A stretch of DNA of 63,901 nucleotides, counting the filler, from an uncultured bacterium (lineage in GTDB: Bacteria; CAZSTA01), in assembly GCA_964609495.1 (NCBI GenBank). It is 3 parts of 3 records of this genome, joined end to end, with 100 filler letters (N's around TTAATTAATTAA, not from the genome) between each part and the next. Parts side by side here need not be neighbours in the genome. Positions count along the whole stretch, not along the records: positions 1 to 23,517 come from CAZSTA010000035.1; 2 more parts are not named here. One strand, given 5' to 3'. The first letter of the stretch is position 1. Each line of letters opens with the position of its first letter. The notes under the pieces were generated by a model, which worked only from the letters and a program-made list of their open reading frames with translations, was not told where the DNA came from and made no database searches. Below are positions 1 to 63,901 of this stretch, piece after piece. Position numbers and translations under genes: made by a program.

Positions 1-52
1 GAGGGTGTAATACAAAGTAAATTAGATCTCAGATCCCAGATTTTATATGCTT
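1..52 (-). repeat. Partial copy of the palindromic MITE/REP-like element (contig edge)
   Basis: Reverse complement of 1-52 matches 25961-26012 at 50/52 positions. Confidence 0.85.
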
Positions 53-145
53 CCTAAGATGACCGAGGTGGAAGATGGGAAGGCTTTCTTTGAGATCGAG
101 TTCAAGCCTAATGAGGTGAAGGAGATAGATGTTATCCTGAGTTGA
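47..145 (+). pseudogene. Probable C-terminal fragment of a gene truncated by the repeat
   Basis: Reads MLPKMTEVEDGKAFFEIEFKPNEVKEIDVILS*; looks like a protein C-terminus; upstream frame is closed by stops inside the repeat; no RBS. Confidence 0.4.
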
Positions 146-163
146 GGTTGATATTTATCTCAA

Positions 164-188
164 CAAGCGGAATTATATTCATTTCAAC
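164..188 (+). repeat. 25-bp direct repeat, copy 1 (downstream of the MTase gene)
   Basis: caagcggaattatattcatttcaac; 23/25 identical to 1741-1765. Confidence 0.8.
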
Positions 189-216
189 CAGCACTCTAAG
201 AATAGGAGAGAGAGGC

Positions 217-1692
217 TTACAGCAATTCCAATATCTCAAAAGGAGGATCCCCCTTACGCTTACGCTCAGCTTTCCTAAACGTCCCCATCCCCTGCCTAGG
301 ATATTCTAGCCGTTTCCCCGCCAGCAGCTCTTCGATGGTGAGAATTTGCAACCGAGGGAAACGACAGTCAGGATACTTTTTAGGTTCGTAAAACCCAGAT
401 GAAACAGCTTCTTCCCGCATTGGCCGGGTTGGTTCTCCCAACGTAATGAAGGCTCCAATCGCCGCTCCTTCCCGCTCTAATACCCCTTTGAGATCCCGTA
501 TCTGACTTACTGTAACGCGACCGCTCTTAACCTGAACGATTACTTTCTTAGCCTTTTTGGTGTCATCATCGAAAAAGTATATGTAACCATCTATGCCTCT
601 ATCAGCACCTTTCTTCTGCTTATCTACTGGTCGGGCGTCGATCAAGCCAAGAGCCCACCATTCAAACTGGTAAGGGCTTTGTTTTGCCAGAGCTTCGGCG
701 CTTCGCAAGTCCTCCGGGTCGCCGATAACCTTATATGGTGACAGATCTGGCCCGAAAGCGTCCTCTAGTCGGTGCTTTATAAGGGTAATAGCCAGGTGAG
801 TGATGTCTATACCTATCCAGTGGCGGTTAAGCCGTTCCGCCATGGCCACCGTGGTGCCACAGCCACAGAAGGGATCGAGGATAATATCCCCTTCATTGCT
901 ACTGGCTTTGATGATACGCTCCAGAAGAGCCTCGGGCTTCTGGGTTGGATAGCCAAGTCGCTCTGCTGGAGATATATGCCCGCCAGACGGAATGTCAACC
1001 CAGAAATCTTCCGGGATCTTCCCCCGCCTCAGGTAATTCTTCCTCGTCTCCTCATCCTGAAGTTTGCCAGTTGTCCCCCAGATCGCCGCCGACCTGCCCT
1101 TATCTGTGTGAAGTTCCCTGTAGGGGATGCGGATCGCCTCGGCGTTGAATGCCCATGTGTCACCCTTTGAGTAGCGAAGTAGCACGTCGTGCTTCTTCGG
1201 GAATGTCTTTGCTGCGCCAGATGGCCCTGTGTAGCACCAAACGATCTCATTCCGAAAGTTTGCCAGTCCAAATACAGCATCCATGAGCAGATTCAGGTAG
1301 TGACTCGCTGTCGGATCACAATGCAGATAGATTGAGCCTGTAGATCTCAGCACCCGATGCAACTCCACTAACCGAATCGCCATCATAACCAGGTAAGCCA
1401 TCATATCATTACTGCCTAAAAACTGGCGCAGTGCCTGCAATAGGTCAGCTACCTTCTTCGGTCCTCGTATTACCACCTCGTGGTAGGTCCCCTCCGCCTT
1501 CATGTCCCAATGCCAAGTATCCTCGAAGGCGGTTATCTGTGCACCATTGGCCTCTTTATAAAGCACGTTATAGCTGGCTTTGGAGTTGAAAGGCGGATCC
1601 AGGTAGATCATGTCCACGCTCTCATCGGCAATATACTCCCTCATTATATCTAAGTTATCTCCAAAGTAGAGTTTGTTCTCCCAATTATCCAT
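217..1692 (-). CDS. Beta-class N6/N4 DNA methyltransferase with C-terminal Mrr-like endonuclease domain
   Basis: DPPF catalytic motif precedes LDPFCGCGTT SAM motif; YPTQKPEALL; C-terminal GADRGIDG...IVQVKSG (Mrr-like PD-(Q)xK); RBS gaggag. Confidence 0.9.
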   Translation of the reverse strand: MDNWENKLYFGDNLDIMREYIADESVDMIYLDPPFNSKASYNVLYKEANGAQITAFEDTWHWDMKAEGTYHEVVIRGPKKVADLLQALRQFLGSNDMMAYLVMMAIRLVELHRVLRSTGSIYLHCDPTASHYLNLLMDAVFGLANFRNEIVWCYTGPSGAAKTFPKKHDVLLRYSKGDTWAFNAEAIRIPYRELHTDKGRSAAIWGTTGKLQDEETRKNYLRRGKIPEDFWVDIPSGGHISPAERLGYPTQKPEALLERIIKASSNEGDIILDPFCGCGTTVAMAERLNRHWIGIDITHLAITLIKHRLEDAFGPDLSPYKVIGDPEDLRSAEALAKQSPYQFEWWALGLIDARPVDKQKKGADRGIDGYIYFFDDDTKKAKKVIVQVKSGRVTVSQIRDLKGVLEREGAAIGAFITLGEPTRPMREEAVSSGFYEPKKYPDCRFPRLQILTIEELLAGKRLEYPRQGMGTFRKAERKRKGDPPFEILELL

Positions 1693-1740
1693 GTTACATA
1701 ATTACTCCTCAACATCTGTTACAAATTCGTTTCAATTCCT

Positions 1741-1765
1741 CAAGCGGAATTATATCTATTTCAAC
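1741..1765 (+). repeat. 25-bp direct repeat, copy 2 (upstream of the MTase gene; contains minus-strand TATAAT)
   Basis: caagcggaattatatctatttcaac. Confidence 0.8.
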
Positions 1766-1837
1766 TATATCCACTTCTACATAATATCATACAATAGATT
1801 TTTTTCAAGTATTAAAATTCAATTTTTATGAAAGATT

Positions 1838-2743
1838 TCACCCTCCTTGCCCATCTATCCTCCTGATCGCTCTATGATAGGGAGCGTAATCGAGGCTTGG
1901 CCTTGGATCGAAGGTGAGATATACCTCGATCATCCCATCGCGATGCTTTCTCTTCGTTCTGGCTTCGAGCAACATCTCTATAACCTTCTGCTGAGATTCG
2001 AACTTATTCAAAGCCTCCGCTATAGCCTGCTCCACACTGAAGTTAGCTTTGATAACCCTATTCGCTCGCAAGCTGGTATCTCTTCCTGTAACTAGAGCAT
2101 CCTCGGGCGATAGATCTCCCCAAACCGCGTATTGGATCATCGACCTCAAGGGATCCGCATCTCCCCATTCAGCCAATATCTTATCGCCGATCTGAGGGCC
2201 ATCATAAGCGGCTATTCTGAATACTCCCTCGTGATCTATATGCTCTCGATAGCCATTGGGGATGACGAGCCTCGTTATCCTCTTCTTTCGCATAATCGGG
2301 ATCGTCTTGGAGAAGGTCCCTTCTCCTCCGCTGGGCAGATACCAGCCGATATAGGGAGGAACGCTGAAATCAGCATAATTGAATCTGATGATATCATCCC
2401 TATCGATTCCCAGCGATTCATAGGCTGAGGTTGATTCCTCGATCCTCCGCTCCACGATGGTAGCCTTCTCCTCGGGAGTGCTATATCCTGCCCGCCCATC
2501 GCAGAAGATGAATATATATACCTTTGCAGAATTTGCCTTAGCCGCTAGGAGGGAGTATCCTGCCCCCAGGATCCCATCATCATCGTGGGGGCAGAAGATA
2601 GCGACTCTCTCATCTCCATCCCTCCAATTGGGAAAGAGGAGAGATATATCAGAACATCTCAAATTATTTCTAAGATCATAATAACAGAAATCTGCCTTAG
2701 TTATCACTCTATATCGGTCCCTTCTATACAGTTCACTCCTCAA
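1838..2743 (-). CDS. PIG-L/LmbE-family deacetylase
   Basis: CPHDDD and HIDH metal-binding motifs, RIEES; start overlaps the dhaL stop. Confidence 0.8.
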   Translation of the reverse strand: MRSELYRRDRYRVITKADFCYYDLRNNLRCSDISLLFPNWRDGDERVAIFCPHDDDGILGAGYSLLAAKANSAKVYIFIFCDGRAGYSTPEEKATIVERRIEESTSAYESLGIDRDDIIRFNYADFSVPPYIGWYLPSGGEGTFSKTIPIMRKKRITRLVIPNGYREHIDHEGVFRIAAYDGPQIGDKILAEWGDADPLRSMIQYAVWGDLSPEDALVTGRDTSLRANRVIKANFSVEQAIAEALNKFESQQKVIEMLLEARTKRKHRDGMIEVYLTFDPRPSLDYAPYHRAIRRIDGQGG

Positions 2744-3374
2744 GGGCTTCCTTCATAGCTCGAAAGATGAGATATATCGAGGTTGCTCCTGCATCCTCAT
2801 ATCCCAAGACGCGCTCCCCTAGATATACGCTTCGCCCCTTCTTAGCGACCAGCCCTTTAGTCGCTTCGACCCCTTTCTCCGCGGCAATAGTCGCCCTTTC
2901 TAAAGCCTCCTCCAGGGATAAACCTTCCTCCGAGGCCTTTTCTAGAGCCATCACCGCTGGCTCGAGGGAATCGACCATCGTCCTATCGCCGACTTGGGCG
3001 CCACCTCTGGTTTTTACCCCCTCCAGACCGCTTTTGAAGGCCGAAGCGAAATCCTCCAATCCAATCTCGGTCTTGCCAGCTAATACTCTGCTTCCATTGT
3101 AAAAGATCGTGCCGAAGAGAGGACCGGTCGCTCCTCCTATGGTCGATATCAAGGTCATTCCCACCATCTTGAAGAAAGCTCCTAGATCGTTGTTATCATA
3201 TCTCTCCATCTTATTCATCACTGCGCTGAAGCCCCGATGCATCCCTACCCCGTGATCTCCATCTCCAGCGACCGCATCGAGTTCGGATAACATCTCCTTG
3301 TTCTCATCTATCCTCTTGGCTATGTGAGAGACCATCTTCCTTAGATCTTCGATATCAAGGCTTGAGTGGGACAT
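2733..3374 (-). CDS. dhaL: Dihydroxyacetone kinase subunit DhaL (DAK2)
   Basis: LDAVAGDGDHG, GGATGPLFG, GDRTMVD, AKKGRS motifs; start moved to ATG 3374 after RBS aaaggagg. Confidence 0.92.
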   Translation of the reverse strand: MSHSSLDIEDLRKMVSHIAKRIDENKEMLSELDAVAGDGDHGVGMHRGFSAVMNKMERYDNNDLGAFFKMVGMTLISTIGGATGPLFGTIFYNGSRVLAGKTEIGLEDFASAFKSGLEGVKTRGGAQVGDRTMVDSLEPAVMALEKASEEGLSLEEALERATIAAEKGVEATKGLVAKKGRSVYLGERVLGYEDAGATSIYLIFRAMKEALEE

Positions 3375-3396
3375 CTCACTTCCTCCTTTCCCAGCG

Positions 3397-4410
3397 CTAA
3401 CTCTTGCCCATCTTGACATAGGCTGGACAATCGGCTGGCGCATCGTAGTATCGCTTCAACTCATCATCAATCCTCATCAGCGTTAAGGAACATCCCGCCA
3501 TCTCCTGGGAGGTGCAAAAGTTTCCAATCTCAGTGGCGTAAACCTTTATTCCCATATCCTTGAACATAGCTCGAGCTTTGCGGTTGATGATGAACATCTC
3601 CATCAAGGTGGTCGAGCCATAGCCGTTGATGAGAAAGATGATCTCATCTCCACTCTTGAAGGGCAGATCTTCAACGATACGATTGATCATCAGCTCTGTG
3701 GTCTCATCTGCGCTCATCAGCTTCATCCTTTGGACTCCCTTCTCACCGTGCAATCCCATCCCCACCTCCATCTCATCATCTCCGATCTCGAAGGTGGGCT
3801 GACCAGTTGCGGGGATAGTGCAAGGAGTCAGAGCTACTCCTAAGGAGCGAGAATTATCCACCGCCTTCTTGATAACCCGCTTTACCTCCTCGAAGGCTAC
3901 CATCGTCTCCGCTACCGCACCCGCGGTCTTGATGACCAATAGATCGGCGGTAGTTCCCCTTCGCTCGGTCTCCCGGCCCTTGGGAGCTGAGGCGATATCG
4001 TCATAGATCAGGATAGTATCTATCTGGATTCCCTCATCTTGGGCCATCTCTTGAGCCATATCGAAGTTAAGGCGATCTCCAGTATAATTATTATAGAGAA
4101 ATATCACGCCAGCTCCTCCATCAGCAGCTCGAGCCGCCTCCAGGGCTAGATCGGGAGATGGAGCCGCGAAGATATTCCCATGAGCTATCGTATCGGCCAT
4201 ACCCTTTCCGATACAGCCTAGGAAGAGGGGTTCATGCCCGCTTCCGCCACCTATGACGATCCCCACCTTGCCCTCGATGGGAGCGTCCTTCCTAGCTACA
4301 ACGTTTAGATCCCCTATCCTTTTGACCCTATCGGAGTAGGCTAGGACAAAGCCCTCCACCAGTTCATCAGTGACCTCATAGGGATCATTGATCAACTTCT
4401 TCATCGCCAT
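3397..4410 (-). CDS. dhaK: Dihydroxyacetone kinase subunit DhaK (DAK1)
   Basis: GGGSGHEP, NYTGDRLNF, GMGLHGEKG motifs. Confidence 0.93.
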   Translation of the reverse strand: MAMKKLINDPYEVTDELVEGFVLAYSDRVKRIGDLNVVARKDAPIEGKVGIVIGGGSGHEPLFLGCIGKGMADTIAHGNIFAAPSPDLALEAARAADGGAGVIFLYNNYTGDRLNFDMAQEMAQDEGIQIDTILIYDDIASAPKGRETERRGTTADLLVIKTAGAVAETMVAFEEVKRVIKKAVDNSRSLGVALTPCTIPATGQPTFEIGDDEMEVGMGLHGEKGVQRMKLMSADETTELMINRIVEDLPFKSGDEIIFLINGYGSTTLMEMFIINRKARAMFKDMGIKVYATEIGNFCTSQEMAGCSLTLMRIDDELKRYYDAPADCPAYVKMGKS

Positions 4411-4432
4411 TTTTATCCCCCCTATTTTAATC

Positions 4433-4463
4433 GAGCGGACTATTCGCTTGGAACAGTCCGCTC
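4433..4463. terminator. Intergenic hairpin
   Basis: gagcggact...agtccgctc inverted repeat. Confidence 0.5.
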
Positions 4464-4488
4464 AAAATTCTTCCTTATTCAATCTTCA

Positions 4489-5802
4489 TTACTTAGTTCT
4501 TCTCCAGATAAACACTCCTAATCCAGCGATAAGCGGTATCAATGAGGGAAGCAGATAGACGGACTTACTCTCCCTGATCTTCACTAGCCTTAGCTCTCGC
4601 TCACTTCCAGGGAGCACCTCTTTAGTCTTCGGATCCACTAACCTCAGCGTATAGCCACCGCCGCTCATATCTAGGGCTAGCTTATAAGCGATCAAGGAGG
4701 GGCTTCTCCCCATCATATTCGGATCCTCAGGATTGTAATCGACTACATTATATCCCAAAGCCGCTCCCGGAATCTGCGCCACCATATAGGGCATCTCGTG
4801 AATGGTCTTTACAACCTTTCCTCCTTGCAACAACTGTAAAGTTAAAGCTCCTTTTTGCTCTATATTAACCCATCTATAGCGCTCTGCACTACCCGGATTT
4901 TGGGGATCGAGTAACTTAGCGTAGTAGAGATCGACATACTCGTTCTGCTGAAAGGGGCGGAAGTATAGGACAGGTTTTCCCTCCACATACACATACATTA
5001 TATCGCTGGGATTGGACCAAGTATCCCGGCGAGTCCAACGCTCCTCGGGGATAACTTCAAGACCAATTCCCCCCATTCTTCTTGCCGAAAAGACGACGAT
5101 ATTCTTCTCGCTACCCTCTATTATCGTTCCATCGTTCGCTCTCAGCCTTATCTGGTAAGTTCCCTCATCGAGATCTAGGATGAAAGCCTGTTGAGGAGGC
5201 ATCACATAGAACTCCGGTCGAGGAGGCTCCTCCGGTATCTCCGGCTCCTCGGGAGGTGGCTCTCCCTCCTCCCTAGCTTTCATCACCTCTTGGCTATACT
5301 TTACCATCTTCTCTCGATATTCCACCATTAGCTCTTGGACCTTAGTATAGTACTCATTTACAGCTTCCTGATATTCTACGAATTTATCCTCCGCTTCCTT
5401 ATCTAAGAGAACCTGGATATGACCTTCGTAATATCCCGCGGCATAGAACATCGAATAGGTTCTCTCCTCTAGGGTCTCAATGACCTTTCCGCCCTTCATA
5501 AGCTCGATCTTTCCCTCTACTAGTTCACTTAGCTTCTGCAACCCAACCATATACTTATCTAAAGCCTCCGAGAAAACTCCCACGGTCATCACCGGAAGGA
5601 GTATAACCGGATGCCCGGCGATGAAGAACATAGTATCTTGATTCTCCGGACAGAAGGTGTTATTGTAAGTCTTTCCATCAAAGGTATTTATGGAATACGT
5701 CAATATCTCCTCCTGTATGGTTTGTCCTTGAGCCATAGCTGGAGAGCAGAGCGGGAACGATGCTAGAAGGACGAGAACTAATATCCTCCAAAATCTTTTC
5801 AT
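4489..5802 (-). CDS. Exported protein with C-terminal membrane anchor, unknown function
   Basis: Signal peptide (AMA-Q), central coiled-coil/Pro-Glu segment, C-terminal TM followed by WRRTK. Confidence 0.75.
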   Translation of the reverse strand: MKRFWRILVLVLLASFPLCSPAMAQGQTIQEEILTYSINTFDGKTYNNTFCPENQDTMFFIAGHPVILLPVMTVGVFSEALDKYMVGLQKLSELVEGKIELMKGGKVIETLEERTYSMFYAAGYYEGHIQVLLDKEAEDKFVEYQEAVNEYYTKVQELMVEYREKMVKYSQEVMKAREEGEPPPEEPEIPEEPPRPEFYVMPPQQAFILDLDEGTYQIRLRANDGTIIEGSEKNIVVFSARRMGGIGLEVIPEERWTRRDTWSNPSDIMYVYVEGKPVLYFRPFQQNEYVDLYYAKLLDPQNPGSAERYRWVNIEQKGALTLQLLQGGKVVKTIHEMPYMVAQIPGAALGYNVVDYNPEDPNMMGRSPSLIAYKLALDMSGGGYTLRLVDPKTKEVLPGSERELRLVKIRESKSVYLLPSLIPLIAGLGVFIWRRTK

Positions 5803-6629
5803 CCTTTTACCCCCTTTCTTTGGAGGGAGAACATAGACAACCCCAAAAATATCGCTGAAAGAACGACATAAAAGGCGGTATTAATGAGATATATTCGTCC
5901 ACTTCCTAAGGAGATAGCATCCATCCCTCTTGTGAAGTAATAGTAAGGGGATACCCACTTAGTGATATTCAGCAAAACCTCTAGGGTATCACGAATGTAG
6001 GCTAGAGAGGATGAGGCGGCTAACTTCATCCCATCTAGGACGGTATAGGAGAGTTGAATAGCCACCAGTCCTAACATAACTCCTAGGAACACAAGCACAG
6101 TGTTTCTCACATTATTGGTCAAGGTTGAAAGTAACACCCCAAAGCTGATCATATAGGAGGCTAAGAATAGGGATAGAATAAGCGTCTGGACGAATCCAAA
6201 CGATATACCTAGGTTGGTCAAAAGGGAAAACGCGATGAAGTAGAGAACAAAAAACGCGGCTATGATCAGAAACTCTAAGATGCCCTTTAGATATTTGCCC
6301 AATATGAAGGATAGATAATTAATCGGCCCATAGAACAAAACCTCGATAGTGTTCCGATCCTTCTCTCGAGCGATGGATAGGGAGGCAGCTATAGCTAGAT
6401 AGATCGAGGAGATCCCCATCGCCAGAAATAGAGGGGCATCTAGGGGGCTGGAGGTTATTAGGATTCTATCTTCCTGGACTCCACCCAGATAATTCTTTAG
6501 GAAATAGTAGATTATCACCATAGTTCCGAACATCGTTAGGTAAAGACCTAAACCATATACACTAGATCTTAACTCTCGCCTAGCCAAGATCCAGATAGTT
6601 CGCCATTTTCTGTGGCCTGTGACAGCCAT
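5799..6629 (-). CDS. ABC-2 type transporter permease
   Basis: ILARRELR N-terminus, SIAREKDRNTIEVL, ILGKYL; about 6 TM helices. Confidence 0.85.
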   Translation of the reverse strand: MAVTGHRKWRTIWILARRELRSSVYGLGLYLTMFGTMVIIYYFLKNYLGGVQEDRILITSSPLDAPLFLAMGISSIYLAIAASLSIAREKDRNTIEVLFYGPINYLSFILGKYLKGILEFLIIAAFFVLYFIAFSLLTNLGISFGFVQTLILSLFLASYMISFGVLLSTLTNNVRNTVLVFLGVMLGLVAIQLSYTVLDGMKLAASSSLAYIRDTLEVLLNITKWVSPYYYFTRGMDAISLGSGRIYLINTAFYVVLSAIFLGLSMFSLQRKGVKG

Positions 6630-7346
6630 TTAGTATTCCTCCTTCTCGAACTTTAAAGATACTTCACTATCAACATACTCGAATTCTCCCTGACCAGGAA
6701 CTTCGAGCACGGCATCCAAGACCGCATATTTTGCCTCGCTATCCTGGGGGAGCATAATCCTGCTTCTAGGAATAAACCCTTTATTCTTCTCCAGAAACGC
6801 GGTTGGATCCCAATGTAGCTCTATCTCACCATCGTAGATCAAATCACCCCTGGTGAAGTCCTCTTCCTCCCCCTCTTTGACATATAATTTGCCGGTGAGC
6901 TTCAAAGGGAGGGCGGGGAATTTATCTATACCCTTCTCTTGAGAGTTGACGAAGCGAATAATTATCCCTATTCCTCCGGGACCTTCTGCATCTCCCCAGA
7001 TTATGACCCTCTTAAGATCGGGGATCTCCTTTCCCACCATCTCTATATTTAGCTCATTTACTCCTGTTTTAACTTCGATTTGTTTCTCGAAGGGGTTGTA
7101 GTTAGGAGCAATAGCGGTGAGCTTATAGGTTCCTGGGGGAATTTTGGTCAGATGATACCTCTTAGCGAGATACCTTATAGTGGACCTATCTGCGGTGGAG
7201 ATAGCTACATCGGGGACGTGATCCTTACTTAATATATCAACTATAGTTCCCTCAATAGTTCCGTATTTCTCCCCTCCTATGATAAGGGGGGTGATGAAAA
7301 CTATAGCTAACACTATCACTATCGCTATGATCACAATCTTCCTCAT
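6630..7346 (-). CDS. Membrane-anchored carboxypeptidase-regulatory-like (beta-sandwich) domain protein
   Basis: N-terminal TM; GTIEGTIVD...PPGTYKLTA pattern; RBS ggagg. Confidence 0.7.
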   Translation of the reverse strand: MRKIVIIAIVIVLAIVFITPLIIGGEKYGTIEGTIVDILSKDHVPDVAISTADRSTIRYLAKRYHLTKIPPGTYKLTAIAPNYNPFEKQIEVKTGVNELNIEMVGKEIPDLKRVIIWGDAEGPGGIGIIIRFVNSQEKGIDKFPALPLKLTGKLYVKEGEEEDFTRGDLIYDGEIELHWDPTAFLEKNKGFIPRSRIMLPQDSEAKYAVLDAVLEVPGQGEFEYVDSEVSLKFEKEEY

Positions 7347-7555
7347 TTAAAGTTACCCTCCTCCTTTCATTTGGTTTATATCCTTCTTCCCTTTCAAACT
7401 AAGCTTGTATTATAGAACCTTATTCTTAATTCCACCGCTATATTATAGCACAAATATCGAAGTTATGCAAGTGCAGTTGACAAAGAGCGAGAAATAATAT
7501 ATAATTGTTATCACATTATAGTTGCGATCAGTTGGTATTCAAAGGAACTAGGAAT

Positions 7556-7945
7556 TTGGGTCCAAAGAATGATAAAAAGGGTAGTTCTCGTCTAATAGAA
7601 GGTTTTGTTATCTTACTAGCCTTCCAATTAGCGGGAACTATCATCTCCGATAAATTGCAGATTCCCATCCCTGGTAATGTGTTAGGTCTAGGTTTTATCA
7701 CCATCAGCTTGATAGCTGGAATCGTAAAATTGGAGTGGGTGGATGAAGCGGCAACTCTATTGGTTAATAACTTAGCTCTATTCCTAATTCCAGCCGGAGT
7801 GGGAATTATGGAATACTTCGATTTAATAGCTAAAGAATGGCTTCCTATATCATTAAGCGTTATTCTTAGCACCTTAGCGGTGCTATTAGTAACGGCTAAG
7901 GTTACGGAAGCCTTGCAGAATAGAGGGAGCGATGATGAGCGATAG
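7556..7945 (+). CDS. cidA: CidA/LrgA holin-like protein
   Basis: PIPGNVLG, LFLIPAGVG motifs; paired with lrgB. Start uncertain: ORF-track start 7505 overlaps the TTGACA-17-TATAAT promoter at 7477-7505. Confidence 0.85.
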   Translation: MGPKNDKKGSSRLIEGFVILLAFQLAGTIISDKLQIPIPGNVLGLGFITISLIAGIVKLEWVDEAATLLVNNLALFLIPAGVGIMEYFDLIAKEWLPISLSVILSTLAVLLVTAKVTEALQNRGSDDER

Positions 7946-8621
7946 AACTCTTCTCTACGTAACTCTAACGCTATTCGCCTTCAGCATAGGAAAGCTCATT
8001 AATCGTAAAACTGGCTCTTTCCTGGCTAATCCTATTTTAATAGCGATAGCTATAGTCATAATAGTGCTTAAACTTCTTCAAGTCAACTATAGCGGATATA
8101 AGCAACACGGTGGAGATCTGATCAGCTTCTTCCTAGGGCCAGCAGTGGTAGCTTTAGGCATACCTCTCTATAAACAGATCAGGATTATATCCAAAAATGT
8201 AAGGGCTATTGCGGTCGGGATAATTGCCGGATGTATAACCGGGATAATAACCGCTGCGGGAGTAGCCAAATTGCTTGCCGCCGAAGGAAGGACGATCTTG
8301 ACCCTAGCTCCAAAATCGGTAACTACTCCCATCGCAATGGGCATAACTGAGAAGTTGGGAGGTATCCCATCTTTAACTGCAGTCGTGGTGATCATCACGG
8401 GGATCTTGGGAGCGCTCTTCGCCCCGGAGATATTAAGGTTGGCAGGGGTAAAGAGTCGTCTAGCTATTGGATTAGCGATAGGAACTGCCTCCCACGTCAT
8501 TGGCACCTCCCGCGCTTTTCAGATAGATGAGTTGGTGGGGGCGGTGAGCGGAATGGCTATCGGGTTGAATGGTATAACAACTGCGATATTAGCCCCTATT
8601 CTGGTTAAGCTATTTCAGTGA
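7932..8621 (+). CDS. lrgB: LrgB/CidB family protein
   Basis: FFLGPAVVALGIPLY, APKSVTTPIAM, GTASHVIGT. Confidence 0.92.
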   Translation: MMSDRTLLYVTLTLFAFSIGKLINRKTGSFLANPILIAIAIVIIVLKLLQVNYSGYKQHGGDLISFFLGPAVVALGIPLYKQIRIISKNVRAIAVGIIAGCITGIITAAGVAKLLAAEGRTILTLAPKSVTTPIAMGITEKLGGIPSLTAVVVIITGILGALFAPEILRLAGVKSRLAIGLAIGTASHVIGTSRAFQIDELVGAVSGMAIGLNGITTAILAPILVKLFQ

Positions 8622-8668
8622 TCGTGACTAAGGTGAGTCCAAGACCTATATATTTAGGAGGTATATGG

Positions 8669-11326
8669 ATGGAAAGTATGAGCAGTAAAGAAGTGAGGGA
8701 GTTATTCCTGAAATTCTTTGAGAGCAAAGGACACAGAAGGTTACCAAGTGCCTCCCTAGTGCCAAATGATCCGACTTTGCTTCTGACTGGAGCGGGAATG
8801 AATCCCTTCAAGAGCTACTTCATCGGGGTGGAGAAGCTCCCAGCCAAACGCGTAGTAACCTGTCAGAAGTGCCTGCGGACTGATGATATAGAGAATGTAG
8901 GAAAGACCGCTACTCATCATACCTTTTTCGAGATGTTGGGTAACTTCTCCTTTGGAGATTACTTCAAGGAGGAAGCTATCACTTGGGGATGGGAGTTCTC
9001 GATAGACTATCTCAAGTTTCCAGAGGATAGAATCTGGATATCGATCTACGAGGATGATGATGAGGCTTTTGAGATATGGAATAAGAAAATAGGTGTGCCA
9101 GCGGAGAAGATCGTTCGCTTGGGCGAAGCGGAGAACTTCTGGCCAGCTAGTGCTCCTAGTAAAGGTCCTAATGGCCCCTGTGGCCCTTGTACCGAGATGT
9201 TCTTCGATATGGGAGAGGAATACGGATGTGGTTCGCCAGATTGTCAACCGGGGTGCGATTGTGAGCGATTCAAGGAGTATTGGAACTTGGTGTTTCAAGT
9301 GTTCGATAGGAAAGATGGGGGAGTATTAGATCCTCTTCCCTTTAAAAATATAGATACCGGTTTAGGATTCGAGAGAGTAGTTTCGATCTTGCAAGGAGGA
9401 AGAACGACCTTTGATACCGATCTATTCCTTCCGATAATACGATATATGAGCCAGTTGTGTAAAAGGAATTATGGAGAAAATCCGCGGGTAGATGCATCCT
9501 TGAAGATAATAGCGGATCATATTAGAGCGATCGCCTTCCTCATCGCCGATGGTGTGACTCCCTCCAATATTGGGAGAGGCTATGTTCTAAGGAGGATACT
9601 CAGGAGAGCGGCGCTTAGGGGAAGAGAATTAGGGATGAGAAAACCGTTTCTGGACAAACTAATCCCAGTGATAGTGAATATGATGGATGACGTCTATCCA
9701 GAGCTTAAAGAGAGGGAGGTCCACATCTGTCGATTGACGAACATCGAGGAGGACAATTTCCTTAGAAAATTGGATACTGGAATAGAAAGGCTAAACGAAC
9801 AAATGAAGATGCTCCGCAGACAAAGGAAAAAGGAGATACCCGGGGAGGTGGCTTTCACCCTCTACGATACCTATGGATTCCCGCTTGATATCACTAAGGA
9901 TATGGCAGAGGATGCGGGCTTCACTGTCGATATAGACGGATTCGAGCAGGAGATGGAGAAACAGAGGGAGAGAGCTAGACAGGCGAGTGAGAGCTTGACG
10001 GGGACTATCTTCTTCCATTCACCTCTTTATGGTGAGATCTTCAAGGCTGTGGGAGAGACGGAATTCCTTGGTTATGAACAACTATCTGCGGAGGGAAAGG
10101 TCAAGGCTATAGTTAAGGATGAAGAATTGGTCAATATAGCTAGAGAAGGAGATGAGGTAGAGATCGTCCTAGATCGGTCTCCCTTCTACGCTGAGGCTGG
10201 AGGGCAACAGGGCGATCGGGGTGAGTTCGTAAGCTCTAAGGCGAAGCTGAAGATCGAGGATACCTATAAGCCAGTGGAGGGATTGATAGTTCATCATGCT
10301 AAGGTAATAGAAGGAGAGATAGAAGTTGAGGATGAGGTCAGAGCCGAGGTCGATTCGGAGAGGAGGTTAGCCTTAGCTCAACATCATACCGCCACTCATT
10401 TACTCCACTCCGCTTTAAAGCAAGTTCTCGGTCCTCATGCGAATCAGTCTGGTTCTCTGGTTGCAGAAGATAGATTACGTTTCGACTTCACCCACTTTGC
10501 CGCCCTATCCGAGGCTGAGCTTCAAGAGGTGGAGCGAATAGCTAACGTCAAGGTGAGGCAGGATATCCCACTTACTAATTATCAATCAAACTATGATGAA
10601 GCTCGCTCTAAGGGAGTGATCGCTCTCTTCGGGGAGAAGTATGGCGATGTGGTGCGGGTGGTCGAGATCGGGGATTTCAGTCAAGAGCTATGTGGTGGGA
10701 CTCATCTTCGCTCTACTGGACAGATCGGACTTATCAAGATCATAAGTGAAGAGAGCATCGGAGCGGGAATAAGGAGGATCGAGGCTCTGGCGGGAGAGGC
10801 GGCTTATAACTATGTAGTGGAGAGGGATAACACCCTCCACAGGATAGAGGGGGAGATTCAAGCGATGCCTCAGGAGGTTGAAGCCCGCGTTGATAGATTG
10901 CTAGCGGAAAATAAAGAACAGTTGAAGCAGATAGAGACTTTAAAGTCCAAGCTCGTCACATCCGAAGTGGATGAGTTAATATCGAAAGCTATTGATATAA
11001 ATGGGATCAAGGCTGTAATCGCCAAAGTCGCCGATCAAGATGCTAAAGGATTAAGGGCGATGGCGGATAGGATAAGGAACAAGCTCAAATCTGGGGTGGC
11101 TATTCTAGCCTCCCCTACTAAAGATGGGCGAATCATCTATGTGGCGATGGTCACTAAGGATCTTACCGATAAAGGATTAAATGCTGGTTCGATCATAGGT
11201 CAAGTTGCTAGGATAGCGTCCGGGGGCGGAGGAGGAAGACCAGAGATGGCTCAAGCTGGTGGCAAGGATTTATCTAAACTAGATGAATCTCTTAAAGAAG
11301 CTGTAAATATAATAAGGATTATCTGA
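8669..11326 (+). CDS. alaS: Alanine--tRNA ligase
   Basis: HHTFFEMLGNFSFGDYFK, IDTGLGFER, editing HTATH and ELCGGTH, GGGGRPEMAQAGG; ATG 8669 after aggagg. Confidence 0.98.
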   Translation: MESMSSKEVRELFLKFFESKGHRRLPSASLVPNDPTLLLTGAGMNPFKSYFIGVEKLPAKRVVTCQKCLRTDDIENVGKTATHHTFFEMLGNFSFGDYFKEEAITWGWEFSIDYLKFPEDRIWISIYEDDDEAFEIWNKKIGVPAEKIVRLGEAENFWPASAPSKGPNGPCGPCTEMFFDMGEEYGCGSPDCQPGCDCERFKEYWNLVFQVFDRKDGGVLDPLPFKNIDTGLGFERVVSILQGGRTTFDTDLFLPIIRYMSQLCKRNYGENPRVDASLKIIADHIRAIAFLIADGVTPSNIGRGYVLRRILRRAALRGRELGMRKPFLDKLIPVIVNMMDDVYPELKEREVHICRLTNIEEDNFLRKLDTGIERLNEQMKMLRRQRKKEIPGEVAFTLYDTYGFPLDITKDMAEDAGFTVDIDGFEQEMEKQRERARQASESLTGTIFFHSPLYGEIFKAVGETEFLGYEQLSAEGKVKAIVKDEELVNIAREGDEVEIVLDRSPFYAEAGGQQGDRGEFVSSKAKLKIEDTYKPVEGLIVHHAKVIEGEIEVEDEVRAEVDSERRLALAQHHTATHLLHSALKQVLGPHANQSGSLVAEDRLRFDFTHFAALSEAELQEVERIANVKVRQDIPLTNYQSNYDEARSKGVIALFGEKYGDVVRVVEIGDFSQELCGGTHLRSTGQIGLIKIISEESIGAGIRRIEALAGEAAYNYVVERDNTLHRIEGEIQAMPQEVEARVDRLLAENKEQLKQIETLKSKLVTSEVDELISKAIDINGIKAVIAKVADQDAKGLRAMADRIRNKLKSGVAILASPTKDGRIIYVAMVTKDLTDKGLNAGSIIGQVARIASGGGGGRPEMAQAGGKDLSKLDESLKEAVNIIRII

Positions 11327-12931
11327 GTGATGGAGGAGTCAACATTCAAAGAGTCATCATCACTCCCTAGGAACTTAAAGGTAGCTCTTCTTAGACCAGA
11401 GACCTTTCTACTTATTATATGCACTTGGTGTGTAATATTTATGAGTATAAATATAGGCGATGTGATTGATGATGCCTATATTTCCTTCAGATATGCGAGG
11501 AATCTGGTGGAGGGCAAGGGGTTAATCTTCAACGTCGGCGAGATCGTGGAGGGTTACACTAATTTCCTGTGGGTTATCATCATATCGCTTTTTATTAAGC
11601 TGGGATTTGATCCTGGCTATATTTCCCAGGTCTTAGGGATAATTTTCAACGCCTGCACGATATTAATAACTTACAAGCTAGGGGAGCTAATAACCGGGGA
11701 AAGAAATCATTGGAATCTAATCTCGACTGCTCTCCTAGCTATCAACGTGCCCTTTATAGTATGGGCTATCGAGGGGATGGAGACCTCTCTCTTCACCTTC
11801 TTAGTCGTATTTAGCATCTATCTATACATCAGGGAAGATAAGAAGGATGGATACTCTTTTCCCTTTTCGGCTATCATTTGCGCTTTAGCTGCAATGACAC
11901 GCCCTGATGGGATTCTGGTATTCGTAACCCTCTTTATATATAAGATCTCGACTATCTTGACGAGAAAGGATAAGTTGAACAAGAGGGATATAATTTTTCC
12001 TCTTGTATTCATAATCGTTTATGGAACATACTTCCTATGGCGATATAGTTATTATGGCTATCTACTGCCCAACACTTTTTATGCCAAAGCCAGAAGAGGC
12101 TTCGATATAGAGATTTACAAGCAAGGATGGACTTATATATATAAATACTTCACCACGGGAAAGATATATAGGACTTCCCCGTGGGAGTGGAAATTGATCA
12201 TCTTATCTCTGGTTCTCGTCTTGAGAAGATGGAGAAAATACTATTCAATTATCATAGTCTTCATAGGGTTATATTCCCTTTTCATCATCTATGCAGGTGG
12301 CGATTGGATGGCCGATTTCAGGTTTCTAGTTCCTATAATACCCCTTATTTGCTTTGTGATTCAGGAAGGGATGCGGAATTTATCATCGCTCCTAAAGGAA
12401 CTTGAGAAAGTCAGGGAGGGGCTTCGATATTCCGCGATCTTAATACTGATAGCTCTCATTATATTCCCCAATCTTATGACTCTATATAGGTATCAGCGTT
12501 CCGAAGGATGGCAGAGATTACATCGAGCCCACTCATTGATCTATATGCCTTTGGTAAAATGGACCTCCGAGAATGTGAACGAGCATCAAGCGATATCTGT
12601 AAGCGATGTCGGATATATCGGATATTATACCGAAGCTGTAGTGATAGAGAGTACTTGGGGTTTGACCGACGAATATATAGCTCACTCAAATTTTCCCCGC
12701 ACTAATCTCGGCGTTCTTTTCGGAGATATAAACTACATTATCTTAAGAGCTCCGGAGTATGTATTTTGTAGGTTTTATAGGGATCGAAATAATGTCTTGA
12801 GAGGACCTTCACCTATGGATGAGACGATCCTGAATGGCGAGAATAGAGATATATTTTATCAACACTATCATCAACTCGAAGGGGTATCAGTAGGCAGTTA
12901 TATAATCTATAAGCGAAATGATCTTGATTAG
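11327..12931 (+). CDS. Polytopic GT-C fold glycosyltransferase
   Basis: DDAYISFRYARN, EGYTNFLW, GMETSL, TRPDG, PNTFYAK motifs; many TM helices. Confidence 0.8.
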   Translation: MMEESTFKESSSLPRNLKVALLRPETFLLIICTWCVIFMSINIGDVIDDAYISFRYARNLVEGKGLIFNVGEIVEGYTNFLWVIIISLFIKLGFDPGYISQVLGIIFNACTILITYKLGELITGERNHWNLISTALLAINVPFIVWAIEGMETSLFTFLVVFSIYLYIREDKKDGYSFPFSAIICALAAMTRPDGILVFVTLFIYKISTILTRKDKLNKRDIIFPLVFIIVYGTYFLWRYSYYGYLLPNTFYAKARRGFDIEIYKQGWTYIYKYFTTGKIYRTSPWEWKLIILSLVLVLRRWRKYYSIIIVFIGLYSLFIIYAGGDWMADFRFLVPIIPLICFVIQEGMRNLSSLLKELEKVREGLRYSAILILIALIIFPNLMTLYRYQRSEGWQRLHRAHSLIYMPLVKWTSENVNEHQAISVSDVGYIGYYTEAVVIESTWGLTDEYIAHSNFPRTNLGVLFGDINYIILRAPEYVFCRFYRDRNNVLRGPSPMDETILNGENRDIFYQHYHQLEGVSVGSYIIYKRNDLD

Positions 12932-12956
12932 CAGATGAATACAGTAGAGGCAGATA

Positions 12957-14585
12957 TCATTGATTTAATTTCTCTTCGATAAGATTTCTGAAATATTTCA
13001 GCTCTTTATTATCTGGATCAAGGCTCAATGCCTTCTCGAACACCTCTAAAGCCTCTTGGAATCTTCCTTCCTTCTCATAAGCTACTCCCAGATGTTTGTA
13101 GGCCTCTATATATACATTATGAGCTAAACCATTTTCCACTTCCTCCTCATTGGCAAGAACAGCCCTCTTCAAAGGTTCGATAGCTTTAGCATAATCTCCA
13201 GCCTGATAATACTTATAACCCTCATCGAAGTTCTCAACCGCCTCCTTGGTGTATTTCTTATACTTCTCTATCCGGGCTAGCATATATTGTGCTCCTCTAG
13301 TCATCTCTTGATCGGGAGGAGGATCGAATTGTAAAACTTTTTGTAATAACTTCTCCGCTTTATCAAATTCATCGAGTTCATAGTTCGATCTTGCTAACCA
13401 GTAGGGATATAATATTTTGCAGGGAACAAGTCTCTCTGCCTTTTCGAAGTCCTCTTTAGCTGATTCAAAGTTCCCCATCTCGTAATTATTGTATCCTCGC
13501 AAATAGAGGCTCTCTGCCTCTCTTATAGCTTGATCAGATGGAAGGGAAATATTTATTTCCTCTGCTTTCCCTTCAACGAGGGATACTGAACCTCTCCAAC
13601 TCCCACATCTCCCTTCCAAGCTTATATCATATTCTCCCACCAGCATGCCTTTTATCGATAAGGGGGTCTCACCTTTCAATTCCCCATCCAGATACACTTT
13701 CGCCCCTTCAGGATTGGACTTAATAACTATATCCCCAACTTTTCCCAAAGGGAGAATTAGGTTTATTGTTCGTTTGAAGGGGACTCCTATATTTTGGGCT
13801 GATGATATGAAATCGCCAGAAGATCCAGAATTGTCAGGGGGTAAGAGTTTCCACGAATCACTTGTAGCTAAATACCAAAAATCACCTATAATTAGCCACC
13901 AAGTCTTTTCCAATTTGCTTTTAGTCAGTCGAAGAGTATATTCACCTTGCTTTATATCATCTATATCGAGGGGAGTTTTCCCCTCAAACTTCTCGTTGAG
14001 ATATACCTCTGCTCCTGTTGGCTTAGATTCCACTCTTAAGAGTCTCTCAGTCTTTTCGGGAGAGGGAACTGAAGTGAGTTCTTCAGTCTCACCGCATATC
14101 TGCCATATCCTCCTCAAGGTGGTAGCTATCAGCTCTGGGATACCTCTCCTAATTTCGCATACCTTACCCCCTCTATCTATAACGAGCATATAAGGGACAG
14201 TTATAATATTCCCTTGATATGTATAAGCTAACACCCTCTCCTCATCAGTTATCGTGGGGAAATTAAGATTATCCTTAGCAAAGGTCTTCGCTCTGGAGAT
14301 ATTATCTCCGAAGTCCTCATTGACCGATATTACCTTTACTTGCTCTCTTTTTTCTTGATAGAATCTTTCTAACTCCTTCAGTTCCTCTTGACATTCCTCC
14401 ATATCTATTACCCAGAAATATAAGATGATTAGATCTCCCTCATAGGCAGAGATACTGATATTATTCCCTTCTATATCTTTTGCGCTGAAATCTGCCGCTT
14501 CGTCTCCCTTTTCTAAAGCTAGCACTGGTTTAAAGATAGTAAAGCAGATTATCATCAGAGCCAGAAAAATAACTTTTCTCAGCAT
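12957..14585 (-). CDS. Exported redoxin-like + PEGA + TPR multidomain protein
   Basis: Signal peptide; TlpA-like N-domain lacking the first Cys; two SxPxGAxVYLxG-type PEGA repeats; C-terminal TPRs. Confidence 0.8.
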   Translation of the reverse strand: MLRKVIFLALMIICFTIFKPVLALEKGDEAADFSAKDIEGNNISISAYEGDLIILYFWVIDMEECQEELKELERFYQEKREQVKVISVNEDFGDNISRAKTFAKDNLNFPTITDEERVLAYTYQGNIITVPYMLVIDRGGKVCEIRRGIPELIATTLRRIWQICGETEELTSVPSPEKTERLLRVESKPTGAEVYLNEKFEGKTPLDIDDIKQGEYTLRLTKSKLEKTWWLIIGDFWYLATSDSWKLLPPDNSGSSGDFISSAQNIGVPFKRTINLILPLGKVGDIVIKSNPEGAKVYLDGELKGETPLSIKGMLVGEYDISLEGRCGSWRGSVSLVEGKAEEINISLPSDQAIREAESLYLRGYNNYEMGNFESAKEDFEKAERLVPCKILYPYWLARSNYELDEFDKAEKLLQKVLQFDPPPDQEMTRGAQYMLARIEKYKKYTKEAVENFDEGYKYYQAGDYAKAIEPLKRAVLANEEEVENGLAHNVYIEAYKHLGVAYEKEGRFQEALEVFEKALSLDPDNKELKYFRNLIEEKLNQ

Positions 14586-14712
14586 ATCGATCTCCTCTTA
14601 CTCGATGAGGGGTTCTGAACCGCAATTCTTCTCATAAATTATACCTTAAATTACAGAACTCGTCAAGCTAAACTCAGGATGAAGATAAATATAGAATAAG
14701 ATGCTGAATTCA

Positions 14713-16212
14713 TTAGGGAACCGTTGTTACGAATTTATTCTTATCATAATGGCAGAGGAGTTGGATCAGCTTCCGTCCAGTAAGCATAACCGTTGGCACC
14801 CCACCGGGCGGCTGAACCCACTGACCAACCATATATAAATTTAACAGACCTGGTAAAGTTTTATCCATAACTCTGCTCATCACCTTCAAAGTCGGAAACC
14901 AACCCTCGTAGGCGCCTTTGTGGTTGAGAGTATAACGCCACGTAGTGTATGGAGTAGCTACATCTTTCATCTCTACCTGAAGCGAGATATCTGGATACCT
15001 CGCCTCCAATCTCCTTAACACCTCTCCCGCGATTCTCAATTTCTCCTGTTTATATTGAGCCTCATCCTCACGCTGTTTTGCCCACCAATCGAAGTCGGAT
15101 TCAAAGAATGCTTGAACGACCGTCTTCCCCGCCTCTGCTAATGTCGGATCGTAATTGAAGATGCGGACTCCCATCTTGCTGATCATCTCCTCGCCCACGG
15201 GGATAGGCTCTTTCAAGTAGATCATTTTAGAGTGAGCGGAATTCGGAAACTCACGATTGACCCCAAAGCTAACCATAACTAGCCCAGGGAGCATCTTCAG
15301 ATTTTGGTAACACTCCTCTATATCGCTATCTATATACTTGCCTCCCAACATCTCGAAGATAGTTGAGTATCCATCCGCCGCAGAGACCACTATATCCGAA
15401 TGATGTTCACTCCCATCTGCTAAGCGAATCCCCACCGCCTTGTCATCCTCGATGATAATCTCCTCGACTTTAGCTTTGTATTGAACCTCACCACCTAATT
15501 CCCGATATCGTTTTTCTACTGAGAGGGGGATTTGAAGTGAGCCGCCTTCGGGCAATCCGCATTGTCCCGAGGTGATTTGAGCGAGGGTGATAAAGAGAGG
15601 AAGAGCTGGCATTTCAGATGGGAATATTCCCAGCAACGCCTTGCGCAGCCATTGAGATTCAAACCTCTCGAGGTAATCCCCGACGGTGAGCTTCGCATAT
15701 TTTCGGATATATTTAAGCATTGATCTCATCTGCCACATCATTTTCACATTACCGAGCGGACCCATAAGCTGTTGGGGTTTTCCCAAGGGAGTGGAGAATC
15801 TCTCGCCAGCCCGGATTATCTTGATCATCTCCTCAATATTATTGCCGTCATCAGGCGAGATCTCCTTCATATCGCGCTCTAGCTTCTCCAGATCTTTGCC
15901 TATCTCAAGGATTTGACCAGTTGCCTCATCCTCGACTGTGATATAATGTTCTAACTCAAAAAAGCGGACCTCTCTTATAATCCCTAGCTCCTCATACATT
16001 CTAAAATAGGGGTGAGATGGTTTAGTCCCAACGAGCCAGCGAATCGCTCCATCGATGGTATATCCTCTCCTCTCCCAAGCGGTGCATACTCCTCCAGGGG
16101 AATGGTGATATTCGAATATCTTAGCTCGATAGCCATTCATCTGGGCATAAACGCCAGTAGCAAGTCCAGCTAAACCTGCTCCAATAATAATAATGGATTT
16201 ACCGCTTCCCAT
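14713..16212 (-). CDS. Phytoene desaturase-like FAD-dependent oxidoreductase
   Basis: IIGAGLAGL, PGGVC...GYTIDG, ATPYT, NLYMVGQWVQPPGGVP. Confidence 0.85.
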   Translation of the reverse strand: MGSGKSIIIIGAGLAGLATGVYAQMNGYRAKIFEYHHSPGGVCTAWERRGYTIDGAIRWLVGTKPSHPYFRMYEELGIIREVRFFELEHYITVEDEATGQILEIGKDLEKLERDMKEISPDDGNNIEEMIKIIRAGERFSTPLGKPQQLMGPLGNVKMMWQMRSMLKYIRKYAKLTVGDYLERFESQWLRKALLGIFPSEMPALPLFITLAQITSGQCGLPEGGSLQIPLSVEKRYRELGGEVQYKAKVEEIIIEDDKAVGIRLADGSEHHSDIVVSAADGYSTIFEMLGGKYIDSDIEECYQNLKMLPGLVMVSFGVNREFPNSAHSKMIYLKEPIPVGEEMISKMGVRIFNYDPTLAEAGKTVVQAFFESDFDWWAKQREDEAQYKQEKLRIAGEVLRRLEARYPDISLQVEMKDVATPYTTWRYTLNHKGAYEGWFPTLKVMSRVMDKTLPGLLNLYMVGQWVQPPGGVPTVMLTGRKLIQLLCHYDKNKFVTTVP

Positions 16213-16449
16213 CTTATCTTCTCCCCTCCCTAGCTATCTCTTTATAGACAAGGAGATATTGAAACTTTTTCGAAACTACTTAATTATAGCCAATAAAGCT
16301 TGAGGAGTCAAGATAAGTCTGGAGGTTCTTCAAATTTTCATATTCTACGATACAAAAGAATCTTGACAGTAGGTTTAAAATATGATACGATCAATTGGAT
16401 GATTATCTCTTAATAAGCTGTAATTTAGATATGGGAGGTTTTTCTATAT

Positions 16450-18174
16450 ATGCGTCATAAAGAGGATCTAAGACGAAAACTACTTGCTATAGACGGAAGG
16501 GGATATAAGGCTTATAAGGATATAAGAGGGGAATACGATTTCGCTGATTTTCAGTTATTTATAGATCACGTGCAGGGAGACCCCTTTGCCTCTCCCTCTA
16601 TGCTTCGCGCTAGAGTCCCTCAAAAGCTCGCTAACTTTCCTTCGACGCTATTTTCTAATAAGGATAGGAGAATCGCTTGCGAGGATTACCTAATCAGAAC
16701 TTTCGATAAAGCTATCCGCAGGGTAGTAGAGGGGAGAAGAGGATCGGGTAAGAGTGGGCTGATCGCGATAGATCGAGGCGGACAGGAGGTATTGGAGAGA
16801 ACCGCTATGGTAGTTGATAAGGAGATGGTAGAGGCTCGTTTTGTAATGGGACTTCCGGCCGCGGGAAGAAGAGTTTTGGGTAGGCAGGCGATAGATATGT
16901 TCTTCTCGGAACTTCCCCAGATAGTAAAAGAGTCTCTGTTCTATAGAACTTTAGACTCCAGAGATTTAGAAAATTATGTAAACATAGTTGAGGATCAAGC
17001 CTACCTACGTCGTCAACTTCCCAAGAATAAGCTAGTAGCGTTTATAGCTAACAACTCCGTTCTGCCAAGGAGAAGTGGAGTTGATGATCGTCCTCTTCCT
17101 CGCCCTCAAGCGATACCTTTCGTATCTCCACCTGAGCTAGAGGTCACCTTTGAGTTGCCCAATCGAGGCTCGATCTCGGGGATGGGAATCCCTGAGGGGG
17201 TTACTTTGATCGTAGGAGGAGGATATCACGGCAAATCGACTTTGCTCAAGGCTATCGAACGAGGGGTATATAATCACCTACCAGGGGATGGGAGAGAGTT
17301 CGCGGTTGCTATTCCCGAGGCGGTTAAGATCAGAGCTGAGGATGGAAGAAGGGTTGAGAAGGTCAATATAAGTCCCTTTATCCAGAATTTGCCCTATGGC
17401 GAGGATACTTCTCGTTTCTCAACCGATAACGCTAGTGGAAGCACCTCCCAGGCTTCCAATATAATAGAAGCCTTGGAGGTAGGAGCTAAATTGTTGTTGA
17501 TCGATGAGGATACTTCGGCGACCAATTTTATGATCAGGGATGTCCGAATGCAGAAGTTAGTAGCTAGGGATAAGGAGCCGATCACTCCTTTTATCGATAA
17601 GGTAAAGCTTCTCTACAGAGATCTAGGGGTATCGAGCATCATCATCTTAGGAGGCTCTGGGGATTACTTCGATGTAGCTGATACTATACTGATGATGAAC
17701 GAGTATGAACCTTATGAGGTCACCGATAAAGCCAGGGAGATCGCAGAGGAGTATCAAACACATCGGCAGGCAGAAGGAGGAGCTAATTTCGGGGAGGTGA
17801 CTCCTCGCATCCCTATTCCAAATAGTCTTAATCCCAGCAGGGGAAGAAGGGATAAGGTGCAGGCGAAGGGACTCAATACGATCCTCTTTGGGCGAGATGC
17901 TATAGATCTTCAATATGTGCCACAGATAGTCGATTATAGTCAGACTAGAGCTATAGGAAGTGCCATATATTACGCCTTAGATAGATATATAGATGGACAT
18001 AAGGTCCTAAAACAGATAGTTACTGAGATTATGAGTGATATAGAGACAAGGGGATTGGATATCCTATCTCCCTTCAAAGGACAGCATCCGGGAGATTATG
18101 CTAAACCTCGCCCCTTTGAGATCGCCACCGCGATAAATAGACTTAGGACTTTGAGGGTTAAGCAGAAATTATAG
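16450..18174 (+). CDS. Predicted ABC-class ATPase domain protein
   Basis: GGGYHGKST Walker A, LLIDEDTSATNF, VQGDPFASPS; promoter TTGACA-17-TACGAT upstream. Confidence 0.88.
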   Translation: MRHKEDLRRKLLAIDGRGYKAYKDIRGEYDFADFQLFIDHVQGDPFASPSMLRARVPQKLANFPSTLFSNKDRRIACEDYLIRTFDKAIRRVVEGRRGSGKSGLIAIDRGGQEVLERTAMVVDKEMVEARFVMGLPAAGRRVLGRQAIDMFFSELPQIVKESLFYRTLDSRDLENYVNIVEDQAYLRRQLPKNKLVAFIANNSVLPRRSGVDDRPLPRPQAIPFVSPPELEVTFELPNRGSISGMGIPEGVTLIVGGGYHGKSTLLKAIERGVYNHLPGDGREFAVAIPEAVKIRAEDGRRVEKVNISPFIQNLPYGEDTSRFSTDNASGSTSQASNIIEALEVGAKLLLIDEDTSATNFMIRDVRMQKLVARDKEPITPFIDKVKLLYRDLGVSSIIILGGSGDYFDVADTILMMNEYEPYEVTDKAREIAEEYQTHRQAEGGANFGEVTPRIPIPNSLNPSRGRRDKVQAKGLNTILFGRDAIDLQYVPQIVDYSQTRAIGSAIYYALDRYIDGHKVLKQIVTEIMSDIETRGLDILSPFKGQHPGDYAKPRPFEIATAINRLRTLRVKQKL

Positions 18175-18233
18175 GAAGTAGAAGATGAGGAAATCTGTTA
18201 AGATTCCTCTCTTTTTCCAGAGGATTTTATGTA

Positions 18234-18273
18234 AAGGTCGAATAAGTTTATGTAAACTTTTAATAGATCTAAG
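18234..18273 (+). repeat. dif-like site 1 (XerC-like arm, 2-bp centre, XerD arm) within a 40-bp direct repeat
   Basis: aggtcgaataa-gt-ttatgtaaact; arms 9/11 and 10/11 identical to the site at 21589-21616; repeated at 20714-20762. Confidence 0.75.
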
Positions 18274-18310
18274 TCTGATCGGAAAACATATTCCCTGTTC
18301 CTCATCTGTT

Positions 18311-19582
18311 CTAATTTGCTTTATCTGGAGCGGAACGACGAGCGAGTTCCCCCCGCGGCACCTGGAAGTAAGCCCAGAAGAGCAGTGCCCCACCTGCTGT
18401 CAAACCTGCACCTGTCAAGAAGAGGCTACGGTAACCCAGAGCTGTGATCATATAGCCACCCCCGAAAGCCATTGTTGACCAGCTCAGTCCCAATGCCATA
18501 TTGGCAGCGCCAGATATAACCGTCCGCCAGCCCGGAGATACGCTCTCCTGCTGGTAGACAGTGAAAGCCGCGCCTGTGATTGAAGCCAGGGCGAAGATGC
18601 CTATGAAACTGAGACCCGCGGCTTCCCAGTGAGGGATGAGCGCCAGTGGCAGCATGCTGAGAGCCATACCTATCGTCCCCAAAACGACAGTGCGACTCTT
18701 GCCCCAGCGCGCCATCAGGAGAGGTGCGGTTAGGGCTGCCAGCCCAGCCAGCAGTTGGCTAGAGGCCATCAGCGTGCCGATAAGGGATGTGGACACGTGC
18801 AGGCTAGCGTCTAGGTAGACGTTAAAGAAGGTTCGAGTGGCTCCCTCTCCTGCCACCCGGAGCAGCATAACCAATGACATAATAGCAATCAGACCAAAAG
18901 GGGCCCGCCGGCCTATCTCCTCAGCCACAGTTCCCTGTGCCTGTCCAGCACTACCCTCACGCGTGGCTAGCATTGCCAGCACAGCGGGGATGAGCAGCAC
19001 ACCAGTAATCAACAGTGGGTAGCGGTAGGGCGCCGGCTGGTCCAGAGAGACGTCTAGGGTCGTGGCAAAGAGTCTTGGTAGCAGACCACCAACCAGGTTG
19101 CCGGCAAATCCGCCCAGGGGCATAAGCGCCATCTGCACCGAAAAGGCATAATTGCGCTCCTCCAAGCCGGTCGCGCCCATCAAGAACGGGAAGCCGTTGA
19201 CCATGTACAAAGCTGCGCCAAGCCCGCTGAGCGAATAGGTAGTCAACAGCCATACCGATCGCAGTGCAATCGGTATGAACTCGACCAGGGGGGGTAACCC
19301 ATAACCCGCCACCATCAGGCTCAGACCCACGATCATTATGCGACGGCTACCCCAGCGTCGGCCTAGCGCACCAGCAGGTAGGCCAAAGACAGCAAGAGCA
19401 AGTAGAGCAGCCGCGTTGACCAAGCCGATGAATTCTGGACCGTAGCCCAGTCTCAGCAGGTAGAGATTGAACAGCACGACATAGATGCCAAAGTAGCAGA
19501 ACCCATTCAGCGCCGCGGTAATCAGAAGCAAGCGCACGTCACGGCTGAACAGACGCAGAGCGCGCAGATAGGTAGTAATCAT
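18311..19582 (-). CDS. MFS transporter (GC-rich, apparently foreign)
   Basis: 12-TM pattern, GALGRRWGSRR motif A; sampled lines 50-67% GC. Confidence 0.9.
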   Translation of the reverse strand: MITTYLRALRLFSRDVRLLLITAALNGFCYFGIYVVLFNLYLLRLGYGPEFIGLVNAAALLALAVFGLPAGALGRRWGSRRIMIVGLSLMVAGYGLPPLVEFIPIALRSVWLLTTYSLSGLGAALYMVNGFPFLMGATGLEERNYAFSVQMALMPLGGFAGNLVGGLLPRLFATTLDVSLDQPAPYRYPLLITGVLLIPAVLAMLATREGSAGQAQGTVAEEIGRRAPFGLIAIMSLVMLLRVAGEGATRTFFNVYLDASLHVSTSLIGTLMASSQLLAGLAALTAPLLMARWGKSRTVVLGTIGMALSMLPLALIPHWEAAGLSFIGIFALASITGAAFTVYQQESVSPGWRTVISGAANMALGLSWSTMAFGGGYMITALGYRSLFLTGAGLTAGGALLFWAYFQVPRGELARRSAPDKAN

Positions 19583-19685
19583 CTCAGAACCTCCTTTTTA
19601 GAGTAGATTGTCGGAGATTAAATTATACACCTTTGGAATCTACTGAAAATGATATATCTGCTAAGCACGATGAAGTCAAGAGAAT

Positions 19686-19838
19686 AAAAAAACACCACCC
19701 GCGAATATAGCGGTGGCTGGTTTCACTATTGGCTAACTTATAGTCCAAGTAACCACATACAGGCTATAGGCTTATCGCCACCTGGATAGATATTTATTCG
19801 TCTATTTGTATTATACTTCAATTAAAGCTCAGCGTCAA
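19686..19838 (-). promoter_or_regulatory. Promoter plus ~120-nt structured transcript with intrinsic terminator (sRNA or attenuator)
   Basis: TTGACG(19833-38)-17-TATAAT(19810-15); terminator ccaccgc...gcgggtgg followed by a T-tract; alternative pairing ggtggc/gccacc. Confidence 0.6.
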
Positions 19839-19909
19839 GTATGTGAGAATTATTTAACACAAAAAATTATCACGCTAGTTTATCCATAGCGTTTCATCAA
19901 CTCTTTAAT

Positions 19910-19926
19910 TTATGTAAACTTAATAG
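19910..19926 (+). repeat. dif-like site 2 (XerD arm only)
   Basis: ttatgtaaact followed by taatag, as at sites 1 and 3. Confidence 0.55.
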
Positions 19927-20085
19927 CTGATAGCCTAGTTATTCTCTACTTGAGATAAGGTAAAAAAAGTCCGATAAGTCCTCTACTAAGTAAATCTTAA
20001 TATATACTTGACGGCACCTACTCGATATGATATACTATAAGCAATTCTTTACCCTTAGCGGTGGCCAAAGGGAGGTCTATAAAAG

Positions 20086-20568
20086 ATGAGATTGCTTAAA
20101 GTAACTGCGATAGTATTAGCTCTGGTATTGATAATATTCATAGCTGGATGTGAAAAAGGTGGTGGTGAAACACCTAAGAAAACTCCACTTCCCGCCCCAT
20201 TCCCGTTGGTATATCAAGATAGTATAGTGAAAATTAGTTTGACTGATGGCTACACAATTGACAAAATAAAGGATTATCCCCTAAAAGAGGGAAGATACTT
20301 TGTGGTTTTGGAGCTATCGGTAGAATGCCTCTCTGATTCCTTCTCTACGTTTTTCTTTGACATAATTGATAGCCAAGACCGTGTTTATAAAGCTTCTGCT
20401 GCTACAAATGAACTTGATCAGCCAATATCATTTTTGACTCTATATCCAGGAGATAAGACAGAGGGAGGAATAGCTTTTGAGGTGCTCAAAGATGCCACGG
20501 GATTAAAGCTTAGATGCAGAGAGTATCACTACTTTCAAGATCCTATATTGTTCGACTTAGGCATATAA
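20086..20568 (+). CDS. Lipoprotein, DUF4352-like
   Basis: Lipobox IAGC; LYPGDKTEGGIAFEV motif; own promoter TTGACG-17-TATACT and RBS ggagg. Confidence 0.78.
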   Translation: MRLLKVTAIVLALVLIIFIAGCEKGGGETPKKTPLPAPFPLVYQDSIVKISLTDGYTIDKIKDYPLKEGRYFVVLELSVECLSDSFSTFFFDIIDSQDRVYKASAATNELDQPISFLTLYPGDKTEGGIAFEVLKDATGLKLRCREYHYFQDPILFDLGI

Positions 20569-20713
20569 ATAGTCTCTAAGTGGGATTATTCGGGATTGCT
20601 GACGTTAGAACCAGAAGGTGAGCTGAGCAATTGGAGGAATCTCATGGCAGCTATGTCATCCTTAGGAAAGAATCTAGTAGATTAATAAACAGGCTACTTC
20701 AACGCCCTTATTG

Positions 20714-20762
20714 AAGGTCAGATAAGTTAGATAAGTTTATGTAAACTTTGAATAGATCTAAG
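20714..20762 (+). repeat. dif-like site 3 (40-bp repeat with internal 9-bp duplication)
   Basis: aaggtcagataagttagataagtttatgtaaactttgaatagatctaag. Confidence 0.75.
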
Positions 20763-20804
20763 CTATAAATTTTGGGCTAAGGGATTTTAGAGGAGGATTA
20801 TTTA

Positions 20805-21566
20805 ATGTTTTCAAATGATGAATTATTCAGTTTTTTAATTAAGGGAACAGAGCGACCTTTCTCAGGATGGGATTTTTCATATATTGAAAAAACTAGAAGA
20901 ATGGTAGAAGCTCCTTTAAGCTGGAGTTATGCAAGTAAGATACTAATGAAAATAAGAAAGGTAGAATCATTACTTGATATGGGGACCGGTGGTGGTGAAT
21001 TTTTATCAATGTTACAGCCATTACCGAAAAACACCTATGCTACTGAAGGATATAAACCAAATGTTCCGATTGCCAGAGAGAGATTAGAACCTATTGGTGT
21101 AGAGGTAATTGAGATTAATGATGACGATAATTTACCATTTGATAATAATTATTTTGAATTGGTAATTAATCGGCATTCATCATATTCACCCCAGGAAGTT
21201 AATAGAATTCTTAAACCAAATAGTTACTTTATTACCCAGCAGGTTGGTGGACTTAATAATATAGAATTAAATAGGCTACTAGGAGCAAAAGTATATAATG
21301 AATGGAAATATTGGAATCTATCCAATGCAGTAAAAGAATTAGAAGAGACAGGAATGAAAGCTATTGGAAAAGAGGAGGACTCCTATCCCACTCGCATTTA
21401 CGATGTAGGAGCTGTAGTTTATTATCTTAAAGCTATACCTTGGCAAATACCAGATTTTACAGTTGAAAAATACTTCGATCCACTCAAAAAGATATATAAT
21501 AAGATTCAGAAAGACGGATATATTGATATAGGAAGCCATAGATTTTTAATAATTGCCCAAAAATAA
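20805..21566 (+). CDS. Class I SAM-dependent methyltransferase (AT-rich, apparently foreign)
   Basis: LLDMGTGGGE, LPFDNNYFELVINRH, TQQVG; sampled lines 23-33% GC. Confidence 0.9.
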   Translation: MFSNDELFSFLIKGTERPFSGWDFSYIEKTRRMVEAPLSWSYASKILMKIRKVESLLDMGTGGGEFLSMLQPLPKNTYATEGYKPNVPIARERLEPIGVEVIEINDDDNLPFDNNYFELVINRHSSYSPQEVNRILKPNSYFITQQVGGLNNIELNRLLGAKVYNEWKYWNLSNAVKELEETGMKAIGKEEDSYPTRIYDVGAVVYYLKAIPWQIPDFTVEKYFDPLKKIYNKIQKDGYIDIGSHRFLIIAQK

Positions 21567-21588
21567 GAGAGATTGTGAGAGATATATA

Positions 21589-21616
21589 AAGTCGCATAAG
21601 ATATCTTATGTTAACT
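21589..21616 (+). other. Canonical dif site (XerC/XerD recombination site)
   Basis: aagtcgcataa-gatatc-ttatgttaact, the 11-6-11 layout of E. coli dif (GGTGCGCATAA-TGTATA-TTATGTTAAAT). Confidence 0.85.
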
Positions 21617-21722
21617 TTAAGGCGAATTGGATATTTGAGTACAATAACTTCTGAAACTTCTGATTTTGATATACTAAATCGCAGAGGTTAATCCTTGATC
21701 CTATTAAGAGGAGGAACTATTA

Positions 21723-21950
21723 ATGGAGGCTAAACATAAGATCTATAATTTTATTGTCTTGATCGAACAAGATGAGGATGGCTACTATGTAGCGACTGTC
21801 CCTGCTCTTAAAAGTTGCTATACCCAAGCTAAGACCCTAGAGGAACTATATCCGAGGATCAAAGAGGTAATTGAACTCTGCCTTGAGGAAGAAGAACCGC
21901 TCTCGTTAAAGTTTATTGGAGTTCATCAAGTTGAGATCGAAGCTGATTGA
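21723..21950 (+). CDS. hicB: HicB-family antitoxin (no adjacent hicA)
   Basis: IEQDEDGYYVATVPALKSCYTQAKTLEEL...IKEVIELCLE; RBS gaggagg. Confidence 0.88.
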   Translation: MEAKHKIYNFIVLIEQDEDGYYVATVPALKSCYTQAKTLEELYPRIKEVIELCLEEEEPLSLKFIGVHQVEIEAD

Positions 21951-22120
21951 ATTTCTTAAAGGAAAGATTTTCTCGATTGGTATTTGAAAAAGTAGCAATT
22001 ATGATAATCAGATCTGTATTAACTTTAAAAAATTTAGCTCACTCCTTGACAGTTTAAGAGGATTATGATATTATAAAGTATCATTAGGAAGTCAAATAAG
22101 GAAAGGAAGCTGTTGAATAG

Positions 22121-23311
22121 ATGAAGGTAGTTCTAGCTTACTCAGGAGGTTTAGATACCTCGGTATGTATAAAGTGGCTACAGGAGGAGTATAAGGCAGA
22201 TGTAATAACCTTTACTGCTGATCTAGGACAAGGCGATCTTCACATAGAGGATCTTAAAAGTAGAGCTCTTATTATAGGAGCAAGTCAAGTTTACATAAAT
22301 GATGTAAAAGAGGAATTCGCCAGAGATTATGTGCTTCCCACTCTCCAAGCAGGAGCAGCTTATGAGGGAAAATATCTGCTAGCTACTGCCTTGTCAAGGC
22401 CGCTAATCGCCACTAAGTTGGTGGAGATCGCCCATCGTGAGAAAGCTGATGCGGTAGCGCATGGTTGCACCGGCAAAGGGAACGATCAGGTGCGCTTTGA
22501 AGTGACAGTGATGGCACTCGATCCCAAGCTAAAAGTGATAGCTCCTCTGCGAGAGTGGACGATGAAATCTCGTGAGGGAGAGATAGAATACGCTAAAGCC
22601 CATAATATCCCAATCACAAGCACCAAAGCTAAGCCCTATAGCTATGATCGTAACCTTTGGCATCTAAGTGCTGAAGCAGGTGTTTTAGAGGATCCATGGG
22701 TTGAGCCCCCTGAAGATGTCTATCAACTCACCGTATCTCCTGAGAAAGCTCCTGACAATCCCACCTATATAGAAATAGAGTTCGAAAGAGGAGTCCCGAA
22801 GAAGCTGGATGGTGAGGATATCCCCTTAGTCCCTCTCATCGAAAAGCTCAACGAACTCGGAGGGAAAAACGGGATAGGCCGCGTGGACATGGTCGAGAAT
22901 AGATTAGTAGGGATCAAATCCCGCGAGATATACGAATGTCCAGCGGCAACTATTCTCTATACTGCTCATCAAGCTTTGGAGACACTTACCCTGGATAGAG
23001 GGACAATGCATTTCAAACAGGAAGTCGCAGGTAGATATGCAGAGCTGGTTTATTACGGTCTTTGGTATTCTCCTCTAAAGAAAGCCCTAGATGAGTTTGT
23101 AAAAGTTACTCAACAAAATATTACCGGGACTATTCGCTTGAAATTATATAAAGGCAATTGCCTAGTGGTGGGGAGGAAATCCCCTCTATCGTTATATGAC
23201 TACTCCTTAGCTACTTACGATGAGGCTGATATCTTTGATCACCGTTCTGCTAAGGGATTCATTCAGCTATGGGGTTTACCCCTAAAGGTAGCCTCATCAA
23301 TTGGGAAATAG
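22121..23311 (+). CDS. argG: Argininosuccinate synthase
   Basis: AYSGGLDTS, HGCTGKGNDQVRF, ENRLVGIKSREIYE. Confidence 0.98.
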   Translation: MKVVLAYSGGLDTSVCIKWLQEEYKADVITFTADLGQGDLHIEDLKSRALIIGASQVYINDVKEEFARDYVLPTLQAGAAYEGKYLLATALSRPLIATKLVEIAHREKADAVAHGCTGKGNDQVRFEVTVMALDPKLKVIAPLREWTMKSREGEIEYAKAHNIPITSTKAKPYSYDRNLWHLSAEAGVLEDPWVEPPEDVYQLTVSPEKAPDNPTYIEIEFERGVPKKLDGEDIPLVPLIEKLNELGGKNGIGRVDMVENRLVGIKSREIYECPAATILYTAHQALETLTLDRGTMHFKQEVAGRYAELVYYGLWYSPLKKALDEFVKVTQQNITGTIRLKLYKGNCLVVGRKSPLSLYDYSLATYDEADIFDHRSAKGFIQLWGLPLKVASSIGK

Positions 23312-23364
23312 AAATTATCTGCTGGTGGTTTCAAATTTTTATATTCATTATTAAGAGGTGTAAT

Positions 23365-23517
23365 ATGAAAGAGGCGCAAAGAATTTCTAGATTACCTATA
23401 CCTTTATTCCCCACCTTGAATGCGATGAGACTCAAAGCTGAGAAAGCTGGATTAGATATAATCAACCTAGGAATAGGTAATCCTGATATGCCAACTGCTA
23501 AGCATATCAGGGATGCT
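23365..23517 (+). CDS. Class I/II PLP aminotransferase (LL-diaminopimelate aminotransferase-like), 5' part, cut by contig end
   Basis: MKEAQRISRLP...DIINLGIGNPDMPT; RBS gaggtg. Confidence 0.7.
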
Positions 23518-23617
23518 NNNNNNNNNNNNNNNNNNNNNNNNNNNNNNNNNNNNNNNNNNNNTTAATTAATTAANNNNNNNNNNNNNNNNNNNNNNNNNNN
23601 NNNNNNNNNNNNNNNNN
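23518..23617. other. Assembly gap with artificial linker
   Basis: N-run containing TTAATTAATTAA. Confidence 0.97.
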
Positions 23618-23822
23618 AATTAGTCTTTAACTCCCTAGCTAAGAATATGATACCTTGATTATAAGTTCAAAGACCAAAAGGGAGGGGGAACTAGAGAGAG
23701 TAAGCTTATCTCAATGTTCCCTCTCCCCTCGTGGGAGAGGGCTAGGGTAAGGGGGAATTAGTCTTTAACTCCCTAGCGAAAAACTGATAATATGATACTC
23801 CGATTATCTGCTCAAAGACCAA
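23618..23822 (+). repeat. Tandem repeat units flanking a CCCTCTCCC-N5-GGGAGAGGG palindrome
   Basis: aattagtctttaactccctagc...aaagaccaa at 23618 and 23756; palindrome core at about 23719-23741. Confidence 0.8.
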
Positions 23823-23830
23823 TAATAAAT

Positions 23831-23879
23831 AGCCACAGATAATACTCAGTTATGAGCGGATTTAGTATCATCTGTGGCT
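23831..23879. terminator. Hairpin downstream of hflC
   Basis: agccacagat...atctgtggct inverted repeat. Confidence 0.5.
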
Positions 23880-23900
23880 CTCAATTCGATCTTCTCCTAA

Positions 23901-24761
23901 TTACTTGCCCCCTTCAGTTATATACTTAAAGAACTCCGAATCCGCTGGCAGAACCAAAGTGGTATTCTCACTGATAGACTTTTGATAAGCCTCCAGAGTT
24001 CTCAGGAAGCTAAAGAATTCGGGATCTTTACCGAAAGCACTTGCGTAGGTCTCGATCGCCTTTGCATCCCCTTCTCCTCGAGTCTTCTCAGCTATCTGAT
24101 AAGCATCAGCCAGGATGATCACCTTTTCCTTGTCGGTATCCGCTCTGATCTTTAAGGCTTCCTCTCTCCCCTCAGACCGGTACCTCTTAGCCTCCCGCTC
24201 CCTCTCGGTCTTCATCCTGTTGAAGATCGCTTGTTTATTCTCCGCAGGCAGATCGGCTCTTTTCACGCGAACATCTATCACCTCGATCCCATAATCCGCG
24301 GCCTTCTCGTTCGAACTTTTAGTTACGATGTCCATAATAGACACTCTCTTAGAGGATATTATCTCCGCTAGATCGTGCTTTCCTAGCTCCACGCGTAATT
24401 CGGAGTATATGATATCGTCCAAGCGAGCTTGGGCATTGAACTCGTTCCTCACTGCCTCTAGGAACTTCTTAGAATCAATTATACGCCATCGGGCGTAGTT
24501 ATCAACGGACATAGTTTTCTTGTCCTTGGTGATGATTTCTGCTGGTTCAGCGTCATACTCCAACACCCTATCATCGAACATTTGCACCGATTGGATAAAG
24601 GGCAACTTAGTGTTTAAACCAGGCTTCGTAACTACCTTGACGACTCTCCCAAACTGAGTGACTACTGCTTGCTCACGTTCATCAACCGTGAAAAGGAATA
24701 GACTCAAGATTATCACCAAAGCGATCAAGATCACTACTGAAAATGATATAGCTTTAATCAT
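23901..24761 (-). CDS. hflC: FtsH modulator HflC
   Basis: SPFH domain; AVVTQFG, RMKTEREREA, DPEFFSFLRTLEAY. Confidence 0.95.
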   Translation of the reverse strand: MIKAISFSVVILIALVIILSLFLFTVDEREQAVVTQFGRVVKVVTKPGLNTKLPFIQSVQMFDDRVLEYDAEPAEIITKDKKTMSVDNYARWRIIDSKKFLEAVRNEFNAQARLDDIIYSELRVELGKHDLAEIISSKRVSIMDIVTKSSNEKAADYGIEVIDVRVKRADLPAENKQAIFNRMKTEREREAKRYRSEGREEALKIRADTDKEKVIILADAYQIAEKTRGEGDAKAIETYASAFGKDPEFFSFLRTLEAYQKSISENTTLVLPADSEFFKYITEGGK

Positions 24762-24764
24762 CGC

Positions 24765-25790
24765 CTATCTCCCCTCCTTTCCGCTCTCTGCACCTTCCGA
24801 GGTTAGATCTAGAAGTTGTAATAAACTACCCTTGGAGGCAGAGGAATCGATGATGAACTTTCGGACACCAGGTAGGATACTCTCCATCGTCTCCAAGTAC
24901 AGACGCTTTTCGGTGATATCTTTAGCCTTCCCATATTCAGCTAAGATCTCATTGAATCTATCCGCATCTCCTTGAGCCCTCTTTATCTTCTCCTCCTTAT
25001 AGGCTTCAGCCTCTTTGATCGTCTTCTCAGCTTCACCTCTTGCCTCGGGGATGATATCGTTCTGATATCCCCTAGCCTCATTGATCAGACGGCTCCTGTC
25101 CTCCCTGGCGCTGGCAACATCCTTAAAAGCAGGGACAACCTCAACTGGAGGCGTAACATCCTGGAGCTGAACTTGCACTATAGAGATTCCCGCATTATAG
25201 GTGTCCATGATCTCCTGAAGCAATTCCTTAGTTTCCCTCTGAATATCAGCCTTACCAGTTGTTAGAGCCTCATCGATAGCCTTGCTCCCGATCACTTGCC
25301 TTAGAGCTGCCTCCGAAGCATCCCCTAAGGCCCCAATCACATCACGAACGTTGAAGAGATAATTGGGTGCGTTTTTGATCTTGTACTGAACGATGATCTC
25401 AGCATCAACAATATTTTCATCCCCAGTGATCATCAGGGACTCCTCGGGGCGATCTATATACCTGGCTGGTGGCCCAGGATCGATAGTTCTAAAACCCAAC
25501 TCGATCCTCTTGATCTCCTCCACCTTGGGAGCATTAACCACCCCGATAGGACGAGGCCAACGCCAATGGAGACCAGGTCCCACCTCGCTCGAAAATCTTC
25601 CGAAGATCCTGATAACCCCTCTTTCCGCAGGGGCAACGGTATAGAAGCCAGAGCCTAGCCACAGCGCGAGGATAATGATCAGAGCGACAACTATCAGTGA
25701 GCCCCCGACCTGAAGAAAACTCAGTGAAAATCTGCCTCCTCCATTATCACCACCATTGCCCTTCATTGGAGTTATATCTCTTAATGACAA
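24765..25790 (-). CDS. hflK: FtsH modulator HflK
   Basis: MITGDENIV, AFKDVASAREDR, RLYLETME; start uncertain. Confidence 0.93.
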   Translation of the reverse strand: MSLRDITPMKGNGGDNGGGRFSLSFLQVGGSLIVVALIIILALWLGSGFYTVAPAERGVIRIFGRFSSEVGPGLHWRWPRPIGVVNAPKVEEIKRIELGFRTIDPGPPARYIDRPEESLMITGDENIVDAEIIVQYKIKNAPNYLFNVRDVIGALGDASEAALRQVIGSKAIDEALTTGKADIQRETKELLQEIMDTYNAGISIVQVQLQDVTPPVEVVPAFKDVASAREDRSRLINEARGYQNDIIPEARGEAEKTIKEAEAYKEEKIKRAQGDADRFNEILAEYGKAKDITEKRLYLETMESILPGVRKFIIDSSASKGSLLQLLDLTSEGAESGKEGR

Positions 25791-25948
25791 TTTTAACTAC
25801 CTCCTTTCCTTTACAATAGGAATATTTTATCTCCGAATTGCTGATCAGCGTTCCTCTCTAATATATGTTATTTAAAGTGAAAAGTGTCAAAAAGATCGAA
25901 GTGATTATAGCTATCTTAACACAAATGGATACAATTGTCAAGAATATT

Positions 25949-26150
25949 ATCGAGGGCGGTAAGCATGTAAAATCTGGGATCTAAGATCTAATTTACTTTG
26001 TATTACACCCTCCCCCTCTCCCCTCGTGGGAGAGGGGGAGGGTGAGGGGGAGTTATAACTCGATCTGAAATCATCACGAAGTAAAGACTTTTTGATCCCC
26101 GATTCTATATGCTTCCATCGAGGGCGTAAGCATGTTGTTCACATGCTTAC
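25949..26150. mobile_element. MITE/REP-like palindromic element
   Basis: 21-bp imperfect terminal inverted repeats (25961-81 / 26094-114, 18/21); central perfect 17-bp stem 26006-26044; direct repeat atcgagggcg(g)taagcatgt at 25949 and 26117; second copy at 1-52. Confidence 0.7.
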
Positions 26151-26416
26151 TTAAGAAAATAGATATAAAATTTGATATCTATCTGTCTTTGTCTATACCT
26201 CTTTATCCTGTAAAGTTCTCAATTTATGTGCATCCATAATCTCACAAAGGGTGGAATATTATCTGAAAATGTAGTATAATAACTATAGTTCCGGATTTTT
26301 TTTGGTAGGGTGTATGTGTAGCACAGATCCTATAAGATCTCGCATAAATGCTGGATTTTTCAAAAATCTGCGGAAGTATAGTATAATAAGATAAGTGGAT
26401 TTCATTAAAAAGAGGG

Positions 26417-26445
26417 TTGACTATAGAGCATAAATTTTATATACT
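26417..26445 (+). promoter_or_regulatory. sigma70 promoter for the kinase gene leader
   Basis: TTGACT-17-TATACT. Confidence 0.65.
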
Positions 26446-26744
26446 TGTTTAAGAAAGTCAGATTTAAGGGAGGATATGCTTCTATTAAGAAATAATAAGA
26501 GAAGCTATCCCGAACCCTAGAAACTTATCATCCTCCCTACAATAACGTCCTAGCTGGACGAAAAGAAACTCGTGATAGAGATAGGAGAGCTTCTCACTTA
26601 CCACCGACAAGCGACTAATTGCTAGGAGAGCTGATGAGCGACTAAAAGAGATTTGCTCTCAAGTTCCTCTAATCTGTGAGTATCTGAATATCACGGGGAT
26701 CAAGGGAAAATTAGGTGGATTGATTTATATAAGGGGGAAGTCCG

Positions 26745-28559
26745 GTGGTTGGACAAAGAATAGGCCATTACGAAATATTGGAGTTAATCGGTAAAGGCGG
26801 GATGGGAGCAGTATATAAAGCTAGAGATAATATGCTGGATAGGATCGTAGCTATAAAGATGTTGCATGAATATAGCCTTGAGGATCAGGAGAATGTAGAG
26901 CGCCTTCACCGAGAGGCTCGAGCGGCGGCTAGGTTAAATCACCTTAATATAGTGACCATATACGAGATTGGGGAAGATGACGAACGATACTATATCGTTA
27001 TGGAGTATGTAGATGGTATAGATCTCAAGGAGATGATAAAGAAGAGCAATATTTTACCAATTGAGCAGGCCTTGAATATCAGTATTCAGGTCTGTCAGGC
27101 TCTTGACAATGCTCATAGAAAGGGAGTAGTCCACCGTGATATCAAGTCCACTAATATTCTGGTAAATAAGGAAGGGATAGTCAAAGTGACAGATTTTGGA
27201 CTGGCTCGAATAGTGGATGCTCCTACTATCACTAGAGCTGGGTTTATTATGGGAACTATAGGCTATATGTCTCCTGAGCAGGTATTAGGAAAATCAGTTG
27301 ATGCTAGAAGTGATATATACTCTGCAGGAATAATTATTTATGAATCGCTCTCCGGGAATCTTCCTTTTGCTAGAAGTAATATAGCGGCTGCTATCTATGC
27401 GCGTTTGAATGAAGTTCCTAAAAACCTCAGAGAAATTAATCCTTATGTTCCTCCTGCTCTAGAGAAAATTATATTTAAAGCAATAGAGAGGGATGTCAAC
27501 AACAGATATCAGCGGATAGATGATATGCTCAGAGATCTCAAATACGTCAGAAATAGCCTAAGAGGTGAAGCTAAATATCTCTTGGGAGAAGAGGGTTATC
27601 CACCTTATCCTCCTCCAGAAGGGATATTCGAGGAGGATAAATTATCACAGGATAGGGCGAGCACTGATAAATTTTCTATATCAGCTATTGAGGAAGCAGA
27701 GGATGAGAGTATTGTTACCTCTCTGCTTAAAGCTTTGAAGGATGAAGATAGCTTTAAGCGGAGCAACGCGGCTGAGCTTTTGGGAGATGAAGGTGATAAG
27801 CGAGCGATCGACCCTCTTATCGAGGCTTTAAAAGATGAGGATAGTTTGGTGAGATGGTTTGCCGCTAAATCCTTGGGGAAACTCAAAGCGAAGAAGGCCG
27901 CTAAAGCTTTGTTAAAAGTGGTATTGGAGGATGAGGACGACTTTGTATCTAAATGCGCAGCCGAGGCCCTGGAGAAGATCGGTAACAAAGATATTATCCC
28001 TCCCTTAAAGAAGTCTCTGGAAAATGATGATAGTTCAAAGCGCCAGATTTCGGCTTATATTTTGGGCAGGATCGGAGATGAGGAAGTGGTAGATCTTCTG
28101 ATAAATTCTGCTAGGCACGATGAGGATAGGGAGGTGCGAGGAGCAGCAGTTGATGGTTTGGGGAATATAAGGAGTGATAAGAGCTTAGAACCACTAGTTC
28201 AGATTACGATGAGTGATAAAGACGAAGCGGTCAGGGAGAGAGCCGCGCTTGCTATCGCTTCTATCGGGAATAAAGCTATAGATATCTTAGTTAAGATGCT
28301 TAAAGACTATCGAGCTGAGATAAGAGCGGAAGCAATAAGAACCTTAGAGAGATTGGGAACAGCAGAAACGGTAAAACCCCTGATAGATGTGCTGAACGAT
28401 AGAAATAGTTTTGTCAAACGAAGAGCGATCATCGCTTTGGGAAGTGTTGGCGATCCGAGAGCACTAACTCCTCTTCGGGAGCTATTAAGAGATCTTGATA
28501 TGCAAACTTTGGCGGGCAGGGCTATTGAAAGAATAAGGAGCCGCTTCGATCGCCAATGA
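26745..28559 (+). CDS. Hanks-type Ser/Thr protein kinase with C-terminal HEAT (PBS-lyase-like) repeats
   Basis: GKGGMGAVY, VAIK, HRDIKSTN, DFG, YMSPEQ; repeated LKDEDS..R..AA..LG units; no TM. Confidence 0.93.
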   Translation: MVGQRIGHYEILELIGKGGMGAVYKARDNMLDRIVAIKMLHEYSLEDQENVERLHREARAAARLNHLNIVTIYEIGEDDERYYIVMEYVDGIDLKEMIKKSNILPIEQALNISIQVCQALDNAHRKGVVHRDIKSTNILVNKEGIVKVTDFGLARIVDAPTITRAGFIMGTIGYMSPEQVLGKSVDARSDIYSAGIIIYESLSGNLPFARSNIAAAIYARLNEVPKNLREINPYVPPALEKIIFKAIERDVNNRYQRIDDMLRDLKYVRNSLRGEAKYLLGEEGYPPYPPPEGIFEEDKLSQDRASTDKFSISAIEEAEDESIVTSLLKALKDEDSFKRSNAAELLGDEGDKRAIDPLIEALKDEDSLVRWFAAKSLGKLKAKKAAKALLKVVLEDEDDFVSKCAAEALEKIGNKDIIPPLKKSLENDDSSKRQISAYILGRIGDEEVVDLLINSARHDEDREVRGAAVDGLGNIRSDKSLEPLVQITMSDKDEAVRERAALAIASIGNKAIDILVKMLKDYRAEIRAEAIRTLERLGTAETVKPLIDVLNDRNSFVKRRAIIALGSVGDPRALTPLRELLRDLDMQTLAGRAIERIRSRFDRQ

Positions 28560-28638
28560 TACGAGCTTCTAAAGGGATCGATAAGCGAGAGGAAATCAGA
28601 TTGATCTCCTCTTCGATTATATCACGTTATAAAATCAT

Positions 28639-28824
28639 GTCAAGAAAATCCCGAGGCTTGCCTCGGGGAGCGTCACACTACTATAAGAGTGTCAAGGATA
28701 AATCCCTAATTCAATATAAGACAACTTGGTATATCCTCGTTGCCTTTGCTGTTGTCAACCAGCGAAATGTTGAGGGTCTCAAGGTCCGCCGACAAGCTGG
28801 TGATTTCAGTCGTCAGTAGTTGAC
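28639..28824 (+). mobile_element. Non-autonomous IS200/IS605 derivative (left-end hairpin plus tnpB 3' end/right end)
   Basis: gtcaagaaaatcccgaggcttgcctcggggagcgtcac hairpin; TnpB-like tail AVVNQRNV...QAGDFSRQ*; right end caagctggtgatttcagtcgtcagtagttgac; gtcaac 28754 pairs with gttgac 28819. Confidence 0.7.
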
Positions 28825-28924
28825 ATAAGTTTATGGAAGCAGAGGGGATGAAGTGTAATAACTTTATCCCCTTATATTTTTTATTATCATAAGATAAAGC
28901 TAACTATATTAGTCAATAAATTTA

Positions 28925-28953
28925 TTGACAATGGTGATAATATGTGTTATAAT
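28925..28953 (+). promoter_or_regulatory. Consensus sigma70 promoter of copZ
   Basis: TTGACA-17-TATAAT with extended TG. Confidence 0.8.
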
Positions 28954-28999
28954 CCGTTCGAGATTCTTATATAAGTTCAAATTCAAGGAGGAGAAGATA

Positions 29000-29215
29000 A
29001 TGGACTTAAAAGAGATCACTCTTAAAGTGGAAGGTATGACTTGTGATCATTGCGTTAGAAGAGTAACTAAAGGTCTTACTCAGATAGATGGGATATCTGA
29101 GGTCGAGGTAAGTTTGGAGGATAAACAGGCGAAGTTCAAATATGATCCTTCTCTCGTTGCTATGAACGACGTTATAGCTAAGATCAACGATTTGGGATAC
29201 GAAGCTAGCTTATAG
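29000..29215 (+). CDS. copZ: CopZ-like heavy-metal chaperone
   Basis: VEGMTCDHC HMA motif; ATG 29000 after aaggagg. Confidence 0.9.
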   Translation: MDLKEITLKVEGMTCDHCVRRVTKGLTQIDGISEVEVSLEDKQAKFKYDPSLVAMNDVIAKINDLGYEASL

Positions 29216-29293
29216 ATCAATCTATCTTAGACTATCAGATTCCTGAGTAGTTATAGACTATGAAGTATTGTCAACAGAAGGAGAACAATCGTA

Positions 29294-30793
29294 ATGCGCA
29301 AAATTGGGTTTATAGTTCTTCTGGTACTCCTATCTCAAGGAGTGATATACACTACTGAAGGGGCAGAGCAAGATTCGATCTGTATCTATGTATTTTACTC
29401 CGAGGATTGTGAGCATTGTCAAATAATCAATAAGGAGTTCCTACCTCCTATCTTAGAGAAATATGGCTCTAAATTGAAGGTGGAATATTTCGAGGTAAGC
29501 GATGTCAAAAACTATGACCTTATGCTTAAGTTCGAGAAGAAACATGGCATAACTGGGGAGGAATTTCCAGAGATAATTATCGGCGATTACCTTCTTGATG
29601 GCGAGGGAAAGATCAGAGCCAAGCTGGAGAAGATCATAGAGGAGTATCTAGCTAAAGGGGTGGATTGTCCTTCTCTAGCGGAGGAAGAGATGGGCGAAGC
29701 TAAGGAAGAGAACTTGATATATATGGCTTTCTTCACCATGCCTGGTTGTTCACAATGCGATCGAACTGAGGTTATGATCTCCCATTTGGAGAGGAAATAT
29801 TCCGCTCTAAAGGTCGCCAAATTCGTCTCAACGGATAAGGAACATAGGAAGCTATTTGAGGCGATGTGCAGATTATATGATATTCCTGAGGAGGCGGGGG
29901 TGCCTGCGATCTTCATAGGAGAAGATCACCTGCTTGGGGGAGAGGTGAGGGATGAGATGCTCGATTCCCTAATTCAAAAGTATTTGCCAACAGGAGCACC
30001 ACCTCGTTGGGAGGAAGCTGAGAGGTTAGAAGAACAAGCTCAGGAAAATATATTGGAGAGATTTAAATCCTTTGGACCTTTAACGATAGTTGTAGCAGGA
30101 TTGATCGATGGAGTGAATCCATGCGCTTTTGCCACGATAATCTTCTTCATCACCTACTTGACTTTTCTAGGACGAAAGGGAAAAGAGATATTATTGGTGG
30201 GTGTCTCCTTCACCATAGCAGTATTCATAACTTATCTTCTGATAGGATTAGGGGTTTTGAAATTTTTTCAATCGCTTCCCTTCTTCCCTCTAATAAGAAA
30301 TATAATTTATGGGATCATAGCTGTTATAGCGTTGGGATTAGGTATATTTAGCTTATATGACTATTACAAATTCAAGAAGCATAGAATCGAGGAGATGACT
30401 CTCCAACTCCCTCGATTTATAAAGAAGAGGATTCACAAGACTGTAAATAGCACGATGAAGGAAGAAGCCAGGATGAGGAATCACATAGTCGCCGCTTTCG
30501 TAGCAGGTTTTTTCATCTCAATATTGGAATCTGTATGCACTGGTCAAATATATCTTCCCACCATCCTCTTCGTGTTAGGAGTTCCAAAGTTAAAGACTTA
30601 TGCCTTTCTATATTTAATCCTATATAATCTGATGTTCATTCTCCCCCTAGTGATAATCTTCGTCCTCGCTTTTTGGGGGACTAGCTCTCAGCAATTCTCT
30701 GAAGTATTAAGGCGCCATATAGGTAAAGTTAAACTGGCAACAGCAACTCTATTCTTCGCTTTGGCGGCTTTTCTAATATCAACTATAGGGTAA
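29294..30793 (+). CDS. Two thioredoxin/glutaredoxin-like domains fused to a CcdA/DsbD-type membrane domain
   Basis: CEHC and CSQC; GLIDGVNPCAF and ESVCTGQIYLP in the TM region. Confidence 0.85.
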   Translation: MRKIGFIVLLVLLSQGVIYTTEGAEQDSICIYVFYSEDCEHCQIINKEFLPPILEKYGSKLKVEYFEVSDVKNYDLMLKFEKKHGITGEEFPEIIIGDYLLDGEGKIRAKLEKIIEEYLAKGVDCPSLAEEEMGEAKEENLIYMAFFTMPGCSQCDRTEVMISHLERKYSALKVAKFVSTDKEHRKLFEAMCRLYDIPEEAGVPAIFIGEDHLLGGEVRDEMLDSLIQKYLPTGAPPRWEEAERLEEQAQENILERFKSFGPLTIVVAGLIDGVNPCAFATIIFFITYLTFLGRKGKEILLVGVSFTIAVFITYLLIGLGVLKFFQSLPFFPLIRNIIYGIIAVIALGLGIFSLYDYYKFKKHRIEEMTLQLPRFIKKRIHKTVNSTMKEEARMRNHIVAAFVAGFFISILESVCTGQIYLPTILFVLGVPKLKTYAFLYLILYNLMFILPLVIIFVLAFWGTSSQQFSEVLRRHIGKVKLATATLFFALAAFLISTIG

Positions 30794-31062
30794 TGAAGAG
30801 GTGAGAAGAGAGGAGCAAGTAAGAAGTAATGGCTAATTTTTTACCAGTTGTAATATTTGTTAGCATTGAACTCATTCCCAATCTATAGATCACGATCTCC
30901 GCCGATACTTGCATTCGATAGATGGCTAAAAATCATCCACTACTTATTCGAGTCGATCGAGATTACTTTAAGACCAAAAACTAAATCTAATTTCAAGAAA
31001 AGTCGGTCAAATAAAGCCTCTTGGAGATAGCTCCAAGGGGCTTTTTATTTTGCTTCTAGTTT

Positions 31063-31078
31063 TGGCATACCACTTGCA
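31063..31078 (+). promoter_or_regulatory. sigma54 -24/-12 promoter
   Basis: TGGCATACCACTTGCA (GG-N10-GC); candidate enhancer boxes TGG-N11-CCA at 30830-46 and 30923-39. Confidence 0.75.
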
Positions 31079-31188
31079 GTAATAAATAGTGAAAATTGAA
31101 GTTAGACAAAATTACTTGAGTAAAGACTGTAGAAATGGTTTGTCATTCGGTGATAGCGTATATGATGCAGAAAAGGAGGTAATTAAAT

Positions 31189-31482
31189 ATGAAAAAGATA
31201 AAATTAAACGCGTTGGTTGATATCTCTGCTTTCTTCGCCTCTTTGGTTTCCATTTTTTCTGGGATTGTCCTATGGCAAGTTTTACCTAGTGGAGCTGGTT
31301 TCCGAGGAGGGAGAGGGCTATTAACTGATAGATTTTTCCTAGGGTTAACTCGTCACGATTGGATAGACGTTCATAACATCTCAAGCTTGATCTTTGTCAT
31401 ACTCGTCGCCTACCATCTCATTTTACACTGGAACTGGATCAAGAATTTGCCAAATTACTTAACAAGGAAGGAGGTGATATAA
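31189..31482 (+). CDS. Small membrane protein, DUF4405-like (conserved His, possible heme b)
   Basis: SGIVLW, WIDVHNISS...HLILHWNWI. Confidence 0.8.
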   Translation: MKKIKLNALVDISAFFASLVSIFSGIVLWQVLPSGAGFRGGRGLLTDRFFLGLTRHDWIDVHNISSLIFVILVAYHLILHWNWIKNLPNYLTRKEVI

Positions 31483-31483
31483 A

Positions 31484-32059
31484 GTGAAAAGACAAATTTT
31501 AATTCTAAGTGCGATCGCTTTACTCATAGGAGGAGTAGCGATCGGAGCTTTAGCCTACGATCCTGAGACTGCGGAGACGATAACTGGTAAAGTTAAGGAG
31601 CTAAACATCCAGCCACCTCACCCCTACTTCGTAGTTGAGACAGATGCGGGAGAGGTAATTGAAGTAGAAGTTGGCCCAATGCGGCATTGGGATTTAGAGC
31701 TAAAGGTTGGAGATACCGTCGAATTAAAGGGTGAGAAGTGGTATAGAGAGGTTGCAGGAGAGAAAGAGATCGAATTTCGTCCCTACGAAGTTAAGGTAGG
31801 AGATAAGACTCTTCAGTTCTTCAACGAATCTGGTTCTCCAACGTGGGCTGGTGATCGCCAAGGCAGATTATTCCAAGAGCATAAAAACTCTGATAATCGC
31901 CAGGGCAGATTGTCCCAGGATTGCGAATGTTCTGGTAGTCGACAGGGCAGATTATTCCAGGAGCGTGAAAACTCTGATAATCGCCAGGGCAAATCATCTC
32001 AAGAGCGTAAAGATTCTGGATCTAGAGGTCGCTTCCATCAGGGACCTAATGCTCAATGA
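31484..32059 (+). CDS. Exported OB-fold-like protein with repetitive RQGR tail
   Basis: Signal peptide; YDPETAETITGKV, VEVGP, LKVGDTVELKG; four 14-aa repeats. Confidence 0.75.
   Translation: MKRQILILSAIALLIGGVAIGALAYDPETAETITGKVKELNIQPPHPYFVVETDAGEVIEVEVGPMRHWDLELKVGDTVELKGEKWYREVAGEKEIEFRPYEVKVGDKTLQFFNESGSPTWAGDRQGRLFQEHKNSDNRQGRLSQDCECSGSRQGRLFQERENSDNRQGKSSQERKDSGSRGRFHQGPNAQ
31854..32021 (+). repeat. In-frame 42-bp tandem repeat x4
   Basis: Units start atcgccaaggcag / atcgccagggcag / gtcgacagggcag / atcgccagggcaa. Confidence 0.85.
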
Positions 32060-32098
32060 CACCATCACTGCTGGAGATTTTAATAGAGTGTCCATCTT

Positions 32099-32146
32099 CC
32101 CCTGGTTCCCCTTCCTCAAGGAGAGGAACCAGGGGATTTTATTTTG
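32099..32146 (+). terminator. Intrinsic terminator (a similar degenerate hairpin follows at about 32202-32248)
   Basis: cccctggttcc...ggaaccagggg followed by attttatttt. Confidence 0.7.
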
Positions 32147-32369
32147 AGCAGATTTAAGTAGGTTCAAGTAGATATTTTGTTAATCTCGACTGTAGATCTC
32201 ATCCCTTCCCTTCTTCTTCAAGGAGGGAGACGAGGGAATTTTGTTTTATTCAGATTTTAAAACTTTCTCCGAAGTATTGTAAATATGTGGAAAATAAGGG
32301 ATAATAAGAACAAATGATCTAAAACTTCCGGGAAATCACCTCAAATTTTTGGTATAATAAGATATTAAG

Positions 32370-34130
32370 ATGAAAAACAGGGTAAGGAAAAAGTCATATT
32401 TACCTATAGCCGCGCTTGTGATCGCGATGCTCATCCTAGCTACGACCTTAACTATTAATACTTATTATGGTATTAATAGGGAGAGGCACAATATGTTCGC
32501 TCTTTTGGAAAATAAAGGGATAACATTAGCTTTATCCCTAGAGGCTAGCACTAGAGCAGGGCGATGGCTCGATTATGACAATCTGCAAAGCCTAGTCTCC
32601 GAGGCGAGCAAAGATGAGGATGTAGCTTATATAGGATTGCTAGACGGTAAGAGAGAGGTAGTAGTTCATAGCGATCCAGAGCAGATAGGAAAAGTTATAT
32701 CGAGCGAGGTTATAGCTCAAGTTTTATCTAAAGGTGAGACGCTTGCTGGTATAGTTACTGATGATGGTAGGAAGATATTCGAGGTTATAAGACCGTTTCA
32801 CCTCGCTGGGGCTAATCAACATGGTATGATGGGAAGAGGGCGAGCGGTCAGAGTTCCTTCTGAAGATGAATATAACATCCCCGAGATCATCATAATCGGG
32901 TTAAATACGGGCAAAATTTATACAGCGGTAGTTGGAGCACGTAATCAGGCGATCTTAGTGTCTTTGGTGCTTCTATTAACCGGTGGCTTAGGGATTTATC
33001 TAATCTTAGTTACCCAGAGCTATAATCTAGTGGATAGAGCCTTAAAGAATATGCGGAGTTATACGAAGAGCGTTCTGGAAAGTATGCAAAACGGCGTCAT
33101 ATCGGTAGATGAGGAAGGACGAATCGTTACCTTTAATAGATCTGCTGAGAGGATATATGGTTTTCGAGAGAGCGATATAAGGGGTAAACCCTTCAGTGAG
33201 ATATTCAAAATCGAAAGTGGCGATAATGGTCAAAAACAAAGCTTATTAGATACTTTACACCTAGGAAAGATCTATACAGATCAGGAGCTATGGTGCTATG
33301 ATAAAGATGGACATAAACTACCGGTGAGTATAAATACCTCTTTAGTCAAAGATGAGGAGGGGCGAAATATAGGGGCGGTAGGGGTCTTCAGAGATTTGAG
33401 GGAGATTAAAGCCCTGCAGGAGAGATTGAGAAGAGCAGATCGCTTAGCGGCAATCGGTAGATTGGCATCAGGGATAGCCCATGAGATTCGTAATCCTTTA
33501 GGTTCAATCAAGGGTTTCGCTCAGATATTGAAGGGTAAATTAAGCTCCGATGAGAAGAACGAAAAATATATTGATATAATAGTAAAGGAGACGGATCGTT
33601 TAAATAAAGTGGTGAGCGAACTACTCGATTTCGCTCGTCCCAAGGAGTTTAAATTAAAGCCTATAGACATTAATTCCTTGCTGAGGGATATCATAGCTCT
33701 GGTAGAACAGGATGCTAGATTACAGAATATCAAGATAGTGAAAGATTTTACTCCCTCTTTAAACTCTCTTATGCTCGATGAGGAGCAGATGAAGCAAGCT
33801 CTTCTAAATATCATTCTGAACGGACTGCAAGCTATGGACGAAGGAGGAGAACTTAGAATAACCACTGAGATTGAGGATAAGGAAGGAGGAAAATATGTCA
33901 ATCTTATTATAGCTGACACCGGTGTGGGTATCGATCCCGAGAATTTGGATAAACTCTTCGATCCTTTCTTCACTACTAAAGGGAGAGGCACTGGTTTGGG
34001 ATTATCCATAGCCCATAGGATAATAACGGAACATCAAGGTCTGATTGAGGTTGAGAGTCAGAGGGGAAAAGGAAGCACCTTTACGATAAAAATACCATTA
34101 AGCCCAGGTGATAATGGCTATGAAGGATAG
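32370..34130 (+). CDS. Membrane sensor histidine kinase with PAS domain (ZraS/AtoS-like)
   Basis: Two TMs, PAS, AHEIRNPL H-box, DTGVGI, PFFTTK, GTGLGL. Confidence 0.93.
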   Translation: MKNRVRKKSYLPIAALVIAMLILATTLTINTYYGINRERHNMFALLENKGITLALSLEASTRAGRWLDYDNLQSLVSEASKDEDVAYIGLLDGKREVVVHSDPEQIGKVISSEVIAQVLSKGETLAGIVTDDGRKIFEVIRPFHLAGANQHGMMGRGRAVRVPSEDEYNIPEIIIIGLNTGKIYTAVVGARNQAILVSLVLLLTGGLGIYLILVTQSYNLVDRALKNMRSYTKSVLESMQNGVISVDEEGRIVTFNRSAERIYGFRESDIRGKPFSEIFKIESGDNGQKQSLLDTLHLGKIYTDQELWCYDKDGHKLPVSINTSLVKDEEGRNIGAVGVFRDLREIKALQERLRRADRLAAIGRLASGIAHEIRNPLGSIKGFAQILKGKLSSDEKNEKYIDIIVKETDRLNKVVSELLDFARPKEFKLKPIDINSLLRDIIALVEQDARLQNIKIVKDFTPSLNSLMLDEEQMKQALLNIILNGLQAMDEGGELRITTEIEDKEGGKYVNLIIADTGVGIDPENLDKLFDPFFTTKGRGTGLGLSIAHRIITEHQGLIEVESQRGKGSTFTIKIPLSPGDNGYEG

Positions 34131-35475
34131 GAATATCTTGATAGTAGATGATGAAGAGAGCATGAGGGAGTTGTTAACCGCTGTTCTGGAGGAGGAAGGA
34201 TATATAACCAAGGCGGTATCGAGGGGTGAAGAGGCTCTGGAGGAGGTGGGGAAGGGAGATTTCGATTTGGTAATTATGGATATGAAGCTTCCTCGTATGA
34301 GCGGGATAGAGGCTCTGCAAGAGATAAAGGAGATCAAATCCGAACTAACGGTGGTGCTTATCACCGCTTATGCCTCGGTCGATTCCGCGGTAAAGGCGAT
34401 GAAGCTAGGAGCTTATGATTATCTGACTAAGCCCTTTGATGTAGATGAATTGAAGATGTTAGTGGAGAAGATCTTCGAGCGACGCAACTTGATCGAGGAG
34501 AATATATATCTAAAACAGGAGCTTAAAGGAAGATACGAGTTCCACAATATAATCGGGCAGAGTGCGAAGATGCAGGAAGTATTCAACTTAATCGATATGG
34601 TCGCTCCCACCGTTGCCAACGTTATCATCTATGGGGAGAGCGGAACGGGAAAGGAATTGATAGCTAGGGCTATTCACGAGCATAGTCCTAGAAAGGATAA
34701 ACCCTTCGTTACGGTAAACTGTACGGCTATCCCGGAAAATCTTTTAGAGAGCGAGCTTTTTGGTCATGAGAAGGGATCTTTCACCGGAGCTACCTCCAGA
34801 AGAGAAGGAAAGTTTAAATTAGCCGATGGGGGGACTATCTTTCTAGATGAAATAGGAGAGATGAGCTTAGCGATGCAACCCAAACTGCTACGAGTGTTAC
34901 AGGAGAGAAAATTTGAGCGAGTAGGAGGAACGGAGGTGATAGAGGTAGATGTCAGATTAGTAGCGGCTACAAATAAGAATTTGGAAGAAGCGGTCAAGGA
35001 GGGGAAATTCCGCGAAGATCTCTTCTACCGCCTCGATGTAGTTCCTATTCATCTTCCTCCTTTAAGGGAACGGAAAGAAGATATTCCTCTGTTGGCAGAA
35101 CATTTCTTGGAGAAATATAACAGATTAAACTCCCGGCAAATTAGGAAGATATCTCCCGAGGCTATGGGGTTGCTGGTGAATTATCACTGGCCGGGAAATA
35201 TACGTGAGTTAGAGAATACTATCGAACGAGCAGTTATAATAGCTAGGGGAGAGACGATATTACCAGAGTATCTACCCTTGAGCGTTCAGTCATCCAGCAG
35301 GAAGAAAAGTGAGAATGAGTTAGAGGTAGGAATGTCGCTTAAGGAAGCCGAGGGGCTTTTAATTCAGAAGACCCTAGAAGAGGTAGGGGGGAACAAAAGC
35401 CAAGCCGCTAAGGTGTTAGGGATAACTAGACAGACTCTGAGGAATAAGATGAGAGAGTATGGATTAGATGGCTAG
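34120..35475 (+). CDS. sigma54-dependent (NtrC-family) response regulator
   Basis: Receiver domain, GESGTGKE, GSFTGA, WPGNIRELEN, Fis-type HTH. Confidence 0.95.
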   Translation: MKDRNILIVDDEESMRELLTAVLEEEGYITKAVSRGEEALEEVGKGDFDLVIMDMKLPRMSGIEALQEIKEIKSELTVVLITAYASVDSAVKAMKLGAYDYLTKPFDVDELKMLVEKIFERRNLIEENIYLKQELKGRYEFHNIIGQSAKMQEVFNLIDMVAPTVANVIIYGESGTGKELIARAIHEHSPRKDKPFVTVNCTAIPENLLESELFGHEKGSFTGATSRREGKFKLADGGTIFLDEIGEMSLAMQPKLLRVLQERKFERVGGTEVIEVDVRLVAATNKNLEEAVKEGKFREDLFYRLDVVPIHLPPLRERKEDIPLLAEHFLEKYNRLNSRQIRKISPEAMGLLVNYHWPGNIRELENTIERAVIIARGETILPEYLPLSVQSSSRKKSENELEVGMSLKEAEGLLIQKTLEEVGGNKSQAAKVLGITRQTLRNKMREYGLDG

Positions 35476-35493
35476 AGCTAATTCATCGTAATA

Positions 35494-35532
35494 TAAAAAA
35501 AGTGGCAAGGTTCTTATTTCTACCCTGCCACT
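35494..35532 (-). terminator. Terminator after the pilin gene
   Basis: agtggca...tgccact stem with A7 on the plus strand. Confidence 0.6.
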
Positions 35533-35569
35533 ACACCACTTGTTAACTGTATTCTCTCCTCAACAGACT

Positions 35570-35866
35570 TTAGGGAGCACCAACTGCTCCTGAGGTATCA
35601 TCGTAGCTGAAGTCACTGTAATACTGTAACTCGTAGGTAGCCATCCTCGCAATCAAAGTAGTTTTGTCGGGGAATGTTCCCTCATACTCTCCGAAGTAGA
35701 TAACTGCCGCCGAAGATAATGCTCCGAAAGTTCCTTCGTCAGCTCCCAGCTTCGCTCTGTTCGTCAGGTTAGCATAGATAGGAACTGCGATAGCGGCGAG
35801 GATAGCGATGATCGCAACTACGATCATAAGCTCGATCAGAGTAAAACCTCTCTCGCTCCTAAACAT
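35570..35866 (-). CDS. Short type IV pilin
   Basis: Class III signal [26 protein letters not shown] aaaggaggagg. Confidence 0.9.
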
Positions 35867-36198
35867 ATTTTACACCTCCTCCTTTTTATATCCTAAAAAC
35901 CTCATCCATCCTCTTAAGATTTTTTTGCGATTATCTTCGCCCTTATATATACCCAAGCTCTCGAGATTTTAGACCTCACTTTCCAAAAATCTTCATATTT
36001 TTTTCAAAGGTTCTCGAAATCTCGTTCAAGCTTCTGGATTATATTATACCCAGTTGGCTTTAGTTTTAGACCTAATCTTTAGAATTTTTTGATAAATTTT
36101 TCCCGAAATCTAACAGAAAGCTCCCCAGTTCTACTGAGGAGCTGAATTTAAAGCTACAATGATAATCCCTTCGGATATCTCTAGTTGGCGATGATCCG

Positions 36199-36939
36199 CT
36201 AGTTAGCTGATATTTCCTCCAATTCATAGCCTTCCACATAGTTGATATAAAGCTCGACTAGATCCTGCTTCTCCACCTCCTCCTTGCTCAGTATGCTAAT
36301 AAGATTTCCCTCGTTCATTATTCCCACCCTATCGGCGATCATTCTAGCTCGGAATACATCGTGGGTGGTCATCAAAATGGCTCTATTCTCCTCCCTTAAT
36401 TCTCTCAATAGATCTAGGAATTCCGCACCTCCCTTGGGATCAAGGCCAGAGGTGGGCTCATCCAGCAGGATCAACTCCGCCTCCTTCATAATAGCGATCG
36501 CTATTCCTAGTCTCTGCCTCATCCCCTTAGAGAAGCTTCGCACCCTTCTCCGGAAGGATTCCTCGGGAAGACCTACCCTACCTAGGGCTCGATCGCAATC
36601 CTCTACGGTGGGATTCCTTCCCCCTAATCTGCTGAAAAATTCTAGATTCTGCCTCGCAGTGAAGTTATCATATACCCAAACGTTCTCCGAGACGTAAGCC
36701 ATATATCTCTTAGCTGAAAGAGGATCTTTCACCACATCGATCCCCTTTACCTTGATAGTCCCTCCCGTAGGCTCGATAAATCCCAGAATCAACATCAGAA
36801 GCGTGGTCTTTCCCGCGCCATTCGCCCCTAGCATGGTGAAGATCTCACCTTTATTAACCGTAAGGTTCAATTTATTTGCGGCTAAAACTCCGTTATCATA
36901 TCTCTTGCTCAAATCAGATATCTCTAACAATACTTTCAC
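36199..36939 (-). CDS. ABC transporter ATP-binding protein
   Basis: GANGAGKTT, FSKGMRQR, LLDEPTSGLDP. Confidence 0.95.
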   Translation of the reverse strand: MKVLLEISDLSKRYDNGVLAANKLNLTVNKGEIFTMLGANGAGKTTLLMLILGFIEPTGGTIKVKGIDVVKDPLSAKRYMAYVSENVWVYDNFTARQNLEFFSRLGGRNPTVEDCDRALGRVGLPEESFRRRVRSFSKGMRQRLGIAIAIMKEAELILLDEPTSGLDPKGGAEFLDLLRELREENRAILMTTHDVFRARMIADRVGIMNEGNLISILSKEEVEKQDLVELYINYVEGYELEEISAN

Positions 36940-36945
36940 CTCTCT

Positions 36946-38319
36946 CTATCGGACATCATATCTTAGAAATGAGATATAGGACGCGATGAAAAAGAACACA
37001 TTAAAGAAGATGAGCAGAATAATATCGGTCCAAACATTCCTCATATCATCAGCTAGACTCTTATCAGAATAGACGAAGGGAGGCATATCGCTTACATCCA
37101 CCGTAGCAACAAGATTAGCTGGTCCCCCTTCCTTTATCTTCTTAAATGAGTACTTTATGAACTCGGCTTTGAATCTCCTAACGCTCTCCTTAAAGTGTCG
37201 CTGGCGGCTCTCATCGGTTCGCGCTAGAGCTGACACTGCACTGGCATAAGAGGCCGCGGGCGATATTCTGGCTATATTCTTAGCTATGCTCAACTGCTTG
37301 TCCAATTTCTTCTCGAATGATACCTGGATCTCCTGTTTCCTCCGACTGATATTCTCAAACATCTGATCCTGCCTGGGATTGGAGAAGATGTCAGGAGTGA
37401 AGCGGAATCCCTTCTCCTTCTGAAACTCGTATAGCCACTCTTCGTAATCATCTATCTCCTCCTGCTCCACCCTTGCTTTCTCTGTTTGTATCTGCTGAAT
37501 CGAAGGTATAGGATATATCTGCTTAGCTACCACAGTGCTTAATTTGGGAATCGCTAGAACAAAGATCGCCCAGATCAGAAGTAGGGATAAGAGAGTAGTT
37601 GAAGATCTGGCAGTATTTGAGGACACGAATAACCCTATATTGAAGAATACGAATATGTAGAGGAAGGAGATGAGGAGGATGAGGCCTATTCTCATCCAAT
37701 CCTCACTATTCAGGATAAAAACTGGGGATAACCTCATAATTAGAAAACCACCTAAAAGGGAGATTATAAAGGGAGTCACTAAGCTTAGATATCCCCCTAT
37801 AACCTTCCCTAAGATCACATAGTCTCTGGGGAGGGCATTAGCCAACATCAAACGCAGAGTCCCTCTTTCCTTCTCTCCAGAGATAGCATCATAGGTGAAT
37901 AATATCGCTAATAGACTCATAACCACCCTCACGATGAAGCTGAGATCTAGAGTTCCGAAGAGGGCAAACATAGGATTACTGTCAAATATGCTTCTCTCCC
38001 AGTCTAGATCGAAGAAGGAGGATACCCTCATAACTTTACCTATTGCTCTCTCCATACCCTCAGATATCGTGCTTAAGATCGTGGGAGGTTTATCGATCTG
38101 CACTCCTAAGAAAGCCAAAAGCAATCCCCCTATATAGCTAGTAACTGTCTTCTTATGCAGGGTCACATTATTTCGATAATCCTCTAGATCCTTTTTATAT
38201 TTCTGAGTCAAGGTATAGACACTGGTAAATATTAAGACTAGGCAAAGAATGAAGGAGATTATGAATCTGAAGCTTAGAACGTTATGCATAAACTCCTTTT
38301 TAATTATCGTTCCAAACAT
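36946..38319 (-). CDS. ABC-2 type permease
   Basis: IIKKEF, YDAISGEKERGTLRL, ARISP. Confidence 0.88.
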   Translation of the reverse strand: MFGTIIKKEFMHNVLSFRFIISFILCLVLIFTSVYTLTQKYKKDLEDYRNNVTLHKKTVTSYIGGLLLAFLGVQIDKPPTILSTISEGMERAIGKVMRVSSFFDLDWERSIFDSNPMFALFGTLDLSFIVRVVMSLLAILFTYDAISGEKERGTLRLMLANALPRDYVILGKVIGGYLSLVTPFIISLLGGFLIMRLSPVFILNSEDWMRIGLILLISFLYIFVFFNIGLFVSSNTARSSTTLLSLLLIWAIFVLAIPKLSTVVAKQIYPIPSIQQIQTEKARVEQEEIDDYEEWLYEFQKEKGFRFTPDIFSNPRQDQMFENISRRKQEIQVSFEKKLDKQLSIAKNIARISPAASYASAVSALARTDESRQRHFKESVRRFKAEFIKYSFKKIKEGGPANLVATVDVSDMPPFVYSDKSLADDMRNVWTDIILLIFFNVFFFIASYISFLRYDVR

Positions 38320-38362
38320 AATATCTCACCTTTCAGGTATGCATATTCCTAATGATAGGTTG

Positions 38363-39742
38363 CTATATCAAATCATATCTCAAAAACGATATATAGGCGG
38401 ACATAAAGAAGAGAACTCCGAAAGCGGAAAGTAAAATTATATCAAGCCATACCTCTCGCAAGCTATCCGATAATCCTTCATCCTTATAGTTGAACTCGGG
38501 CAAGCCACTAACATCTATCCTTTTATTGGGATCGATTAGGGAGGTATCATAAGCCGAGTATAGGGTGGATTGATCCTTTTCCATAGTATCAAAGCAGAAC
38601 TTCATAAACTCTCTCTGATAGTTACGAGCCACATTTAAGAAGTGTTGCTGATGATTGAGACCAGTGCGAGAGAGAGCCGCAAGGGAATAGGCGTAGGAAG
38701 AAGAGGGAGATATCCTGGATATATTGCGAGCGAGTTGTAACTGTTTAAACCACTTCTTCTCATAAGACTCCTCTACTTTTCTCTTTCTCTCAGTTATATT
38801 AGCGAACATCTCGTTCTGTCTTTCGCTAAAGGACATACCCGAGCCACCCATCTCGTTCCATAGCAAGAAAGCGAAGATCTCCTCCTGCTCTATCATCTGT
38901 TCCTCGGTGCGCACCTCCTGGGAGGAGGGCAGGGGAGATACTTGATCGGCGATCACCATACTTATCTTGGGGACGGCTAAGACGAATATCGCCCAGATAA
39001 GAAGGAGGGCTAAAAGAGAGGTGGCTGAATTTTTGGTTCGGGAGGAGACGAATAATCCTAAGTTGAAAAAGACGAATATATAGAGAAAGGATAGCAATAC
39101 GATCAAAAGCACTCTAATCCAGTCCTCCCCAACCAATCTAAAGACCGGGGAGAAGTTCATCGCGATGAAGCCACCGATTAGAGAGACAACGAAGGGCATA
39201 AGAAGACTTAGATATCCGCCTAATACTTTACCCAAGATTATAGAGTATCGAGGAACGGCATTAGCCATTATAAGACGAAGTGTTCCCCTCTCCCGTTCGC
39301 CGGAGACCGCGTCATAAGTGAACAGTATCGCTAATAGACTCACAACGATTCGAATGATGAAGTTCAGATCCAAGGCGCCGAAGATCGAGATCATCGGATC
39401 TTCCTCAGCTAAATTTCCTCTCAAAGTGGGAGTGAAAAAGGTTGATATTCGCAGAACTTTACCGGCGAAATCCTCCATTCCCCTAGCTATAACGCTTAAG
39501 ACTGTAGGACGTTTATCGACCTCTATACCGGAGAATCCCAGATAGAAGCCACTGGTATAATTCTTAACCGCCCTCTGGTGCATTACTACGCTCTTTCGAT
39601 AGTTCTGCAATTCCTCTCCATAATCCTGAACAAGCGTCCAAGAACTCACCATTATTAATATGAAGCAGAGAACGAAGGATATGATGAATCTAAAACTTAA
39701 CACGTTTTCCAAGAATTCCTTCTTAGCTATGATCCAGATCAT
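38363..39742 (-). CDS. ABC-2 type permease (paralog of neighbour)
   Basis: IAKKEF, YDAVSGERERGTLRL, SRISP. Confidence 0.88.
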   Translation of the reverse strand: MIWIIAKKEFLENVLSFRFIISFVLCFILIMVSSWTLVQDYGEELQNYRKSVVMHQRAVKNYTSGFYLGFSGIEVDKRPTVLSVIARGMEDFAGKVLRISTFFTPTLRGNLAEEDPMISIFGALDLNFIIRIVVSLLAILFTYDAVSGERERGTLRLIMANAVPRYSIILGKVLGGYLSLLMPFVVSLIGGFIAMNFSPVFRLVGEDWIRVLLIVLLSFLYIFVFFNLGLFVSSRTKNSATSLLALLLIWAIFVLAVPKISMVIADQVSPLPSSQEVRTEEQMIEQEEIFAFLLWNEMGGSGMSFSERQNEMFANITERKRKVEESYEKKWFKQLQLARNISRISPSSSYAYSLAALSRTGLNHQQHFLNVARNYQREFMKFCFDTMEKDQSTLYSAYDTSLIDPNKRIDVSGLPEFNYKDEGLSDSLREVWLDIILLSAFGVLFFMSAYISFLRYDLI

Positions 39743-39759
39743 ATAATCCTCCCAGAGAG

Positions 39760-41070
39760 CTATCTCCTACTTAATCTCACGGTGAATATAGCTACTCCTA
39801 TTACTAATACGATCAAAACTCCGGTCAAAATTATATTACCTGTTATCCCCGCAGGTTTGCCCAGATTTATGCGAACGGACTTTTCCTCAGATTCGACCAG
39901 TTTATTATTAACAGTGCAATTTGCCGAGACTACTAGCTCGAAGTCTCCTACTCCCTCCTCTGGAGGGGGAGTCAGGGTCATCTTCACCAGTTGTTCCTTA
40001 CCTACGGGCAAGGAGTCTATCTTTTCGGGATCGAGTTCTATCTCCCATTGATAGGGAATGCTCGTTTCTATCTTAATATCTCTCAACTCCAAAGTCCCCT
40101 TATTCTTAACGCTCATCCTGATATGCGCCTTCTCACCTGGTTTGATCTGCTCGAATAAATTGGAGGCATAAAGCTCCAACTCTCCAACTCCTCGGGGAGT
40201 GAGCATTAACTCTACGTTAGTCCCTCTCAAGTTCATAAGCTCTTTAGGGACAGCCTTTCCTCTCGCTTGTAATTCAGCCGCTACCTCGACCTTTTGATCG
40301 ACTACTAGAGCATAGAAAGTGATCGTATTATCTAATAGCTCCTTATCCTTGAGTTCCTCGGGAAGATAAACAACTAATGAGAGATCTTTTAGATATTCTT
40401 CCTCGGTGAACTTGGTACTGGAAAGACGAGCATTGGTCTTAGGATCTATGAAGTCGGAGGTTATATCCTCGGGAAGTCCACTAACCAGCAACTTATAAGT
40501 CCCTTCGGCGCCAGTTAGAGTCTCTATACTTATATCATAAGTAATGTCGCTTCCGAGATTCCCCTCCTGAGCGAACTGCACCGAGTTTATCCTGATATCC
40601 CCTGAGGTGGTATCTTTCAGAAGCCTAACCCTTCTCTCTATATAACTACCAAGATATTCCAATCCTATATCCAGCTCATTTACATTCTTTAATAGCTCGA
40701 AGGATAAAGTCTTCTCCTGATTATACTTAAGAGCAGGTATCCTTTGTTCATAGGGAGTAGTAATAATAACTCCGTTACTTCTTAAATAGACATAGACATT
40801 ATCTATCTCATCCTCAACGGTCACCTCGTAATAAGGGGCTCCGCTTTCATAACGCCTTTCTACTTCTTTAGTATATTCCCTAGTTACGTTCTTTAGAGTG
40901 ACTTCGACCATCTTCGAACCATCTTCGGATACATATCTCTTAGCACCAACTATTTCTATGTGAGGTAAGCCATCTGGTAAGAATATCCTATATTCAGCGG
41001 AAAAAACATCTGTCTTTAAGGGCATCAAGGCTATAGAAATCAGAATTATCAAATATAATTTTCCTTTCAA
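39760..41070 (-). CDS. Exported NEW3/Ig-like domain protein with C-terminal TM
   Basis: Signal peptide; VKNKGTLEL...PYQW...LPVG...GDF pattern; TM followed by SRR. Confidence 0.75.
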   Translation of the reverse strand: MKGKLYLIILISIALMPLKTDVFSAEYRIFLPDGLPHIEIVGAKRYVSEDGSKMVEVTLKNVTREYTKEVERRYESGAPYYEVTVEDEIDNVYVYLRSNGVIITTPYEQRIPALKYNQEKTLSFELLKNVNELDIGLEYLGSYIERRVRLLKDTTSGDIRINSVQFAQEGNLGSDITYDISIETLTGAEGTYKLLVSGLPEDITSDFIDPKTNARLSSTKFTEEEYLKDLSLVVYLPEELKDKELLDNTITFYALVVDQKVEVAAELQARGKAVPKELMNLRGTNVELMLTPRGVGELELYASNLFEQIKPGEKAHIRMSVKNKGTLELRDIKIETSIPYQWEIELDPEKIDSLPVGKEQLVKMTLTPPPEEGVGDFELVVSANCTVNNKLVESEEKSVRINLGKPAGITGNIILTGVLIVLVIGVAIFTVRLSRR

Positions 41071-41162
41071 CTTCGATTACCCCTTTTCTTGAGAAACCCG
41101 AGTTGGTAACCTAACATTAATTATACCAAATTTTATCGAGAAAATAAAGATAAAAGTCATTC

Positions 41163-41191
41163 TTGACTTTATAACTAAGGTGTGATATAAT
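41163..41191 (+). promoter_or_regulatory. sigma70 promoter of the sugar ABC operon
   Basis: TTGACT-17-TATAAT. Confidence 0.7.
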
Positions 41192-41318
41192 ACAAATTAG
41201 GACTTCCTCTTTAAATTTTCGGGGAGCGCACAATGAAAATAATTTCGCTTGAGAAATTGCGCCATCTCCCGAAGATAAAGAGCGAGTCAAATACAAAATA
41301 AAAAAAGGAGGAATAGAA

Positions 41319-42650
41319 ATGTCTTGGAAGAAAGGTGTAGTACTAATCTTATCACTCACCTTACTATTTACCTTGTTTAGCTCAGCGCTAGCTGAGGAGA
41401 AGATCAAGATGAAGTTCACCTATTGGGGTAGTGCCCTGGAGAAAAAGGTGGTCGTCGATCTGGTGGAAGACTTTATGGAGATTCATCCCGATGTCGAGAT
41501 CGAGGCTATCCATATTCCTGATGCTTACACGGAAAAGATAAGCGCTATGGTAGCTGGTGGAGTAGCTCCAGATGTCGGTTATCTTGGCGAGGCAATAGCC
41601 TTAGAGTGGGCGGAGGAAGGAATAATCAAGGATTTGACCCCTTATATCGAGAGCGACCCCACCTTTGAACCTCGCCTTGAGATGGCCTGGTATTACTATG
41701 ATGGAGGGAAGAAGACGCTGGCTACGAACACCGCAGTAGAGGTTATGTTATTCTGGTATAATAAGGATATGTTCGATAATGCCGGTGTAGATTATCCTCC
41801 TGCCAAGGCTGAAGAGGCTTGGACTTGGGATGAGCTTGTCGATGTAGCTAAGAAGATGACGCTCGATCGGAGTGGAAACCATCCTGATGATGAGGATTTT
41901 GATTCAACTAACGTCAAGACCTTTGGTATAAGTCCTGGCACCTGGTGGGCGCCGGTCCTGCCCTTTATCTGGAGTAACGAGGGCGCCCTATTCACTGAGG
42001 ATGGAATGGATACCCTGATCGACAGCCCTGAAACCATCGAGGCTCTCCAGGGACTCGGGGATTTGATCCACAAGTATCATGTCGCTCCTACGCCAGCTCA
42101 ACAAGCCAACCTACCTTCCTTCAGCATTATGCTACAGAGTCAGCAGGTAGCTATGGTAGTGGATGGACAATGGGCACTTCTTGATTTGGCTCAAGCTCGC
42201 TTCACCCTGGGAGTAGCTCCGATACCAGTATTTAAGAAACCCGTGTGTGTCGAGTTGGGCGCCCCTTCAGTTATCTTTAAATCGACCAAATATCCAGATA
42301 TGTCTTGGGAGTTTTACAAGTGGCACACTAGCGCGGAGGGATGCTTACCTCTTCTCCAAAATGGTCTGTGGATGCCCCTCCAGACGAATTGGTATACCGA
42401 ACCTGAACTACTGGAGAAGTGGCTCACCCCCGATGTTCATCCACCTGAGTATAAGACAGCCGTGGTGGATTACCTTCTTGGCTACGGACGTTCAGCTCCG
42501 ATCTACTATCTAAGGAACTGGCCAAAGATCATAGATACTATCAATGCTGATCTGGATTCGATATGGCTTGGAGAGCAGACGGCTGAGAAGACTTGTGGCG
42601 AGTTAGCTCCGAAAGTCAAGGAGATGATGCAAGGTAGATATGATCGTTAA
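41319..42650 (+). CDS. Carbohydrate ABC transporter solute-binding protein
   Basis: Signal peptide; APDV, WYNKDMFDNAGV, WTWDEL. Confidence 0.9.
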   Translation: MSWKKGVVLILSLTLLFTLFSSALAEEKIKMKFTYWGSALEKKVVVDLVEDFMEIHPDVEIEAIHIPDAYTEKISAMVAGGVAPDVGYLGEAIALEWAEEGIIKDLTPYIESDPTFEPRLEMAWYYYDGGKKTLATNTAVEVMLFWYNKDMFDNAGVDYPPAKAEEAWTWDELVDVAKKMTLDRSGNHPDDEDFDSTNVKTFGISPGTWWAPVLPFIWSNEGALFTEDGMDTLIDSPETIEALQGLGDLIHKYHVAPTPAQQANLPSFSIMLQSQQVAMVVDGQWALLDLAQARFTLGVAPIPVFKKPVCVELGAPSVIFKSTKYPDMSWEFYKWHTSAEGCLPLLQNGLWMPLQTNWYTEPELLEKWLTPDVHPPEYKTAVVDYLLGYGRSAPIYYLRNWPKIIDTINADLDSIWLGEQTAEKTCGELAPKVKEMMQGRYDR

Positions 42651-42657
42651 CGATTCA

Positions 42658-42692
42658 GAGTCCCCGGCTGGGAGTTTCCCCACCGGGGACTC
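42658..42692. other. Intercistronic hairpin after the solute-binding gene
   Basis: gagtccccgg...ccggggactc, no U-tract. Confidence 0.6.
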
Positions 42693-42712
42693 CGCTTTAC
42701 AAGGATTGAGCT

Positions 42713-43633
42713 ATGACAACAATGACTAAAGCTAGGAAAATGCGTCGCATCGGCCGGAAGGAAGCGATGTGGGGTATTATTTTCGCCCTTCCTGCTATGT
42801 TAGGTTTTCTGATCTGGACTGTGGGACCTATGCTAGCTAGCTTTGGCCTTAGTCTAACTAGATGGACTGTTGCCGGGCAACCTCAATTTACCGGGTTGGC
42901 GAACTACCGGGCTATGTTCTTTGAAGATGACCTGTTCTGGAAGTCGATCGGCGTCACTGCTTATTATGCTATTGGAAGCGTCCCCGCGGTGACCATTTCC
43001 GCTTTTCTAGTGGCGATGCTCCTGAACCAGAAGGTTAAGGCGTTAGCTACCTTCCGGACCATCTTTTATCTTCCTTCCATCGTCCCCGTGATCGCTAGTT
43101 CAGTGCTCTGGATGTGGCTCTTCAATCCCGATTTCGGACTACTGAATTTAATACTTGGGAAGTTTGGGCTTCCTCGTCTGCAATGGATATATAGTTCTCG
43201 ACAGGTGATTCCTTCATTGATCATGATGAGTGGATGGGCGATGGGAAACACTATGGTGATCTTCCTAGCTGGACTGCAAGGAGTCCCTCAGTACCTCTAT
43301 GAAGTAGTAGAGATCGACGGGGGGAATTGGTGGCACAAATTTCGCCACATCACTATCCCGATGATATCTCCTATTATCTTTTTCAACGTGGTGATGAACA
43401 TCATCGGCAGTTTTCAGGTCTTCACCCAAGCCTATATTATGACCGACGGAGGGCCAAAAAACGCTAGCTTGTTCTATGTATTCTATCTTTATCGTAGTGC
43501 TTTCCTATACAATAAGATGGGATATGCCTGCGGTCTAGCCTGGATACTCTTCTTGATCATCTTAGCCTTTACAATAGTTGTCTTCAAATCGGCTCCCTTC
43601 TGGGTCTATTACGAAGCGGAAAGGAGGCGGTAA
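42713..43633 (+). CDS. Carbohydrate ABC permease
   Basis: FRTIFYLP, LAGLQGVP..LYE...IDG. Confidence 0.93.
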   Translation: MTTMTKARKMRRIGRKEAMWGIIFALPAMLGFLIWTVGPMLASFGLSLTRWTVAGQPQFTGLANYRAMFFEDDLFWKSIGVTAYYAIGSVPAVTISAFLVAMLLNQKVKALATFRTIFYLPSIVPVIASSVLWMWLFNPDFGLLNLILGKFGLPRLQWIYSSRQVIPSLIMMSGWAMGNTMVIFLAGLQGVPQYLYEVVEIDGGNWWHKFRHITIPMISPIIFFNVVMNIIGSFQVFTQAYIMTDGGPKNASLFYVFYLYRSAFLYNKMGYACGLAWILFLIILAFTIVVFKSAPFWVYYEAERRR

Positions 43634-43634
43634 T

Positions 43635-44516
43635 ATGGCTTCTCAAACATCTACCCGCTCCAAAGTCGCCTGGTGGCAGAGCAAAAGTGGAACGCGGAAG
43701 GCAGGTCGAGTTGTTACCTACCTCCTATTGATCTTTGGTAGTATCGTTATGCTTATCCCTTTTGTCTGGCTGGTTCGTAGTTCGTTTATGGAGCTCGGTC
43801 AGATATTCATCATTCCTCCCGAATGGATCCCGCGTCCTTTTACTTTTATGAACTATGTGGATGCCTTCACTGCGGTGCCCTTCTTCCGCTACTTTCTTAA
43901 TACAATGATCATCTTGGTTAGTGTGGAGGTGGGAGTGTTGCTCTCCAGTTCTATATCCGCCTATAGTTTTGCGCGTCTGCGTTGGCCGGGACGTAATCTG
44001 ATCTTCGTCATTCTGCTCAGTGGACTTATGTTGCCCTATGCGGTGACTTTAATTCCCACTTTTATCCTATGGAGGTATCTGGGAGGGATCAACACGTTCC
44101 TTCCTCTGACGGTGCCAGCCTGGTTTGGAGGGGGAATCTTCAATATCTTCTTGTTACGGCAGTTCTTTATGACTATCCCTATCGAACTAGATGAAGCCGC
44201 TCATATCGACGGAGCTACCTTCTTTCAAGTCTATTATAAGATCATTCTTCCTTTATCGAAACCAGCTTTGATCGTGGTCGCAGTTTTTAACTTTATGTGG
44301 GTCTGGAACGATTTCCTAGGACCGATTATCTACCTTAATGACCCGGATAAGTTCACTCTAGCTATTGGATTAGCAGGATTCAAAAGCATTTACTCCGCTC
44401 AGTGGCATCTCTTGATGGCGGCTTCCACCGCGGTTCTCCTGCCTATGATCATCGTGTTCTTCATTGGGCAGAAATATTTCATCCAGGGGATCGCCTTGAC
44501 CGGGTTGAAAGGATGA
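43635..44516 (+). CDS. Carbohydrate ABC permease
   Basis: AYSFARL, FLLRQFF..IPIELDEAAHIDG; ATG after aaggagg. Confidence 0.93.
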   Translation: MASQTSTRSKVAWWQSKSGTRKAGRVVTYLLLIFGSIVMLIPFVWLVRSSFMELGQIFIIPPEWIPRPFTFMNYVDAFTAVPFFRYFLNTMIILVSVEVGVLLSSSISAYSFARLRWPGRNLIFVILLSGLMLPYAVTLIPTFILWRYLGGINTFLPLTVPAWFGGGIFNIFLLRQFFMTIPIELDEAAHIDGATFFQVYYKIILPLSKPALIVVAVFNFMWVWNDFLGPIIYLNDPDKFTLAIGLAGFKSIYSAQWHLLMAASTAVLLPMIIVFFIGQKYFIQGIALTGLKG

Positions 44517-44541
44517 GATTTTAAATATCTTCTATAAAAAA

Positions 44542-44573
44542 ATTAGCTCAGGGGAGAAATCCCCTGAGCTAAT
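44542..44573. terminator. Terminator between convergent genes
   Basis: attagctcagggga-gaaa-tcccctgagctaat, 14-bp stem. Confidence 0.8.
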
Positions 44574-44594
44574 CTATTAAATAGGGTTTCTAAT

Positions 44595-45230
44595 TTAACG
44601 ATATCTGACGTAGAAGGTAACGGAGTCAGAAGCCCACTCCTTCGTGGAGACAGGCTTTACCTTAACCGCTAAAGCCTCGACGAAATCTGCTCCTTCCATA
44701 TCGTTCTTAGCGACCTCGGCGAAACCAGATTCTTCATAGCCCCCGTACTCGCTCAAGGCTCTAGGGGTCAAGTTAATTCGACCAAGAGTAGCGATAGCCT
44801 TTATAACCTCTGTCCCGGGAGGTCCTTCTACTATGAAATCGAAGCCGTAGCTAGGAGCAGGGATTCTATAGATGCGGTTAGCTCTGACGAAGTTATTGGA
44901 ATGATAAGCGTTGGGGAAGATAATAGTTACTCCACCTTGAGGGGGAAAATCTATCAGGGTTAAGTAACAATCCCTATCCGACTTGAAATAGACATAGAGT
45001 TTATCCCCTGGACGATATACTCCCCCATCGCCTCTATCTACCCATACATCGACATAGAAAGGAGAAGTGGGGTTAACAACTACCTTTTTAACTTTTACCT
45101 GAAGGGCGGAGGCTCCTTCTTCTTCCTCCTCAACTGTTTTTGTTTCTATATCCTCTTGGGCAAAAGCTACGAAAGTAAACGCAAAGACTAACGTTAGGGC
45201 TAACAACAAACCAAATAGTTTCTTAACCAT
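44595..45230 (-). CDS. Exported DUF4384-like protein
   Basis: VDVWVDR..YRPGD...DCYL...IFPN...GTEVIKAIAT. Confidence 0.8.
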   Translation of the reverse strand: MVKKLFGLLLALTLVFAFTFVAFAQEDIETKTVEEEEEGASALQVKVKKVVVNPTSPFYVDVWVDRGDGGVYRPGDKLYVYFKSDRDCYLTLIDFPPQGGVTIIFPNAYHSNNFVRANRIYRIPAPSYGFDFIVEGPPGTEVIKAIATLGRINLTPRALSEYGGYEESGFAEVAKNDMEGADFVEALAVKVKPVSTKEWASDSVTFYVRYR

Positions 45231-45331
45231 CTTATTTACCTCCTTTTAGTTAAACTTATATGTTCTCCATCCAAGTCTATAATATATTTATTTATCCCTG
45301 TCTATTTGATACCCCCTCTCTATAGAGATCA

Positions 45332-45934
45332 TCAACGATATCTTACATAGAAGACGACCGTATCCTCAGCCCAATTATTTCTGGGTATGGGTCTTACCCT
45401 ATCTATTAAGGTATCCACCAAAACCTTGGTATCCCCTACTTTTACACTAACTCGAGCAAAGCCATCTTGATATCCGCTGTATTGATCTATGCGCCTATCG
45501 AGTAGCCAGATATCCGAGAGAGTAGCGATAGCCTTTATAACTTCCATCCCCGAGGGGCCAGCTATACTAAATTCAAAGTCATGGCCAGGAGCTGGTATCC
45601 TATAGACTCTCCCTCCTCGGACGAAATTACCGGAGTGATAAGCGTTGGGAAATATAACTGTAGCTCCTCCCTCTGGGGGGAAGTCTATCAAGGTCAGATA
45701 GCAATCCCTGCCAGCCCTGAAATAGACATACAAATTGTCCCCTGGATAATAAATTCCTCCGTCTCCCCTATCCACCCAAACATCGATATTGAAGGAGGGA
45801 GTGGGATTAACTATTATCGTCTTTACCCTCACTTGTATACTTTCAATAGTAACAGTGATCTTTTGAGCTATAGTCGAGTAGGCGAAACCGAAGATCATAG
45901 CTAAAGTTAGCAGACAAATTATTGCTTTTCTCAT
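45332..45934 (-). CDS. Exported DUF4384-like protein (tandem paralog)
   Basis: Same motif set; both paralogs end FYVRYR. Confidence 0.8.
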   Translation of the reverse strand: MRKAIICLLTLAMIFGFAYSTIAQKITVTIESIQVRVKTIIVNPTPSFNIDVWVDRGDGGIYYPGDNLYVYFRAGRDCYLTLIDFPPEGGATVIFPNAYHSGNFVRGGRVYRIPAPGHDFEFSIAGPSGMEVIKAIATLSDIWLLDRRIDQYSGYQDGFARVSVKVGDTKVLVDTLIDRVRPIPRNNWAEDTVVFYVRYR

Positions 45935-46117
45935 AATATATTCCTCCTTAGTTTCTGATCAATACCATCCATATATATCATAAGAAAAAGGTTATAAAAA
46001 GTTTCACCCCCCAGAAATATTATTTTGCGTCTATCTAAAAAGCGTTTGAATTTTGAGATCTATTATAGTATAATAGATAAAGTAGCAGATATGAAATCCT
46101 GTAAGAGGTGATGGTTG

Positions 46118-46408
46118 ATGCCCAAAGTTATCAGTAGCGAGGAGATGGATCATATAGCTATGCTGAGCAGATTAGAGCTTACGGAAGAGGAGAAGGAAAA
46201 ATTCGCTCAGCATATTAATGATATTTTGGCTTATTTTCAAAAGCTAAATGAACTTGATACGGAAGATGTAGGACCAACCTCCCACATCTTGCCCATAAAA
46301 AATGTTTATCGCGAGGATATATCGGCTGAATCTATAGAGGGAGACAAGATGCTCTCCATAGCTCCTGATAAGGAAGACGGCTTTTTTAAGGTTCCACGCA
46401 TTATCTAG
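46118..46408 (+). CDS. gatC: Asp/Glu-tRNA amidotransferase subunit C
   Basis: HIAMLSRL, LNELDT..V.PT, NVYRED, FKVPRII. Confidence 0.93.
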   Translation: MPKVISSEEMDHIAMLSRLELTEEEKEKFAQHINDILAYFQKLNELDTEDVGPTSHILPIKNVYREDISAESIEGDKMLSIAPDKEDGFFKVPRII

Positions 46409-46440
46409 GTGGGAGAAGGGGTAATCAAGATGGCTGGAGA

Positions 46441-46547
46441 TTGACATACTCCAGGACTTTAGTCGTTGGATCCTGGGGTCAAGCAGTGATAGCCAGCAAG
46501 GTTGGTCGAACATCACCTAACCCAAGAGTTGAGGCGCCCCATCTCAA
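46441..46547 (-). mobile_element. Orphan tnpB 3' end/IS200-IS605 right end (omega-RNA-like)
   Basis: Minus strand encodes LRWGASTLGLGDVRPTLLAITA* (TnpB-like tail), then ggatccaacgactaaagtcctggagtatgtcaa right-end hairpin. Confidence 0.75.
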
Positions 46548-46625
46548 AGATCAGCATTTCATTTCTTTAGGTCTAGCTGAAGAGCAATGGGTATTTTACC
46601 ATGCCTATGGCAAAGAACTACCTAT

Positions 46626-46654
46626 AGTGTAACATAAAAAGACGGTTTTATCAA
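46626..46654 (-). promoter_or_regulatory. sigma70 promoter facing the tnpB remnant
   Basis: TTGATA-17-TACACT with extended TG. Confidence 0.55.
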
Positions 46655-46741
46655 GAATAAATTTTATTAGCTATTCATCTAACGATTATTCTTTCTGACA
46701 AGGAGATTGTAAAATCCTATAGATAACGAGGAGGAACTAGA

Positions 46742-47005
46742 TTGAAGCTTAATGAAATGACTGCTCACGAATTGTCCGAACTTATGGTTAAAGGAGAGTT
46801 ATCCTCTACCGAGATCACCGAAGCAGTATTTGGAAGGATAGAGGAGGTGGAGGATAAAATTCATTCCTATATATCTCTAACTAGAGATTTAGCTTTGACT
46901 CAAGCTAAGAAGGTGGATGATCTCTTGTCGAGGGGAGAGGAGATACCACCCCTAGCTGGTATCCCCTTCGCCATTAAGGATATATTATGTATTGATGGCT
47001 TGAGA
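46742..47005 (+). CDS. gatA: Asp/Glu-tRNA amidotransferase subunit A, 5' part
   Basis: PLAGIPFAIKDIL; follows gatC; cut by contig end. Confidence 0.9.
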
Positions 47006-47105
47006 NNNNNNNNNNNNNNNNNNNNNNNNNNNNNNNNNNNNNNNNNNNNTTAATTAATTAANNNNNNNNNNNNNNNNNNNNNNNNNNNNNNNNNNNNNNN
47101 NNNNN
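47006..47105. other. Assembly gap with artificial linker
   Basis: N-run containing TTAATTAATTAA. Confidence 0.97.
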
Positions 47106-47297
47106 GTTCATGTAGCCTTTAATCAACTCCTGCTCTATCTCCTCGCGAAGCTTTCTGTTCTCCCTAAGCAGAGCTAGAAATTCCCGCATCAATCCGTCCC
47201 GTTTTTCCTTGAGGAGGCGGTATCCTCTCTTAGCCACTATAACCCTCTTCTTCAGATTGAGGAGCTCCATCCGCGTCGGATTAATATTTAACCTCAT
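47106..47297 (-). CDS. ntpD: V/A-type ATPase subunit D, 5' part
   Basis: [10 protein letters not shown]...[13 protein letters not shown]. Confidence 0.92.
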
Positions 47298-47315
47298 TTC
47301 ATCATTCCCCTCGTC

Positions 47316-48707
47316 TTAAGTTACCCTTGCCTCCTTCTCTTTGTGTAGATATCGCTTGATGTATTCATCACTCACCCGCTTTAACTCCGAGGTGGGTAGT
47401 ATCGCCAATAGCTTCCAGCCAATATCCAGCGTCTCTTCGATCGATCTATCCTCATATTCTCCTTGTCGAACGAACTTATCCTCGAACTCATCGGCGAATT
47501 TGGAGTAGAGCCTATCAACCTCGGAGAGCGCGGCCTCCCCCAAGATCACCGCTAGTTCCTTAACCTCTTTGCCCCGAGCATAGGCGGCGAAGAGTTGATT
47601 CATAAGGCCAGGATGATCCTCGCGAGTCTTACCAGAGCCGATTCCCTTATCCTTTAGACGCGACAGGGAGGGCAAAACATCTATCGGCGGATAGATACCT
47701 TTATGGTGCATCTCTCTAGTTACGAAGATCTGCCCCTCCGTTATATACCCTGTCAGATCAACGATAGGATGCGTTTTGTCATCCTCGGGCATAGTTAGGA
47801 TCGGTATCTGGGTTATGGAGCCCTTCTTACCTTTGATCCTTCCCGCTCGTTCGAACATCGTAGCTAAGTCAGTGTATAGATAACCGGGATACCCCCTCCG
47901 TCCAGGAATCTCCCGGCGAGCGGCGGATACCTCCCGCAAAGCCTCACAGTAGTTAGTCATATCAGTTAAGATGACGAGGACATGCGTATCATGTTCAAAG
48001 GCTAGATATTCAGCCGCGGTAAGCGCCAGGCGAGGAGTAGTTATTCTCTCTACCGCGGGATCATTAGCTAAGTTTACGAAGAGCACCGCCCTTTCAATAG
48101 CGCCAGTGTTACGGAAGTCGGTGATGAAGTAATTCGCCTCCTCAAAGGTGATGCCCATCGCGGCGAAGACGACTGCGAACTCCTCCTCCACTCCTAATAC
48201 TCTAGCTTGTCTAGCGATCTGGGCCGCGATGCGGTTATGGGGCAACCCAGAGCCTGAGAAGAGGGGTAGCTTCTGTCCACGCACTAATGTATTTAAGCCA
48301 TCTATGGCGGAGATCCCGGTCTGGATGAACTCGGAGGGATAATCCCTACTATAGGGATTGATCGGACTACCGTTGATATCGAGTCTCTCCTCGGGGATGA
48401 TCGCTGGTCCATCATCTATAGGTTGGCCAGAACCGTTGAAGATACGTCCTAATATATCCATAGAGACCGGTAACTCTAATCCTCTCCCTAAGAATCTCAC
48501 CTTACAGCCATCGACATCCAACCCGCGCGCTTCCTCGAATAACTGCACTAGAGCGGCTTCGGTGGTGATCTCCAGCACTCGTCCTCTTCTCACTTCCCCA
48601 TCGTCAAGCTCGATCTCCACCAGTTCATCGAACTTCACACCCTCGATCCCCTCTATTACCATTATGGGACCTGCTATTTCGGAAATATTCAAATACTCTC
48701 TGAGCAT
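47316..48707 (-). CDS. ntpB: V/A-type ATPase subunit B
   Basis: [40 protein letters not shown]; start placed at ATG 48707. Confidence 0.97.
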
Positions 48708-48769
48708 CTTTCCATCCTCTAAATAAAATTTTCCTTTATTTAAGATATTCTCTACTTCTGTCACAAATG

Positions 48770-50563
48770 TTAATCCTGTTCACCAGCTTTTTGTATCTGT
48801 TCATCTATCCTCTCTTCAATCGCGGAGAACTGTTCTAATTTATCATCGTCTATATACTTCATCCTAGCGATCTCTTCTCTTACCGGAAGATTTATAATAT
48901 CTCTGATTCTTATTCCCTTCTCCAGAGCCTCCAAGGCTCTGTTATGAAAGTGAAGTATTGTTTTGAGCATTCTGTATTGCTTATTCTGAGAGGTATAAGT
49001 GTCCTTCTCGTGGAATGCGTACTGATGAAGGAAATCCTCCCGGATCGATCTAGCCGTCTCCATAACCAAACGCTCCCTATCGGATAGAGCCTCAATACCA
49101 ACCAGACGCACGATCTCCTCCAACTCCGCTTCCTCTTGCAGAATCGCCATAGCTTTATTTCTCAAATCGGGCAGATCCTCGGCGATGTGGGTTTGGATAT
49201 AGTCTCTGACACTATCAAGATACAGCGAATAGCTATTAAGCCAGTTGATGGCCGGGAAGTGTCTGCTATAGGCTAACCTATCTTCCAGTCCCCAGAAGAC
49301 TTTTACCACTCGTAGGGTGTTCTGAACAACCGGGTCAGATAGGTCTCCCCCAGGAGGTGAAACCGCCCCGATAACGGATAGAGAGCCCTCTCGACCATCG
49401 CTTCCCATACAGATGACCCTTCCCGCTCGTTCGTAGAAATCAGCGATTCTAGATCCCAGATAGGCAGGATATCCTTCCTCACCAGGCATCTCCTCCAAAC
49501 GACCGGAGATCTCCCGCATAGCCTCTGCCCATCGGGAGGTAGAGTCCGCCATCACCGCGATGTCATATCCCATATCCCTATAATATTCGGCGATAGTAAT
49601 ACCAGTATATACGGAGGCCTCCCGAGCCGCCACTGGCATATTTGAGGTGTTGGCGATGAGCACCGTTCGTTTAATCAAAGGCTCGTCAGTTCGAGGGTCC
49701 AGCAATTCGGGGAATTCCATCAGAACATCTGTCATCTCGTTCCCTCGCTCACCACAACCGATATAGACGATTATATCTGCATCCACCCACTTAGCTAATT
49801 GGTGCTGAACGACCGTCTTACCACTTCCAAAGGGACCGGGAATACAGGCTGTCCCTCCCTTCGCTATGGGGAAGAAGGTGTCTATAACCCTCTGACCAGT
49901 TATCAGAGGCACAAATGGGGGCAATTGACGCTGGAAGGGCCTGCCCCTTCGCACCGGCCACTCCCTGAGCATCTTTATCTCGTGAACCGTTCCCTCGGGG
50001 CTCCTCACCGTAGCGATTACATCTTCTACGGTGAACTCCCCTTCCTCGAGGCTTTCCAGTCTCCCCTCTATTCCTTCAGGAACCATTATCTTATGTAAAA
50101 CAACCTCGGATTCCCTAACTACCCCTATGATATCACCTGCCTGAACTGTATCTCCTACCTTGAATTGAGCCTTGAAATCCCCACTTCCATCCTCGGCTTG
50201 GGGACCGAAATACCACTTTCTCTTCCTATCAATTCCGGGAATGTCAACGCCTCTAGTTATATAATCGCCCACTTGCGATCTAATTATATCGAGCGGTCTC
50301 TGAATCCCATCGTAGATCGAGGTTATAAGTCCTGGAGCTAACTCCACGCTCAAGGGCATTCCCGTGGAGATGACAGGCTCTCCAGGTCCTAAGCCCGAGG
50401 TCTCCTCATAAACCTGGATCGTGGCTTCATCTCCCCGAAGCTCTATGATCTCCCCTATGAGCTGTTTCTCACTAACCCGAGCCACATCGAACATCTTAGC
50501 ATTTTCAATTCCCTTGGCAACGACAACTGGTCCAGAAACCTTGATTATCCTACCTTCCTTCAT
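48770..50563 (-). CDS. ntpA: V/A-type ATPase subunit A
   Basis: [27 protein letters not shown]; no intein. Confidence 0.97.
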
Positions 50564-50635
50564 CCGAAATTACCTCCTGCTAGCCCTCTCTAAATCGAAA
50601 CTTATGGGGAGTATCTCTTCATCCTCTTCTGAGAA

Positions 50636-50658
50636 TCGGCTGCGGTGACGTGTTAGGC
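50636..50658 (-). other. Half attC-like site (R'' and L''-like boxes)
   Basis: GCCTAACACGTCACCGCAGCCGA, 12 nt after the stop codon of the RibD-C gene. Confidence 0.55.
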
Positions 50659-50670
50659 TATGATTTGCTC

Positions 50671-51432
50671 TCACTCTGGAACGACCTGATAGCGGAGCCA
50701 TACATGCCCCTCAGCCTGAACTTGGACGGAAATCAGTTTTAGCCGCGTTGGCCACTCGTCAGGTTTTAACTCTGGTGAGTCAAACAGCGATGGCGTCTCT
50801 AGGCCACCTATTATGGCCGGAAAGAACACAATGTTGATTTCGTCTATAAGCCCAGCACGCAAGAGCGCGCCGTTCAACTTGCCTCCAGCTGTTGATATTA
50901 CACACGTAACTCCCAACTGAGATCCCAGTTTCTCCATAGCAAGGTGGAGATCAACTCGCCCTTCCCCTGCTATCAAGTAGGGAATATTTTCGCGCTGGAG
51001 ATAGGCTAGATACTCGGGTGGCGTATGGTGGGCTACTAAGACCAGCAGATGCCATCCCTCCCATCCCTCTTCTGGCCATTCCTTGTAAACCCATCGGACG
51101 CGTCCTCGACTATCCACGACCGTGAACCATCCCCGATGTCCCGGACGATGGACGACAGCGTGTGGCAAGAAGTCCTGATATAGCGACTTAGGATCACCGG
51201 TGACAGGCGGGAGAGGCTTGGGAGTCTCGTTGCTCTTAACAAGAGAGCCACTGCCTTCAAGAGTGGCTTGTGGTTGGTGGGTGAACTTGAGCCACTCGAA
51301 TACGTCAAAATTGCTTGATCCCGCGACAGCCTGCCATCTTTCGTCCCCGTATAGCAAAAGGACGTCGGGCGCAAGCGTTACCCTCCCATCTACTGAAGCA
51401 GTCGTTTGGATTACTACTCGTGGTCTGCCCAT
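50671..51432 (-). CDS. RibD C-terminal/dihydrofolate reductase-like protein inserted in the ATPase operon
   Basis: ASVDGRV, VVDSRGR, GGKLNGALLRAGLIDE, WLRY. Confidence 0.88.
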   Translation of the reverse strand: MGRPRVVIQTTASVDGRVTLAPDVLLLYGDERWQAVAGSSNFDVFEWLKFTHQPQATLEGSGSLVKSNETPKPLPPVTGDPKSLYQDFLPHAVVHRPGHRGWFTVVDSRGRVRWVYKEWPEEGWEGWHLLVLVAHHTPPEYLAYLQRENIPYLIAGEGRVDLHLAMEKLGSQLGVTCVISTAGGKLNGALLRAGLIDEINIVFFPAIIGGLETPSLFDSPELKPDEWPTRLKLISVQVQAEGHVWLRYQVVPE

Positions 51433-51456
51433 AAGCGCTTTCCCCCTTCACGACCT

Positions 51457-51780
51457 CTATTCCTCATCCCTGAATATGATATCCGAGCCGACTGCTCTCT
51501 CTACCATCCTCTTCATCCTCTGCCTACCTATTCCCAAGCTACCCTGGTTGTTGGGGATAGGAATTATCGCTGGAAGTGTGGCTTCTTCGTCTAGTTCTAA
51601 ATCATCCATAACCGAGTAGAACTGCTCAGTGATCAGGATAGCTATATAGCTTCGATCTTTCAGCAATTCCTTCATCCTGTCGAGTGCCTCACCTTTGGTC
51701 TGGACTGGAAAGATATTTCCTCCCACCCCTTTAAAACCAAGGAGAGAGGCGCGATCTCCCACTACCGCCAATTTAGACAT
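51457..51780 (-). CDS. V/A-type ATPase subunit F
   Basis: AVVGD..S.LGF, PAIIPIP, VERAVGSDI. Confidence 0.92.
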   Translation of the reverse strand: MSKLAVVGDRASLLGFKGVGGNIFPVQTKGEALDRMKELLKDRSYIAILITEQFYSVMDDLELDEEATLPAIIPIPNNQGSLGIGRQRMKRMVERAVGSDIIFRDEE

Positions 51781-52789
51781 AAGTCATACGCAACCTTTCC
51801 TCGATCCTCTCCTGAGGTATATTGTAAAGCTTCCCGGAGAAGATTATCCTGAGGTTCTTTATCTCCGTCTCCTTAGCGATGATGTATCCCACCAACGGTT
51901 CTATTCCGGAGGATACATACTTCGTCCTATCGCGGATATATTTCATTATAAGATCATCCGCGACCTTATCAATAGCTCTACTTTGAGCCTCACTTATGAA
52001 GTGTCTATAATAAGCGCTCAAGAGCTCACCCCAGGAATCGAGAGGATTTCGATAGACTTGGACAAGTTCCTCTATCTCTAACTCTCCTCCTGCAAGCAGG
52101 AATTTGTCTATTTCTTTTTCGCTCCTCCCTTGCCTCTTCAGACGCAATAAGATCTTTAAGTTCTCTAAGTCTATGGTTAGCTCGATCAGTCCCTTTAAGA
52201 ACTCGCTCTTAGATCGCGAGGCGATCTTCGAGGAAATTATAAATCTATATCGGTCTATAATTACGTCTATATCCTGAGGATTGCCAGAAGCCTCATAAAC
52301 CCTAGTGGCTTCATCCACCGCTTGGGTATATTCTATGGGAAATACTTCGCTTATCCCCGAATGGACGAGATCTTTAAGTTGTTCTATGCTCGCTAATCCT
52401 TCCTTAACCAACTCTCTTTCCAGCTTATTTTTGGTGAGTCTCTCCTTCAAGATCGCCTTTAAATTTATGAAGTCATATTTACTAGCAGTGAAGAGAAAAG
52501 CGGTAGGCTCAGGAGCGATCTTCCTTATCAATTCAAGCACCTCCGTCCGAGCGCGCTCTAAAACAACCTCGAAGTTGCTCGGATCCGTTATATCCTCAGC
52601 GAGCTCCCCGTAAGGAGGGACCTCCTTGAGCATCCGCAGAGCCTCTGCCGCTCCCCTAGCCTCCAGTAATTGCCTTAGCCTAGCTTCGGTTAAAAGGCGA
52701 GTCTCCAATACCTTTATCCTTGCCGTGGCATAACCATAAGCTGTGGGAGTTAAAGTGCGACGCTTATCTATTGATAATGGTGCCATCAT
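51773..52789 (-). CDS. ntpC: V/A-type ATPase subunit C
   Basis: YATARIKVLE, YDFINLK, IDLENL, KETEIKNLR. Confidence 0.92.
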   Translation of the reverse strand: MMAPLSIDKRRTLTPTAYGYATARIKVLETRLLTEARLRQLLEARGAAEALRMLKEVPPYGELAEDITDPSNFEVVLERARTEVLELIRKIAPEPTAFLFTASKYDFINLKAILKERLTKNKLERELVKEGLASIEQLKDLVHSGISEVFPIEYTQAVDEATRVYEASGNPQDIDVIIDRYRFIISSKIASRSKSEFLKGLIELTIDLENLKILLRLKRQGRSEKEIDKFLLAGGELEIEELVQVYRNPLDSWGELLSAYYRHFISEAQSRAIDKVADDLIMKYIRDRTKYVSSGIEPLVGYIIAKETEIKNLRIIFSGKLYNIPQERIEERLRMTYV

Positions 52790-52827
52790 CTTTCCCCTTA
52801 ACCTTTCTGCTGCTCCGACGATCTAGA

Positions 52828-53424
52828 TCATTCGAAGAGGATATCGGCTACCGATGATTCTAGTGGCTCTTTGAGGTTAGAAATGATAATATTAAAGGAA
52901 TTATTGATCTGAACTCCTTTGCCTCGCAGGATAAAGCCCCCCTTTATCCTATCATCCGGAGGACCGAACTTTAATTCTCCCTTTTTACCCCTTTTCTTCA
53001 ACTCCTCGTTGATCTTGTTCAGGAACTCGTCGGATATCCTATCTTTGTCCTCCGGGGAGATGATCACCGTCTCGTCTCCCTTCACCGAACTATTCAAGAA
53101 CATATTCTGAAGCAAGTTTTGATAGTCCTTATTGGGCAGTCTCATCAAAGTGAGAAGTGCCTTCTGAAAAGCTTCCTCTATCAGTCTCCTCTTCAGGCTT
53201 AAGATATCCATAGAGATCGCAGTTCTAACCTTAGCCAATTCCTTCCTCTTGAGATCATCCGCTCGAGTGCGAGCTTTTCTTATCTCCTCAGTTCGATAGG
53301 AAGAGATATCCCTCCTTCCCCTCTCCGCTATCTTCCCTGCTTGCCGATCTGCCTCCTCTTTTATCCTCTTCGCCTCCAGTCGAGCCTCTTCCCTTATCGC
53401 CTCAGTTATCTTAGAAAGCGCCAT
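52828..53424 (-). CDS. ntpE: V/A-type ATPase subunit E
   Basis: N-terminal coiled coil, IKGGFIL, INNSF; operon position. Confidence 0.9.
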   Translation of the reverse strand: MALSKITEAIREEARLEAKRIKEEADRQAGKIAERGRRDISSYRTEEIRKARTRADDLKRKELAKVRTAISMDILSLKRRLIEEAFQKALLTLMRLPNKDYQNLLQNMFLNSSVKGDETVIISPEDKDRISDEFLNKINEELKKRGKKGELKFGPPDDRIKGGFILRGKGVQINNSFNIIISNLKEPLESSVADILFE

Positions 53425-53444
53425 CTCTTCACCTTTCCTCTTCT

Positions 53445-53948
53445 TTAAGTTAACTGCAAGATAATAATAAGGCCTGCTAGGAAGCCGAGAACTGCATAGG
53501 TCTCCACCAAGGCTGGCAGTAGAATCGCTCTACCTGAGGATTCGGGTTGCTTGGCAACGAAGTTCACACAAGCGGCTGAGGTCTTACCTTGCCAGATTCC
53601 AGTTAATAACTGCACTAATCCCATAGAGATTCCCGCGGCGAAGATCCCGAAGCCTCTTAGAGGTTCTAGCGGTTGAATGCCGACAAACAAGCCAATACGA
53701 GCCAGGATCAGCAGAGCAAAGGTGAAGCTATAGAATCCCTGAGTTCCTGGTAAAGCCATAATCACCAGCAGTTTACCAAATAGCTCCGGTGCTTCCGAAA
53801 GGGCTCCTGCTGCTTGGACAGAAGAGATGTGAATCCCTCTCCCTGATCCCATAGCTCCTAGTGCAGCGGCGATAGTCGCTCCTAAAAGCGCCCATCCCAT
53901 TCCGTCTGCTCGGAAGTAGTAGATCAACAGTTCCACAATGTTCTCCAT
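53445..53948 (-). CDS. ntpK: V/A-type ATPase proteolipid subunit K (4 TM, Na+-type motif)
   Basis: LPGTQGFY, WQG, VETYAV. Confidence 0.93.
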   Translation of the reverse strand: MENIVELLIYYFRADGMGWALLGATIAAALGAMGSGRGIHISSVQAAGALSEAPELFGKLLVIMALPGTQGFYSFTFALLILARIGLFVGIQPLEPLRGFGIFAAGISMGLVQLLTGIWQGKTSAACVNFVAKQPESSGRAILLPALVETYAVLGFLAGLIIILQLT

Positions 53949-53963
53949 TAATTTTCCCCCTTA

Positions 53964-54014
53964 TAAAGGAAACTTTTGAACCTTGAGTTCTACTGCCTGC
54001 AAAAGTTTCCTTTA
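53964..54014. other. Perfect 15-bp hairpin between ntpI and ntpK
   Basis: taaaggaaacttttg-N21-caaaagtttccttta. Confidence 0.75.
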
Positions 54015-54037
54015 AAATATATGATCGAAGACTGGTG

Positions 54038-56092
54038 TTAACCCTCCTCAGATATTCTTATATTTCTAAGCTCTCTTCGGAAGGGTTTGTAAGGTTTGCC
54101 ACCCCCCTCGAAGAATCTGTTATAGAACTCTAAGAACGTCAGCCTTGCTGGGTGAATGAAAGCCCCCAGGATATTTATGGCGAAGTTAAAGATATGCCCT
54201 ATGATGAGAACGATTATGCTTATAAGAGGATTTCCGATAACTACCAATGCCAAGATGTTGATGACCATCGCAGTTCCCGAGGTCGTCAATCCCAAAACTA
54301 AAAGGCGCGAGTAGGATAGAACATCGCCGAGGAAACTTGCTATACCATAGGGACTTATGATTCCATAAAGTCCTATAATCCACGTCCCTATTTTGCTGAT
54401 AATACTCGTCTTAAATCTGAACTGGGCCGCTAGCATTCCCCCTAAACTACCTATTACCAGTATCTTCCCGAAAGTAATAATCGAGGGTGAAATGGCTGGT
54501 GGCTTGGCTAAGAGTATAGAGAGGATGAAGGGAAGCCCTATTATAATGATGCCTGGTAAGAAGAGCAGCCAGGTCAACTGGTCTCCCAAGGCAGAAAGCT
54601 TCCTTCCGTTCCTCCAATTATCATAGAATTTGATAGCGATTCCCAATAGCTGGTTTATAACTCCAATAAGCCAGACGACTCCTAGAAGGATCATTAACCT
54701 CTCTATAGGATCGATAACCATCAGGGTCTTTCTCAAATTGATAAGGAGGCGGAAGATAGCGATCTCGGTCGAGAGATAATCTTCGGTTAAGAGGTCTCCT
54801 GCCCAGTTGCCGGTGATGATTCCTATGATCAGCGTTGATATGCCTGTCAGGAAGAAGAGTTGGAAGAACTTCTTCTCTCCCTCATTAAGTTTGTACTTCC
54901 TCATAAAGAGCAAACAGAGAACGCTTAAAATCGTCCCATAAAGCACATCGCCGAAGCAGAGTCCGAAGAATATACAGAAGCTCAGAGCAGAAAGCGGCGT
55001 AGGATCAACTGAGTGATAGTCGGGCGATCCAAAAAGCCCCGTTAAGAACTCGAAGGGGCGAAGGATTTTAGGATTCCTGATCTCTACGGGAACATCATCC
55101 TCTTCACTTGGCAGATCAAAGAGCATCTCTACATCTGGAAATTCCCCTTCAACTGCGCTCTTTATAGCAGGCTCTTCCTCTTTCCTAATCCACCCTTCTA
55201 GGATAAAAGCCCTCTTGGTATTAGCTAGAGTCTTATGAGCTTCTAATTTCTCTTTCTCCGCAACTAAATTGTCATGGAGAGCCCATAACTTGGGTCGAAC
55301 AGGTAGCAACTCCGCACTCTTCTCCTTCAGCTTTAAGATATTCGCCTCCACTAGCTTCACTTCATCCCTTATTTCATCCAATACCTGGCGGGGAGTTCCT
55401 TTCAAAGAGGGGGGGAAGGATATTGAAGAGAAGTTATATTTACTCAACAGAGGGGATATCCCCTCCTCATCCTCCTTCAGGTATATCAGGAGGAGGTATT
55501 TATCACGCTGTTCCTCTCGAACTGTATTGATATATATCCTATCAGCGATCTCGGGATCTAACTCATTGAGAAATTGATCCTCTAATCTAGAGAGCATTAC
55601 CCCGATCTGAGTTTGCGTCCGTTTCGATTCCCCCAATTCCTCGAGAGGAATATCGAGATCGATCCAAGGGATCAACTCTCCTTCTATACTTCTTAACCTA
55701 TCCCTTTCCGAGGAGAGTTCGGATATCTCGTTCTCTAGCTCTCTACATCTTTGATGGATGAAGCTCTTATCAATTTTTAAAGCCTCTTCATAATCGGATT
55801 TGGATATCTCAACTTGATTTGAGAGAAAACCCTCGATGAAGCCAACGCTTTTGTTCTCGACCTTATTTAGATAGTTGATCGTCCAATTTAGGTGTGAAAT
55901 CTCAAGCTCTACTTCGGTTATATCTGGATCACCATTTACTATAGGATCATCATCTATAAGATCTGATTCTGCCAGTTGTCCCCTAATATCCACTAAATGA
56001 ATAGACCCTAACTTTTGAAGAAAGGAGATCATAGCGTCTTTCTTAGAGATAGGACCTACTAAGGTCACCTTTTTCATCTTGACGATCGCCAT
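54038..56092 (-). CDS. ntpI: V/A-type ATPase subunit I (a)
   Basis: MAIVKM, DPTP, FFG.CFGD, GDVLSYSRL, RLTFLEFY. Confidence 0.95.
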   Translation of the reverse strand: MAIVKMKKVTLVGPISKKDAMISFLQKLGSIHLVDIRGQLAESDLIDDDPIVNGDPDITEVELEISHLNWTINYLNKVENKSVGFIEGFLSNQVEISKSDYEEALKIDKSFIHQRCRELENEISELSSERDRLRSIEGELIPWIDLDIPLEELGESKRTQTQIGVMLSRLEDQFLNELDPEIADRIYINTVREEQRDKYLLLIYLKEDEEGISPLLSKYNFSSISFPPSLKGTPRQVLDEIRDEVKLVEANILKLKEKSAELLPVRPKLWALHDNLVAEKEKLEAHKTLANTKRAFILEGWIRKEEEPAIKSAVEGEFPDVEMLFDLPSEEDDVPVEIRNPKILRPFEFLTGLFGSPDYHSVDPTPLSALSFCIFFGLCFGDVLYGTILSVLCLLFMRKYKLNEGEKKFFQLFFLTGISTLIIGIITGNWAGDLLTEDYLSTEIAIFRLLINLRKTLMVIDPIERLMILLGVVWLIGVINQLLGIAIKFYDNWRNGRKLSALGDQLTWLLFLPGIIIIGLPFILSILLAKPPAISPSIITFGKILVIGSLGGMLAAQFRFKTSIISKIGTWIIGLYGIISPYGIASFLGDVLSYSRLLVLGLTTSGTAMVINILALVVIGNPLISIIVLIIGHIFNFAINILGAFIHPARLTFLEFYNRFFEGGGKPYKPFRRELRNIRISEEG

Positions 56093-56416
56093 CTATATAC
56101 CTTCCTCCTTCATTATCCTAGCGACGATGATCTCTATAGCTTTTGACATTCGCCTATTTCCTTTTTTCAATAGCTCCTCTTTTTCCCTCTCCCCCTCCTC
56201 TCTGATCTTTTTACTCTCCTCCTCTACCTCTCTTTTTGCCAGGTTTAGAATTGATTCAGCCGCTTCCTTAACCTTTTCCTCAGCTTCCTTCTTGTTCTTA
56301 GCCACCTCATCCCTAGCTCTTTGGAGGATATTCTCTGCCTCTCGTTTAGCTTGATCTATAATTGTATCTGCGTTCTGCTCGGCCTCACGTACCTCCTTTA
56401 AAGCTTCGAGCGCCAA
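56093..56416 (-). CDS. V/A-type ATPase peripheral stalk subunit H/G
   Basis: Charged coiled coil (EVREAEQNADTII..AK.EA); first gene of the operon. Confidence 0.8.
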   Translation of the reverse strand: MALEALKEVREAEQNADTIIDQAKREAENILQRARDEVAKNKKEAEEKVKEAAESILNLAKREVEEESKKIREEGEREKEELLKKGNRRMSKAIEIIVARIMKEEGI

Positions 56417-56630
56417 AACTTCTCACCTCGCTAAATTGGCGTATTATAAACATACCAAATTCAAGTCAGGCCATCGACCTGACTTGGAATAATAGCTACT
56501 TCCCAACTGGTTAATATTCTGAGTCCATTTTAAGCAAATGCTCTCACCACTTAGGAATTTAATCCCGTGTTCAATCGAATTAGCTTTTATAACTAAGATT
56601 AAGTTTATCATATTTAGAGGGATTTGTCAA
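56417..56630 (-). promoter_or_regulatory. Promoter and ~180-nt structured leader of the ATPase operon
   Basis: TTGACA(56625-30)-17-TAAACT(56602-07); paired domain 56494-56585; 9-bp hairpin 56462-56486. Confidence 0.55.
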
Positions 56631-56644
56631 TACTTTTTCCTACT

Positions 56645-56697
56645 TAGGATAAGGGAGGAAATTATATCTTGAACTCCCTAGCGAAAAACTAAGAATA
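56645..56697 (+). repeat. Degenerate copy of the 23618-23822 repeat unit
   Basis: taagggaggaaattatatcttgaactccctagcgaaaaact vs taagggggaattagtctttaactccctagcgaaaaact. Confidence 0.7.
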
Positions 56698-56813
56698 ACA
56701 AGTTATTCACTTGAAGTTAATTATGTAAACTTCTCCGTATGCGTTTCACCTAAAATAGAAGAGCTAGGAGATAAAAAACCTCTAGCTCTTTACAAACAAT
56801 ATAATACCCTATT

Positions 56814-57641
56814 TTATCTTTCTACCGGTAATTCCACATCCTCATCAGTTCCACCCTCTTGCTTTACAAGATCAGCCGCCCATTTCGTATCGCACAAGGT
56901 CGCGGGGATATAAGGAAATTTCTCTGTAGAGCCAGGGGTAATAGCGTGTCCATCTGAACCGATAACGATCTTCGCTCCTGCTCTCAATAATTCCTTCACC
57001 AAAAGATGATAGGTATCAGCAAGCCCCATGCTTCTCCAAACCCAAAAGTGGGAGAAGCAATTTGATACCTCCACTATTGTATTGGTCTGGGCGGCAACCT
57101 CGGCGAACTCTCGAAGGTAGCCATCTGGTAGCTCATCGAGTCGCTCTATCATAGATCTAGGAGCATCCCAAGGATGAAGTATAACTCTCACCTCGGGATT
57201 CCTAGCCGCTTCGAGCAACATCCGATGGCAATAGTCTATCGGATCATCTTCGCAAGGTATCTTGGGTAAGACTGACTTGCAATGAGGAGCGACACTTATA
57301 TAATCCAGCACCTCTTTTATCTCATCAAGTTTTGGGCAATCTATCTCCCCTTTGTCATCGGCTAACTCTATCTCACAGGAGAGATATATTTTGAGGGGCC
57401 AATTCCCTTTATCGATCTCCTCGCGCGCGGAGAAGAAGTGATCAATACCTCTGCTCTCGAAGTAATGATCTGTTATCCCCAGATGAGTATAACCCCGCTT
57501 AGCATACTCCTCGACCGTCCTCTTAAGATCTAATTCTCCATCTGATCTATTCGTATGCAGGTGAAAATCTATAGTATCTAGTAGCAAATAGTCACCCCCC
57601 TCTCTATCTCCTATAATAAGGGATTTCTCTTGTTCGAACAA
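56814..57641 (-). CDS. PHP-domain metal-dependent hydrolase
   Basis: DFHLHTNRSDG, GITDH, ILHP, GSDGH. Confidence 0.88.
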   Translation of the reverse strand: MFEQEKSLIIGDREGGDYLLLDTIDFHLHTNRSDGELDLKRTVEEYAKRGYTHLGITDHYFESRGIDHFFSAREEIDKGNWPLKIYLSCEIELADDKGEIDCPKLDEIKEVLDYISVAPHCKSVLPKIPCEDDPIDYCHRMLLEAARNPEVRVILHPWDAPRSMIERLDELPDGYLREFAEVAAQTNTIVEVSNCFSHFWVWRSMGLADTYHLLVKELLRAGAKIVIGSDGHAITPGSTEKFPYIPATLCDTKWAADLVKQEGGTDEDVELPVER

Positions 57642-58239
57642 AGTAATCGGTCATCGTTGCTGGAACGAGGATACCTCCTATTCCCATCCCTCCTCTTCCC
57701 ATCTCCACCTCCACGATCTCCATATTCTGCACATCAGTAGAGGTAGTAATATATCTCTGCACATAATCGCCGACTAGAGGTCCCAGCATGTTAGCCCCGA
57801 TTATCGCTAATAAGATAAGACCTAGGCTGAATCGTCCCGTGCCAAGTATGATGAAGAGGAATAGCACTGAAGATAGCAGGTTGGCTACTGCGATGCTGGT
57901 GCCACAGCGACGATGAATGGCTAGGTCCTTATCTCCTCGAGACATCCTATTTAAACCTATCCTGGCGGCATTCTCGATAATCTGGGGAGGAACGGCCGAT
58001 CTGATGGTGAAACCATCAGAATGAGCTATACCACCCATCTGCTGAGGACCAAATTGCTCCTCAATCACATTGATCGTGGCATGCTCTAAAGCGTGATTGC
58101 GGCGAAGTCGTTTATCCCCTGCTATTTTAAATATCTGGGTTGGAGCACTAAGCAGAGTGAATATGGATTGAGCGAAGAATCCAGCCAGGATAAAGGGCAT
58201 TATCAACATAAGTAATATCAAAAGTGGAAATACTAACAC
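57604..58239 (-). CDS. Membrane protein, DUF6391-like
   Basis: RRNHALEHAT, LAIHRRCGT. Confidence 0.7.
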   Translation of the reverse strand: MLVFPLLILLMLIMPFILAGFFAQSIFTLLSAPTQIFKIAGDKRLRRNHALEHATINVIEEQFGPQQMGGIAHSDGFTIRSAVPPQIIENAARIGLNRMSRGDKDLAIHRRCGTSIAVANLLSSVLFLFIILGTGRFSLGLILLAIIGANMLGPLVGDYVQRYITTSTDVQNMEIVEVEMGRGGMGIGGILVPATMTDYFVRTREIPYYRR

Positions 58240-58243
58240 CTAT

Positions 58244-59179
58244 TCATCTCCTTCTTCCCAAGACCTCACCAACCTCTGGTCTGTAACCTCTGATGAACTC
58301 GCTTGTCTTCATCCTCCGCTTTCCAGCAGGTTGAAGCTCGGATATCGCCAGCATCCCTTCCCCTGTCGCCACCTTTAACTTCCCCTCTGCTATATCTATT
58401 ATCTCTCCTGGCAAGTGCTTCTCCGAGGAAGCGGTAATTACCTCAGCTTCCCCAATTATGATCCTTCTCCCTTTATAATAGGTAAAAGCAGGCGGATGGG
58501 GATCGAAAGCTCTGATCCTCCTCTCTATCGCGGGGGCAGGGAGCGACCAATCTATCAAAGTTTCGCCTTTGTCTATCTTATGAGCATAGGTAGCCTGGCT
58601 ATGATCCTGAGATATACGAGGCGCCCTTCCTTCCGCTATCAAGTCGATCGCCTTCAGCAATAATTCTGGGGCTAATCTGGATAATTTATCGTGTAAAGTT
58701 CCATAAGTTTCCTTGGGATCGATCTCTATCTCCTTCTGGAGGATTATGTCCCCTTCATCCAGCCCCTTTGCCATATACATAATCGTTATTCCGGTGACCT
58801 TCTCCCCATTTAAAATGACTTGCTGAATAGGGGCTGCACCCCGATAGCGAGGAAGCAAAGAGGCATGAACATTAATACATCCATACTTCGGGATCTCTAG
58901 GACAGGGTGCTTGAGTATCTGTCCAAAGGCCGCGACCGTTATCAGATCGGGTTTGAGACCCCTTAATTCCTCAACAATTTCGGAAGCCTTTTGGGGTTGG
59001 TTTATGGGAAGAGCATATCTCAAAGCCATCTCTTTGATGGGGGAGGATCTCATCTTATATCCTCTTCCGTGTGGTCTATCAGGTTGAGTCACGACCTTGA
59101 GCACCTGATGCTCACTCTCTATAAGGGCTTGTAGGGAAGGAACTGCGAAATCGGGGGTCCCCATAAAGACGATGCGCAT
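58244..59179 (-). CDS. fmt: Methionyl-tRNA formyltransferase
   Basis: MRIVFMGTPDFA, INVHASLLPRYRGAAPI. Confidence 0.97.
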   Translation of the reverse strand: MRIVFMGTPDFAVPSLQALIESEHQVLKVVTQPDRPHGRGYKMRSSPIKEMALRYALPINQPQKASEIVEELRGLKPDLITVAAFGQILKHPVLEIPKYGCINVHASLLPRYRGAAPIQQVILNGEKVTGITIMYMAKGLDEGDIILQKEIEIDPKETYGTLHDKLSRLAPELLLKAIDLIAEGRAPRISQDHSQATYAHKIDKGETLIDWSLPAPAIERRIRAFDPHPPAFTYYKGRRIIIGEAEVITASSEKHLPGEIIDIAEGKLKVATGEGMLAISELQPAGKRRMKTSEFIRGYRPEVGEVLGRRR

Positions 59180-59701
59180 TTAAGATATCACCCTGGCCTC
59201 TTTATCTTCTCTATTCTTTCTATGCCATCTCCTCATCTTCTTCTCGATCGTCTCTCTCATAGCTTGCCCGACTTTATCGATTATCAAAATCCCGTCCAAA
59301 TGCTCGATCTCGTGAACTAAAGCCCGAGCCTTTATATCACAAGCCTCGATAGTAACTTCTTCTCCCTCTGAATTTAACCCTTTAACTACGACTCTCTGAG
59401 GGCGACATATCTCCACCTCTATCTCAGGAAAACTCAAACATCCCTCCTCTAAGGTAGCTTCTCCCTCGCTCTCGATCAACTCGGGATTTATCAGGACGAT
59501 CAAATCCTCCTCAACATCAATGACGATTATTTGCTCCAATACTCCAACCTGAGGAGCCGCTAAACCAGCTCCGGGAGCGGCATACATAGTTTGGATCATA
59601 TCATCTATCAAGGCCTTGGTTCTTTCCGTGATATTCTCTACAGGCTTAGATTTCTTCCTTAGAATAGGATCTCCAAATTTTCGTATCTCCAGGATAGCCA
59701 T
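59180..59701 (-). CDS. def: Peptide deformylase
   Basis: GAGLAAPQVG, EGCLS, HEIEHLDG. Confidence 0.97.
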   Translation of the reverse strand: MAILEIRKFGDPILRKKSKPVENITERTKALIDDMIQTMYAAPGAGLAAPQVGVLEQIIVIDVEEDLIVLINPELIESEGEATLEEGCLSFPEIEVEICRPQRVVVKGLNSEGEEVTIEACDIKARALVHEIEHLDGILIIDKVGQAMRETIEKKMRRWHRKNREDKEARVIS

Positions 59702-59724
59702 TATCCAAACACTCCTTTGAAATT

Positions 59725-62193
59725 TTACATCATCCCTAAGGGATCAACATCTATTTCCAGCTTGACTCTCCCCAACGATGAGCCAATCCTTTTTAAACTC
59801 GACCTTATAAGGTCATTCATATCTTCGACCCTCTCCCCTTTGAGAGTTATCAGCCAGCGATAGCGGTTCTTGAGTTTAGCAAGAGGGGCTTGAGTTGGTC
59901 CCAATATCTCGATATCATCCAGCTCTTCCCTGACTTCGCTCAAAAAGAGCTTCATTCTCCCTGCCGCTTCTATCACTGCCTTCTCCTGAGGATGAGTGAG
60001 TAGTAAATTTATGAAGTGAGAAAAGGGGGGATATAGCAATTCTTCCCTTAATCTCATCTCTTGTTCGTAAAAAGTCTCATAATCGTGAGTCCTAGCCGCC
60101 AATATACTGTAGTGATCAGGGGCATAGGTCTGAATTATAACCTCTCCTAATTTGCTACCTCTTCCCGTTCGTCCCGCGACCTGAGTCAGAAGTTGGAAGG
60201 TTCTCTCCGCCGCTCTGAAGTCGGGTAAATTCAGGGCTGTATCAGCAGTTATTACTCCCACCGTAGTTACCTCGGGGAAGTCCAACCCCTTAGCGATTAT
60301 CTGCGTTCCTACTAGGATATCTATCTCCCTCTTCTTAAAAGATCCGAGCATAGAGCTATGAGCGCCCTTTCTGGTTGTAGTATCGGCATCTAACCGTAAT
60401 ACTCGACCTTGCGGAAATTTCCTCTTCAGCTCCTCTTCAACTCGCTGGGTTCCTATCCCAAAGTGGCGGATATATCTGCTCGAACATCTGGGACAGACAT
60501 CTGGCGCTTGTCGGGAATACCCACAGTGATGACAACGCAGATCTTTGTCGGTGAAGTGATAGGTAAGAGAGACTTGACAATGAGGACAGCGAGGGACATA
60601 TCCACACTCTCTGCACAGGATAAAGGAGGCATATCCTCGCCGATTGAGAAATAAGATCGCCTGCTCCTTCTCCTCAAGGCAGCGGTTAAGGGATTGGGTT
60701 AATCTTCGGCTGAAGATACTCCTATTACCTTGTTTCAACTCCTCTCGCATATCCACGATCTCGACTGCGGGGAGAGGTCTCGCCTCTATTCTCTCCGGCA
60801 GTATCGCGAAATCGTATCTTCCTTGCCCTGCGGAGAAGCGAGATTCTAGAGATGGCGTCGCGCCTCCTAAGATCACCACTGCACCCGATAATTCCGCTCT
60901 CTTTACCGCCACCTCTCGAGCATGGTAGCGCGGGACAGTATCCTGCTTGTAGGAGGTCTCATGCTCCTCATCTATAACGATTAACCCCAACCTCTTCAGA
61001 GGAGCGAAGATAGCACTACGAGCGCCAATAGCTATATCCGCCTCCCCTTCCTTGAGGCGACGCCATTGATCATATCTCTCCCCTATAGACAACTGACTAT
61101 GTAGGATCGCGATCCGTTCTCCAAAGCGGGAACGGAATCTCCCGATCATCTGAGGAGTAAGGGATATCTCTGGCACCAGGACTATAGCTTGCTTCCCTTG
61201 CTCCAACACCTTAGCTATAGCTCGGAGATAAACCTCCGTCTTACCGCTTCCAGTTACCCCTTGTAGGAGGATAACTCTACTATTTTCGTCCCTCAGTCCT
61301 TCCTCTATAAGCTGTTCGGCTTTATTTTGAGCCTCGGTCAGCTCGAAGTGCTGATCCTTCTCCACAAAGATTCCATCTATAAAAGGATTCCTCTTAACCT
61401 CGATCTTTTCTAGCAAGATCAATCCCTTTTCCTCCAAGGCTTTAAGAGGGGAGAGGGAGGTATCTGCCAATTCTAAAAGTTCAGATTTAAAATATCCATT
61501 AGGATTAGCGAGGAGTAACCTCAATATCTTAATTTGCTTATCTGCTCTCTTCAAAGATTTGATCTCATCCTCTATCTCTTCTGGATCCTTTGCTAATTTC
61601 ACTATATCTTTATATTTAACTTTGACTCCTTCATCTCCTAAGCGGGTTTCTATTCGGATTAGATCTTTCTCCTGTAAGGCTCTTAAAGAAGGATAGATAT
61701 CCTTTGCCTCTATCTGCTCGACTAATTTGTCTAACTCTATCTCCCTATATTTCTCTAATATCCTCAGAACCTTGGCTCTTCTAGGGGCTTTGCTTTCTAA
61801 GAAGGATATAACATCAAAGGGATTATCCGTATTTAGACGAACCACTCGATAACTTTTGATCCTGATCCCAGCAGGGATGGCTGCCTGAATCGCCTCTCCC
61901 CAAGAGCATAAATAATATTGAGCTATCCACTTGGTGAGCTTCAATATCTCATCATCTACCAGAGGTTTCTCATCTAAAACATCCTCTATCTCCTTGAGCT
62001 TCCCCTCCTCCAGCTCTGACTGATCGGCAAAATCAACAACATAGCCAGTAAACATCCTCGATCCAAAGGCTACTAGGACTCGCTTCCCCAAAGCCATCTC
62101 CATCTGTAAGTGAAGGGGAATGATATAGCTGAATAATTTATTTACAGGTAGAGGTATAGCTACTACAGCATATTTAGGAGATTTGTTGATCAT
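59725..62193 (-). CDS. priA: Primosomal protein N'
   Basis: GVTGSGKTEVY, DEEH, Zn-knuckle CxxC x4, QVAGRTGR. Confidence 0.97.
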   Translation of the reverse strand: MINKSPKYAVVAIPLPVNKLFSYIIPLHLQMEMALGKRVLVAFGSRMFTGYVVDFADQSELEEGKLKEIEDVLDEKPLVDDEILKLTKWIAQYYLCSWGEAIQAAIPAGIRIKSYRVVRLNTDNPFDVISFLESKAPRRAKVLRILEKYREIELDKLVEQIEAKDIYPSLRALQEKDLIRIETRLGDEGVKVKYKDIVKLAKDPEEIEDEIKSLKRADKQIKILRLLLANPNGYFKSELLELADTSLSPLKALEEKGLILLEKIEVKRNPFIDGIFVEKDQHFELTEAQNKAEQLIEEGLRDENSRVILLQGVTGSGKTEVYLRAIAKVLEQGKQAIVLVPEISLTPQMIGRFRSRFGERIAILHSQLSIGERYDQWRRLKEGEADIAIGARSAIFAPLKRLGLIVIDEEHETSYKQDTVPRYHAREVAVKRAELSGAVVILGGATPSLESRFSAGQGRYDFAILPERIEARPLPAVEIVDMREELKQGNRSIFSRRLTQSLNRCLEEKEQAILFLNRRGYASFILCRECGYVPRCPHCQVSLTYHFTDKDLRCHHCGYSRQAPDVCPRCSSRYIRHFGIGTQRVEEELKRKFPQGRVLRLDADTTTRKGAHSSMLGSFKKREIDILVGTQIIAKGLDFPEVTTVGVITADTALNLPDFRAAERTFQLLTQVAGRTGRGSKLGEVIIQTYAPDHYSILAARTHDYETFYEQEMRLREELLYPPFSHFINLLLTHPQEKAVIEAAGRMKLFLSEVREELDDIEILGPTQAPLAKLKNRYRWLITLKGERVEDMNDLIRSSLKRIGSSLGRVKLEIDVDPLGMM

Positions 62194-62224
62194 AAGCCAT
62201 CACACTCAATATATATCCCAATAC

Positions 62225-63700
62225 TTAATCGGGGGGAAGCTTCTCCTGTAATCTTCTCAAGATATCCCAATAAGCCCCTTTGTAACCTCTCCCGATAGCC
62301 TCTACCAACACCCTATTATCGTTATAGTTATAATTCTTGGCGGTATCCTCTCGAGCGGCGAAGAAGAAGCGCTCATCTTCACCTATCAACTCAGCTAGGT
62401 GAGATTCCATCTCCTCTCCTAGCTCAGGAGAGATGTAGAATATAGGCCACAATAGACCTTCATTACCCTCTACTTTACCGAAGAGACTCTTATTATCTCT
62501 GCTCACTCCCTCTCTTTGAACCATCTTCGCGAGAGGAGTCCCTGGGTAGATCCTAACCCCTGCGGATACTCCTACTCGATGAGGATCAAGGGCTTTCATC
62601 AACTCTATGGAATCTCGCAAGGTCTCTTTGGTCTCTCCTGGCCCACCTAGGAGCAGATCGAACATAAAGATGATATCATACTCGCGGCATATAGAGGCTG
62701 TCCTTCTTATATCAGATATGGTGAAATCCCTTCCTAAGTTTCGTAGTATCTCATCGCTTCCGCTATCGACTCCGAAGTCGATCCCCACACAACCAGCTTT
62801 CTTCATCAGAGAGGCTAACTTCTCGGAGAAGGGAAGGGGGCTGGCATAGGTATACCATCTTATCCTATCGCCCAAACCACTTCTGATTATCTCCTCACAA
62901 ACATCACGAGCATGCTCTTCAGGTAGATTAAATTCGCTATCACAGAGATGAAAGCGATCTATACCCATCTCCAAAAGATGCCTCAACTCCTCCACCACTT
63001 TAATCGGAGGGCGCAGTCTATATTTTCTCCCTTTGCTAACTGGATCAGCGCAATAGATGCACCTCTTCTCGCAACCTCGCTTAGTTTCTATACTCCCTTG
63101 ACCACCCTCTCGGAAATATCTTCCACTATCAACAGTTGTGCGTCTGGGGGATGGTAACTTGTCGAGATCGAGAAATTCGCATTTATTGCGAACGAATACT
63201 TCTCCCTCTCTGGACACCAGGTTGGGAACAGAGGTCAAATCCCTTCCCTCGTTTAAGGCTTCCAGAAAGAGAGGAAGGGAGAGCTCACCCTCTCCCTTTA
63301 TTCCCCAGTCTATCCCACAGTAATCCATTATCGCCTCTGGGATCAAGGAGAAGCCACATCCACCTAAGATTATAGGAGTATCCGTGACCTCCTTGATATA
63401 ACCGACAACCTCTTTAATCCAGGGAATAAATGATTGCTGGCTAGCATAGTAGGCATCATCTATATTGCGAATAGTTATCCCTACTGCGGAAACCTCTTGC
63501 CCTCCGAAATATCGGGCGATATCTCCCTTGATATCCTCCGAGAAGGCTAGATCTAGGATGTCTGCTTCATAACCTTTATCCCCTAAAGACGCGGCAATAT
63601 AGTCCAGGGCAAGGGGAGCAACAACAGGCTTCATCAGATTGGGGTTTATTAGGAGAATCCTTCTCAATTCGATCCCTCTTCTCCGAACTAGCATTTTCAT
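62225..63700 (-). CDS. B12-binding domain radical SAM protein
   Basis: N-terminal cobalamin-binding fold; RGCEKRCIYC; GGPGET. Confidence 0.9.
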   Translation of the reverse strand: MKMLVRRRGIELRRILLINPNLMKPVVAPLALDYIAASLGDKGYEADILDLAFSEDIKGDIARYFGGQEVSAVGITIRNIDDAYYASQQSFIPWIKEVVGYIKEVTDTPIILGGCGFSLIPEAIMDYCGIDWGIKGEGELSLPLFLEALNEGRDLTSVPNLVSREGEVFVRNKCEFLDLDKLPSPRRTTVDSGRYFREGGQGSIETKRGCEKRCIYCADPVSKGRKYRLRPPIKVVEELRHLLEMGIDRFHLCDSEFNLPEEHARDVCEEIIRSGLGDRIRWYTYASPLPFSEKLASLMKKAGCVGIDFGVDSGSDEILRNLGRDFTISDIRRTASICREYDIIFMFDLLLGGPGETKETLRDSIELMKALDPHRVGVSAGVRIYPGTPLAKMVQREGVSRDNKSLFGKVEGNEGLLWPIFYISPELGEEMESHLAELIGEDERFFFAAREDTAKNYNYNDNRVLVEAIGRGYKGAYWDILRRLQEKLPPD

Positions 63701-63900
63701 TTATTCGACATTCTCAGGACATCGCTATAGGTGGCAAATAACATCAGAAAGATCAGCAGAATTAGACCGATATATTGGATAAGTCCCTCCTTCTCGGGGT
63801 CCAACGGCTTCCCTCTTATAGCCTCTATCCCTAGAAGAAACAGATGCCCTCCATCCAGAATAGGAAGGGGAAGAATATTAAAGAATCCAAAAGCGGTGTT
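63697..63900 (-). CDS. rseP: RIP metalloprotease RseP, 3' part
   Basis: FNILPLPILDGGHL motif; translated by hand (not in the ORF track). Confidence 0.88.
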   Translation of the reverse strand, partial: NTAFGFFNILPLPILDGGHLFLLGIEAIRGKPLDPEKEGLIQYIGLILLIFLMLFATYSDVLRMSNK

Positions 63901-63901
63901 T

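Follow-up and report, generated by a model that had tools for sequence, protein, structure and literature searches.

What are the repeated XerD-type arms that separate single genes between an ABC-class ATPase gene and argG in this uncultured bacterium? A first-pass annotation of the window (the whole stretch of DNA analysed here, 63,901 nucleotides, composed of three MAG contigs joined by N spacers) had proposed that they delimit gene cassettes stockpiled by the host Xer recombinases, in the manner of an integron without an integrase. Our analysis of the locus, situated 1.9 kb short of the contig 1 end, does not support sites 1-3 as working Xer recombination sites of such a platform. Judged from their sequence, the upstream sites look like relics or XerD landing pads rather than parts of a working gene-cassette system. 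The best explanation, to which we assign a probability of roughly 0.4, is an islet of foreign genes adjacent to an Xer site and bounded by scars derived from dif, which would now be inert although their XerD arms are intact.

XerD arms and dif-like fragments in the window

The XerD arm pattern TTATGTWAACT has six exact matches in the window, whereas 100 shuffles that preserve dinucleotides average 0.06 and never reach six. Four of them, all co-oriented on the plus strand, stand exactly where they had been annotated: sites 1, 2 and 3 (TTATGTAAACT at 18248, 19910 and 20737) and the arm of a complete site (TTATGTTAACT at 21606). Two more had gone unrecorded. The fifth lies inside the argG coding sequence (22288-22298, minus strand), with 14/14 complementarity to site 2, and the sixth on contig 3 (56721-56731, plus strand) in a core intergenic region, with a V-type ATPase operon on one side and a PHP-domain gene on the other, and therefore not at a unit border. 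The 12-mer TTATGTWAACTT is common to all six arms, and the five outside the complete site are letter-perfect. The XerC-arm core GTCRVATAA has nine matches against 2.32 expected (0/100 shuffles reach nine), and five of them fall between 18.2 and 22.1 kb, a span that makes up about 6% of the window. This surplus of XerD arms, together with the clustered XerC-arm cores, means that fragments of both arms are concentrated at the locus.

The full dif site annotated at the 21606 arm is the only complete Xer site of the window (21589-21616, plus strand; AAGTCGCATAA-GATATC-TTATGTTAACT, with a 16-bp perfect inner palindrome). A generic 28-bp dif pattern matches well only here, its one other match having three mismatches, and CATAA-N5-6-TTATG matches nowhere else in the window. 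From its letters the site is compatible both with dif and with the layout of XDS, dif-like sites that XerD binds independently of XerC, as laid out in passages of PMC9226527.

By contrast with this complete site, all three upstream sites lack a canonical core. Sites 1 and 3 look like a pseudo-dif present twice, its central region shrunk from 6 bp to 2 bp, and site 2 is a bare XerD arm. Site 1 (18234-18273, plus strand) consists of an XerC-like arm AGGTCGAATAA, a 2-bp gap (GT) and the perfect XerD arm at 18248-18258, with the XerC-arm core GTCGAATAA at 18237; in a MAFFT alignment it differs from the complete site by a four-column gap in the central region. Just before it, a degenerate arm copy TTATGTAAAGG with 9/11 arm letters (18227-18237, plus strand) receives the T-tail of a terminator-like hairpin 3' of the ATPase gene (18205-18224, plus strand; terminator scan). 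Site 3 (20714-20762, plus strand; XerD arm 20737-20747) is of the same type, but before its XerD arm the 9-bp stretch AGATAAGTT stands twice in perfect tandem (20720-20728 and 20729-20737), and the XerC-arm core scan places GTCAGATAA at 20717. The two sites have in common a 32-nt repeat that the first-pass annotation lacked (18242-18273, plus strand, and 20731-20762; 31/32 identical). They are identical for 16 nt past the XerD arm and, with the upstream AAGGTC..ATAAG included, align with the complete site along both arms, again with the four-column central gap. Because what sets site 3 apart from site 1 is the tandem duplication, the 2-bp spacing is older than the copying.

Site 2 (19910-19920, plus strand) has a perfect XerD arm and no XerC-like arm. 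The 13-mer TTTATGTAAACTT is letter-perfect in three copies; beyond it, site 2 has only AATAG in common with sites 1 and 3, and the flanks otherwise differ. A perfect 7-2-7 inverted repeat, AAGTTTA-TG-TAAACTT, is present in sites 1 and 3, and a 9-2-9 repeat with one mismatch in site 2; the longest exact repeat stretches at the locus are at most 19 nt. The spacing of the XerC-like arm in sites 1 and 3 is 2 bp, or 11 bp once the 9-bp duplication is counted, and an XerC-type arm at 6-8 bp from the XerD arm is found in 0/3 upstream sites. A pattern scan of the whole window likewise gave no inverted CATAA at 5-6 bp at sites 1-3, 22288 or 56721. Since Xer-site central regions measure 6-8 bp (XerS, 11 bp) according to passages of PMC5357621, the spacings of 2 and 11 bp count against activity. 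Further dif-derived fragments may include an arm-like stretch near 22013-22025 (plus strand; weak MAFFT alignment), and a match to the XerC-arm core pattern, GTCAAATAA, lies at 22091-22099 (plus strand), just ahead of the argG start.

Gene content, composition and stability of the interval

The interval is flanked on the left by an ABC_ATPase-class gene (16450-18174, plus strand; PF09818/PF20446/PF21117, Pfam E 8e-131) of ordinary composition (GC3 0.442), with a 94% identical orthologue, P0002, in a JGI metagenome, and on the right by the Pfam-assigned argininosuccinate synthase gene argG (22121-23311, plus strand). Each interval between the arms contains one gene, of the family named in the first-pass annotation according to its Pfam match: an MFS_1 transporter in unit 1 (18311-19582, minus strand; PF07690, E 1.5e-33), a DUF4352 lipoprotein in unit 2 (20086-20568, plus strand; PF11611, E 2.6e-7) and a class I SAM-dependent methyltransferase in unit 3 (20805-21566, plus strand; PF08241, Methyltransf_11). 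The units measure 0.8-1.7 kb, one gene lying on the opposite strand. All three stand next to the complete Xer site, on its XerC-arm side, and each has a co-oriented XerD-type arm as its boundary. Site 1 falls between convergent gene ends and site 3 lies 57 nt ahead of a start codon. The unit 1 leader contains a promoter-like site (19838-19810, minus strand; score 11/12) and a sub-threshold c-di-GMP-II-like aptamer (19790-19706, minus strand), whose RF01786 match spans the full-length model (E 0.00036 for a 361-nt search) at 28.5 bits, below the gathering score of 53.5; unit 2 has a promoter-like site at 20008-20036 (plus strand; 10/12 with TG).

Past the complete site, a HicB-like small protein (21723-21950, plus strand; PF15919, 29.9 bits) has no recognisable HicA partner, the 36-codon ORF directly after it giving no HicA match, in line with the orphan hicB described before. 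The earlier remark that integrase, phage and plasmid genes are absent also stands: a scan of 53 window proteins turned up no integrase or transposase family and none of phage or plasmid type, and an Rfam scan of 17900-22300 gave no match to an attC-like RNA/DNA family.

The contrasting compositions sampled in the first-pass annotation prove to be extremes. Over 48 ORFs, GC3 has a mean of 0.478 (sd 0.072); the MFS gene has the maximum (GC3 0.627, GC 0.58), the methyltransferase the minimum (GC3 0.224, GC 0.324) and the lipoprotein the second lowest value (0.323), and GC steps along the locus from ~0.44 to ~0.60 to ~0.33. The composition of the three intervening genes is foreign to the window, and because they are outliers of differing kinds, they were probably acquired horizontally. 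The best homologues are 66-71% identical. Those of the MFS transporter (71%) are all metagenomic, one being named Chloroflexota; those of the methyltransferase (at most 66%) are spread over many phyla, and the gene is patchy, occurring in 15 of 401 Bacillota genomes sampled. No XerD arm was found within ~1.5 kb at any of 15 methyltransferase homologue loci. A search of 15 billion proteins gave no copy at 90% identity or above of the six interval genes from the ATPase to argG, bar one JGI ATPase, and the repeat pattern was seen in no viral contig and in one metagenome contig, unrelated.

Alternative junctions were not found in contigs from four metagenome runs, nor was any joint reported in the locus, though contigs hide rare variants. 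Site 2 is bridged by contigs X5 (19815-20120) and X6 (19760-19967), from runs of 2019 and 2025, which have SNPs in common inside the MFS and lipoprotein genes, and X2 appears to bridge site 1. The same junctions at sites 1 and 2 are found across several samples, at site 1 on the strength of the apparent X2 bridge. The contig X1 spans all 30 depth bins, and no contig bridging site 3 is present among the independent contigs listed from the four runs.

Origin of the islet and competing explanations

Our preferred explanation is that three horizontally acquired, self-contained single-gene units stand beside the window's only complete Xer site, with borders that would carry sequences descended from that site. 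Recombination at the Xer site or next to it would have brought in foreign DNA and duplicated dif-like sequence at the borders, in IMEX style. The extra sites would afterwards have lost a usable central region or XerC arm, so that XerC/XerD could no longer delete between the direct repeats and the genes would be fixed; that the XerD arms are letter-perfect is most likely due to XerD still binding them. The Xer-mediated origin, the present inertness and the XerD binding of sites 1-3 are inferred. In favour of the explanation as a whole speak the arm surplus, the alignment of sites 1 and 3 to the complete site, the GC3 extremes, the promoter-like sites that units 1 and 2 possess, the patchy methyltransferase, the lack of integrase and transposase among the 53 proteins scanned and the junctions that recur at sites 1 and 2. 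Several observations count against it. IMEX attachment sites, in passages of PMC5357621, conserve the XerC arm and the centre, the reverse of the pattern here, and a simple insertion at dif would leave an intact host XerC arm at 6 bp at the leftmost junction, where it is absent. Since the copied site already had the 2-bp spacing, canonical Xer recombination there cannot have copied it, and the copying has to be put down to gene conversion, homologous recombination or another enzyme. That the 13-mer is letter-perfect in three differing flanks suggests selection, not decay. The unbridged site 3 also weighs against this explanation, and the arms in argG and on contig 3, outside unit borders, fit better with the main rival to the scars, namely XerD binding alone.

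That rival, which we regard as rather unlikely, takes the arms as putative XerD-only sites of XDS type, the complete site as dif or a full XDS, and the foreign genes as unlinked cargo of the terminus region; selection on the arms would stem from bound XerD unloading SMC complexes near the terminus or organising the dif region. XDS are known from the terminus of Bacillus subtilis and Staphylococcus aureus (Karaboja et al. 2021, as relayed in citing papers), and 21589-21616 matches exactly the description in passages of PMC9226527. Also in its favour, the five other arms are letter-perfect and a 12-mer unites all six. Two extra arms where 0.06 are expected have a Poisson probability of ~0.002, and at these a unit border is impossible (argG) or not apparent (contig 3). 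Conversely, five of the six arms lack the inverted CATAA at 5-6 bp that the published XDS description demands. Sites 1 and 3 agree for 16 nt past the arm and both have an XerC-like arm, which points to common descent from a dif-like site rather than convergence, and the three genes that stand out most in composition have arms at their borders. Relatives speak on both sides, the nearest reached for comparison being 64% (ATPase) and 52% (AlaRS) identical. In two distant Bacillota genomes, G005 and G037, dif has on its XerC side, 286-395 bp away and in the same orientation, an XerD arm that lacks a canonical XerC arm; this arm lies within a hairpin 90% conserved over 48 nt, while the adjoining gene is ~65% identical and the DNA between is unrelated. 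However, no half-site was found beside dif in two of the four genomes of that class, in the stretch seen (~1.5 kb in G036, ~400 bp before the contig end in G038), and arm counts against a reversed-pattern control (7/0, 6/3, 11/8 and 6/8) indicate that enrichment is not general.

An active platform, with co-oriented arms at which the host Xer recombinases would cut out and insert circles of single genes, now seems improbable. Chromosomal arrays of Xer-site-bounded modules are reported from Acinetobacter in passages of PMC12907356, but according to passages of PMC11705084 even plasmid cassettes with complete Xer sites could not be excised when tested in that genus. At our locus, co-oriented sites, one gene per interval, unrelated compositions and a window free of integrase suit active exchange, as does the 32-45 bp duplication flanking units 1 and 2, of the kind that a circle bearing the same site would leave on integrating. 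Against this stand the want of a properly spaced XerC-type arm at all three upstream sites, two arms that are not unit borders, unvarying junctions in the four runs (within what contigs reveal), no second copy of any unit at 90% identity or above, 15 methyltransferase homologue loci without an arm within ~1.5 kb, and a repeat pattern seen in no viral contig and in one unrelated metagenome contig. We give as little credence to recognition of the 13-45 bp repeats by something other than Xer, the likeness to XerD arms being secondary. Candidates would be a serine recombinase with AAGTTTA-TG-TAAACTT as its target, a transcription factor, or an integrase whose gene lies elsewhere in the genome. A centre of 2 bp would be right for serine recombinases, and the inverted repeats of sites 1-3 are close to perfect or perfect. 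Yet the arm is exactly the XerD arm of dif sites in Bacillota relatives, the arms adjoin a complete Xer site whose two sides align with their flanks, the window has no recombinase gene, and the positions relative to genes (convergent ends at site 1, upstream of a start at site 3) are inconsistent for an operator. Least probable is a MAG contig made chimeric at short repeats, which would explain the GC jumps and accord with the unbridged site 3; against it, independent contigs of other years and samples cross site 2 and apparently site 1 as well, exact repeats of at most 19 nt are short for assembler k-mers, and X1 covers every depth bin.

Comparison with known systems

The locus resembles integron cassette arrays in that genes of unrelated origin stand one to an interval, between co-oriented repeats that look like recombination sites. 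It differs in having no IntI-type integrase in the window and no attC-like Rfam match in the region scanned, and in that units 1 and 2 each possess a promoter-like site and one gene lies on the opposite strand. Acinetobacter pdif/dif modules, as portrayed in passages of PMC12907356 and PMC11705084, are likewise small modules of one to few accessory genes in a row with internal Xer-type sites in common; they often hold toxin-antitoxin or transporter genes, and 'chromosomal dif module islands' have been described. Their sites are complete 28-bp XerC/XerD sites, alternating C/D and D/C, and modules recur at >99% identity on other replicons (passages of PMC12907356), whereas here one of four sites is complete, all are in direct orientation, no unit recurs elsewhere and the host belongs to a deep-branching uncultured lineage, not the proteobacteria.

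The IMEX arrays at dif (such as the Vibrio TLC/CTX/VGJ phages, the gonococcal genetic island and the Enterobacter IMEX elements) also place foreign DNA next to a chromosomal Xer site, without an integrase of its own, with co-oriented dif-like flanks and several insertions in a row, and a degenerate flanking site would hold the insert in place, as in the gonococcal island (passages of PMC5357621). In the same passages, every described IMEX has an attachment site with conserved XerC arm and central region and a divergent XerD side; our locus shows the reverse, a perfect XerD arm combined with loss of the XerC arm or of the spacing. Its units are moreover single genes devoid of replication, transfer or phage functions, without polymorphism in the contigs of the four runs or a donor copy at 90% identity or above. 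As in XDS, perfect XerD arms without an XerC partner occur in several copies near an Xer site, the complete site follows the published XDS layout, and no recombination activity is needed. Unlike XDS as described in citing papers, five of the six arms lack the inverted five-base partner, two are embedded in copies of a longer dif-like repeat that includes an XerC-like arm, and three border foreign genes in a stretch of no more than 2.5 kb.

XerD arms and the complete Xer site

Regions adjacent to dif are known entry points for mobile DNA that lacks an integrase. To our knowledge, the documented cases comprise phages and large islands, together with Acinetobacter modules whose sites are complete. 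The first-pass annotation had placed four co-oriented XerD arms at 18248, 19910, 20737 and 21606 (all +), and our pattern search finds an exact match at each of these positions. The pattern TTATGTWAACT occurs six times in the window against 0.06 expected, a count reached by none of 100 shuffles, with five arms reading exactly TTATGTAAACT and one TTATGTTAACT. Two exact arms had been missed, both outside the unit borders: one at 22288 (-) inside the argG coding sequence, and one at 56721 (+) on contig 3, flanked by a V-type ATPase operon and a PHP-domain gene and near priA, def and fmt. By our own arithmetic, the Poisson probability of these two extra arms is about 0.002 given the 0.06 expected. 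A dispersed motif, AACTCCCTAGCKAA, is also present in three copies against 0.08 expected, at 23629, 23767 and 56672 (all +). All copies lie in AT-rich intergenic stretches with promoter-like spacing, the one at 56672 preceding the contig-3 XerD arm by 35 nt.

The arm at 21606 had been described as part of a full dif site. This site is indeed complete at 21589-21616 (+), reading AAGTCGCATAA-GATATC-TTATGTTAACT, and it is both the sole good match to the generic dif pattern and the sole CATAA-N5-6-TTATG in the window. The two inverted 11-bp arms required of a core site, one of XerC type and one of XerD type, are found here only, separated by a 6-bp central region. The complete site fits the layout of XerD-specific binding sites (XDS) as well as that of dif, and the KOPS/SRS-type motifs on contig 1 are too few to orient it. 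It lies 1.9 kb from the end of contig 1, which carries the whole locus. Because the 63,901-base window consists of three contigs of a metagenome-assembled genome (1-23517, 23618-47005 and 47106-63901) joined by N spacers, skew or distance arguments across the joins are meaningless. The lengths recorded for the contigs behind the window's proteins, 23,517 and 23,388, match this division. The spacers (23518-23617 and 47006-47105) carry a TTAATTAATTAA linker, and an aminotransferase-like ORF is truncated at 23517, where contig 1 ends.

The remaining three sites of the locus, site 1 (18248), site 2 (19910) and site 3 (20737), are not canonical core sites. At 6-bp spacing their left-arm positions read GTAAAGGTCGA, TTCATCAACTC and AGATAAGTTAG, none of which resembles AAGTCGCATAA. 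Xer central regions measure 6-8 bp, or 11 bp for XerS, according to an excerpt of PMC5357621, and none of the three sites has the required 6-8 bp. The distance from the XerC-like arm to the XerD arm is 2 bp in site 1 and either 2 or 11 bp in site 3, and site 2 has no XerC-like arm. The stretches 18242-18273 and 20731-20762 are identical at 31 of 32 positions, which makes sites 1 and 3 two copies of a single, longer sequence; in both, AAGGTC..ATAAG precedes the repeat. When aligned with MAFFT, this unit matches the complete site along both arms, with a four-column gap in the central region. On this alignment site 1 reads AGGTCGAATAA-GT-TTATGTAAACT, a dif-like sequence with 2 bp in place of the 6-bp central region. 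Site 3 consists of the site 1 sequence plus a perfect 9-bp tandem duplication of AGATAAGTT (20720-20728 and 20729-20737), and the 2-bp spacing therefore predates the copying. Site 2 has in common with the other two only the 13-mer TTTATGTAAACTT and the AATAG that follows. A tRNA-type att site as the identity of the direct repeats is ruled out, as the window contains no tRNA genes.

Traces of XerC arms also accumulate here. The XerC-arm core GTCRVATAA has nine matches in the window against 2.32 expected (0 of 100 shuffles reach nine), and five of them fall within 18.2-22.1 kb, about 6% of the window: three before arms, one inverted in the MFS gene and one just before argG. The locus thus concentrates fragments of both Xer-site halves. 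At 19336-19344 (-), the GC-rich MFS coding sequence holds an exact, inverted copy of GTCGCATAA, the core of the XerC arm in the complete site; this may be chance. On established biochemistry, sites 1-3 would not be substrates for canonical XerC/XerD exchange.

For comparison we used the surroundings of dif in distant Bacillota, reached via their ATPase loci. In three of these genomes (G003, G004 and G005), dif combines an ACTTC(C/T)TATAA-type left arm with the same two XerD-arm variants as the window. Genomes G005 and G037 carry a XerD arm lacking a canonical partner 395 and 286 bp from dif, respectively, co-oriented and on the XerC side. The arm occupies the loop and 3' stem of a terminator-like hairpin (5600-5647 of the G005 locus, L056; 2320-2366 of the G037 locus, L080). 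Over 48 nt this hairpin keeps 90% identity, against about 65% for the neighbouring gene, and the intervening DNA is unrelated. The hairpin may represent a conserved XerD half-site beside dif. No such half-site occurs within about 1.5 kb of dif in G036, or in the roughly 400 bp between dif and the contig end in G038. A half-site 1.5 kb from dif in G004 is probably chance, as it overlaps a promoter and has no conserved counterpart in G006, a relative at 80% identity, and the arm matches in G001 and G002 fall inside a conserved coding region. Arm counts across whole genomes, with a reversed-pattern control as the second figure, are 7/0, 6/3, 11/8 and 6/8, so arm enrichment is not general.

The enclosed genes and their mobility

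Between the ABC_ATPase-class gene and argG, a Pfam search agrees with the gene identities first assigned: an MFS transporter, a DUF4352 lipoprotein and a SAM methyltransferase. The earlier proposal that these units came from distant donors fits their composition, which marks them as probably foreign. Among 48 ORFs (mean GC3 0.478, sd 0.072), the MFS transporter has the highest GC3 (0.627), the methyltransferase the lowest (0.224) and the lipoprotein the second lowest (0.323); HicB, argG and the ATPase are of ordinary composition. The best homologues, 71% identical for the MFS transporter and 66% for the methyltransferase, are mostly unnamed metagenomic proteins, and the methyltransferase family is present in 15 of the 401 Bacillota genomes sampled. 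There is good support for a foreign origin of the enclosed genes from different donors, and none for a recent transfer.

Upstream of the MFS gene (19684-19838, -) lie a promoter-like site (11/12), then a c-di-GMP-II-like aptamer, then a hairpin with a T-run that was read by eye. The c-di-GMP-II riboswitch match is full-length but sub-threshold (28.5 bits, where the gathering score is 53.5) and keeps many conserved loop nucleotides. A variant riboswitch could control the transporter. Apart from this match, an Rfam scan of the locus returned only a chance miRNA match. The lipoprotein gene has a promoter-like site of its own. Beyond the complete site, the HicB-like gene (21723-21950) is followed by no HicA match, and a hicA remnant 3' of it was dropped as a candidate.

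The organism itself is deep-branching. Its alanyl-tRNA synthetase has best identities of 50-52%, and none above 52%, among 5.8 billion protein clusters, the named matches being Armatimonadota and Bacillota MAGs. With one genome per species, the ATPase has homologues at 53 loci, all at most 64% identical except one partial match at 70%, and the other nine neighbourhood genes are present at none of these loci. A 3.5-kb contig from a JGI metagenome encodes an ATPase orthologue (P0002) that is 94% identical. These identities (at most 52% for the synthetase and 64% for the ATPase), with no close relative in the collections searched (an observation on 8618-11326 and on the window as a whole), suggest a poorly sampled deep lineage. 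Among its genes are the V-type ATPase operon and those for a PEGA-TPR-AhpC protein and for a Ser/Thr kinase that has HEAT repeats. At 217-1692 (-), an N6/N4 DNA methylase domain is fused to an Mrr-type restriction endonuclease domain, in what looks like a single-chain restriction-modification enzyme.

As the first-pass annotation had stated, no integrase, phage or plasmid gene is present: none of the 53 window proteins belongs to an integrase, transposase, resolvase, phage or plasmid family. At 90% identity, none of the three unit proteins clusters with any other of about 15 billion sequences. The repeat pattern has no match in viral contigs and one in the metagenome collection, a contig (L054) that has no DNA or protein in common with the locus and whose second arm lies inside an ORF; we take it as chance. 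Homologues of the cassettes had been expected to carry dif-like flanks, an expectation that fails at all 15 methyltransferase loci, none of which has a XerD arm within about 1.5 kb. A search of plasmid and phage DNA retrieved only distant methyltransferase genes on three Bacillaceae plasmids and no phage match.

The organism was found in salt-marsh and marsh metagenomes from 2019 and 2025 at 2-6x depth. Contigs from two runs (X5 and X6) span site 2, and the variant and gap tables imply that one from another (X2) spans site 1. X5 and X6 have SNPs in common in the MFS and lipoprotein genes, which means that units 1 and 2 occur in two strains or more. Among the pieces listed, none spans site 3 or extends at least 31 nt past the complete site, and the stretches in X5 and X6 without cover (20678-21949) are not interpretable. 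No alternative joint in the locus is reported in the contigs of four runs at 2-6x, a form of data that drops rare variants. This is evidence that the locus is stable, at the level of the dominant genotype only.

Origin and present state of the locus

The structure is real and unusual. The reading that we prefer for both its origin and its present state, with a probability of about 0.4, is that foreign DNA came in at the Xer site or next to it and that dif-like sequence was duplicated at the unit borders. The extra sites would then have been disabled through central-region collapse or arm loss, and the XerD arms retained, probably through continued XerD binding. Since Xer cannot copy a disabled site, the copying would have had to proceed by gene conversion or homologous recombination between dif-like junctions. 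A weak point is that known IMEX (integrative mobile elements exploiting Xer) sites conserve the opposite half, as described in part of PMC5357621; another is that the data show no empty site. If the reading is correct, the locus records the fixation of insertions, with the central region of the extra site collapsing while its XerD arm survives, in a lineage without a cultured or sequenced close relative. Alternatively, the arms may be purely XerD landing sites, which we consider possible if doubtful. Such a role would explain the letter-perfect arms, the two extra copies in argG and on contig 3, and the half-site conserved in G005 and G037. It leaves unexplained the shared 45-bp ancestry of sites 1 and 3, XerC-like arm included, as well as the local pile-up of XerC-arm cores and the coincidence of the arms with three compositional extremes. 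Were it true, XDS-like sites would reach well beyond Bacillus and Staphylococcus, and some XDS might have originated as dif-duplication scars.

The locus had first been interpreted as an active platform on which host Xer recombinases collect cassettes. We find this improbable: sites 1-3 have no XerC-type arm at 6-8 bp, and there is no positive sign of movement. Active arms would imply a new site grammar for Xer-driven gene capture. A related but unlikely scheme is a true gene-capture hotspot beside dif, marked by the XerD half-sites and the spacer-collapsed pseudo-dif repeats, where single-gene modules from unrelated donors would be swapped in and out at the 13-45 bp XerD-arm repeats by XerD acting with a non-canonical partner or mechanism. 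Such a Xer-linked cassette system would lie outside Proteobacteria, and its site grammar would invert the one seen in all known IMEX, the XerD arm being kept and the XerC arm dispensable. It is likewise improbable that some other recombinase or a regulator acts on the 7-2-7 palindrome, and an assembly chimera is very improbable. As it stands, the locus cautions that co-oriented XerD arms alone are insufficient for a cassette system.

Comparison with known Xer-linked systems

The suggestion that this is an undescribed system does not hold for the concept itself, given that a chromosomal island of Xer modules has been published before (PMC12907356, from an excerpt). In a limited search on Xer-linked arrays, modules and cassettes, no title or abstract among the papers listed described spacer-collapsed or XerD-only site arrays bounding single foreign genes. 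An integron would have IntI and attI, with attC at the cassette ends; the window contains no tyrosine recombinase. XDS are described in citing papers as XerD-only sites that unload SMC complexes near the terminus. Each pairs a bona fide XerD arm with an inverted copy of that arm's five innermost bases at a distance of 5-6 bp (excerpt of PMC9226527). All six arms of the window would qualify as XerD-binding arms, and the inverted five bases are present at the complete site only, being absent at 18248, 19910, 20737, 22288 and 56721.

The likeness to the Acinetobacter dif-module island is superficial, and the locus is not a member of that class. According to the accessible portion of PMC12907356, Acinetobacter modules have complete 28-bp sites alternating between C/D and D/C, whereas all four sites here are co-oriented and one is complete. 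The same portion describes modules recurring nearly identically on other replicons; the units here show no such recurrence. Even cassettes with complete Xer sites were not excisable on testing, as reported in an excerpt of PMC11705084.

With IMEX the locus has in common that no self-encoded integrase is present (no Phage_integrase, transposase or resolvase family among the 53 window proteins). Co-oriented dif-like sequences flank the units, which would be the IMEX arrangement if 21589-21616 were the chromosomal dif. In CTX, VGJ, TLC and GGI, the attachment site retains the XerC arm together with a matching central region (PMC5357621, in part), whereas conservation here is on the XerD side. The locus works most like an IMEX array with locked junctions, yet it is not a member of the IMEX.
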